Source: a virus (lineage: Duplodnaviria > Heunggongvirae > Uroviricota > Caudoviricetes). Taken from it: a stretch of DNA of 11,019 nt. The notes below the pieces were generated by a model, which was given only the letters and a program-made list of their open reading frames with translations, was not told where the DNA came from and did no database searches. The stretch lies in IMG/VR virus record IMGVR_UViG_2534681990_000030; one strand, given 5' to 3'. Below are positions 1 through 11,019 of the stretch, piece by piece. The position numbers and the translations under genes are program-made. How positions within the stretch are numbered: position 1 is the first letter of the stretch; each line of letters begins with the position of its first letter.

Positions 1-186
1 TCATTGGTTGCCAGCCCGCGAATCAAGTTTGTTCTGGATCCAAGCTTCAACCTCCTCAAGCGACCATCTAGCTGATCTACCAATTTTAACTGGCTGTGGA
101 AACGTGCCCGTCTTAACCCATGAGTAGATTGCCGTTTTCTTGAAGCCCGTTCTGAGCATGACTTCGCTTAATTTGATAAGGCGCAT
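1..186 (-). CDS. alpA: AlpA-family phage transcriptional regulator (small HTH DNA-binding protein)
   Basis: 61-aa ORF MRLIKLSEVMLRTGFKKTAIYSWVKTGTFPQPVKIGRSARWSLEEVEAWI matches the AlpA pattern (L..EV...G.S...IY.....G.FP.PVKIG.R...W...E...W). ATG at 186-184 with GAGGAG 6 nt upstream; stop at 3-1. It is transcribed out of the window to the left. Confidence 0.75.
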   Translation of the reverse strand: MRLIKLSEVMLRTGFKKTAIYSWVKTGTFPQPVKIGRSARWSLEEVEAWIQNKLDSRAGNQ

Positions 187-235
187 AGAGGCTCCTCTGC
201 TTTAGATTAAGCATAGTGACAATCTGGCTTTGGGT

Positions 236-300
236 GGTATCCAAAAGCGAGGTATCCATGTTGGTATCCACCAAAACGCTGTTTACCAAAAAGTTACCAC
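236..300. repeat. Direct repeats of GGTATCCA (3 exact copies at 236-243, 251-258, 263-270) plus two degenerate GTTTACCA/GTTACCAC copies, in a divergent intergenic region
   Basis: Read directly from the sequence. Lies between the alpA start (186) and the divergent small gene (438). Could be regulator or recombinase binding sites; function not established. Confidence 0.45.
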
Positions 301-382
301 CGGAACAGGACATTTTGAGCTGTAACTTAACACATAGCATATGGAGTTCACGCATAGACTTCACGCACAACGGCTCTGGCCA

Positions 383-412
383 GTGAAGAATCACCCTGGC
401 TAGCAATATAAT
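383..412 (+). promoter_or_regulatory. Candidate sigma70 promoter for the small gene at 438 (-10 TATAAT at 407-412, weak -35 around 383-389)
   Basis: Perfect TATAAT hexamer 26 nt upstream of the ATG; the -35 match is poor. Sequence-only prediction. Confidence 0.3.
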
Positions 413-437
413 GCCGATCACCATCAGAGGGGAATCC

Positions 438-629
438 ATGACACCACGAGAAATCGAGCTGCTGACCATTGCCAAGCTGGAGCATGGCGGCCACCAGCTC
501 AGCCCGGCAGAACTGCGGGAATTAAGGCGCCAGCTGGCAGAGGGCCCTGTAATAGCCAGGCGGTACCGCGAAATGATGACCAGCCCCGCATATCGCTGGA
601 GCAAACCAGCGCCGCTCCGTGCGCGGTGA
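438..629 (+). CDS. Small hypothetical protein (63 aa), paralog A of a duplicated family
   Basis: ATG at 438 with AGAGGGG 5 nt upstream. I chose 438 over the track's 411 because the paralog at 1438 starts at the equivalent MTPREI and cannot extend upstream (in-frame TGA at 1432-1434). N-terminal 21 aa are 20/21 identical to the 1438 ORF; shared C-terminal REMM..PAY.W.KPAP motif. Confidence 0.6.
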   Translation: MTPREIELLTIAKLEHGGHQLSPAELRELRRQLAEGPVIARRYREMMTSPAYRWSKPAPLRAR

Positions 630-703
630 GCAGCACCTAACCAGCACTAGACAAGCCCTGTGCTGGTGGATGTCCCTCATAATTAGCGGTTTTTAAACGG
701 CGT

Positions 704-824
704 GTTGGTTCACGGCCTCTTTTTGTTGGTTCAAAAATGGGGTGTGTTGGTTCACTTTTTGCGAATAATTCTTTTAAAAACAATACTCTTTACAAATTGA
801 ACCAACTGAACCAACTGAACCAAC
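704..824. repeat. Iteron/operator-like array: GTTGGTTCA x3 in direct orientation with exact 21-bp phasing (704, 725, 746), an AT-rich spacer, then TGAACCAAC x3 in tandem (798-824, inverted orientation)
   Basis: Read directly from the sequence. Sits immediately upstream of the PerC-like gene (ATG 861); a TATAAT hexamer lies at 842-847. Confidence 0.6.
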
Positions 825-860
825 ACCTTTTTGCTTATCTATATAATCTGAGAGGCAGAA

Positions 861-1142
861 ATGATAAGGGACAGGAAAGCTGAAGAGCTGGAGTCAAAAG
901 GGCTATACCGGAGAGCTGCCGCACGATGGATGGAAGTCATGCTGTTATGCACCGAGGACGATGATCGGGAATGGATAAAGCGCCGCCGTGAAACGTGTCT
1001 GGAGAACGTGAAGCGCCCGCCCGTGAAGGTTGAGGAATTTGGCGACCTGCATAAAGCTGTTACCGAAACGCAACACCGCATGGGGATAGCGCAACCGAAC
1101 GGTAACGCCTTCCGGTTAAATGGCGGCAAGAGGCAAAGGTAG
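861..1142 (+). CDS. PerC-family transcriptional regulator (PerC/Pch-like)
   Basis: 93-aa ORF with AEELESKGLYRRAAARWMEVM ... REWIKRRRETC ... TETQHRMGIAQPNGNAFR, matching the conserved PerC/Pch pattern (LE.KGLWRRAA.RW.EV ... WI..RR..C ... TQ.RMGI..P.G.AFR) as I recall it. GAGAGG RBS 4 nt upstream of the ATG. Confidence 0.65.
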   Translation: MIRDRKAEELESKGLYRRAAARWMEVMLLCTEDDDREWIKRRRETCLENVKRPPVKVEEFGDLHKAVTETQHRMGIAQPNGNAFRLNGGKRQR

Positions 1143-1146
1143 ACCA

Positions 1147-1168
1147 CCAGAGGGAAATCATCCTCTGG
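1147..1168 (+). terminator. Hairpin (CCAGAGG - 8 nt loop - CCTCTGG) 5 nt after the PerC-like stop codon; weak intrinsic terminator candidate
   Basis: Perfect 7-bp inverted repeat. The downstream tract (ctggcggtttctggtatttc) is only moderately T-rich, so termination is uncertain. Confidence 0.3.
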
Positions 1169-1437
1169 CTGGCGGTTTCTGGTATTTCGGGACAAGTACG
1201 CGCGCGTAGCACCCAATCGGTGAGGAAATAGCGGCGACCTGAATGGTCAAAATCACAACGCAGCTATCCCCGTAAGCAGCGCTTAACGGAATAGCAGTAA
1301 CCTGAATCCAGTGGGGAGGGGGTAGTCAAATCTCTACAGCCCTGACTATCCGGGACTGCCCGCCCCATCGTTTTTTTATACCCGCGAAAAATGAAATTTA
1401 ATCCGGGCGTGTTTCATCCTTCCAGAGGGTATGACGT

Positions 1438-1623
1438 ATGACACCACGCGAAATAGCCTTATTGACCATCGCCAAACTTGAGCACGGAGGCCACCAGCTT
1501 ACACAGGCAGATCAACGGGAGATAGAACGATCAGTTAATGCCGATATAGCCCGGCGCGACAGGTTCCGCGAAATGATGCGAGCACCTGCCTACCAGTGGA
1601 AGAAGCCAGCGCCGCGCAGGTAG
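1438..1623 (+). CDS. Small hypothetical protein (61 aa), paralog B of a duplicated family
   Basis: ATG at 1438 with AGAGGG 8 nt upstream. Same N-terminus (MTPREIALLTIAKLEHGGHQL) and C-terminal motif as the 438 ORF, with many synonymous nucleotide differences between the copies. Confidence 0.6.
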   Translation: MTPREIALLTIAKLEHGGHQLTQADQREIERSVNADIARRDRFREMMRAPAYQWKKPAPRR

Positions 1624-1743
1624 ATATGGGATTATTCCACATGTAACTTATGCGTATTAAGCAAATTTCCTTTATTCACCTTTACAGAATTGTGAGTACG
1701 TCAGTATCGTTATCCTTCCGATTCGCATTTATTCAGGATTTGC

Positions 1744-2286
1744 ATGTACCAGCTAAAGATAACCATCCGAGACAGCAAACCACCTATATGGCGGCGTGTG
1801 CTGGTTCCAGAGCAAATCCCCTTTAGTAAACTTCATGCCGTGATCCAGTTAGCTTTTGGCTGGAATGACGAACACCTGTATATGTTCGAGAAAGGGCGTA
1901 AAGGTGATCCAGGTAGCGAGTATCGCGTATGGGGTGAGGATGAAAGCATGGGTAACGCGGCAATCACGCCACTATGGGCGGCGCTCCAGAATGAGGGTGA
2001 CAAGCTGGTTTACACGTATGACTTTGGCGACTGGTGGGATTGCGTCATTGTGCTGGAGAAGCAAACACACGATACGAGTAATCAGCCCATTAGCTGCCTG
2101 CGTGGGAAAGGCACCACCCCGGCGGAAAACTCAGGCGGCTTGCATGGTTACAATGAATTGCTATTACAGGCCAGAGAGTCTGATAATCCTGAGCAGGCCG
2201 AGATCCACAATTTCCTGATGCTGGATATTGAACGCCGGGTTTACGACCTGAGCCGCATCAACGACAGATTGCAGGCTATTAACTGA
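1744..2286 (+). CDS. pRiA4b ORF-3-like family protein (function unknown)
   Basis: 180-aa ORF with the family hallmarks as I recall them: N-terminal LKITIRDSKPPIWRRVLVP....LHAVIQLAFGWNDEHLYMF, central YTYDFGDWWDCVIVLEK, and CLRGKG..PAENSGGLHGY. Preceded by an AT-rich promoter-like region (1624-1743). Confidence 0.7.
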   Translation: MYQLKITIRDSKPPIWRRVLVPEQIPFSKLHAVIQLAFGWNDEHLYMFEKGRKGDPGSEYRVWGEDESMGNAAITPLWAALQNEGDKLVYTYDFGDWWDCVIVLEKQTHDTSNQPISCLRGKGTTPAENSGGLHGYNELLLQARESDNPEQAEIHNFLMLDIERRVYDLSRINDRLQAIN

Positions 2287-2638
2287 CCCGCATGTATTCA
2301 CCTGATATTGCGTTGTCAGCGCCGCCAGTATCGCGCATAACAGCGCACTGACCGGGTAAACCGTAGCGCACGACCGTTGCGTTAGTATCACCGCCGCGCC
2401 GTATCTGGCGCGATTCATACACTGTCACCCGCTCAAGCAGTCCACCAGCAACCATGCTTTCCAGTGTGCGCCGGGTTGATTCGAGCTGGTGACGCTTATC
2501 GAACGACACCATGCCATGAAGCAGGTAGGCCACACCCGACACATCGAACGGCGGCGCACCAATCTCACCAGTCACCCATTCGAGGTTATCCGGTTCAAAG
2601 TAGCTAAGTATCTCTTTTTTGCGACTGGTCATTCTCAT
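2279..2638 (-). CDS. Hypothetical protein (119 aa), convergent with and overlapping the 3' end of the pRiA4b ORF-3-like gene by 8 nt
   Basis: ATG at 2638 with AAGGAA about 10 nt upstream. The N-terminal two-thirds (MTSRKKEILSYFEPDNLEWVTGEIGAPPFDVSGVAYLLHGMV...LESMVAGGLLERV) looks protein-like; the C-terminal third is low-complexity. A 7-bp inverted repeat (TTATTGT 2654-2660 / ACAATAA 2676-2682) lies just upstream of the RBS. Confidence 0.45.
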   Translation of the reverse strand: MRMTSRKKEILSYFEPDNLEWVTGEIGAPPFDVSGVAYLLHGMVSFDKRHQLESTRRTLESMVAGGLLERVTVYESRQIRRGGDTNATVVRYGLPGQCAVMRDTGGADNAISGEYMRVS

Positions 2639-2639
2639 G

Positions 2640-3274
2640 GCTGGCTGATTCCTTATTGTGGGATAGCACTATCATACAATAAGTGGGTTAAAGGGAGAGC
2701 GTTACCGCCTGATATGCTGTATGAATAACAACCAAATTTCAGGTGCGGAAAAAGATATGGGGGTACTTTTGGGGGTATCTATAAAAAATGAACAATAAAA
2801 AAGGCAACAAAAACAAAGCTTATCGCCTATGTGTATTGTTCCTATTATCGCACCATTTATATCAAGCAATTACGATTAAATCCTCTCTTTGTCTGCATCA
2901 TGATTTTTTCCGTGTAACTCCATGTGTAAGTAATTTTCGTCAACATAAATCAACAATAGAGCATCCGTATCTCAGATTGGCTCAGTCTTGTTGATTTTTT
3001 CATCTTGATGAAACAATATTTCTGATATTGATGTTGGACATTTGGGGGGGCAGCTTAGCAGGCCTGTACAGGTTGTTTCATTGATTATTGCTCTATATGC
3101 CTGCCCTTTTAGATAGCCCTTTCCTGTCTACTTCCATCTATGGTGTAATCCCTTGCGAGATTAAGGTTTCTTTCGAGAGATAGTATGGAATTATTCGAAA
3201 ATTATTTGTCAGCGTTACCTAAAAAAAAGCGATTGAGTAAAGTCAAGTTGATTATCCTAAAGAGATTATGGGTT
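2640..3274. other. ~630-bp AT-rich segment with no convincing ORF, located at the truncation point of the primase gene
   Basis: Markedly lower GC than the flanks. Only a 68-aa plus-strand ORF with implausible composition is present. Contains a G7 homopolymer (3044-3050) and an A8 tract (about 3219-3226). Confidence 0.5.
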
Positions 3275-3913
3275 TCAGATGATTTTGATTTTCCTAAACC
3301 TTGGGTCAGTCAGGAGTCTTTTTTCACCATGTGATGTAATAGTCTGTGCTGCTGTGACTGCGCCGGATTTATCCACCAGCGCCAGCAACAGAGATCCATC
3401 GGGCAACACGGGGAATGTAAAATCACCTACCCCTTTCGCAACCAGATAATCAGATTTGCCGTTTACAGCCTTTCTGCGCATGTCATCAAACTGACGGGAA
3501 AACGTATCCCGTCTTTGTTGTTCGTCCTTCTCTGCCCTTTTCAGGCGCTCCTGTTCGCGTCGCTGGCGCTCGGTTTCCAGTTGTTCCCGTTTCTGGCTGG
3601 TGGCTTCTGGTGTTTCCGTTGTCCGGTAATCAATACCCAGAACATCAGCGGCAAGAAGCGCCGCCTCTGTTGTGTCGCAGTTATTTACGCGTTTAATTAA
3701 ATCCAGCCCATCACCAGCGCCGCACTGATTACAGATGAAGCTACCGCGCCCGTTGTCATCGAACCGGAATCGATCTTTGCCCCCACATGCAGGGCAGGGA
3801 GCATGACGGCGCGGAGAGTCAGGGACATTTATGTTCAGGCAGCCCAGCACATGAGGCCAGTTGTTTTCAGACGCACTGATAACCTGACGGATAAGATCAA
3901 TGTTTCGCATCAC
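3275..3913 (-). CDS. DNA primase (P4 alpha / toprim-type), N-terminal zinc-ribbon portion only; apparently truncated before the catalytic Toprim and helicase domains
   Basis: 212-aa ORF containing HAPCPACGGKDRFRFDDNGRGSFICNQCGAGDGLDL (CxxC...CxxC primase zinc ribbon), a charged linker, then the first residues of a Toprim-like region (DYLVAKGVGDFTFPVLPDGSLLLALVDKSG), ending at a TGA at 3277-3275. Full-length homologs are typically 600-800 aa (from memory). Start is GTG 3913 or ATG 3910. Confidence 0.6.
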   Translation of the reverse strand: MMRNIDLIRQVISASENNWPHVLGCLNINVPDSPRRHAPCPACGGKDRFRFDDNGRGSFICNQCGAGDGLDLIKRVNNCDTTEAALLAADVLGIDYRTTETPEATSQKREQLETERQRREQERLKRAEKDEQQRRDTFSRQFDDMRRKAVNGKSDYLVAKGVGDFTFPVLPDGSLLLALVDKSGAVTAAQTITSHGEKRLLTDPRFRKIKII

Positions 3914-4268
3914 CGTACCCCACGTGGTCTATAGCGTTTGCGATATGGCTAACCAGCATCTGCCACTTGGTTATTCCGTAATCAGTCAGCATGCCATCAT
4001 TGTTTAGCCACATATCAAATTCAGCGGTTGTCGCAAGTTTCCACTTATCGCCGTGGACAGTCCTCATTGCTGGGTACATGAATGCGCAAATCAGATCACA
4101 AACATCTGACGGCTTCAGAGATGTAGTAATGGTGCGTCCCTCTGGCGTCTGAATTGCCATTTTCTCTTCACCAGTAGAATGAAGGTTATGAATCCACACA
4201 GCACCAGCAATCTTTGCCACCTGCTCTCCGATTGCGGAGCTAAGCGCCATTTCTGCATTTTCACGCAT
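3897..4268 (-). CDS. Hypothetical protein (123 aa)
   Basis: ATG at 4268 overlaps the upstream gene's stop by 8 nt; its own stop overlaps the primase start. No motif recognised. Confidence 0.5.
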   Translation of the reverse strand: MRENAEMALSSAIGEQVAKIAGAVWIHNLHSTGEEKMAIQTPEGRTITTSLKPSDVCDLICAFMYPAMRTVHGDKWKLATTAEFDMWLNNDGMLTDYGITKWQMLVSHIANAIDHVGYGDAKH

Positions 4269-4602
4269 GAGAACCTCCCGCTACAGTTGCGCCCATGTCA
4301 TTAACCATGCTTTGCCATATCTCACGCCCGACGTCAGTCAATCCGTCCTTAGTGACGCAACGCTCAAGAAGCTCGATCCCCACGGTTTCCCACTGCGGGT
4401 AGAACACTTTCATGGCTGCCAGTGTGTAGCTATCGATCAGGCTGCGAACGCCTTTTACTCCATTAACGATTTCCACACGTACGGCCTCGCCGTCCGCATC
4501 AACCATGAAATAGTCCCCGCCGCTGGTGGAGGTAATGTGGTTATACAGTGCCGACGCATACTTATTTGCCAGCGCATTCAGTCGGAAATTTTTAGTAATC
4601 AT
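4261..4602 (-). CDS. Hypothetical protein (113 aa)
   Basis: ATG at 4602 with GGATGGAG immediately upstream, 10 nt after the stop of the preceding gene. No motif recognised. Confidence 0.5.
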   Translation of the reverse strand: MITKNFRLNALANKYASALYNHITSTSGGDYFMVDADGEAVRVEIVNGVKGVRSLIDSYTLAAMKVFYPQWETVGIELLERCVTKDGLTDVGREIWQSMVNDMGATVAGGSHA

Positions 4603-4612
4603 GGCTCCATCC

Positions 4613-5215
4613 TCAGTGCGTCACTGGTTCCGCTGGCATGCCGTTTTCATTCAGTTCAGCTATAAAGCTGTTGTGAAGTTCAGCAAGCGTTTCACGACCA
4701 AATGGAGTCAGTGCTCCTTGTTCCACATCCATCATGGCTCTGTAGAAAATGATGGCGCGTTCTGTGCCAGACTCGATGCCAAAACGTTCTATCATCGCTC
4801 CCTCAATGTTGTTTGCCATAGCGAGGCGCTCTGCTACTGGATACAGCGGCATGGCGACGATGCCGTTGGAATAAACAGCCACTTCGGAAGGATTGCCAGT
4901 ATCATCAATGATGCTGACAGTGCCGTTTTCCTCTCTCATTTCCAGCATGAATACTGTTGCGATCAGCCATCTCCACATAATGACGTTATGCTGTGATGTG
5001 TAATCGAAATATCCCTGGTTGCCGCCATCGGCAATAGCGAGATGTATTGACATACCTTCATCTGGTTTATCGTCATAATCCCCGGCATCCAGACGATTTA
5101 CGGCATCAATATATGAGACGGCCTCAACGCGTTCTGTCATGCCATCGTTGCTGCGGTACATGATGTTTACGCCGTCAGGCGTTGCTTCTGTATGGAAAGT
5201 TAAGAAATTATTCAT
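4613..5215 (-). CDS. Hypothetical protein (200 aa from ATG 5215; the ORF track extends to 5320)
   Basis: I favour ATG 5215 (MNNFLTFHTE...) because it overlaps the upstream gene's TAA (5208-5210) in the same coupling pattern seen across the operon, with GAGG upstream. The track's longer start would overlap the upstream gene by more than 100 nt. Confidence 0.5.
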   Translation of the reverse strand: MNNFLTFHTEATPDGVNIMYRSNDGMTERVEAVSYIDAVNRLDAGDYDDKPDEGMSIHLAIADGGNQGYFDYTSQHNVIMWRWLIATVFMLEMREENGTVSIIDDTGNPSEVAVYSNGIVAMPLYPVAERLAMANNIEGAMIERFGIESGTERAIIFYRAMMDVEQGALTPFGRETLAELHNSFIAELNENGMPAEPVTH

Positions 5216-5429
5216 GTTTCGCCTCGCCTGAATGATTCTGTAACTCATATTTGCCCAACAATTCGTCCGCTTCCTGAATAGCTTCTGGTACGCCATTGAG
5301 CAGTGACATAACCGCGCCAATCATTAACTTGTCTCTGTTGCTGGGGCTGGCCCCTTCAAGCCAGAACCCTAAAACAGTCTGAACCTGTTCGATGCGACAT
5401 TGCGCTTCAATGAGCTGGATGTTGGTCAT
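5208..5429 (-). CDS. Hypothetical small protein (73 aa)
   Basis: ATGA start/stop overlap with the upstream gene at 5426-5429. Confidence 0.45.
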   Translation of the reverse strand: MTNIQLIEAQCRIEQVQTVLGFWLEGASPSNRDKLMIGAVMSLLNGVPEAIQEADELLGKYELQNHSGEAKHE

Positions 5430-5689
5430 TTCGCACTCTCCACATCGATTAAACCGATATCTATCAGGGAGGTAACTTTTTGTAGCCAGCTATTGATTAC
5501 TGTCGCCTGTTCCCCGCCCACCGAGGGAACAATCTCATTCATCACATGAACCAGACCTGTGCGCGCTCTGGTAAGCCGTTCAGTCGCGCAATCTGCGGGA
5601 GTGAATGTGTCTGGATATGGCTCTTCACGCCCCAGCAATGATTCAATTTCCAGCTCACACGGATGACGATAAATTAAGTTGATATTCAT
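5426..5689 (-). CDS. Hypothetical small protein (87 aa)
   Basis: ATGA start/stop overlap at 5686-5689; GGGGGTG RBS upstream. Confidence 0.45.
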   Translation of the reverse strand: MNINLIYRHPCELEIESLLGREEPYPDTFTPADCATERLTRARTGLVHVMNEIVPSVGGEQATVINSWLQKVTSLIDIGLIDVESAK

Positions 5690-5880
5690 TTTTCACCCCC
5701 AAGAATTACCAGCTCGGCACGGGCATCGTTAACCAAAGATGAGCACGCTTTAATCGCATCCACGACATCAGTAGCGTCCATTTCTTCAGCCGAAAGACTG
5801 ACAGCAACCAGGACAGCCGCTGCTTGCTCGATTAATTGAAGTGCGGACGTAAGGCGAGGGGTATTAATTGAGTTATTCAT
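5686..5880 (-). CDS. Hypothetical small protein (64 aa from ATG 5880; the track ORF extends to 5937)
   Basis: ATG 5880 overlaps the preceding stop (5873-5875) by 8 nt. Start choice is uncertain. Confidence 0.4.
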   Translation of the reverse strand: MNNSINTPRLTSALQLIEQAAAVLVAVSLSAEEMDATDVVDAIKACSSLVNDARAELVILGGEK

Positions 5881-6091
5881 TGGTTGCCCCCGTTTTTCCT
5901 GGCATTTCGCCACCTTCCAGCAGGAAATGAACGTCACGAACGGCGAGATCCAATATCGCGAGTAACGCCTTCAGTCTTTCGTCTCGTGAGGGAGAGTTGC
6001 TCACCAGAATGTCGTTAATCACTTCTGTCAGTGTGATGATCTGGCTTGTGCGTTCGAGGGGATCCATATGCACATCGTAGGTTTTAATCAT
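5873..6091 (-). CDS. Hypothetical small protein (72 aa, [17 protein letters not shown]...); an internal in-frame start within the long 5873..6940 ORF
   Basis: ATG at 6091-6089 with GGAGGTG 4 nt upstream, overlapping the Icd-like stop by 8 nt. Sequence is protein-like, unlike the long ORF's frame immediately upstream. Confidence 0.4.
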   Translation of the reverse strand: MIKTYDVHMDPLERTSQIITLTEVINDILVSNSPSRDERLKALLAILDLAVRDVHFLLEGGEMPGKTGATNE

Positions 6092-6940
6092 GTGCCACCT
6101 CCATGCGGATACGACCAGCAAAAAAGCAGATGTGATCGCGCACCAGAGAACGGCGAGCATCGCGTTCAGACTCGGCAGCAATATGATGAATTTTGGCGGT
6201 AATTGTCGGGCAATCGCGGCGAACTGCGGCGATAATCCAGATAAATTGCGGTTTTTGGGTAGGGGTAGTAGCCAGCATGTGGCAGCCTCCTTGTACTGGG
6301 AGTTCTTCCCACCACCGGAGCTGCGAAACTCGCTGGTGGTGGACTGAACAGAGTTCGCAGTACCGGCGTACAAGGAAACCGGCCAGCCTTTCGGCTGCCC
6401 TGTCCAGCCCACCATAATTTTGCAAGCGACGCGGATTATAACCGCATCACTGAAAAAAGTGTGAGTCTGGCTAACGGCACAAAAAAAGACGCTCGGCGCG
6501 TCATGTGTCGCCTCGTACATTTCCGGGCTGCGAAACCCGGCACCCGTTTTATGAGGTGCCTTATAACCATAAACCGTGTTGCCGCATAACGGCAAGCTCT
6601 TTTTTATGGACTCCGAAAACTCACTATTGGAAGCACCAGATGCACAATACATCGCGCTCATTTCGTTAACGTCGCGCGTGTGGACGAAGGTTTTTGTGGA
6701 GTCACTACGCGAGCAGAGAAAGCCATCTACGACCAGAAATTCTCTGGCGCAGCCGCCGACCTTCTCAACGCTAACACCATCGACCGTAATTTCTGACATA
6801 GTTAAGGCATCCGCTCCCACCACCAGAAAATGATAAACTTTGCTTGTATCTGCTGTATTAATGCCAGACTTTGCTGTCATATTGCTGGATTTTGGCGACA
6901 TACCAGCCAGTGAAAATATCTTCTTCTGGACGGTTAGCAT
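5873..6940 (-). CDS. Long ORF (355 aa) of unresolved gene model: hypothetical protein whose first ~170 codons (6940 to ~6430) look protein-like; the remainder overlaps the Icd-like and 72-aa genes
   Basis: ATG at 6940 with GGAGG 7 nt upstream, overlapping the preceding gene's stop. The frame stays open to 5873, but between ~6425 and 6091 its translation is S/L/P/A-rich and unprotein-like while another frame carries the Icd-like gene with a strong RBS. Possible frameshift or lost stop. Confidence 0.35.
6084..6278 (-). CDS. Icd-like protein (host cell division inhibitor Icd-like family), 64 aa
   Basis: [64 protein letters not shown] resembles Icd-like small proteins of P4-type elements (recollection, not a search). 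ATG at 6278-6276 with AAGGAGG 8 nt upstream. It lies out of frame inside the long ORF 5873..6940. Confidence 0.45.
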   Translation of the reverse strand: MLATTPTQKPQFIWIIAAVRRDCPTITAKIHHIAAESERDARRSLVRDHICFFAGRIRMEVAHD

Positions 6941-7116
6941 TTGTTAACCTCCGCGAACTCCTTCATGAAGCGCGCCAGCGGTTGTACGCATGGCGATTGA
7001 TACCCGTCGCGATAAAACGTCACTCGGTTGTGAGACACGCTTTCGACAGTAACGAGTGCTCCGTGGGCATCCTTGTAGCGTTTTTGAGGTTGTGGTGTTC
7101 CTGTCGGCTTAAACAT
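6934..7116 (-). CDS. Hypothetical small protein (60 aa, [60 protein letters not shown])
   Basis: ATG at 7116-7114 with GGAGGTGG 4 nt upstream; overlaps the AntA-like stop. The track's longer ORF to 7203 would overlap the AntA-like gene by ~95 nt. Confidence 0.45.
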   Translation of the reverse strand: MFKPTGTPQPQKRYKDAHGALVTVESVSHNRVTFYRDGYQSPCVQPLARFMKEFAEVNKC

Positions 7117-7942
7117 GGACCACCTCCAGACGCTTAGCGAGCCAGCGTTGCGACAGGCGGGTGAGTTCTCCTTTGCGCTGCTCATATTCCATGCCCATAT
7201 CAATTAACGTGATATTGGTGCTTTCGAGATATGAGAGGTGCTCAAGTTGTTCTGCGTTCATATGGTCGCGAGGTTCGCCAGAATAGCCATTTATCCGCGC
7301 CCACTGCTTAGCAGTTAGCCCACCAAGAACGATACGAGAAATCATATTGCTCTCGTTTGTGTAGTGGTGTTGCTGCGTCGTTTTCCCCTGCTCGGCACGG
7401 GCCATATTCAGCGCATCGCACATTGGCTTAAAGTTGTTTGCGGCACTGATACGGGCTTTTAGCTGGCGAAGATAGCGGGCGGCGATTTCAGGAACGCTAC
7501 GCTGTAATTCTTCCTCGCACTGGATGAAATAACGGCGGATAGCGCGACCCTGATCATTGCGTTCGATCATTGCCAGTTCTTTCGCCATTCCGACACTTAA
7601 CAGATAGTCTTTGCCGGGTCTGCCAGACTGCTTAATCTTTCTGTAAGCCACGCCATTCGGGCTTTTCCCCAAATTTGGGGAAATAGTTTTATGGACTGAG
7701 TAATCGTGCCCAATGGTGAAGTCATATTCAGAGATGCGATCAGTGATCCATGTAGAGAAGTCTTTTCCCACGCCCAACGCTTTGTGTAACGCTTTTGCGC
7801 TAACAATATTGGTTTCACGCCCACCGATATGACCAGGAATAACCGGGACAATTGCGGCAAATTCATTACCGTTAATTGTGCTCAGAGAGGCGTTCAGATG
7901 AGGGGCGGCCTCAGAAATTAATCTGCTTTTTTCGATGTTCAT
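7109..7942 (-). CDS. Phage antirepressor-like protein (AntA/AntB N-terminal domain family)
   Basis: 277-aa ORF. N-terminal NIVSAKALHKALGVGKDFSTWITDRISEYDFTIGHDY matches the AntA/AntB antirepressor motif (ARDLH..L......F..WI..RI..Y.F..G.DF) as I recall it. GGAGA RBS; ATG at 7942. Confidence 0.6.
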   Translation of the reverse strand: MNIEKSRLISEAAPHLNASLSTINGNEFAAIVPVIPGHIGGRETNIVSAKALHKALGVGKDFSTWITDRISEYDFTIGHDYSVHKTISPNLGKSPNGVAYRKIKQSGRPGKDYLLSVGMAKELAMIERNDQGRAIRRYFIQCEEELQRSVPEIAARYLRQLKARISAANNFKPMCDALNMARAEQGKTTQQHHYTNESNMISRIVLGGLTAKQWARINGYSGEPRDHMNAEQLEHLSYLESTNITLIDMGMEYEQRKGELTRLSQRWLAKRLEVVHV

Positions 7943-7954
7943 TTTCAGTCTCCG

Positions 7955-8386
7955 TTAAGCGGCGTTAAACGCGTCCGGGTAGAGTTTCAGAATGTCGGCA
8001 ATTTCCTGCTGAGAAAGTCCGTTGTGATCATTTATGTTCGCAAGATGGTTAATATGAGTGATCACTTTCAGAACATCACCACGGCAGGAGAAACGGTAGC
8101 GAAGGTGTGTTCCGATACCATCAGGATTCTTTTCGTCGATACGCTCCAGAGTGATTCCAAGCTGGCGTTCTAACTCTGTTGCATAGTTACGACCAGAAGA
8201 CAGACGGCAGTAGCGAAGAATGTCATTTTCTGTCCATCCCTCTATACCAGTACGCAGCATATAGACTCTGGCACGATGCTTTTTCGGTGTGCGCTTTGGT
8301 GCTTGAAGGGATTTTGTAAGGGGCGTAACATCAGATACGCGAATATCTGAATTAGCCGCCTGTAATGGGCGGTTTTTCTTATTCAT
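7955..8386 (-). CDS. Hypothetical protein (143 aa), basic N-terminus; possible DNA-binding protein
   Basis: ATG at 8386 overlaps the alpA stop (TAATG). Lys/Arg-rich N-terminus (PKRTPKKHRAR). No specific family recognised. Confidence 0.5.
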   Translation of the reverse strand: MNKKNRPLQAANSDIRVSDVTPLTKSLQAPKRTPKKHRARVYMLRTGIEGWTENDILRYCRLSSGRNYATELERQLGITLERIDEKNPDGIGTHLRYRFSCRGDVLKVITHINHLANINDHNGLSQQEIADILKLYPDAFNAA

Positions 8387-8583
8387 TACGCTACCTCGCC
8401 ACGCGACTCAGCGATGCGCTGATTAATCCATTCTTCAATTTCACTTTCAATAAACGCAATTGATCGGCTTCCAATCTTTACAGATTGAGGGAATCGCTGT
8501 TCTTTGATGAGCCGATAAATCCACGCTTTGCTGTAACCAGTACGGCGTTGAACCTCAGAAAGACGAATAAATGATTGAGACAT
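8386..8583 (-). CDS. alpA: AlpA-family phage transcriptional regulator
   Basis: 65-aa ORF FIRLSEVQRRTGYSKAWIYRLIKEQRFPQSVKIGSRSIAFIESEIEEWI matches the AlpA pattern. AGGAG RBS 5 nt upstream of ATG 8583. Positioned as first gene of the coupled operon downstream of the integrase. Confidence 0.8.
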   Translation of the reverse strand: MSQSFIRLSEVQRRTGYSKAWIYRLIKEQRFPQSVKIGSRSIAFIESEIEEWINQRIAESRGEVA

Positions 8584-8664
8584 GTTTACTCCTATATTCT
8601 GTCATCTTCTTTAATGGACATCAGTAGACAGAAAGGAGATTAAACAAACCGGTGAATGGGTGAT

Positions 8665-8736
8665 AGCGGATAAAAATAAAATATTTTTTTGAGAAGATTA
8701 TCCGCTTTGAAATACACAGTAGCGTATTCAAAGCGG
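8665..8736. promoter_or_regulatory. Two overlapping perfect palindromes upstream of alpA: AGCGGATA (8665-8672) / TATCCGCT (8699-8706) around an AT-rich 26-bp spacer, and CCGCTTTGAA (8702-8711) / TTCAAAGCGG (8727-8736)
   Basis: Read directly from the sequence. Located 80-150 bp upstream of the alpA start in the AT-rich spacer after the 293-aa gene. No U-tract follows on either strand, so an operator is more likely than a terminator. Confidence 0.45.
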
Positions 8737-8780
8737 AAATCGCGAAATTTACTTAAAACGTTTACGTAGGATTTTGCTTG

Positions 8781-9662
8781 CTATAAATCTCTACTCATTA
8801 AATCAGATATTTTTATCAAGCTCATTTCTCTGTCTTTGTTTACATAAAGCTGAAGCAAGCGGGTGTATCTCTCGCTTATAGATTCAAGTGCAAAAGGCTT
8901 TATTGATTCCTTAATAGCCTGCGTATCTTTCGGATCATCACTAAAAACCAAGGCAGAAATCATCGGATTGCTCACTTCCTTACCTGACTTCTCACCCCAA
9001 ATCAGCAGATCAACAATAGGTATCACTCTATTAGATATCAACTTCTGAAGGGTCTTTAATCCAATCCTTTTCTGAGCGACATGCTCTCTCTCTGGTACTT
9101 TTAACTCTTTTCGCCATAGAGGTAGAAGGTGAGTCAGGCTGGTAATAATTTCGTCATCAGTGGCGTCATCTAAATCTATAGAAACGAGTATGATGTTAGG
9201 GGAACAATTACTTAGGTTTCCAGTAACACTCGCAAGCATAGCGTTTGCCTTGAGGTAGCAATCCTCTTCGTCTCTTTTAAAAAAGCCTTGATCTATCGAT
9301 GAGAAAGAGTACATGGCCAGCTCTGAAAATGTTACTGGACTAACCCCCATAGCTGAAGATAATGAGGGAAGATCATCGTACTCATTTCTTAATGATGGGG
9401 CTTCATCATTTACTTTGCGAATAAATTCTTCGACCTCTTCCTCTTCTTCATTGAGAATGGTTAGGTTAGGATCGCCCGAAAAAATCCTTTCATATTTTAT
9501 ATCGTACTCTTCTTTGAATATAGCAGTGTCATCTTTTGCATGACGCAATAAAAAATCGCGCCACTCTAATTCTTGAATCAAGTCCGGCAAGGTTAAATCA
9601 TTTAAAAATTCATAATTACTAATATCAAACCATGCTAAATCTTGTTTTTTGGCTCTCACCAT
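8781..9662 (-). CDS. Hypothetical protein (293 aa), low-GC orphan gene in the integrase-alpA slot; acidic stretches (NEEEEEVEEF); no recognisable catalytic motif
   Basis: Long ORF with ATG at 9662 and GGGGTGG upstream. Composition is clearly more AT-rich than the flanking integrase and alpA operon, and it is bounded by AT-rich spacers. Confidence 0.6.
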   Translation of the reverse strand: MVRAKKQDLAWFDISNYEFLNDLTLPDLIQELEWRDFLLRHAKDDTAIFKEEYDIKYERIFSGDPNLTILNEEEEEVEEFIRKVNDEAPSLRNEYDDLPSLSSAMGVSPVTFSELAMYSFSSIDQGFFKRDEEDCYLKANAMLASVTGNLSNCSPNIILVSIDLDDATDDEIITSLTHLLPLWRKELKVPEREHVAQKRIGLKTLQKLISNRVIPIVDLLIWGEKSGKEVSNPMISALVFSDDPKDTQAIKESIKPFALESISERYTRLLQLYVNKDREMSLIKISDLMSRDL

Positions 9663-9804
9663 ACGCCACCCCGCGCCCCTAATTCTGACGGCTATGCCAG
9701 CCCGTAGGGGTGTACGGGTTTTCGGGGATCAGCCTAGACATAGCCTATTCTTTGTTCGTCTACATAAGTCTACTACCATTGCTTAACACGGTCTATTCAT
9801 ACAG

Positions 9805-11019
9805 TTAAGCTCGTTTCCCAAACGAACCATGAACAACGTTCTCCTCCTTCTCCAGCGCATCCATATAGTCGGCATACCATTGAAGCATCTCCCGCCTTCC
9901 ATCCAGATATTGCGCATGGTTGTATGTGCCACGAATTGAGTTCTTATCAACGTGAGCGAGCTGCGTTTCTATCCACGCGGTGTTATAGCCCTGCTCATGC
10001 AAAATCGTGCTCATAGTGTGCCGGAACCCATGACCAGTTACACGTCCAGCGTAGCCAATGCGCTTAAACACTTGGTTTATGCTGGCCTCACTCATTGTTT
10101 TCCTTGGATCATTGCGCCCGGGAAACATAAGAGGGTAATTGCCTGTTATTTCTCTAATCTTCCCAATAAGCGAAAGAGCCTGATCAGACAATGGCACAAT
10201 ATGAGGCCGCCGCATTTTCATACGTGAAGCGGGTATCTCCCAGATAGCCTTGTTGAAATCAATTTCATCCCATAATGCGCCACGTAGTTCGCCAGTCCGC
10301 AAGCCGGTGATAATCAGTAGACGAGCCGCCATAACAACCAATGCGCTTCCTGAGTAACTGGACAATGCCTTGAAAAAATCAGGTAATTCTTTAGCTGTAA
10401 GGAAAGGGTAATGATTAGATTCATGGCCTTGCATCGCGCTAGTAAGGTCTGGTGCAGGGTTATACTCTGCGCGACCAGTGACTATTGCATAGCGGAAAAC
10501 TTCCCCGCACCGCTGCCTCACTTTTTTGGCTTTTTCTGTAGCACCGCGCCCCTCGATGCGCCGCAGCACATTCAGAAGTTCAAGTGGTTTGATTTCGGCG
10601 ATTGGTTTTTTGCCAATGTAAGGGAACACATCTTTGTTGAAGGCTTCGAGGATGTCTGAAGCATAACCAGCAGACCATTTTTTTAATTTGCTGCTGTGCC
10701 ACTCAAGGGCAATATCTTTGAAGGTGTTGTTTAACTGCGTTTCCCGGGCAATCTTTTCCTCTCGTTTCGCTTCCATCGGATCGATACCACCAGCGATACC
10801 TCTTTTCGCATCTTCACGTTTTGCCCGAGCATCGGCTAGAGTAACCTCAGGATACACACCTAGTGCCAATAGCTTCTCTTTACCAGCTACACGATATTTA
10901 AGTCGCCAGTATTTACCTCCATTAGGTTTTACCAAGAGATACAAACCGCCACCATCGGCCAGCTTGTAAGCCTTCTCTTTTGGCTTGGCTGTGTCTATTT
11001 GACGGGCATTGAGTTTCAC
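9805..11019 (-). CDS. int: Tyrosine recombinase / phage integrase (P4-type); N-terminus at or just beyond the window edge
   Basis: 404-aa ORF with an N-terminal arm-binding-type motif (AKPKEKAYKLADGGGLYLLVKPNGGKYWRLKYR) and C-terminal catalytic signature HGFRHT ... IRGTYNHAQY (HxxR and nucleophile Tyr). The first codon in the window is GTG at the very last base, so the true start may lie upstream. Confidence 0.9.
   Translation of the reverse strand: MKLNARQIDTAKPKEKAYKLADGGGLYLLVKPNGGKYWRLKYRVAGKEKLLALGVYPEVTLADARAKREDAKRGIAGGIDPMEAKREEKIARETQLNNTFKDIALEWHSSKLKKWSAGYASDILEAFNKDVFPYIGKKPIAEIKPLELLNVLRRIEGRGATEKAKKVRQRCGEVFRYAIVTGRAEYNPAPDLTSAMQGHESNHYPFLTAKELPDFFKALSSYSGSALVVMAARLLIITGLRTGELRGALWDEIDFNKAIWEIPASRMKMRRPHIVPLSDQALSLIGKIREITGNYPLMFPGRNDPRKTMSEASINQVFKRIGYAGRVTGHGFRHTMSTILHEQGYNTAWIETQLAHVDKNSIRGTYNHAQYLDGRREMLQWYADYMDALEKEENVVHGSFGKRA

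Follow-up and report, generated by a model that had tools for sequence, protein, structure and literature searches.

An iteron array beside perC in an Escherichia coli O111-type island is probably an orphaned unit of a two-unit phage-satellite replication origin

Six copies of a short repeat, in two oppositely oriented sets, precede the gene for a PerC-family regulator in the window, by which we mean the whole stretch of 11,019 nucleotides analysed here (IMG/VR virus record IMGVR_UViG_2534681990_000030). The window comes from an E. coli O111-type island, and in its relatives the tRNA-Thr gene thrW adjoins the island. The array is very probably the orphaned distal unit, unit B, of a two-unit replication origin that belongs to a thrW satellite of the PICI type (P4-like) and is read by the satellite's own primase-helicase. 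It is an orphaned half-origin, because a rearrangement removed unit A together with most of the primase-helicase gene. A preliminary description had suggested either a relic origin (or crr) with a truncated primase or an operator for the adjacent regulator gene; the relic-origin reading holds with two corrections, as the element is nearer to the Gram-negative PICIs than to P4 and the array is one of two origin units. The features of the window are as follows.

1-2873, no strand: distal satellite module, inverted relative to the intact element (99.7% to L026 7260-4386, reverse)
1-186, minus strand: second alpA-like gene (Pfam)
411-629, plus strand: orf72, 72 codons
703-754, plus strand: three phased direct iterons TGTTGGTTCA, 21-bp phase
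755-797, no strand: A+T-rich spacer, presumed unwinding region, with the 3' part CTTTACAAAT (from composition and alignment)
798-824, minus strand: three tandem iterons TGAACCAAC in the opposite orientation, 9-bp spacing
825-847, plus strand: conserved flank ACCTTTTTGCTTATCTATATAAT (from the alignment of relatives)
861-1142, plus strand: perC (Pfam PerC, 3.7e-30)
about 1308-1411: cos-like site (phage cohesive-end matches)
1438-1623, plus strand: orf61, 61 codons
1744-2286, plus strand: pRiA4b-ORF3 gene (Pfam)
2279-2638, minus strand: ORF
2874-3308, no strand: rearrangement junction, 435 bp not found in the intact 6409 element
3275-3913, minus strand: truncated initiator gene, 212-codon ORF (Pfam Zn_Ribbon_Prim, 8.6e-16)
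8386-8583, minus strand: AlpA-type gene
9805-11019, minus strand: int

The repeat unit of the phased set is a 10-mer, TGTTGGTTCA, found on the plus strand at 703-712, 724-733 and 745-754 with start-to-start distances of 21 and 21 bp, or about two helical turns. Its inner 9-mer GTTGGTTCA lies at 704, 725 and 746, exactly where the preliminary description had placed three direct copies in 21-bp phase. The three tandem reverse complements that it had reported at 798-824 are likewise present, as TGAACCAAC head to tail at 798, 807 and 816 (spacing 9 and 9 bp), and its AT-rich spacer of about 40 bp measures 43 bp (755-797) with 79% A+T, compared with 52% for the whole window. Given the base composition, 0.087 copies of an exact 9-mer would be expected by chance on both strands, whereas six are seen, and shuffling the window 200 times never gave a 9-mer more than four copies within 130 nt. 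Beyond the array, no exact copy of the 9-mer was found within the 11-kb window; the search for it in the same DNA and in related islands, which had been proposed as a check, thus gave a single array here and clusters in the relatives.

Conservation of the array in related elements, on which its significance had been made to depend, is evident in 11 loci from six genera, in which the 21-bp phase of the iterons is kept and identity to the window amounts to 86% in the iteron columns, compared with 54% for the bases between iterons and 40% for the upstream flank. The 3' part of the spacer, CTTTACAAAT, is nearly invariant between genera in the alignment. Matches in the phage collection to window 187-1700 were restricted to the cos region and one short Klebsiella phage match at about 724-843, which overlaps the array. 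Among the papers listed by a literature search none names the 9-mer as an iteron, the iterons in Fig. 2a of PMC6092414 lying outside the scope of that search.

Loci compared with the window carry L-numbers (L001 is E2863, L005 E. coli ABWA45, L016 Serratia oryzae and L026 E. coli 6409). The first sample consisted of 17 loci with a DUF927-type primase (L002, L005 and L007-L021) from about ten enterobacterial genera (Escherichia, Citrobacter, Rahnella, Pantoea, Cedecea, Winslowiella, Pectobacterium, Serratia, Apirhabdus, and Tenebrionibacter), 15 of which, E. albertii included, came from a scan at one genome per species. Iterons were called as the 9-mers that recur most often within 600 bp downstream of the primase stop codon. 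In 17 of 17 loci some 25 bp separate the stop codon of a Zn-ribbon/TOPRIM/DUF927 primase-helicase gene from an iteron cluster. Clusters of GTTGGTTCA in this position were found in 11-12 loci (8 of the 17 first sampled, plus L026-L028), and 6 of the 15 loci of the one-genome-per-species scan use this 9-mer; the remaining DUF927 loci have other iteron types, namely CGTGGTTCA, GTGGGTTAY, TGGGAYAAS, and KCCGGTTCA. At the equivalent position after the gene, primases of the DUF5906 type (L004, L029) have their own iterons, ACCTRTACC.

Among the GTTGGTTCA loci the last 100 residues of the primase-helicase share 61-100% identity, compared with 36-66% between these and loci with other iterons, while the preceding 400 residues are 62-92% identical across iteron groups. 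The pair L010 and L021, whose iterons differ, illustrates this, with 89% identity in this core and 44% in the tail. As far as these alignments reach, the iteron sequence varies with the last ~100 residues of the primase-helicase and not with the rest of the protein, and the differences point to at least five specificity groups of iterons in this satellite family. We infer from the covariation that the iterons would be read by the satellite's fused primase-helicase through its C-terminal domain. Three lines of evidence lead to this domain as the probable reader: the position of the clusters, the covariation with the tail, and the absence of such covariation for AlpA and perC. The relic-origin reading of the preliminary description is borne out to the extent that clusters of the same 9-mer follow the stop codons of DUF927-type primase-helicases and covary with the C-terminal domain of the protein.

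Both of the regulators near the array were considered as readers of the iterons and rejected. PerC does not qualify, as perC is missing from 7 of 7 compact GTTGGTTCA loci and present beside other iterons, including in the islands EcCICFT073 and EcCI042. For AlpA, the type of protein and the type of iteron do not go together: AlpA proteins 73-80% identical to the second AlpA of the window co-occur with three different iteron types, and within the GTTGGTTCA group the AlpA homologues are 28-39% identical or undetected. The same comparison bears on the proposal that the repeats serve the integrase as arm-type sites or are bound by an excisionase-regulator of the AlpA/Vis type. Proteins of that type bind short direct repeats, and the alpA-like gene at 1-186 on the minus strand is some 500 bp from the array. 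The occurrence of similar AlpAs with three iteron types speaks against this proposal, as does the position of the array in compact elements, right after the primase stop codon and several kb from both int and alpA, and we regard it as very improbable.

In the compact elements the origin is made up of two units, A and B, which are inverted relative to each other and lie within 300 bp. In unit A, some 55 bp of A+T-rich spacer separate a tandem pair of GTTGGTTCA from four TGAACCAAC spaced 11, 21, and 21 bp apart. In unit B, GTTGGTTCA occurs two or three times in 21-bp phase, and an A+T-rich spacer of some 43 bp, with CTTTACAAAT at its end, leads to three tandem TGAACCAAC and the flank TTTTGCTTATCTATA. 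As an inverted copy, unit B shares 79% identity with unit A over 123 bp. By this comparison of layout and sequence, the array in the window is identified as unit B. The TGAACCAAC triple that ends unit B is complete in L002, L003, L005, L010, L020, and L028, and one tandem copy is degenerate or missing in L004, L007, L008, L009, and L013. The flank that follows unit B is conserved even in elements without perC.

In seven compact loci units A and B together start about 25 bp after the primase stop codon. One of these elements, in strain ABWA45 (L005), is a compact satellite of 11-12 kb within a prophage, with 12 copies of the 9-mer within 300 bp after the primase and without perC. In the larger islands (042, 6409, L027, and L028) the units are split: unit A follows the primase gene and unit B lies 7.5-9.5 kb further on, before perC. 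The islands with split units are thrW and dinD islands (042, 6409, FDAARGOS_1260, and CFSAN027343). In E. coli 042 the first cluster of 9-mers begins 26 bp after the stop codon of the TOPRIM+DUF927 primase-helicase gene, and the second, with a layout identical to that of the window, lies 7.5 kb further, just before perC.

Several observations on the content of these elements can be added. The ABWA45 satellite (L005 2742-14600) lies among prophage late genes, between a DUF2213 gene and a cement-protein gene, a placement that resembles the 'helper-embedded PICI' arrangement of PMC10111431. The cargo between the two units encodes homologues of phage DNA-ejection/injection proteins (DUF2824, 'phage DNA ejection protein', lytic transglycosylase) of a P22-like kind (L002 2311-6969; L026 8953-13498; L027 11082-16428), and ejection-protein genes are an unusual cargo for a satellite. 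The motif TCTGGCTGGC occurs just after unit A in several satellites, including those of the DUF5906 type (L004 5054 and 5125; L005 11953; L007 11906; L008 11898; L020 11895), and also just after the perC stop codon in the window (1164-1173).

The window also contains a putative cos site. Positions ~1351-1402 are nearly identical to the first ~50 bases (the left end) of phage SfV, and ~1312-1402 match the region of phiP27 that holds the annotated cos, as well as the ends of SfII, SfIV, and ST64B. With a cos of the SfV/phiP27 type, the satellite probably depends on SfV/phiP27-type helpers and not on lambda or P2. Repeated elements make up cosB regions, and this cos lies about 480 bp downstream of the array, so the repeats might be taken for cosB-like recognition sites of a terminase small subunit. 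However, perC stands between array and cos, no copy of the SfV/phiP27-type cos was detected in the compact GTTGGTTCA elements, which do have the array, and in intact elements the array adjoins the primase gene and not cos; such a role is scarcely credible.

The block of array, perC, and cos is flanked by orf72 and orf61, paralogues of 72 and 61 amino acids that are 62% identical. orf72 is unannotated in RefSeq, and homologues of the pair occur in other satellites (L005, L008, L015, L016, and L021). The only family match of orf61 is PHROG 7271, a family of unknown function; it shows no similarity to SfV TerS, though it holds the position after cos that TerS has. The two were considered as Rpp packaging proteins and rejected, RppA and RppC being 144-153 amino acids long.

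How the unit in the window came to stand alone can be read from the intact relative, E. coli 6409. Window positions 3309-11019, which include int and the AlpA-type gene as well as antA and an ash-family gene, also on the minus strand, match L026 16238-23948 at 99.95%. In L026 the primase gene is a full TOPRIM+DUF927 CDS (14083-16839, 918 codons; protein WP_001585368.1 for the 6409-type full-length primase-helicase) that is followed by unit A (13940-14065). The N-terminus of this intact gene is the ORF at 3275-3913 of the window, which confirms the earlier suggestion that the cognate primase is the truncated one: the ORF comprises the first ~201 codons of a Zn-ribbon/TOPRIM/DUF927 primase-helicase and lacks the helicase and the C-terminal domain. 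The remnant lies 2.4 kb from the array on the opposite strand, and the array is thus not immediately 3' of pri in the window. An ancestral primase of the DUF5906 type was rejected, since the window contains no ACCTRTACC and the gene of 6409 is of the DUF927 type.

The window has therefore lost the primase codons beyond ~201, unit A, and the cargo, and its module of unit B, perC, and cos is inverted, as this alignment shows directly. Relative to the intact 6409 island about 9 kb are missing, including the C-terminus of the primase, unit A, and the ejection-protein genes. Because unit A and the primase beyond codon ~201 are deleted, the array is unable to fire in cis, and only an initiator of the same specificity, brought by a co-resident or incoming satellite, would make it more than a relic. 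About 540 E. coli genomes have the array. In O111 genomes there is one match to it, compared with two in genomes with intact islands; from the single match we infer that the O111 genomes retain neither unit A nor a standard cognate pri-ori module. The rearranged site has received further insertions in the O111 strains E2863 and 14614 (HNH endonuclease, Dcm methylase, IS1203), and window 3185-3307 corresponds to the start of a CDS annotated as HNH endonuclease in E2863 (L001 17185-17844). Three RNA elements of the window match Rfam above the gathering score, all on the minus strand: C4 antisense RNA at 6332-6419 (81 bits), isrK at 6482-6559 (69 bits), and the int-alpA RNA at 9677-9744 (47 bits). 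C4 and isrK are P4-type immunity RNA elements and overlap the region of the ash-family gene.

The position of unit B invites another explanation, namely that the array is mainly a transcriptional control region for perC and the genes downstream, where a protein bound to the tandem copies would switch a promoter, and that replication is secondary. The array ends 36 nt before the perC ATG, and the flank ACCTTTTTGCTTATCTATATAAT contains a perfect TATAAT (842-847), 13 nt before this ATG and without a -35 hexamer, whose -35 position is overlapped by the tandem copies. The flank TTTTGCTTATCTATA is kept after unit B in several genera with a rightward gene always next, unit B is retained beside non-cognate primases, and the ori of P4 is likewise upstream of a late promoter region. 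However, a consensus scan finds no sigma-70 promoter at 630-860, and promoter and terminator scans of 180-1750 gave no promoter in the array and no terminator, while a transcript from the TATAAT would start within the Shine-Dalgarno sequence. Moreover, unit B occurs without perC in seven loci and perC occurs with other iterons, and the repeat follows the C-terminal domain of the primase and not PerC or AlpA. We consider a primarily regulatory array unlikely; regulation of perC is in any case compatible with the origin and not an alternative to it. The operator of the preliminary description is thus retained as a possible side role, with PerC and AlpA both excluded as its readers.

The occurrence of unit B beside primases that use other iterons deserves separate attention. 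E. coli E1620 and 2014EL-1346-6 have an intact unit B despite a DUF5906 primase with a complete ACCTRTACC origin of its own; unit B is intact in Serratia oryzae (L016), too, where the resident primase uses TGGGATAAG iterons. The GTTGGTTCA unit B of L016 (17498-17940) lies 127 bp after an orf72-like gene and 6 kb from the primase, so that the pairing of orf72 and unit B seen in the window recurs in another genus with a non-cognate primase. The DUF5906 satellites L004 and L029 have two clusters of ACCTRTACC about 1.1 kb apart (L004 4933-5036 and 6043-6146; L029 after 12903) and still possess, ahead of perC, a unit B of the GTTGGTTCA type. Over its N-terminal 201 residues the DUF5906-type primase is 99.5% identical to the truncated ORF of the window, and this identity across the DUF5906 and DUF927 types indicates that N- and C-terminal parts of the primases are shuffled between satellites. 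A unit B beside a non-cognate primase implies either frequent shuffling of modules or a use that is independent of the resident primase. Frequent recombination in shared cargo is the simplest account, and unit B may have a function independent of the resident primase.

Among characterised systems, the origins of Gram-negative PICIs are closest. The pri-ori region of EcCICFT073 maintained a thermosensitive plasmid, and deletion of pri or ori abolished maintenance; according to the same article, a Gram-negative PICI ori consists of two sets of short iterons around an A+T-rich region (Fillol-Salom et al., 2018; PMC6092414). Satellites of the PICI/P4 kind are recognised by co-oriented int, alpA, and primase genes together with a helper-type cos (PMC10111431, PMC6092414). 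The present island has these co-oriented genes, a helper-type cos, a specific att site (next to thrW in relatives), and a size within 10-20 kb (the intact relatives measure ~18-19 kb), the copy in the window being rearranged and defective. The two iteron sets are present, as three phased copies, a 43-bp spacer, and three inverted tandem copies, and comparison suggests that here, too, the iterons are matched to the element's own initiator. The island also shares its content (int, alpA, Icd-like/ash region, primase, ori, perC, and cos) with Gram-negative PICIs, of which perC is a usual passenger. As in EcCICFT073, 9-bp direct and inverted iterons surround an A+T-rich stretch and start just after the primase stop codon, but the iteron is GTTGGTTCA here and CTGTCTACC there, and the initiator is a Zn-ribbon/TOPRIM/DUF927 fusion of 918-926 aa in contrast to a 584-aa 'DNA primase family protein'. 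The Gram-negative PICI origins differ further from those of the thrW and dinD islands, whose units are separated by 7.5-9.5 kb that include P22-like ejection-protein genes, as well as in the SfV/phiP27-type cos and in the orphaned, inverted unit of the window.

The SaPI origins of Staphylococcus are a second point of reference. SaPI Rep reads iterons through a C-terminal winged helix, and its ori, directly after rep, has an A+T-rich centre flanked on either side by two or more iterons in opposite directions, where Rep has been proposed to load one hexamer per side without a separate loader (PMC9371898). The satellites of Enterobacterales share with SaPI Rep and PriRep5 an ori right after the initiator gene, opposed iterons around an A+T-rich centre, and a variable C-terminal domain that sets specificity. 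Among solved chains, 8tch, 'Pathogenicity island protein' (2.7e-15), and 5dgk, 'Active helicase', match the DUF927 part, a homology at the sequence level in the helicase core. The iterons of SaPIs are shorter, with 5-6 nt compared with 9-10 nt here.

P4, to which the preliminary description had compared the array, has a similar arrangement. In its annotation (NC_001609) crr lies directly after alpha and ori between the leftward vis, an AlpA-type gene, and the rightward sid operon, both being built from TGTTCACC; the preliminary description had given the P4 type-1 repeat correctly. Both elements have two iteron clusters and one primase-helicase, copies in both orientations around A+T-rich DNA, one cluster (crr in P4) after the initiator gene and the other (ori in P4) between a leftward vis/alpA and a rightward operon that ends at cos, and the order in the window is the same, with alpA on the minus strand, the array, perC on the plus strand, and cos. 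Two separated clusters are also found in 042, 6409, L027, and L028, 7.5-9.5 kb apart, which is a likeness of arrangement and not of sequence. The N-terminal primase part of alpha is homologous (~33-35% identity over ~340 residues by BLAST), but BLAST detected no similarity to alpha in the helicase or origin-binding parts, and the initiator here is of the DUF927 type and not, like alpha, of the D5_N/DUF5906/Pox_D5 type. Nor are the iterons those of type 1, as TGTTCACC shares only GTTCA with (T)GTTGGTTCA. Of the GTTCAC core that had been thought common to both, GTTCA alone is invariant among the six copies of the window, the next base being C, A, and C in the phased and A, G, and G in the tandem set. 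Gene order differs as well, as do the helper type and cos, which is that of P2 in P4. With a resemblance of 5 nt and unrelated origin-binding parts, the element is nearer to those Gram-negative PICIs whose helicase resembles SaPI Rep than it is to P4.

A possible course of initiation at such an origin can be sketched from SaPI Rep and P4 alpha. The C-terminal domain of the primase-helicase would bind the 9-mers that flank the 43-bp A+T-rich spacer, oligomers of the initiator would assemble on the two opposed sets of iterons in unit B (and likewise in unit A), the A+T-rich spacer would melt, and the helicase would then load itself while the primase domain primes. That the two units act at a distance across 7.5-9.5 kb of cargo, with unit B doubling as a switch near perC and cos under the control of the initiator, seems rather doubtful. 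If true, it would couple replication of the satellite to the expression of a PerC-family virulence regulator, and an orphan unit B would be retained to titrate or answer the initiators of incoming satellites, with incompatibility or amplification of perC in situ as the outcome.

The origin described here is of the already known PICI/SaPI/P4 kind, to which the split arrangement and the specificity groups add useful details, and thinking on how such origins work is unchanged by these data. For the annotation of related satellites they provide a rule: iterons start about 25 bp after the stop codon of the primase-helicase gene, and their sequence would be set by the last ~100 residues of the protein. 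For EHEC O111-type genomes, a probable function is assigned to a conspicuous repeat beside the gene of a PerC-family regulator, and this portion of the thrW island appears as a broken phage satellite that no longer replicates itself.

Follow-up and report, generated by a model that had tools for sequence, protein, structure and literature searches.

The window analyzed here, the whole 11,019-nucleotide stretch of DNA, contains two genes that run toward each other until their coding ends overlap. One encodes a protein resembling pRiA4b ORF-3, the other a protein of 119 amino acids (p119). An earlier sequence-only reading of the window had recognized a pRiA4b ORF-3-like gene, which lies on the + strand at 1744-2286, and joined it tail to tail, over 8 nt, to the 119-aa gene. 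Both statements hold: the translated ORF matches PF07929, both ORFs lie at the positions given for them, and the two stop codons overlap within TTAACTGA (2279-2286). The features considered in what follows are listed here in order of position.

1438-1623, + strand: p61, a small conserved gene of the phrog_7271 family (PHROG match), with YQWKKPAPRR at the C-terminus of its product; inner flank of the slot described below
1681-1710, + strand: candidate promoter of sigma-70 type, TTTACA-18-TATCGT, agreeing with the consensus at 9 of 12 positions; situated in the 120 nt that separate p61 from the pRiA4b gene
1744-2286, + strand: gene for a pRiA4b ORF-3-like (MM3350-like) single-domain protein, 180 aa; cargo gene filling the slot
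2279-2286, both strands: 8-nt overlap of the convergent coding ends, TTAACTGA, with TGA on + and TAA on −
2279-2638, − strand: p119, 119-aa ORF with a winged-helix model, of an unnamed family; conserved terminal backbone gene, inward from attR
2650-2654, − strand: Shine-Dalgarno sequence AAGGA of p119, 11 nt before the ATG, overlapping the proximal arm of the palindrome by 2 nt
2652-2683, − strand: 32-bp near-palindrome CTTATTGTATGATAG-TG-CTATCCCACAATAAG with 15-nt arms; proposed operator/promoter of p119
2802-2828, − strand: hairpin resembling a terminator, with a T-run after it, located between the promoter region of p119 and the att core; a consensus match only
2840-2849, + strand: att core TCCTATTATC, marking the attR end of an EcCIMP1-type island

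The same 8-nt overlap between the pRiA4b gene and p119 is found in the window and in loci L004-L010, L015, and L038 of the comparison described below. The promoter candidate at 1681-1710 could be the pRiA4b gene's own, though a weak one, the number of sigma-70-like sites in the region being not above shuffled expectation. In a scan of positions 1-3400, the hairpin at 2802-2828 was the sole terminator-like site, and none was found between the pRiA4b gene and p119. The hairpin could insulate p119 from read-through across the end of the element. A paralog of p61, p72, lies at 411-629.

The attR end of an EcCIMP1-type island

Over positions 1-2857, the window shares 99.8% identity with the attR end of EcCIMP1, a mobilizable phage-inducible chromosomal island (PICI) of E. 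coli MP1 (Pick, Stadel & Raivio, ISME J 2025; PMC11773190), and homology stops at 2857. EcCIMP1 is a satellite that is excised and transduced by the helper phage Kapi1, with alpA as a factor needed for its excision, and both the core sequence of its att site and its sequenced boundaries have been published (PMC11773190). That core, TCCTATTATC, has a single match in the window (0.02 expected), and it is at this att core that the identity between the window and the mobilized element ends. By this comparison, window positions 1-2857 are the attR-proximal end of an EcCIMP1-type PICI.

In MP1, the order of genes is primase, ejection-like genes, alpA_1, PerC, p61, and pRiA4b, followed by p119 facing them, then attR. 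The window has alpA_1, PerC, p61, pRiA4b, and p119 in the same order and encodes an identical pRiA4b protein (WP_000284450.1). The part of EcCIMP1 running from int to the primase is also represented, 98.0% identical at 3309-8577 and 98.4% identical at 9829-11019. Unlike EcCIMP1, however, the window, which belongs to the O111 lineage, has its distal segment turned around with respect to the int-primase part and lacks about 9 kb, comprising most of the primase and the ejection-like genes, leaving a primase cut to 212 aa. Because the distal segment is inverted, the two att cores lie in inverted orientation to each other in the matching O111 genome. The truncated primase adjoins the pair of convergent genes because of the rearrangement in O111 strains and the absence from the window of 3.3 kb, a shortfall measured against the only matching complete genome. 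The sequence-only reading put the pair between a decayed primase and a regulator block, which is correct for the window, but this placement is secondary, a consequence of the O111 rearrangement; in EcCIMP1, the pair is terminal, at attR.

The window is not an intact EcCIMP1-type PICI, in the sense of an element with int, alpA, a full primase, a packaging/ejection-like module, and att cores in direct orientation. Helper-dependent excision and transfer were demonstrated for EcCIMP1 itself, in MP1 (PMC11773190). As putative accessory genes, the EcCIMP1 paper singles out only EcCIMP1_002 and the PerC-like EcCIMP1_025; mention of the pRiA4b or p119 genes was not found in the paper or its supplements (PMC11773190). 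EcCIMP1 gives superinfection immunity, and PADLOC and DefenseFinder detect nothing in it (PMC11773190).

The two proteins and the palindrome upstream of p119

The 180-aa protein matches the PF07929 profile (PRiA4_ORF3) with 146.2 bits at a cut-off of 26.6 (E=1.1e-42), its residues 2-170 aligning with profile positions 3-167 of 173. It also matches PDB 2I1S (phmmer E=3.2e-21 over residues 1-167), which is MM3350 of Methanosarcina mazei, the representative of the MM3350-like fold. The two proteins have in common the motifs IWRR..VPE, YTYDFGD.W, and P.E.SGG..GY.E.L. MM3350, however, is an archaeal chromosomal protein, deposited as a 'hypothetical protein', and gives no functional clue. The pRiA4b gene is under purifying selection (dN/dS 0.04-0.15), and about 380 E. 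coli genomes carry it intact. Scans of the pRiA4b protein and p119 against NCBIfam and PHROG returned nothing, neither protein matched PADLOC-DB 2.0.0 at E<=0.1, in keeping with the published scans of EcCIMP1, and the literature on the function of pRiA4b ORF-3, PF07929, or MM3350 yielded only annotation mentions. To our knowledge, PF07929, a widespread family with a solved structure, has had no function assigned to it since the 1980s.

Members of the pRiA4b clade in L039 and L043 lack an adjacent p119, and genes seen beside members of the clade include those for Phd-Doc, GGDEF, and Dabb proteins. More distant PF07929 genes have no conserved partner and no winged-helix neighbor; they stand alone or with transposases in phage genomes. 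Transposons of the ISAzba1 group carry a pRiA4_Orf3-like gene (PMC3942029), and tnpR of IS1096 is dispensable for transposition (PMC5681481). The product of that gene ('TnpR', whose name 'resolvase' is without support), the passengers of the ISAzba1 group, and the IS66-linked copy in Pseudomonas phage Marin belong to the same Pfam family as the window protein, and each is encoded by a single small gene on a mobile element. A PF07929 copy in a Mycobacterium phage is likewise convergent with its neighbor. The transposon passengers, however, are only 27-33% identical to the window copy, which has no transposase and whose carrier is a phage satellite. Since these distant members of the family occur by themselves or in the company of transposases, the pRiA4b gene may be taken as self-contained cargo in a variable slot, a stand-alone single-domain passenger that would act without p119.

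The sequence-only reading took the 119-aa ORF to be a gene, a view to be abandoned should the ORF lack homologs and coding signal. In fact, p119 has homologs in 542 clusters, is under purifying selection (dN/dS 0.09-0.18), and figures in the PGAP annotation of E. coli genomes. Structure prediction gives it a winged-helix model. Its weak Pfam matches are mostly to winged-helix families, and sub-threshold family matches are scattered among 41 p119 relatives; no family in Pfam or NCBIfam reaches threshold for the p119 of the window, and a p119 profile has no match among PDB sequences. Compared with winged-helix repressors of the ArsR/MarR type, p119 differs in having no recognizable ligand or dimerization domain and in its C-terminal 25 residues, which are conserved and predicted with low confidence. 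The gene is also found on a P1-like plasmid, in Klebsiella phage ZX1, and in prophages, where it adjoins int. A position at att beside int might suggest an excisionase, but this was not adopted as the main reading: p119 and its palindrome are also carried by the P1-like plasmid, which does not integrate, and the factor needed for excision of EcCIMP1 is alpA. In sum, p119 has the look of a conserved backbone gene that encodes a DNA-binding protein and regulates itself.

The DNA just before p119 was described in the sequence-only reading as a 7-bp inverted repeat flanking the ribosome-binding site. The repeat exists, one base away from where it was placed (arms at 2653-2659 and 2676-2682), as the outer part of a longer palindrome whose arms of 15+15 nt (2652-2666 and 2669-2683) are 87% complementary and 2 nt apart. 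The repeat alone is not above chance, since a 1.6-kb scan gave three other perfect 7-bp pairs. Nor does it flank the ribosome-binding site: the palindrome lies just upstream of AAGGA, with 2 nt in common, and contains a −10-like TATGAT at 2676-2671.

The full palindrome occurs only once in the window, and 200 shuffles gave 0 matches to it. It is kept upstream of p119 in 28 aligned loci, across which the GGA of the Shine-Dalgarno sequence is invariant or nearly so. Almost all loci where p119 is intact, that of the P1-like plasmid among them, have one copy at a constant distance before the ATG; DNA further upstream is unrelated between loci. The −35 region of p119 is not conserved, and a simple sigma-70 scan found no promoter for the gene. 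In L015 and L031, a loose pattern matches both strands at one site owing to the near-palindromic symmetry. By its conservation, the palindrome is a genuine cis element. The possibility that it acts as an RNA hairpin was rejected, its symmetry being kept by invariance without compensatory change. Of 500 shuffles, 116 reached the same covariation score, and in 10 of 27 sequences position 10/33 does not pair; with no covariation beyond that of shuffles, the palindrome is better read as a DNA site.

The variable slot between p61 and p119

In about 20 loci, a p61 homolog converges on p119, either directly or across 0.6-2.1 kb of variable DNA. The slot is empty in L011, L020, and L023, where the stops of p119 and p61 are 26-30 nt apart, and in L043 the stops overlap. 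From 26 nt, the slot ranges up to 2.1 kb, with at least 8 different contents, as befits a hotspot. One of the contents is pRiA4b. In a scan of one genome per species, it adjoins p119 in only 8 of the 27 species genomes with an intact p119, and in the other 19 p119 occurs without it. The same is true of about 112 E. coli genomes. Within that species, p119 homologs at 60-80% identity are without pRiA4b, and those copies at 93% identity or more that are among 30 sampled all have it.

The alternative contents of the slot include SocA_Panacea modules (in two loci) and an M78/CapP-like peptidase. Elsewhere pRiA4b is accompanied by a Panacea antitoxin module or by an IS256-type transposase, or the slot holds other small genes of conflict type or regulatory type. 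PADLOC found no complete known defense system among the slot contents tested; several of the proteins had no match, and a Phd-Doc pair lies nearby. When empty and filled slots were compared, no direct repeats or insertion scars were seen at the borders of the cassettes. L038, where p119 is 95% and pRiA4b 61% identical, might appear to be a mosaic, and this argument has been downgraded. The genome has many fragmented genes, and pRiA4b has a dN/dS of 0.52; given this degradation, L038 is better explained by relaxed constraint than by exchange of the cassette.

Comparison of the loci shows p119 and p61 to be conserved converging genes and the gap between them to be a variable slot. Going by what fills that gap, pRiA4b is one of several interchangeable passengers beside the backbone gene p119. 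We know of no earlier description of the p61-p119 slot. A similar arrangement, in which variable genes lie between core genes near the integrase or att, was reportedly described by Rousset et al. in 2022 for the defense/accessory hotspots of P4-like satellites and P2-like phages. Such hotspots are also described in another source (PMC13586616). They resemble the slot in that p61 and p119 bracket changing content, including TA-like and conflict-type genes. They differ in the family of satellite, the slot being accompanied by no sid, delta, or psu, in their flanking genes, and in the extent of the slot (0-2.1 kb).

Neighbors or partners

Taken as a whole, these observations are probably best explained if pRiA4b and p119 are neighbors by position and not a functional pair. 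The sequence-only reading saw in them a two-gene cargo module and asked whether pRiA4b ORF-3-like homologs keep a conserved partner. They do not, and with p119 so often found without pRiA4b, and pRiA4b without an adjacent p119 in L039 and L043, the idea of a module fails outside one inherited lineage. The description as accessory cargo suits one gene of the two: pRiA4b is cargo of an integrative element, but p119 is backbone.

A dedicated module deserves consideration nonetheless, even if we think it rather unlikely. In it, p119 would be the DNA-binding regulator or antidote, and pRiA4b the effector, of a TA-like or defense pair that moves together. The two genes abut in the window, L004-L010, L015, and L038, and pRiA4b accompanies remnants of p119 in L040-L042 and L044; where there is extra cargo (L008 and L015), it lies outside the pair. 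A winged-helix protein with a palindromic putative operator is a layout typical of autoregulating antitoxins, and some PF07929 proteins, according to the Pfam description of the family, are fused to a LexA-type winged-helix domain. On the other hand, p119 has a much wider distribution than pRiA4b, in whose absence it keeps both its operator and its purifying selection. The pRiA4b clade has members with no p119 beside them (again L039 and L043), distant PF07929 genes have no winged-helix neighbor, and in L038 pRiA4b is relaxed (dN/dS 0.52) while p119 is constrained (0.09). Neither protein matches a PADLOC model. Type II TA genes form a co-directional operon, but pRiA4b and p119, being convergent with overlapping stop codons, cannot be co-transcribed. 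Nor do they co-occur as such genes would, p119 being alone in 19 of 27 loci and present on other types of element, and PF07929 genes occurring without p119.

Some observations count against regarding the genes as neighbors only, one being the constant company of pRiA4b in the sampled E. coli copies of p119 at 93% identity or more. Within the enterobacterial pRiA4b clade, most lineages keep the abutment with p119, with the same overlap. Also, the extra cargo in L008 and L015 is on the p61 side, never between pRiA4b and p119. A functional link would lead one to expect this, but it is equally explained by there being no intergenic DNA between them.

The link might instead be in cis, with convergent transcription over the 3' overlap allowing each gene to set the level of the other's mRNA and serving as a switch between integrated and induced states. 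The overlapping coding regions and the lack of a terminator-like site between the genes would suit such a switch, as would the fact that p119 runs toward the end of the PerC-p61-cargo transcription unit, an arrangement kept even when the slot is empty. This last point cuts both ways, however, as it makes convergence a property of the backbone and not of pRiA4b, and Rfam gives no RNA family at the locus; we regard the switch as unlikely. Least probable is that pRiA4b is the hitch-hiking remnant of a transposon passenger, without a role for island or host, and p119 an equally inert leftover: PF07929 genes do ride with transposases, IS1096 does not require tnpR to transpose, an IS adjoins the gene in L040/L041, and the O111 island is rearranged and defective, but selection across genera is strongly purifying for both genes, pRiA4b is intact in those ~380 E. 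coli genomes and in the mobilizable EcCIMP1, and the window copy has neither transposase nor IS ends.

If pRiA4b and p119 are neighbors by position, the locus might work as follows. The p119 protein would repress its own gene by binding the 32-bp palindrome, a stretch that takes in the −10-like box and predicted start site of p119 and the edge of the ribosome-binding site. Gene and palindrome would constitute a self-contained unit, one that occurs also in prophages and on the P1-like plasmid. Expression of the pRiA4b gene would depend on a weak promoter of its own, in the 120-nt spacer, or on read-through from p61. Since no terminator separates the convergent genes, transcription of p119 could dampen expression of the cargo, perhaps by collision, perhaps by antisense pairing, and this might befall any occupant of the slot, not pRiA4b in particular.

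The role of pRiA4b that seems to us most likely, and it is a tentative choice, is in conflict between mobile elements, for example phage interference or superinfection immunity. The suggestion draws on relatives found with transposases (IS1096-like TnpA, IS66), the dispensability of IS1096 tnpR, and the genes that share the slot. Going further, pRiA4b may conceivably be the determinant of the superinfection immunity that EcCIMP1 gives against its helper Kapi1, either alone or with its level set by p119 and the palindromic operator, but we would not expect it. If it were, then PF07929/MM3350-like proteins would be a new single-gene class of phage-interference factors, found on satellites, transposons, plasmids, and phages.

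Whatever its role, PF07929 now has a place in a tractable experimental system, one that exhibits superinfection immunity without a known defense system, and a first function could be assigned to it there. The picture of the locus also changes: what appeared to be a two-gene cassette is probably a passenger that lies next to a regulator of the backbone, where a characterized satellite ends in att. With p119, an unnamed family of ~540 clusters would gain a predicted fold and a cis element, along with a role open to testing. The p61-p119 slot, in islands of the EcCIMP1 type and in related prophages, could be a place to search for new conflict genes. Its other occupants are TA-like or unassigned genes and not complete known defense systems.

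A variable slot and its conserved neighbours

The locus is an accessory slot, variable in content, at the att terminus of a phage satellite, together with an unnamed winged-helix family of putative autoregulators. Three features are pertinent:

1744-2286, +, pRiA4b ORF-3-like ORF (pRiA4b), 180 aa; Pfam PF07929 (PRiA4_ORF3)
2279-2638, -, p119 ORF, 119 aa
2828-2802, -, terminator-like hairpin, between the att core and the proposed p119 promoter region

As the sequence-only reading had described, the two ORFs meet tail to tail and have 8 nt in common, their stop codons interlocking in TTAACTGA. A Pfam search matches the 180-aa protein to PF07929 at 146 bits (cut-off 26.6), and it has a homologue of solved structure in MM3350 (PDB 2I1S; E=3e-21). 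The p119 protein matches nothing in Pfam, NCBIfam, PHROGs or PADLOC. Despite these blanks, p119 is a real gene, since its homologues form 542 clusters across Enterobacterales (an exhaustive profile search gives 90 at 50% identity) and pairwise dN/dS values are 0.09-0.18; both homologues and coding signal are thus present.

The two genes had been taken for a module of cargo and partner. Loci were collected by a p119 profile scan of one genome per species, and the window's proteins were placed in each by tblastn. In only 8 of the 27 loci with intact p119 (L004-L010, L015) does pRiA4b abut p119, always with the same overlap. In three others (L011, L020, L023) nothing intervenes between p119 and a convergent homologue of the small gene p61, and their stops are 26-30 nt apart. 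The corresponding distance in L024 is about 11 nt, and in L043 the two genes overlap at their ends. At other loci the gap between p61 and p119 holds 0.6-2.1 kb of different DNA:

a conserved RHH-like 146-aa gene
two different SocA/Panacea antitoxin modules
an M78/CapP-like peptidase with a membrane protein
unknowns of 244 aa and 279 aa
small-terminase-like genes
an IS256-type transposase

Among 30 sampled E. coli matches, p119 copies at least 93% identical are accompanied by pRiA4b. About 112 E. coli genomes carry a homologue 60-80% identical with no pRiA4b; in an O157:H7 island, for example, it lies between PerC genes. Further afield, p119 homologues lie upstream of an SNF2/DarB-like gene in a P1-like plasmid, within the early region of the Klebsiella phage ZX1 genome, and adjoining int in Serratia, Proteus and Moellerella prophages.

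Seen from the side of pRiA4b, an enterobacterial clade (58-97% identical, beyond which identity drops to 38%) usually adjoins p119 or a remnant of it (L038, L040-L042, L044). One member, on a Serratia contig, is not beside p119 and is followed by Phd-Doc; another, in L043, is likewise separate, 4 kb from a p61/p119 pair whose slot is empty. The distant PF07929 genes examined are single among housekeeping genes, with no winged-helix neighbour, and in two phage genomes such genes lie beside transposases (an IS1096-like TnpA/'TnpR' pair; IS66). Some transposons of the ISAzba1 group carry a PF07929-like (pRiA4_Orf3-like) gene (PMC3942029), and transposition of IS1096 does not need the tnpR ORF (PMC5681481). 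Neighbourhoods therefore reveal linkage to a partner only within the enterobacterial clade.

Read most simply, p61 and p119 belong to the backbone and border a variable slot, of which pRiA4b is one self-contained occupant. Accessory cargo was thus an apt description of pRiA4b, whose family is carried singly by transposons, phages, plasmids and the EcCIMP1-type satellite, but the supposed partner is no partner and is probably a backbone regulator. The constant abutment within the clade is inherited, and it preserves itself because no intergenic DNA remains for insertion. With no terminator between the two convergent genes, transcription from p119 could interfere through collision or antisense action, and any such effect would hold for whatever cargo fills the slot.

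Several slot and flanking genes deserve mention. The SocA/Panacea-domain genes of L008 and L021 are mutually unrelated, and each is followed by a small gene without family match (145 aa, 134 aa) that may encode a new Panacea-associated toxin (L008 8939-10068, -; L021 1363-2399, -). The gene of about 146 aa between p119 and p61 (L017, L021, L022, L027, L028, L031, L013, L016, all more distant elements; for example L021 942-1385, +) is another unnamed backbone family without Pfam match, its product having an RHH-like N-terminus (MSKSLSVTFRVPAEL...) and a conserved C-terminal half (...GYQTKAGKAWDKDIYSAWKR). In the window, p61 (1438-1623, +) has a paralogue, p72 (411-629, +), on the other side of the PerC-like gene; the two are 62% identical, belong to phrog_7271 and end in a YQWKKPAPRR-like motif. 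In many genera a p61-family gene forms the slot's conserved inner flank.

Position within an EcCIMP1-type satellite

The source of the window is the E. coli O111 thrW island. Against strain 14614 (O111:NM; L002) it aligns at 100% identity, except that two stretches are absent: 3.3 kb (L002 6307-9645), which includes a Dcm methylase, an IS1203 and most of an HNH endonuclease gene, and a 1.3-kb IS1203 (L002 13369-14671). The corresponding junctions lie at window 3307/3309, where the first ~25 codons of the HNH gene are fused to the truncated primase, and 7025-7032. Strain 14614 is the only complete genome containing the whole window; their lack of colinearity may reflect a different source strain or an edited or collapsed assembly.

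Window 1-2857 matches, at 99.8% identity, the far end of EcCIMP1 in E. coli MP1, a 19,963-bp phage-inducible chromosomal island for which excision, circularisation and transduction only with helper phage Kapi1 have been shown by experiment, and whose sequenced ends define the att core TCCTATTATC (PMC11773190). This core occurs once in the window (2840-2849), and homology to MP1 ends 8 nt past it. The order in MP1 is int, alpA, antA, ..., primase, ejection-like genes, alpA_1, PerC, p61, pRiA4b, p119 (opposite strand), attR; in this functional satellite pRiA4b and p119 are thus the last two genes, and p119 is transcribed inward from attR.

Compared with EcCIMP1, O111 has its distal segment (alpA_1 to p119) flipped with respect to the int-primase part and lacks about 9 kb (most of primase and the ejection-like genes). 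The location between a decayed primase and a regulator block, correctly seen in the window, is thus a secondary rearrangement. The att cores are inverted in O111 (L002 5840, +, and 18841, -) and in the same orientation in MP1 (L047 9709 and 29672). The pattern is consistent with IS1203-associated inversion and deletion, and the O111 copy is probably immobile.

A palindrome before p119

The 7-bp inverted repeat noticed earlier (arms 2653-2659 and 2676-2682) exists and is more significant than was described: it is the outer portion of a 15+15-nt palindrome (2652-2666 / 2669-2683). It does not flank the p119 RBS, lying instead immediately upstream with a 2-nt overlap. In all the intact loci examined, the P1-like plasmid among them, a single copy of the 30-nt element TTATTGTATGATAGnnCTATCCCACAATAA stands at a fixed distance before the p119 ATG; the DNA further upstream falls into unrelated groups. 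Of 500 shuffles, 116 equalled the element's covariation score, and 10 of 27 sequences leave one outer position unpaired. Since symmetry is maintained by invariance and not by compensatory change, the element is read as a protein-binding DNA site. A -10-like TATGAT and the predicted start site fall within it, as does the edge of the RBS; a sigma-70 scan gave p119 no canonical promoter, and conservation does not extend to the -35 region. Judging from this arrangement, the palindrome is most likely an operator through which p119 would repress itself.

The same palindrome is present in the P1-like plasmid pPSS-10_3 (L046, NZ_AP027688.1; p119 homologue at 5982-6353, -). There, 95 nt downstream and co-directional, is a gene annotated as SNF2-related and possibly DarB-like, of more than 1,900 codons (the 5,887-bp record view is truncated at one end). 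The layout hints that p119-type regulators may govern anti-restriction or defence cargo in other elements.

Possible roles of pRiA4b and its neighbours

The pRiA4b protein has a single domain under strong purifying selection (dN/dS 0.04-0.15), its slot-mates are toxin-antitoxin-like and conflict-type genes, and PADLOC matches it to no known defence system. The working hypothesis, of low confidence, is that it acts as a stand-alone factor in conflicts between mobile elements. EcCIMP1 confers superinfection immunity against Kapi1; its authors, to whom PADLOC and DefenseFinder gave no known defence system in the island, propose a novel mechanism; pRiA4b and p119 go unmentioned in the paper and its supplements (PMC11773190). 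That pRiA4b underlies this immunity is improbable. The locus is of value mainly because experiments on it could cleanly assign PF07929 a first function.

Elsewhere in the window, Rfam matches at gathering level include C4 antisense RNA (6332-6419, -, 81 bits) and the Hfq-binding RNA isrK (6482-6559, -, 69 bits), both within a long 'ash family' ORF region, and the int-alpA RNA motif (9677-9744, -, 47 bits). The first two suggest a putative P1/P7-type antisense immunity cassette in the satellite. Finally, the PerC-like gene (861-1142, +) scores 31.1 bits against ANR_neg_reg, just under the threshold of 32, in agreement with published work in which the identical EcCIMP1_025 was a repressor of LEE1 in Citrobacter rodentium and not an activator.

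Follow-up and report, generated by a model that had tools for sequence, protein, structure and literature searches.

Is the short reading frame on the minus strand at 3275..3913 of this 11,019-nt stretch of DNA (hereafter the window) a small primase gene in its own right or what is left of a longer one, and what is the AT-rich sequence into which it runs? Read from GTG, the open reading frame (ORF) encodes 212 aa, and read from the ATG at 3910, which is the start that PGAP uses in relatives, it encodes 211 aa. The features that answer these two questions are collected in Table 1.

Table 1. Features in and around the end of the primase reading frame, in window coordinates
Feature	Position	Strand	Details
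119-aa hypothetical gene	2279-2638	-	
Non-coding flank upstream of the 119-aa gene	2639..2839		Found alongside the 119-aa gene across many E. coli
Degenerate copy of the thrW 3' end (attR-type scar)	2840..2855	+	16 nt; TCCTATTATCGCACCA versus TCCTATTATCGGCACCA; one-base deletion
HNH-dcm module leader	2856..3184	+	Directly downstream of thrW in O157:H7 NE92
HNH endonuclease gene, 5' remnant	3185..3307	+	41/219 codons, 100% identical to WP_001444700.1 residues 1-41
ORF tail, out of context	3275..3307	-	10 codons (DPRFRKIKII) and TGA, antisense of the HNH gene 5' end
Deletion junction	3306..3308		TC at 3306-3307 common to the HNH gene and the IS1203 terminus
Primase-helicase gene, 5' remnant	3309..3910	-	602 nt at 100% identity with the intact 2757-bp gene
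Primase zinc-ribbon coding segment	3704..3811	-	Residues 35-70, PF08273

The primase reading frame and its intact counterpart

The initial annotation had described a primase zinc ribbon on a product that terminates at 212 aa, and the Pfam search bore this out: Zn_Ribbon_Prim (PF08273) covered residues 35-70 of the 212-aa ORF with an E value of 8.6e-16 and a score of 58.4 bits, against a cut-off of 23. The ribbon (CxxC...CxxC) lies at the N-terminus and aligns with the zinc ribbon of P4 alpha. No Toprim, DUF927 or further primase or helicase domain was found by Pfam in the 212-aa ORF, and an NCBIfam scan of the ORF and its neighbours gave zero matches. With neither the Toprim nor the helicase features present when looked for, the stump stands outside the functional primase and primase-helicase families.

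The intact counterpart is WP_001585368.1, a "TOPRIM and DUF927 domain-containing protein" of 918 aa encoded by a 2757-bp CDS. Pfam places Zn_Ribbon_Prim at residues 34-69, Toprim_3 at 221-318 and DUF927 at 365-643 of this protein, and in the PDB a sequence match came from 8tch alone, "Pathogenicity island protein". In tblastn searches with the 918-aa relative, residues 1-201 matched 3910..3308 with 100% identity, and residues 202-918 gave nothing significant anywhere in the window. After residue 201 the window product continues with DPRFRKIKII* and the intact protein with GSAKRG..., so that the window reads ...EKRLLTDPRFRKIKII* where the intact protein reads ...EKRLLTGSAKRG.... The truncation is therefore established, and the deletion or replacement of the catalytic and helicase domains suggested at the outset is borne out, since residues 202-918 are absent here while near-identical islands are intact. 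Two alignments that the initial annotation had proposed both led to the same base: identity to the intact protein stops after residue 201 (base 3309), and the alignment to intact islands located the breakpoint at 3309, where DNA identity to AR_452 and strain 6409 begins.

To the right of this breakpoint the window follows the intact islands closely. A megablast search of 5426 complete E. coli genomes showed that window 3309-4300 is 100% identical to islands with the intact CDS, and the identity to such islands over 3309-11019 is 99.9%. The thrW islands of AR_452 and 6409, which carry WP_001585368.1, also have the same upstream operon as the window (integrase, DUF6387, AlpA, AntA, DUF4222, the ash/C4 region and small ORFs) at 99.9-100% DNA identity. 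On this collinear high identity and conserved neighbourhood the window copy is the remnant of an orthologue of WP_001585368.1; unlike that protein, it is without Toprim_3, DUF927 and the C-terminal region and ends in 10 unrelated residues. The GC content of the primase remnant is 52.2%, compared with 47.7% for the whole window.

The comparison with P4 alpha-type primase-helicases in the initial annotation holds for one half of the protein. The zinc ribbon and Toprim primase half of the intact relative is homologous to P4 alpha (777 aa; 33% identity over residues 7-361, E 2e-41), both proteins match Pfam Zn_Ribbon_Prim and Toprim_3, and the EGLATA motif of the intact protein at about residues 225-230 aligns with EGYATA of P4 alpha. 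The helicase half, in contrast, is DUF927-type in the intact relative and D5_N/DUF5906/Pox_D5 in P4 alpha. Relative to P4 alpha, the window remnant retains only the zinc ribbon and the pre-Toprim segment. The ORF had also been thought to reach the first Toprim residues, which was wrong: Toprim_3 and its EGLATA motif begin beyond residue 220, and the remnant ends about 20 residues earlier. We consider it very likely that the ORF at 3275..3913 is a pseudogene remnant, without every catalytic part, of a 918-aa Zn-ribbon/Toprim/DUF927 primase-helicase, and that this gene belonged to a P4-like element inserted at thrW in E. coli O111:H8.

The AT-rich stretch beyond the remnant

The sequence at 2640-3274 had been described as an AT-rich, ORF-free stretch through which no minus-strand ORF continues. 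Its 635 bp have a GC content of 37.0%, against 47.7% for the whole window, and the three minus-strand frames contain 11-14 stops each, with a longest open run of 55 codons; these parts of the description stand. The stretch is not empty, however, for it contains the 41 HNH codons on the plus strand and the thrW copy. The lack of long ORFs in 635 bp at 37% GC is unremarkable by itself.

Comparison with other E. coli showed where this DNA is found in other settings. Positions 2200-3307 are 100% identical to the HNH-side locus found in O111 strains, 11128 and 14614 among them. Within this locus, the flank of the 119-aa gene (query positions 1-235) matches many non-O111 genomes at 97-99% and carries no annotated feature there, and 2840-3184 matches O157:H7 NE92 at 99.7%; this match begins 17 nt within the tRNA-Thr gene and extends as far as the HNH start codon. 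In 11128, 14614, UTME-6 and NE92 the HNH gene runs on past this point until it overlaps a C5 cytosine methyltransferase gene, which is convergent to it in the reference strains; the HNH motif (residues 115-159) is gone from the stump in the window.

The thrW fragment was detected only through the comparison with O157:H7, and ARAGORN found no tRNA gene in the window. In EC931, a matching PerC-pRiA4b-119aa-att copy adjoins the pao backbone, and because of this neighbour we read 2840-2855 as the attR-type scar of a thrW-integrated island, that is, as an old island boundary.

We also considered whether the AT-rich stretch might be degraded primase sequence, a hidden small gene or an RNA. All three were rejected, as O111, O157 and other E. 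coli have this sequence with 100% identity in another locus that is intact and has no annotation there. A search of 2640-3274 against Rfam returned zero RNAs at gathering thresholds, and a promoter and terminator scan of 2500-3400 returned one promoter-like and one terminator-like site, not above shuffled sequence. By these sequence matches, the AT-rich stretch is foreign DNA brought alongside the remnant by rearrangement.

The junction and the IS1203-occupied alleles of sister strains

As far as base 3307 the window is identical to O111 strain 11128 at its HNH locus. Base 3308 is A, where the HNH gene has C and the intact primase gene T, and A is the last base of IS1203 (...GGTTCA). The junction sequence of the window is GGGTCAGTCAGGAGTC, that of the HNH gene GGGTCCCATCG and that of the intact primase gene AACCTGTCAGGAGTC. 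Aligned base by base (with a slash marking a joint), the window reads ...CCTTGGGTC A GTCAGGAGTC..., the HNH locus ...CCTTGGGTC CCATCG..., the intact primase gene ...AACCT GTCAGGAGTC..., and strain 14614 ...GGCGGTTCA/GGAGTC.... At the same joint UTME-6 has GGCGGTTCA/GTCAGGAGTC, where GGTTCA is the terminus of the 1310-bp IS1203. The primase breakpoint at 3309 is thus the exact IS1203/primase' junction of UTME-6, and the junction of 14614 lies 1-4 bp further in.

The junction is real, and its presence in independent assemblies is established. Three junction-bearing contigs were read, and they were 99.99-100% identical to the window across the junction; the contigs with the junction are 57-98 kb long, plus one of 5.47 Mb. 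The exact 211-aa chimeric product occurs on at least 24 contigs in NCBI and Logan assemblies. In an exact-protein look-up, the GTG-start 212-aa form had no match and the ATG-start 211-aa form matched, and the exact protein has been deposited from O111:H8 strain CVM9570 (e.g., EIL23426.1). The window's junction was absent from the complete RefSeq E. coli genomes searched.

Three O111 relatives carry the same gene, in the same island at the same thrW locus, as copies that have lost the C-terminal side and are flagged by PGAP as incomplete pseudogenes: UTME-6 (ACET1L_RS17215), 14614 (KP512_RS22145) and TW05614 (KP523_RS22320). What differs is the neighbour of the remnant, which is IS1203 in UTME-6 and 14614, a CP4-like module in TW05614, and the truncated HNH gene, with the IS gone, in the window; the IS-occupied sister alleles are matters of observation. 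In 14614 the order is HNH-dcm-IS1203-primase', with HNH and dcm intact, and the window aligns to this strain in three blocks but lacks about 3.3 kb that run from HNH codon 41 to the end of the IS. A second IS1203 of 14614, which interrupts the gene for DUF4222 and is flanked by a GTG target duplication, is missing from the window. A 93-kb inversion in UTME-6 has the IS beside the primase remnant as one of its ends; the other IS adjoins dcm, and HNH and dcm are again intact. Swapping the UTME-6 flanks back restored an autotransporter gene with a 3-bp CTA target duplication, and this restored sequence is present, 100% identical and contiguous, in TW05614. It follows that the structure before the inversion was apparently HNH-dcm...ACGGTCTGCT/IS1203/GTCAGGAGTC-primase', with the order HNH-dcm-IS1203-primase'. 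The window corresponds to this reconstructed UTME-6 ancestor minus 3,345 bp, which comprise the HNH 3' part, dcm and IS1203 except its last base, or 2,036 bp of unique sequence and 1,309 of the 1,310 IS bases. No genome with the exact un-inverted precursor was found among sequenced genomes. Direct derivation of the window allele from 14614 was rejected, as 14614 is without GTCA (3309-3312), which the window keeps.

The other alleles of the locus are varied. TW05614 keeps 256 primase codons, joined to the CP4-like module at TTCTG/GGCGACAT, and has no IS at 3309; on this ground the primase gene appears to have been broken before the step that made the window allele. In 11128 the module is inverted between two IS copies and the primase gene is entirely lost. 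All sister-strain joints lie no more than 4 nt from an IS1203 terminus or from a position occupied by an IS in another strain, and at least four different scars of sister strains lie 0-4 nt from an IS1203 terminus at this locus, which is a hotspot for IS1203. The IS1203 copies examined at the locus are all identical (7/7, with 0 mismatches in 1310 bp, from five loci in four genomes), and the sister strains hold many identical IS1203 copies; the identity of the copies suggests recent activity. Each type of IS1203/primase' junction was found in one complete genome only (14614 and UTME-6, respectively), and no further complete genome had either of them. In 14614 and UTME-6 the IS stands at codon 200/201, but the two strains have it in opposite orientation and their flanks are offset by 4 bp on either side. 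Simple recombination fails to account for these orientations and offsets, and the history is therefore more complex than a minimal model.

Origin of the allele and rival explanations

Based on these alleles, we propose that in the O111 lineage IS1203, an IS629-type element of the IS3 family, would have reshuffled the locus of a P4-like thrW element, so that one IS1203 came to adjoin the primase remnant at 3309, with the HNH/C5-methyltransferase pair on its other side. A 3,345-bp deletion would then have followed, with one end at the IS1203 terminus, leaving its last base, and the other at HNH codon 41, and the ends would have been joined across the 2-nt TC microhomology. The primase would have been lost in several IS1203-linked steps and not in one deletion. 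As a working model we take an ancestor in which a CP4-like module lay between two inverted IS1203 copies, and from which different terminus-anchored deletions may have arisen in each lineage; no genome with this arrangement was found.

Two papers on the IS-excision enhancer (IEE) of EHEC (PMC9943667; bioRxiv 10.1101/2023.06.07.543989) report that IEE-dependent excision of IS629/IS1203v gives adjacent deletions ranging from a few nt to over 40 kb, that IEE performs microhomology-mediated end joining in vitro, that no extension of 2-nt substrates was detectable in vitro, and that IEE occurs in O111:H8. The joint in the window resembles IEE-promoted, transposase-dependent IS629/IS1203v excision with flanking deletion (Kusumoto et al. 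2011, via PMC9943667; bioRxiv 10.1101/2023.06.07.543989) in several respects: the IS3-family element IS1203 is likewise involved, the deletion runs from the IS terminus to a point 2 kb off in the flanking DNA, with short microhomology where the ends meet, and the host serotype is among those with reported IEE. Unlike in those accounts, the event here is reconstructed from natural variants and the microhomology is only 2 nt. One endpoint at the IS terminus (3309, with base 3308 the last IS base) is a feature of IS629/IS1203 excision scars. The TC microhomology is compatible with the IEE mechanism, but at 2 nt it is also fairly often expected by chance, and the single A and the 2-nt microhomology would be weak evidence if taken alone. 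In the comparison with the sister alleles, the truncation and an IS-anchored origin are well supported. It is highly probable that the allele arose by IS1203-linked reshuffling and then by an IS-terminus-anchored 3,345-bp deletion resembling IEE-promoted excision, where the sequence of the steps and the part played by transposase and IEE are what we infer; an IEE-promoted microhomology deletion is the likely cause of the joint.

A single illegitimate recombination independent of any IS could instead have joined the HNH gene directly to the primase gene, with the A at 3308 untemplated or mutated. Such an event would suit a junction with only 2 nt of microhomology and one unexplained base, and TW05614 shows that another junction at this locus (its TTCTG joint) is now without an IS. 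It would, however, have had to break the primase gene at the UTME-6 IS1203/primase' junction to the base, and no more than 4 bp from that of 14614, a coincidence expected by chance at about 1 in several hundred positions. The extra base is moreover the IS terminal base, and the deleted interval is exactly that from HNH codon 41 to the IS end of the sister alleles. We regard IS-independent joining as unlikely.

Could the short zinc-ribbon protein have a function by itself, say in regulation or as a dominant-negative inhibitor of related primases, and have been maintained for it? Its start is native, the overlap with the end of the upstream gene is as in intact islands, its zinc ribbon is complete, and the exact product recurs across the contigs mentioned above. 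Yet its final 10 residues are antisense HNH sequence, and the recurrence reflects clonal descent in O111:H8, as the DNA of the carriers is 99.99-100% identical. The truncations in sister strains differ from one another (about 200-201 or 256 codons, or the gene absent), and PGAP calls the truncated copies there incomplete pseudogenes. The initial annotation had named a short standalone protein as a conserved state of the island family as one finding that would overturn its reading, and the survey of complete genomes points the other way: 361 of the 5426 carry at least 80% of the intact gene, mostly at 99% identity or more, and the 918-aa form is overwhelmingly kept in other E. coli. A maintained function is very unlikely on this evidence, and the more specific idea that the 211-aa fragment has been kept in an O111:H8 subclade as a dominant-negative or decoy against the primase-helicases of incoming satellites or helper phages is just as improbable. 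That the junction is an artefact of assembly or sequencing (from collapse of an IS repeat, or from a frameshift error in a gene that is really longer) can practically be dismissed: these genomes contain IS1203 many times over, a single record having up to 40 or more matching pieces, and short-read assemblies often break at repeats, but a collapsed IS could not drop 2,036 bp of unique HNH-dcm sequence, the junction is seen in independent NCBI and Logan assemblies, on the 57-98 kb contigs as well as the 5.47-Mb contig, and no frameshift or indel, including the sequencing error raised in the initial annotation, restores a long ORF because the DNA is a different locus from 3308 onward.

The remnant of an IS1203-linked deletion, as we prefer to read it, lies in an element with P4-like features. 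Its integrase gene (9805-11019) adjoins thrW in the corresponding locus of a relative, AlpA and AntA are present, and Rfam identified three RNAs in the window at gathering thresholds, namely C4 antisense RNA, isrK and int-alpA RNA. The element thus combines a tyrosine integrase by a tRNA gene, AlpA, a C4-type RNA and alpha-like primase homology, as P4-like tRNA elements do; the window showed no capsid-redirecting genes of the sid, psu or delta type and no further obvious replication gene. The window's only thrW core copy (2840-2855, plus strand) is inverted relative to thrW, a minus-strand gene situated to the right of that for the integrase, and directly repeated att cores flanking the element were not found within the window. 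Because the core copy is inverted, the integrase could not excise the element as a circle from these two sites. The suggestion in the initial annotation that the element is probably not autonomously replicating remains a reasonable one and is strengthened by the inverted thrW core copy. We infer that the element is an immobilised, non-replicating relic, its own primase/helicase missing and no correctly oriented att partner present in the window.

The exact protein is already public and IS629/IS1203-driven deletion in EHEC is established, so the finding is an ordinary one; what the present analysis contributes is a breakpoint placed to the base, an identification of the DNA that adjoins it and a probable mechanism, and the overall value is modest. 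For the databases, it means that O111:H8 entries named "P4 alpha zinc-binding domain-containing protein" or "helicase" represent a chimeric gene stump and not a small primase family, and the junction could serve as a lineage marker. For the organism, the locus offers a base-resolved natural example in which IS1203 activity appears to erode and immobilise a P4-like element in EHEC. The same deletion removed the HNH endonuclease/C5-methyltransferase pair, so a difference in cytosine methylation between carriers and sister O111 strains is to be expected.

Chromosomal rearrangement and IS1203 at the primase remnant

Using sequence comparison, we found a copy of the 3′ end of the thrW tRNA-Thr gene in the window, which marks the attR of a thrW island, the right end of that island being PerC-pRiA4b-119aa (119aa, a hypothetical gene). 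Its orientation is opposite to that of the real thrW, implying that the part of the locus that holds the copy was inverted in an O111 ancestor.

In the chromosome of E. coli UTME-6 (loci L002 and L010), a 93-kb inversion is bounded by two copies of IS1203, the first within a yaiT-like autotransporter gene with a CTA target duplication and the second at the primase remnant. When the inversion was reversed, the restored sequence was found contiguous in the sister O111 strain TW05614. Comparison of strains 14614 and UTME-6 showed that the IS1203 beside the primase remnant lies in opposite orientation in the two, with both flanks offset by 4 bp. Homologous recombination between IS copies leaves this orientation and these offsets unexplained.

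Another IS1203 target site is located within the DUF4222 gene (~7027-7032). It is unoccupied in the window, where GTG is present once, and UTME-6 likewise has no IS1203 there; in 14614 and TW05614 the site is occupied by IS1203, with the GTG duplication on its flanks.

Features of the window and of IS1203 in related strains
Feature	Position	Strand	Details
thrW 3′-end copy	2840-2855	+	16 nt, one base deleted
DUF4222 gene	6934-7116	-	
"ash family" ORF	5873-6940	-	355 aa; Pfam Phage_ASH at residues 124-232
int-alpA RNA	9677-9744	-	Rfam, 46.7 bits (gathering score 35.8)
Small ORF	411-629	+	72 aa; paralogue of 1438-1623 ORF
Small ORF	1438-1623	+	61 aa; paralogue of 411-629 ORF
IS1203 adjoining primase remnant, 14614	L005 11339-12648		flanks ACGGTC–IS–GGAGTC
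IS1203 copies of UTME-6, compared	L002 6697-8006 and L010 10145-11454		flanks ACGGTCTGCT–IS–GTCAGGAGTC

Small ORFs and RNAs

The perC-family gene (861-1142) has one of the small paralogous ORFs on either side, and MTPREIELLTIAKLEHGGHQL-type sequence is common to both. In O111 genomes, annotation lists hypothetical proteins for the 61-aa ORF and for a shortened version of the 72-aa ORF (6438-6629 of the 14614 locus L005). The int-alpA RNA is located between the integrase and DUF6387 genes.

The Phage_ASH match of the 355-aa ORF corresponds to nt 6245-6571, and Rfam placed both isrK (6482-6559) and a C4 antisense RNA (6332-6419) inside this coding segment, on the same strand. The PGAP annotation of UTME-6 also has a 64-aa Icd-like CDS inside the ORF in a different frame (window ~6084-6278), a layout similar to the c4-icd arrangement of P1 immI. 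The "ash" ORF may be, for the most part, an RNA locus read as protein, and perhaps the Pfam family Phage_ASH itself is likewise mostly a translated RNA locus.

The primase module and its helicase types

Other E. coli carry genes, annotated as "DUF5906 domain-containing protein", that share ~93% DNA identity with the 5′ 838 nt (~279 codons) of the intact DUF927-type primase-helicase gene (5846-8602 of comparison locus L003). One primase module has thus been recombined onto two distinct helicase types, those of the DUF927-type gene and of the DUF5906-annotated genes.

Follow-up and report, generated by a model that had tools for sequence, protein, structure and literature searches.

The region studied here is probably an immunity module of the P4 type, carried on a P4-like integrative E. 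coli island, with its long open reading frame acting as an eta-type read-through frame. The module lies within the window, by which we mean the whole 11,019-nt stretch of viral DNA that was analyzed (IMG/VR record IMGVR_UViG_2534681990_000030), and all of the genes and RNA features described below are on its minus strand.

A long open frame follows the alpA operon

The long eta-like ORF (5873-6940) is read from 6940 to 5873, comprises 1068 nt and encodes 355 amino acids, recorded in RefSeq as the "ash family protein" WP_000958750.1. As the initial annotation had described, it begins with a good ribosome-binding site, an ATG at 6940 preceded by the Shine-Dalgarno sequence GGAGG (6952-6948), and remains open to 5873. 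The ATG overlaps the TAA stop codon (6936-6934) of the upstream DUF4222 gene in the sequence ATGCTAA, a feature of translational coupling. The DUF4222 gene (6934-7116 in PGAP coordinates; Pfam DUF4222, 85 bits) is the last in a tightly packed alpA-orf143-antA-DUF4222 operon, and the AntA-domain gene, also upstream of the long ORF, lies at 7942-7109. From its start the long ORF crosses a leader RNA, a spacer and a C4-type RNA before it enters icd. Because the long frame and icd are one base out of register, icd is read out of frame, in the +1 frame (icd itself occupies the -1 frame with respect to the long ORF), and the long ORF ends at the stop codon of the following gene, orf72.

Two structured RNAs and a predicted promoter lie within the long frame

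The long ORF had been judged protein-like for about 170 codons and its middle had been taken for low-complexity protein. Neither description held. Codons 128-153 already encode an isrK-type leader, the first 123 codons have neither a family match nor clear constraint, and the middle is made up of two structured RNAs, isrK and C4, both on the strand of the long ORF and both above their Rfam gathering thresholds. The isrK/seqA-type leader RNA (6482-6559) matches RF01394 with 69 bits against a gathering threshold of 50, and a terminator scan identified an intrinsic terminator in it, composed of a hairpin (6502-6488) and a T-run (6487-6481). The C4/CI-type antisense immunity RNA (6332-6419) matches the full-length RF01695 model with 81.1 bits against a threshold of 45, and has a tRNA-like 3' end (...CACCACCA). 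When its three-helix structure was evaluated in 32 loci, 99.8% of cells were paired and 16 of 27 pairs showed compensatory changes, a result equaled by none of 500 shuffles.

Complementarity between the C4 RNA and its flanks was assessed by scanning for ungapped helices, since RNAduplex runs over whole segments produced long duplexes that were uninterpretable. Two boxes in the C4 RNA, b' (CCTTGTAC, 6375-6368, in the loop of hairpin 2) and a' (CTGCGAA, 6360-6354, at the junction), are complementary to two sets of sites. One set lies in the leader and consists of a1 (TTCGCAG, 6534-6528) and b1 (TGTACGAGG, 6519-6511). The other set, seqC-type targets spanning 6283-6327, consists of a2 (TTCGCAG, 6327-6321) and b2 (GTACAAGGAGGCTG, 6296-6283), with b2 lying over the Shine-Dalgarno sequence of icd, AAGGAGG (6292-6286). 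In all 17 loci compared, both C4 boxes complement leader sites as well as sites at approximately -50 and -19 relative to the icd start codon. From locus to locus the boxes change in sequence together with their targets, yielding at least 10 specificities.

The leader is separated from the C4 RNA by a spacer (6420-6481) that varies greatly in sequence and length among relatives; the long-ORF frame within it never contains a stop. RNAalifold detected no column-consistent structure in the leader-C4 spacer. By eye, each spacer seems capable of forming a hairpin, in a shifting register.

A putative internal promoter of the sigma-70 type (6566-6595), the predicted equivalent of P4 PLE, emerged from an alignment of 34 loci including P4. 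It is composed of a -35 element TTGCCG (6595-6590), an 18-nt spacer and a -10 element TATGGT (6571-6566), with a predicted +1 at about 6559. A generic sigma-70 scan missed this promoter, which agrees with the sigma-70 consensus at just 8 of the 12 positions. The aligned loci share the consensus GGCTTGC-N17/18-TATaGT, located 6-7 nt before position 1 of the isrK model. The long-ORF ATG at our locus lies 381 nt upstream of the predicted +1, and in 34 of 34 loci it is upstream of the leader +1.

icd and orf72 are nested in the long frame

The icd/kil-type gene (6084-6278; 64 aa, WP_001377265.1) extends from an ATG at 6278 to a TAA at 6086-6084. The presence of an Icd-like ORF with an AAGGAGG ribosome-binding site, out of frame with the long ORF, had been noted earlier and is borne out by a match to NCBIfam phage_ICD_like of 70.4 bits against a cutoff of 25. 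The protein is 41% identical to P4 Kil, and the gene is a homolog of both P4 kil and P1 icd. It is under purifying selection in its own frame only, with pN/pS values of 0.15-0.47 in that frame versus 1.6-2.9 in the frame of the long ORF. By analogy with known C4 systems, we infer that icd is the first gene under C4 RNA control.

Translationally coupled genes follow icd. The internal ATG at 6091, correctly identified by the initial annotation as the start of a 72-codon ORF behind GGAGGTG (6102-6096; Shine-Dalgarno GGAGG, 6102-6098), opens orf72 (5873-6091) in the frame of the long ORF. The orf72 start overlaps the icd stop (ATGATTAA), and the stop shared by orf72 and the long ORF is in turn overlapped by the start of the next gene (5686-5880, 64 aa, as annotated by PGAP; ATGAATAA). 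In a sibling locus (L087), the counterpart of orf72 is called as a separate 72-aa gene. Its orthologs in Leclercia and Symbiopectobacterium (L011, L014) display protein-like conservation, as does the C-terminal segment of Klebsiella long-ORF proteins that matches orf72. Judged from these sequence comparisons, orf72 is a real downstream gene. Profile searches of Pfam, NCBIfam and PHROG returned no match for orf72 or for the next 64-aa gene, including no Ant, Bro or KilA match for orf72.

The frame through the RNAs is open across related loci

We carried out a census of 78 species-level loci, found via Icd alone. One frame is stop-free across the RNAs (-330..0) in 76 of the 78, made up of 67 of the 69 loci in which the long frame is in frame with icd and 9 of the 9 in which it is offset by one base; since the loci are kin, these counts are not fully independent. 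The other frames contain a mean of 2.4-5.9 stops over the same interval and are never open. The present locus belongs to the offset type, with 141 nt between C4 and the icd ATG versus 142 in the in-frame loci, and relatives from eight further species likewise keep the offset-type frame open. A sibling (L087/P0106) has the same N-terminus, but in frame with icd.

The spacer provides a similar picture. Among 40 distinct spacers of 9 lengths, there are 0 stops in the eta frame compared to 21 and 13 in the other two frames. The distance from isrK to C4 falls into seven classes, all of them 2 mod 3, and the lengths of spacer indels are always divisible by three. The spacers are highly diverged (pS ~0.55) and lack protein-level constraint, with a pN/pS of 0.75 versus 0.85-0.95. 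By these counts, the openness of the long frame over the RNA region is far beyond chance. Part of this openness could result from constraint on the RNA sequence rather than from selection on translation. Frame-broken variants are rare (L046, L071; P0065 and P0078 shift in the terminator T-run).

Over icd, the openness of the long frame is unremarkable, because 77-100% of synonymous recodings of icd leave the +1 frame open. This frame is open in 9 of 9 offset loci versus 37 of 69 in-frame loci. Selection for an open +1 frame was not significant for individual loci, with a joint p of ~0.015 over 8 loci. Since most recodings of icd are open in this frame by chance, support for selection there is weak.

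Alternative readings of the long frame

To account for the conflicting genes, the initial annotation had offered a lost stop or frameshift, with an indel near 6425-6450, or else an unusual nested arrangement. The latter was right: a P4-like immunity cassette sits inside the long frame. A pseudogene-like fusion caused by a lost stop, a frameshift or an assembly error at 6425-6450 is highly improbable. In one genome PGAP does call an incomplete "ash family" pseudogene over part of the region, and a few sequences have homopolymer-linked frameshifts at the terminator T-run. However, at least 6 independent complete genomes carry the 1651-bp region with 100% identity, 351 records match it at 99% or more, full-length long-ORF protein clusters contain hundreds of members, the frame is open in nine offset and 67 in-frame species-level loci, and P4 has an equivalent ORF. 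Identity in many genomes and conservation of the frame across species rule out a sequencing or assembly indel at this position, and the long frame thus results from neither a missing stop nor faulty sequencing. It is also unlikely that the 355-aa ORF is untranslated, an accidental frame resulting from constraints on the RNAs and from a stop-poor +1 frame of icd, in which case the leader, the C4 RNA, icd and orf72 would be the only real features. The N-terminal 123 codons (6572-6940) are what such a reading would predict. They are a mosaic, with unrelated N-termini in relatives, and have no known domain; Pfam, NCBIfam and PHROG searches with them gave no match, and their pN/pS against three close relatives, calculated from few sites, is 0.45-0.61, equal to that of the off frame. 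The pN/pS values of the spacer and of the icd overlap, the chance openness of the +1 frame in most icd recodings and the absence of domains outside the presumably RNA-derived Phage_ASH match all point in the same direction. An accident does not readily explain why exactly one frame lacks stops in 76 of 78 loci while the other two always have them, or why 40 spacer versions at such divergence have none and change length in threes. Nor would it explain a Shine-Dalgarno sequence and ATG that overlap the upstream stop, an ATG that precedes the promoter +1 in every one of the 34 loci, or a P1-like phage in which the RNAs occur with no ORF of this kind and are spaced in another residue class. Furthermore, translation of Eta, the product of the homologous P4 ORF, prevents termination according to PMC10111431.

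We consider it more doubtful still that the long ORF encodes a genuine multi-domain "Ash"/Bro-network regulator that depends on its amino-acid sequence and in whose coding sequence the RNAs are merely embedded. Pfam PF10554 (Phage_ASH) matches the ORF with 99.2 bits against a cutoff of 26, and six PHROG families, some of them labeled transcriptional regulator or repressor, also match it. Phage_ASH is listed among Bro-network domains in PMC10111431, several genera have colinear homologs of 329-355 aa, and only 4 of the 28 differences in the N-terminal part fall at codon position 2, the fewest of any position. However, all of the family matches coincide with the RNA cassette. The Phage_ASH match is confined to amino acids 124-232, corresponding to nt 6571-6245, which is the isrK, C4 and icd Shine-Dalgarno cassette, and the profile of PHROG 6928 ("transcriptional repressor") is split over two frames, the long ORF matching its positions 31-149 and Icd its positions 138-194. 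The Phage_ASH match equally coincides with the RNA cassette in P4 and in the Ant ORF of an Stx phage. In P4 it falls on the eta ORF (nt 8704-8330), the historical "cI protein" and not epsilon (PF25738), whereas the P4 repressor is the CI RNA (PMC10111431, PMC4825925). The peptide encoded by C4 differs radically between loci while 99.8% of base pairs persist, the C-terminal third is out-of-frame icd with a pN/pS >1.5, and the close relatives P0106/L087 join the same N-terminus to a frame that is in register with icd. The initial annotation had held that a conserved protein of about 355 aa, colinear over the whole ORF and without Icd homologs in the embedded frame, would speak against conflicting genes. 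Its first half was found, in colinear proteins of ~330-355 aa with identities down to 48%; its second half was not, as Icd homologs match the embedded frame too.

A proposed escape from immunity

A P4-type module suggests how the long ORF might function. In the quiescent state, by homology with P4 and P1, the internal promoter would produce the leader, and read-through and processing would generate a stable C4-type RNA. This RNA would pair with both sets of targets, block translation of icd and cause premature termination, and the downstream replication genes would therefore be off. By analogy, the C4 RNA would be processed from the leader transcript by RNase P, and termination would be Rho-dependent. 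During transcription of the upstream alpA operon, ribosomes on the long ORF would traverse the leader, C4 and icd, and their passage would prevent RNA pairing, formation of the terminator hairpin and the action of Rho. Transcripts of the alpA operon would therefore escape immunity. The conserved open frame is consistent with this role, which it would back indirectly.

The amino-acid sequence of the long ORF has no clear constraint, and its translation therefore probably matters more than its product; on the present sequence comparisons, translation appears to be the aspect that is conserved. We tentatively entertain a stricter form of this idea, which we would not yet call probable, in which the long Ash/Eta ORF is a ribosome track only: a stop-free frame with indels in threes and a start upstream, whose protein is not under selection. 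If this were true, the frame could slip relative to icd and fuse to the following gene with its function kept, as at our locus and eight others. Similarity within PF10554, several PHROGs and "ash family protein" would come from RNA structure, and satellite finders that use PF10554 as "epsilon" would actually be detecting the immunity RNA cassette.

Consequences for annotation

The concern that genes here would be fused or missed by automated callers was well founded. Identical DNA has received two PGAP annotations: in one, a single "ash family protein" gene covers all 1068 nt; in the other, an Icd-like gene is accompanied by a partial pseudogene of the "ash family". Of the 25 best E. coli records, 24 have no call for Icd. 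Annotation pipelines disagree because the RNAs and the division-inhibitor gene sit inside a long open frame. The single 355-aa call that PGAP usually makes loses the Icd-like toxin/division-inhibitor gene, the 72-aa gene and two regulatory RNAs. Recognition of the cassette thus corrects the gene model in a widespread E. coli island: among 5,426 complete E. coli genomes, at least 1,156 match the region. It also suggests that "Ash family protein" and PF10554 represent the translation of an RNA cassette. For satellite detection, PF10554 marks the P4 cI/eta region and not epsilon.

Comparison with P4, P1/P7 and Gifsy-1

The P4 immunity region reportedly has the order PLE-seqA-CI-seqC, with eta and kil nested in it (Forti et al. 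1999; Sabbattini et al. 1995). The same Rfam models find isrK and C4 in P4, in the same order as in the window. Both regions contain a promoter, an isrK/seqA-type leader, a C4/CI-type RNA and a Kil/Icd homolog, with matching order and spacing, and in both the two boxes of the RNA are complementary to upstream and downstream targets. In both, a long ORF has its start codon on the upstream side of the internal promoter, is coupled to the gene before it and passes through both RNAs in the same frame (P4 reads TYDAPRVFFCV / MVAQAGQPPGWPVS), and the start of the gene after kil/icd has an 8-nt overlap with the kil/icd stop. According to PMC10111431, which summarizes Forti et al. 1999 (J Bacteriol 181:5225), P4 eta extends across seqA, CI and an internal promoter that is constitutive, Kil corresponds to a truncated form of Eta, and the coupling partner of eta is the alpA homolog; we compared this account with the P4 sequence itself.

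The two regions also differ. P4 kil consists of the in-frame C-terminal 65 codons of eta, whereas icd in the window is out of frame with the long ORF. The long ORF here is the fifth gene of its operon, after alpA, orf143, antA and the DUF4222 gene, while P4 eta directly follows the alpA homolog vis, and it has a 123-codon N-terminal extension compared to P4. The gene after icd encodes a 72-aa protein, in the place where P4 has epsilon. Finally, sid, delta and psu are absent from the window, and the P2/P4 late-promoter motif TGT-N12-ACA is absent upstream of alpA, the sole match (1058-1075) being not above chance. Our census of ~78 loci provides comparative support for the idea, derived from P4, that translation through the immunity RNAs is a selected function, and indicates that in-frame nesting of kil in eta is dispensable.

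The immI region of P1/P7 is described in PMC8198154, which summarizes Citron & Schuster 1990 and Riedel et al. 1993, as c4 antisense RNA-icd-ant1/2. Similar to the window, a C4-family RNA is followed by an Icd-family gene, the a1b1 targets (Rfam c4-a1b1, RF03163) lie upstream and the a2b2 targets downstream of the RNA, the latter at the icd ribosome-binding site, and the next gene overlaps the icd 3' end. By contrast, the gene after icd in P1 is the antirepressor ant, whereas here an AntA-domain gene lies upstream and the downstream gene is unrelated. No ORF passes through c4 in the P1-like RCS47, where the ORF from 1420 stops at 1626 and C4 begins at 1641, and the isrK-to-C4 spacing belongs to a residue class other than that of eta-type loci. 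In the Salmonella prophage Gifsy-1, the corresponding locus is IsrK-orf45 (STnc1160)-anrP (Hershko-Shalev et al. 2016, PMC4825925), and the same source equates IsrK with P4 seqA. The leader here falls in the Rfam family based on IsrK, including its read-through terminator, and as described in that source the Gifsy-1 locus likewise has a processed RNA and a translated short ORF downstream, which control a coupled gene. The regulated gene in Gifsy-1 is an antirepressor, and a long ORF entering from upstream is not among the features described in that source. The immunity design proposed here is thus one already known from P4 and P1, and the offset frame is a minor variant of it that leaves the understanding of both systems in place.

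Gene models of the 355-codon region

Every feature described by the initial annotation was present in the ORF list and the sequence, all on the minus strand. The long ORF (355 aa, 6940..5873) has GGAGG (6952..6948) ahead of its ATG, and this ATG and the TAA of the upstream DUF4222 gene overlap (ATGCTAA). In a second frame, a 64-aa Icd-like ORF (icd) runs from an ATG at 6278, with AAGGAGG at 6292..6286, to a TAA at 6086..6084, and matches NCBIfam phage_ICD_like (70.4 bits vs 25). Its stop is overlapped (ATGATTAA) by the start of orf72, a 72-aa gene in the long frame with an internal ATG at 6091 and GGAGG at 6102..6098. An 8-nt start/stop overlap, ATGNNTAA, links successive genes on this strand at 7109..7116 (antA/DUF4222), 6084..6091 (icd/orf72) and 5873..5880 (long ORF-orf72/next gene), which places every downstream gene in +1 relative to the gene before it.

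The forecast that automated callers would merge or drop genes here was borne out. Identical DNA received two outcomes from PGAP: in one, a single 1068-nt 'ash family protein'; in the other, an Icd-like gene together with a partial pseudogene labeled 'ash family'. Icd went uncalled in 24 of the 25 top E. coli matches. The region was matched in 1,156 of 5,426 complete E. coli genomes. A sequencing indel, raised earlier as a possible source of the conflict, was excluded because at least six complete E. coli genomes carry the region with 100% identity and 351 records carry it with 99% identity or more.

An RNA cassette lies inside the long ORF

Two Rfam families scored above their gathering thresholds within the long ORF, on the same strand: isrK (the leader; 6559..6482, 69 bits) and C4 antisense RNA (6419..6332, 81 bits). 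The sole Pfam match of the 355-aa ORF, Phage_ASH (aa 124-232), spans nt 6571..6245 and coincides exactly with this cassette plus the icd ribosome-binding site. Across 32 loci, 99.8% of 864 cells in the C4 structure were paired and 16 of 27 pairs had compensatory changes; none of 500 shuffles matched the observed pairing, and slid controls gave 29-49%. The C4 RNA carries a hairpin-2 loop box, CCTTGTAC (6375..6368, minus), and a junction box, CTGCGAA (6360..6354, minus). Complements to both lie in the leader (TGTACGAGG at 6519..6511 for the loop box and TTCGCAG at 6534..6528 for the junction box) and again just 5' of icd (TTCGCAG at 6327..6321 for the junction box and GTACAAGGAGGCTG at 6296..6283 for the loop box), the last covering the icd SD. 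This geometry was kept in 17/17 loci examined while the box sequences varied, with at least 10 specificities. The leader ends in a terminator-like hairpin with a T-run (6502..6481, minus). In 34 loci, P4 among them, a predicted internal promoter is conserved 6-7 nt 5' of position 1 of isrK; the window version, on the minus strand, has -35 TTGCCG (6595..6590) and -10 TATGGT (6571..6566). Judged by its sequence, the RNA module looks functional.

Several further observations concern this segment. A near-perfect palindrome, TTGCCGTTATGCGGCAA (6579..6595, minus), lies over the -35 and part of the promoter spacer; it was also read by the scan as a plus-strand terminator-like hairpin, is exact only in the window and the near-identical L004 among the 34 aligned loci, and could be an operator. 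Frame-broken variants of the long ORF exist and are rare, including shifts in the terminator T-run. Its T7 run (6481..6487, minus) is a frameshift hot spot: in a few database variants (proteins P0065 and P0078) the frame changes at this very run and the protein stops at 210 aa, which could reflect real variation or homopolymer sequencing error. The leader-C4 spacers (6420..6481, minus, in the window; equivalents in L005-L084) each appeared by eye capable of a hairpin 3' of a T-rich stretch, GCGG-TTATAAT-CCGC being the window candidate; RNAalifold on these spacers found no consensus structure, and the hairpin register shifts among loci.

One frame is open across the cassette

We took a census of 80 loci, one genome per species, with the Icd/Kil protein as sole anchor. 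Rfam found the order isrK, C4, icd in 35 of the first 40. Frames were tested in the 78 distinct loci whose upstream sequence was long enough, namely the window, P4 and 76 of the 80. In 76 of these, one frame lacked stops over the 330 nt 5' of the icd ATG; the remaining two frames averaged 2.4-5.9 stops and were open in none. In 69 loci icd shares the long frame, the P4 arrangement; in nine (the window, L004, L005, L010, L011, L013, L014, L018 and L021) the long frame is +1. The leader-C4 spacer is strongly diverged (pS about 0.55), and its length takes nine values (23 to 107 nt); its 40 distinct versions contained no stop in the long frame vs 21 and 13 in the others. The isrK-to-C4 distance fell into seven classes (101 to 185 nt), all equal modulo 3. 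In 34/34 loci the open frame has an ATG 5' of leader +1; in the window the distance is 381 nt, and P4-like loci have a triple ATG (-75/-72/-69). An Stx1 phage follows this design too, with a Rha-type antirepressor joined in frame.

Across icd itself, openness of the +1 frame was not significant for the window alone under synonymous recoding (P = 0.77-1.0); the joint probability for eight loci was about 0.015, and the frame was open in 9/9 offset loci vs 37/69 in-frame loci. Five Icd-anchored loci, from a Paenochrobactrum MAG, Rosenbergiella, Tatumella (two) and Erwinia (L015, L016, L017, L020 and L022), gave no isrK or C4 match at Rfam gathering scores, yet 5' of icd each has an in-frame ORF that is long (645-1104 nt); they may carry a divergent RNA or a different arrangement.

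No clear constraint was seen on the product of the long ORF. Where it overlaps icd, pN/pS was 0.15-0.47 in the icd frame vs 1.6-2.9 in the long frame; in the spacer it was 0.75 in the long frame vs 0.85-0.95 in the off frames; and in the N-terminal 123 codons it was 0.45-0.61, no better than one off frame. Those codons diverge by 4-9% vs about 2% in the neighboring AntA gene. Relatives have mosaic N-termini and also differ in the gene fused C-terminally. The profile of PHROG 6928, a P4-type family, is split in the window (profile positions 31-149 in the long frame, 138-194 in the Icd frame), and a sibling locus (P0106/L087), with a 95% identical Icd, has the P4-like in-frame arrangement with orf72 called separately. 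In our view, the comparative data favor translation, not the product, as what is conserved in the long ORF. The main value of the locus is this comparative support, together with a corrected gene model.

Elsewhere in the window

An int-alpA RNA (9677..9744, minus; RF02996, 46.7 bits vs 35.8) is flanked on one side by the integrase gene (11019..9805) and on the other by a DUF6387 gene (9662..8781). The primase gene is truncated (3275..3913, minus; 212 aa, Zn-ribbon primase domain alone), whereas the primase of the related L084 and L087 has 918 aa (Zn_Ribbon_Prim + Toprim_3 + DUF927); the island downstream of about 3275 therefore seems to have decayed or undergone rearrangement. The left end, with features at 1..186 (minus) and 411..629, 1438..1623 and 1744..2286 (plus), resembles a piece of a different mobile-element module. 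A second AlpA-like ORF there continues past the start of the window, two small ORFs are paralogs that have 'MTPREIxLLTIAKLEHGGHQL' in common, and one gene belongs to the PRiA4_ORF3 family.

Proposed mechanism

The anatomy was observed at the locus; its dynamics we infer from P4 and P1. The internal promoter would produce the leader, and read-through with processing would yield the C4-type RNA. This RNA would pair with both target sets and block the icd SD, so that transcription would stop before the downstream genes. Transcripts of the upstream alpA-orf143-antA-DUF4222 operon would carry the long ORF, and ribosomes crossing the leader, C4 RNA and icd would prevent pairing, terminator hairpin formation and Rho action; upstream-operon transcripts would thus escape immunity. 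Since the long frame is one base off icd, the long ORF ends at the orf72 stop (5873), which the ATG of the next gene overlaps (ATGAATAA).

Comparison with P4, P1 and related systems

P4 (NC_001609) has the same RNA pair in the same order, isrK at 8692..8615 and C4 (its CI RNA) at 8507..8420. Phage_ASH matches both the historical 'cI gene product' ORF and a longer ORF (8812..8168) over nt 8704..8330; the last 65 codons of the latter are the predicted 65-aa Kil, 41% identical to the window Icd-like protein. A survey of P4-like satellites lists PF10554 (Phage_ASH) as the profile for P4 epsilon (PMC8628076). The P4 matches contradict this assignment: they fall within 8168..8812, not on epsilon (7888..8175), which PF10554 does not match and which belongs to PF25738. 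The marker probably detects the immunity RNA region, because its match falls on the isrK and CI cassette; both PF10554 and the name 'ash family protein' appear to reflect that cassette.

According to PMC10111431, relatives of P4 CI and seqA are picked up by the C4 and isrK models, and PMC4825925 describes IsrK as a structural homolog of P4 seqA. In the summary of Forti et al. (1999) given by PMC10111431, an internal promoter that is constitutive lies within P4 eta, together with seqA and CI, and Kil is a shortened form of Eta. Translation of Eta occurs only from the upstream late promoter, is coupled to the alpA homolog and prevents termination. P4 kil is nested in frame with eta, whereas the window long frame is one base off icd. 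The P1-like phage RCS47 has the RNAs, but its c4 lacks a through-running ORF and its isrK-to-C4 spacing is in a different residue class.

The initial observation of conflicting gene models was confirmed, and its interpretation was partly supported; the locus represents neither a lost stop nor a new kind of gene overlap. All the sequence-level features that define the P4/P1 antisense immunity cassette are present, as are two of the three of the eta/kil pair, the exception being in-frame nesting of kil. Because of these shared features, the window locus is, as far as its sequence can tell, a variant of the known P4/P1-type system.

What the first reader, a model, noticed from the sequence alone, without database searches (positions are those of the whole stretch)
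8584..9804. Low-GC orphan 293-aa gene inserted between the integrase and alpA
The 8781..9662 ORF is visibly more AT-rich than the integrase and the alpA operon on either side and sits in AT-rich spacers. It has acidic low-complexity stretches and no motif I recognise (no P-loop, no nuclease or HTH signature). The int-alpA slot is a known variable position in CP4/P4-type islands (CP4-57 carries yfjH there, from memory), so this looks like horizontally acquired cargo of unknown function, possibly anti-phage or host-interaction. A hairpin plus T-run at 9701-9722 is oriented for the plus strand, which may insulate the gene from antisense transcription.
Basis: partly seen in the sequence, partly recalled or inferred. 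Interest (0 to 1): 0.6.

Follow-up and report, generated by a model that had tools for sequence, protein, structure and literature searches.

The report
DUF6387 gene in int-alpA slot
The AT-rich 293-aa gene between the integrase and alpA is real but not an orphan: it belongs to a widespread uncharacterised family (DUF6387) that always sits just upstream of alpA in integrative islands, and the "terminator" hairpin beside it is part of a known structured RNA that forms the gene's own leader.

Summary
The ORF (8781-9662, minus strand, 293 aa) and its low GC (0.38 against 0.48 for int) are confirmed. It is not an orphan. It matches Pfam DUF6387 (132 bits), RefSeq already labels it so, and the family has about 517 clusters at 50% identity. 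In every context sampled the gene lies directly upstream of alpA and is co-oriented with it: P4/PICI-like islands, EARL/ROD21-type islands including ICEKp258.2, a Serratia island and marine contigs. It is almost absent from phages and plasmids. The slot is nonetheless variable. In sister E. coli islands the segment from the ATG to the alpA ribosome-binding site is replaced by unrelated acidic proteins. K-12 yfjH is also unrelated. The hairpin at 9701-9722 is stem P3 of the Rfam int-alpA RNA (9677-9744, minus strand). This leader is supported by covariation and is kept, with its Shine-Dalgarno, whatever the cargo. The protein has no fold relative, no catalytic motif and no PADLOC hit. It is under purifying selection but diverges much faster than AlpA. 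Its N-terminal half is acidic and its C-terminal part basic. Best reading: a replaceable, non-enzymatic accessory protein expressed from a conserved platform, probably acting in island-phage conflict. A role as an AlpA-linked regulator is a serious rival. Function is untested.

The parts
9805..11019 (-). P4-type tyrosine integrase (404 aa). It borders the slot on the att/tRNA side.
   Evidence: Pfam Arm-DNA-bind_3, Phage_int_M and Phage_integrase. In strain E2855 it lies next to tRNA-Thr/proA.
9745..9804 (-). Spacer between int and the leader. It holds three direct TAGAC repeats (9795-9791, 9772-9768, 9762-9758) and a near-dyad, ACTG-N10-CAGT, starting at the int stop codon. These are probably protein-binding or promoter-control sites.
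   Evidence: Three copies in 60 nt where about 0.07 are expected. The motifs are conserved across genera and in front of unrelated cargos. No consensus sigma-70 promoter was found. A regulatory role is inferred, not shown.
9677..9744 (-). int-alpA RNA (Rfam RF02996): an outer stem P1 enclosing hairpin P3 (9701-9718). It forms the 5' leader of the slot gene.
   Evidence: 46.7 bits against a gathering score of 35.8. Across 16 distinct leaders, 96.7% of cells are paired and 8 pairs show compensatory changes; 0 of 500 shuffles reach this, and register-shifted controls give 24-38% paired. The RNA is also present upstream of unrelated cargos in L013 and L014.
9666..9672 (-). Shine-Dalgarno sequence GGGGTGG (GAGGTGG in most relatives), 3 nt before the ATG.
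   Evidence: Read directly from the sequence. It is conserved in 15 of 16 leaders, including those in front of unrelated cargos.
8781..9662 (-). DUF6387 family protein, 293 aa. Residues 1-165 are acidic and residues 196-293 are basic and helical.
   Evidence: Pfam 132 bits. dN/dS is 0.21 against the 90%-identical ortholog. Charge profile. AF2 model pLDDT 71.8.
8696..8741 (-). Hairpin of about 20 bp, 40 nt after the stop codon. It is probably the terminator of the slot gene and is exchanged together with the cargo.
   Evidence: RNA fold of the spacer gives z = -4.6. Every cargo allele carries its own, different hairpin at this place. Terminator function is inferred.
8584..8695 (-). AT-rich spacer upstream of alpA. 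It includes an inverted TAGAC copy and the alpA ribosome-binding site. Homology with sister islands resumes at 8589.
   Evidence: GC of the whole 3' spacer (8584-8780) is 0.340. Breakpoint. Motif.
8386..8583 (-). AlpA/Vis-type excisionase and transcriptional regulator (65 aa). It is the constant downstream partner of the slot.
   Evidence: Pfam Phage_AlpA, E 8.9e-20. It is 51-95% identical across all loci that carry DUF6387.

Best explanation
The gene is the usual, but replaceable, occupant of a dedicated accessory slot just inside the integrase and immediately upstream of alpA. The island is a decayed P4/PICI-like element inserted at tRNA-Thr.

The slot has a fixed expression platform that does not change with the cargo. 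It consists of conserved TAGAC-repeat DNA, a structured 5' leader (the int-alpA RNA) and a strong Shine-Dalgarno sequence. The coding sequence and its own terminator hairpin are what gets exchanged.

The DUF6387 protein has no catalytic motif, transmembrane segment or fold relative. It combines an acidic N-terminal half with a basic helical C-terminal part. I therefore propose that it acts by binding rather than catalysis, and that it most likely recognises or blocks a phage or rival-element component (helper interference or defence).

Shown: family membership, synteny, cassette boundaries, RNA structure, purifying selection and fast divergence. Inferred: the binding mode, the conflict role, and that the leader controls expression of the cargo.
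For: Family membership. Family size.

Slot variability and exact breakpoints.

Leader conserved through to the ATG whatever the cargo, with covariation. Against L015 the leader stays 92-95% identical while the CDS falls to about 60%.

Each cargo has its own 3' hairpin.

The position is equivalent to the main defence hotspot of P4-like satellites, 'between the integrase and psu-delta-sid' (PMC13586616; PMC8628076).

Fast, mosaic evolution: DUF6387 ranges over 25-90% identity where AlpA ranges over 51-95%. dN/dS is 0.21.

Low GC holds for every cargo in the slot.

The two alternative cargos are also acidic, with net charges of -21 and -12.
Against: There is no hit to any PADLOC model or NCBIfam model, and no recognisable effector domain.

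Typical defence genes appear in many contexts. DUF6387 was never seen away from alpA, and it is almost absent from phages (1 of 50,697) and plasmids (5 of 72,556). That points to a function tied to the island's own int/alpA module.

Psu-delta-sid is absent here, so the equivalence with the P4 hotspot is positional only.

Confidence: 0.4

Rival explanations
1. DUF6387 is a life-cycle regulator or sensor that works with or on AlpA. One example would be a fast-evolving sensor of a helper-phage or host signal that controls alpA expression or AlpA activity. That would be a functional analogue of the divergent Stl repressors next to int in SaPIs. The unrelated proteins in sister islands would then be non-homologous replacements doing the same job.
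For: The gene is adjacent to and co-oriented with alpA in every independent context. These include island backbones that share nothing else (EARL-type L043, L044 and ICEKp258.2; a Serratia island; marine L008; S. houtenae L039).

Its identity tracks AlpA rather than Int. It is almost absent from phages and plasmids.

All replacements are of similar size (265-318 aa), and the two E. coli replacement cargos (L013, L014) are acidic, whereas K-12 YfjH is neutral.
Against: The conserved cis elements (TAGAC repeats, leader, alpA RBS) stay the same when the gene is swapped for unrelated proteins. They are therefore not allele-specific operators.

The island already has C4-RNA immunity.

The gene is co-directional with alpA and has its own terminator-like hairpin, unlike the divergent repressor arrangement.
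Confidence: 0.3
2. It is an establishment or anti-defence factor. The strongly acidic N-terminal half would act as a DNA or protein mimic that neutralises a host restriction system, a nucleoid protein such as H-NS, or another defence when the island enters a new cell.
For: Net charge is -20 and pI 4.6, concentrated in residues 1-165. The family median pI is 5.16. The two alternative E. coli cargos (L013, L014) are also acidic. The gene lies at the edge of mobile islands, and in EARL-type islands it is the first gene next to att. Those EARL islands are AT-rich and carry H-NS paralogs.
Against: There is no sequence or fold similarity to Ocr, ArdA or other known mimics. About a quarter of family members are not acidic. 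K-12 YfjH in the same slot is neutral. Nothing indicates early expression on entry.
Confidence: 0.12
3. One reading: the hairpin and T-run at 9701-9722 is a plus-strand terminator that shields the gene from antisense transcription.
For: Read on the plus strand, the sequence is CCCGTA-GGGGTG-TACGGG followed by TTTT.
Against: The terminator scan did not call it, since there are only 4 T. It is P3 of a minus-strand Rfam family. G-U pairs in the enclosing stem only work on the minus strand. No credible plus-strand gene reads into it.
Confidence: 0.03
4. The ORF is a decaying or non-functional remnant in a degraded island.
For: The island is decayed. The primase is reduced to a 212-aa stub, and IS1203 truncates the island in O111 strains.
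Against: The ORF is intact and identical in at least 85 E. coli genomes. dN/dS is 0.21. Length is conserved at 292-297 aa across genera. Motifs are conserved across a family of about 517 clusters.
Confidence: 0.02

Closest known systems
Main defence hotspot of P4-like satellites (gop-beta-cII in P4), between int and psu-delta-sid
   Same: It is the first position inside the integrase on the side away from att. Its content is highly variable and AT-rich among otherwise similar elements. The island here has P4-type C4/isrK immunity and a P4-type primase stub.
   Different: There is no psu-delta-sid here, and the far border is alpA. The cargo is a single non-enzymatic gene with no PADLOC hit. The slot has a conserved structured RNA leader that P4 itself lacks. 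DUF6387 is a deeply conserved occupant rather than one of many.
CP4-57 yfjH slot of E. coli K-12 (intA-yfjH-alpA)
   Same: The same int-X-alpA position, a similar size (318 aa), a low GC of 0.368 against 0.476 for intA, and unknown function.
   Different: There is no sequence relationship. yfjH lies on the opposite strand and has no int-alpA RNA leader. The protein is neutral rather than acidic.
DUF6387 genes of EARL/ROD21-type islands (ICEKp258.2 ORF28; the neighbour of RDF SEN1998 in ROD21)
   Same: The same Pfam family, directly upstream of and co-oriented with an AlpA-type RDF. That RDF was shown to bind the att regions in ROD21 (PMC8844411).
   Different: Identity is only about 25-28%. 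The pair sits at the island end opposite int, so it is divergent from int across attP in the circular form. There is no int-alpA RNA. The backbone differs (MOBQ relaxase, pilus, H-NS). That SEN1999 itself is a DUF6387 protein was not verified here.
Rfam int-alpA RNA motif (RF02996)
   Same: The window copy scores above the gathering threshold, has the consensus P1 and P3, and lies between int and alpA.
   Different: Rfam lists the family as an sRNA gene. Here it ends 14 nt before a start codon. It is kept with the Shine-Dalgarno across three unrelated cargos, which argues for a 5' leader. These copies lack the U-run that follows P1 in the consensus. P2 is reduced to about 2 bp.
SaPI Stl master repressors
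   Same: A gene next to int, upstream of the excision/activation genes, that is extremely divergent or non-homologous between related islands.
   Different: Stl has a recognisable HTH and is transcribed divergently. DUF6387 has no HTH hit, is co-directional and has no allele-specific operator in the conserved flanks. This is an analogy only.

Membership tests
Pfam PF19924 (DUF6387) | HMM score above the curated gathering cutoff over most of the profile | tested here: met
   132 bits against a cutoff of 28.9. Protein residues 5-269 match profile positions 6-256 of 258. All 60 diverse relatives hit only this family.
Pfam PF19924 (DUF6387) | Family-wide conserved residues (W11, Y17, R184; F12, R35, D169, L180, D218, W222) and a length of about 260-330 aa | tested here: met
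   All are present in the window protein. The invariant and near-invariant columns come from a 60-sequence alignment at 23% mean column identity. Length is 293 aa.
Rfam RF02996 (int-alpA RNA) | Covariance-model score at or above the gathering score | tested here: met
   46.7 bits against 35.8, full-length match to model positions 1-71, minus strand 9677-9744.
Rfam RF02996 (int-alpA RNA) | Base-paired stems supported by compensatory change | tested here: met
   16 distinct leaders: 96.7% of cells paired, 8 pairs with changes on both sides, 0 of 500 shuffles reach this, register-shifted controls 24-38% paired. P2 of the consensus is nearly absent here.
P4-like satellite (SatelliteFinder core: int, psu, delta, sid, alpA, ash, alpha) | Presence of the helper-subversion genes psu, delta and sid | tested here: not met
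   No such Pfam hit among the 15 window ORFs scanned, and nothing lies between int and alpA except the slot gene. The window may not cover the whole element.
P4-like satellite (SatelliteFinder core: int, psu, delta, sid, alpA, ash, alpha) | int, alpA, alpha primase and C4-type RNA immunity | tested here: inconclusive
   int and alpA are present, as are C4 and isrK. The primase is only a 212-aa Zn-ribbon stub.
Known anti-phage defence systems (PADLOC-DB v2) | Match to a defence-protein HMM | tested here: not met
   0 families at E<=1 for the protein, and likewise for the two alternative cargos and YfjH. DefenseFinder models and anti-defence libraries were not available.
Known anti-phage defence systems | Experimental protection against phage | not testable with these tools
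   Needs phage challenge assays.
   Not reported by the scan. There are only 4 T. The stem belongs to a minus-strand structure.
EARL/ROD21-like genomic islands | Backbone of MOBQ relaxase, TraD, type IV pilus and H-NS paralog, together with int and RDF | tested here: not met
   None of these are in the window. Only the DUF6387-alpA pair is shared.
HTH or winged-helix DNA-binding regulators | Recognisable DNA-binding domain by sequence or fold | tested here: inconclusive

The most novel reading that the evidence does not exclude
The int-alpA RNA and its upstream TAGAC-repeat DNA form a conserved expression platform for a swappable one-gene slot. DUF6387 and its non-homologous replacements would then be the long-missing sensor or gatekeeper of AlpA-driven induction in Gram-negative satellites and ROD21-type islands. 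Each allele would recognise a different phage or host cue, as Stl proteins do in SaPIs.
Probability: 0.15. Interest if true: 0.75.

Novelty: new member of a known kind. Interest (0 to 1): 0.45.

Why it matters
DUF6387 is a sizeable family of about 517 clusters with no function, no fold relative and no literature beyond annotation tables. Yet it sits next to the excision regulator in islands of clinical interest, such as ICEKp258.2 of K. pneumoniae ST258, ROD21-type islands of Salmonella, and islands of O111 STEC.

The data show three things. The gene is tied to alpA. It is exchanged as a precise ATG-to-RBS cassette. The Rfam int-alpA motif is its 5' leader. Together these turn two "known unknowns" into a single testable unit. 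One deletion or expression experiment in a mobilisable relative could say whether the slot encodes defence, anti-defence or induction control.

The result also shows that low GC here is a property of the slot rather than a mark of recent insertion.

Tried and rejected
1. Homology to K-12 YfjH: none by BLASTP or Pfam.
2. Remote homology between DUF6387 and the alternative cargos: hhalign probability below 1% for single sequences and 0.13% profile against profile.
4. Modelling the C-terminal domain alone gave a worse model (pLDDT 61), so I ran no fold search on it.
5. The leader as a target of the island's C4 immunity RNA. The full-length duplex energy test did not discriminate, since the positive control also failed. 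Seed complementarity is only 6 nt against 10 nt elsewhere. Rejected.
6. A hairpin pairing the region just after P1 with the Shine-Dalgarno sequence: 87.5% paired, 11 of 500 shuffles reach it. Inconclusive.
7. The leader in P4 and CP4-57: absent. It is also absent from the 25-28% DUF6387 alleles and the EARL-type loci.
8. A sigma-70 promoter between int and the gene: none at consensus thresholds. An AAGAAT hexamer ends 2 nt before the RNA model, too close to be a convincing -10 box for a transcript that includes P1.
9. TAGAC repeats as P4-type Int arm sites: the P4 arm repeats (TKGGGGGCAYAW) are unrelated.
10. Scans with the diverse alignment A2 for distant loci failed because no stretch was conserved enough. 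Two single-protein scans found nothing.

Full report
**1. The observation**

The window contains an ATG-started ORF at 8781..9662 on the minus strand, 293 aa. It lies between a P4-type integrase (9805..11019, minus) and an AlpA-family gene (8386..8583, minus).

A proper composition analysis confirms the low GC. The CDS is 0.380 and the 3' spacer (8584-8780) 0.340, against 0.476 for int, 0.489 for the AntA-like gene and 0.476 for the whole window. Only 1.1% of 882-nt windows are as low, and the only other such tract is 2476-3550. The 5' spacer is not AT-rich (0.514).

The protein is acidic: pI 4.6 and net charge -20, all of it in residues 1-165. Residues 196-293 are basic, with pI 9.3.

**2. 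Not an orphan**

The protein matches Pfam PF19924 (DUF6387) at 132 bits against a cutoff of 28.9, covering almost the whole profile. It also hits an unannotated PHROG. It has no NCBIfam or PADLOC hit.

The identical DNA occurs in 85 complete E. coli genomes, mostly O111 STEC, where PGAP calls it "DUF6387 family protein". Another 11 genomes carry it at 80-90% identity. In strain E2855 the island sits at tRNA-Thr next to proA and is cut by IS1203 after antA.

Close homologs of 292-297 aa occur in Escherichia, Salmonella, Yersinia, Pantoea, Pectobacterium, Enterobacter, Klebsiella, Providencia, Morganella and Xenorhabdus. A profile search of 1.84 billion representatives gives 517 clusters at E<=1e-3.

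Across 60 diverse members only W11, Y17 and R184 are invariant, with F12, R35, D169, L180, D218 and W222 nearly so. That is not a recognisable catalytic set.

The gene is under purifying selection: dN/dS is 0.21 against the 90%-identical ortholog.

**3. Structure**

An AlphaFold2 model built on 30 sequences is mostly helical, with pLDDT 71.8 and pTM 0.64. Residues 1-90 and 200-290 are confident and the middle is poor.

The C-terminal part modelled alone is worse (pLDDT 61). The two halves therefore probably pack together.

**4. The hairpin is part of a known RNA on the other strand**

Rfam places the int-alpA RNA (RF02996) at 9677..9744 on the minus strand, at 46.7 bits against a gathering score of 35.8. 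It also finds C4 (6332-6419) and isrK (6482-6559), the P4-type immunity RNAs.

The RNA ends 14 nt before the ATG and is followed by a strong Shine-Dalgarno sequence (GGGGTGG, 9666-9672).

I collected 16 distinct leaders from genomes, IMG/VR and metagenomes. P1 (11 bp) and P3 (6 bp) are 96.7% paired, with 8 pairs showing compensatory changes. No shuffle out of 500 reaches this, and register-shifted controls give 24-38% paired. The commonest pair at one P1 position is U-G, which only works on the minus strand.

The plus-strand terminator reading is not supported.

Between the int stop codon and the RNA lie three direct TAGAC repeats, where about 0.07 are expected, and a dyad. Both are conserved across genera. 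No consensus promoter is present. Whether the leader has its own regulated promoter or is read through from int remains open.

**5. The slot is truly variable, with precise borders**

K-12 CP4-57 does carry yfjH between intA and alpA. It is unrelated, on the opposite strand and without the RNA.

Two E. coli islands are more telling. Both have homologous int, leader and alpA but unrelated genes after the leader. L013 carries a 265-aa acidic coiled-coil protein that is present in 148 complete genomes. L014 carries a 294-aa protein found in one complete genome, with relatives in Citrobacter, Serratia and Yersinia. Profile-profile comparison gives a 0.13% probability of homology.

Against L014, homology runs from int through the leader to the ATG (9660) and resumes at 8589, 6 nt before the alpA start. 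Each cargo brings its own, different hairpin after the stop codon. In the window this is 8696-8741, and the spacer folds at z = -4.6.

Against L015 the integrase is 97% identical. The leader stays 92-95% identical, the DUF6387 CDS falls to about 60%, and the 3' spacer cannot be aligned.

In every locus the slot gene is 8-14 GC points below int, whatever the gene. The exception is a low-GC marine host.

**6. DUF6387 is nevertheless tied to alpA**

Every context I could sample has DUF6387 immediately upstream of alpA and co-oriented with it:
- Enterobacterial P4/PICI-like islands with alleles from 100% down to 25% identity (L003-L007, L012, L015-L036, L040).
- A S. houtenae tRNA-Leu island (L039).
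- Marine metagenome contigs at 22% identity, which have two tandem copies (L008-L010).
- EARL/ROD21-type elements, where the pair is divergent from int (L043, L044, and ICEKp258.2 ORF28/27 in PMC10763509).
- A Serratia island (PMC9964261).

These come.

The family is almost absent from phages (1 of 50,697 records) and plasmids (5 of 72,556). Identity to the window protein spans 25-90%, where AlpA spans 51-95% and Int is uncorrelated.

The leader RNA is limited to one sub-lineage. It accompanies DUF6387 alleles of 42-100% identity and the two unrelated cargos. It is absent from P4, CP4-57, the 25-28% alleles, the EARL-type elements and the marine loci.

**7. Interpretation**

What is firmly shown is the architecture. 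A conserved expression platform (repeat DNA, structured leader, Shine-Dalgarno) precedes a one-gene cassette that carries its own hairpin, lodged between int and alpA.

The position is the int-proximal one that serves as the main defence hotspot in canonical P4-like satellites (PMC13586616, PMC8628076). However, psu-delta-sid is missing here.

The protein has no enzyme signature and evolves fast under purifying selection. It is replaceable by unrelated proteins, and the two E. coli replacements (L013, L014) are also acidic. I therefore favour a non-enzymatic binding protein that acts in island-phage or island-host conflict (confidence about 0.4).

The exclusive linkage to alpA, which is unusual for defence genes, keeps a regulator or sensor role alive (about 0.3). 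An acidic mimic or anti-defence role is possible (about 0.12). None of these has been tested.

**8. Novelty**

The gene is a catalogued member of a domain-of-unknown-function family, and the RNA is a catalogued Rfam motif. Variable int-proximal slots are known in satellites.

Three points appear not to have been stated before:
- The int-alpA motif is the 5' leader of this slot and is retained across unrelated cargos.
- Exchange runs precisely from the ATG to the alpA ribosome-binding site.
- DUF6387 is linked to alpA across unrelated island families.

I found no paper that assigns the family a function. I rate it a new member of a known kind, of moderate interest.

Noticed in passing
window 6332-6419 (-) and 6482-6559 (-): C4 antisense RNA (81 bits) and isrK (69 bits), the P4-type RNA immunity region. 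The 355-aa ORF 5873-6940 (-) that overlaps them is probably not a real gene.
   Followed up: partly
window 3275-3913 (-) and 2476-3550: The primase is only a 212-aa Zn-ribbon stub, where full-length relatives are about 890 aa. It is followed by an AT-rich tract (GC<=0.40). The island looks decayed and is probably unable to replicate.
   Followed up: partly
window 1-186 (-): A second AlpA-like ORF (MRLIKLSEVMLRTGFKKTAIYSWVK...) that runs off the window end. This suggests a second island module in tandem.
   Followed up: no
window 411-629 (+), 1438-1623 (+), 1744-2286 (+): Two paralogous small ORFs share MTPREI.LLTIAKLEHGGHQL. Next to them is a PRiA4_ORF3-domain protein (Pfam E 1e-42).
   Followed up: no
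window 7109-7942 (-): AntA-type anti-repressor whose C-terminal half hits the PADLOC candidate defence model PDC-S22 (E 1.2e-10).
   Followed up: no
window 9758-9795, 9735-9739, about 8625; L003 4495-4665; L013/L014 between tRNA and int: The TAGAC motif recurs in four places: downstream of int (3 direct copies), inverted inside stem P1, just upstream of alpA in many loci, and between the tRNA and the int start. It is probably the binding site of an unidentified island protein. It is unrelated to the P4 Int arm repeats.
   Followed up: partly
L008 1619-3330, L009 221-1932: Marine metagenome islands carry two tandem DUF6387 paralogs between int and alpA, with only 53 nt between int and the first copy.
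   Followed up: no
L013 2674-3471 (-): The alternative slot cargo is a 265-aa acidic coiled-coil protein with no family. It occurs in 148 of 5426 complete E. coli genomes, more than DUF6387 (96). It is equally uncharacterised.
   Followed up: partly
L014 2616-3500 (-): The 294-aa alternative cargo has no Pfam family. It has relatives in Citrobacter, Enterobacter, Serratia, Yersinia and Pectobacterium. Its N-terminus (CSLERAAKFFGCEIDDFFHWYE) looks like an excisionase-type HTH by eye only.
   Followed up: partly
L001 11179-12392: In O111 strain E2855 the same island is truncated by an IS1203 insertion immediately after the antA gene, next to rclB.
   Followed up: no
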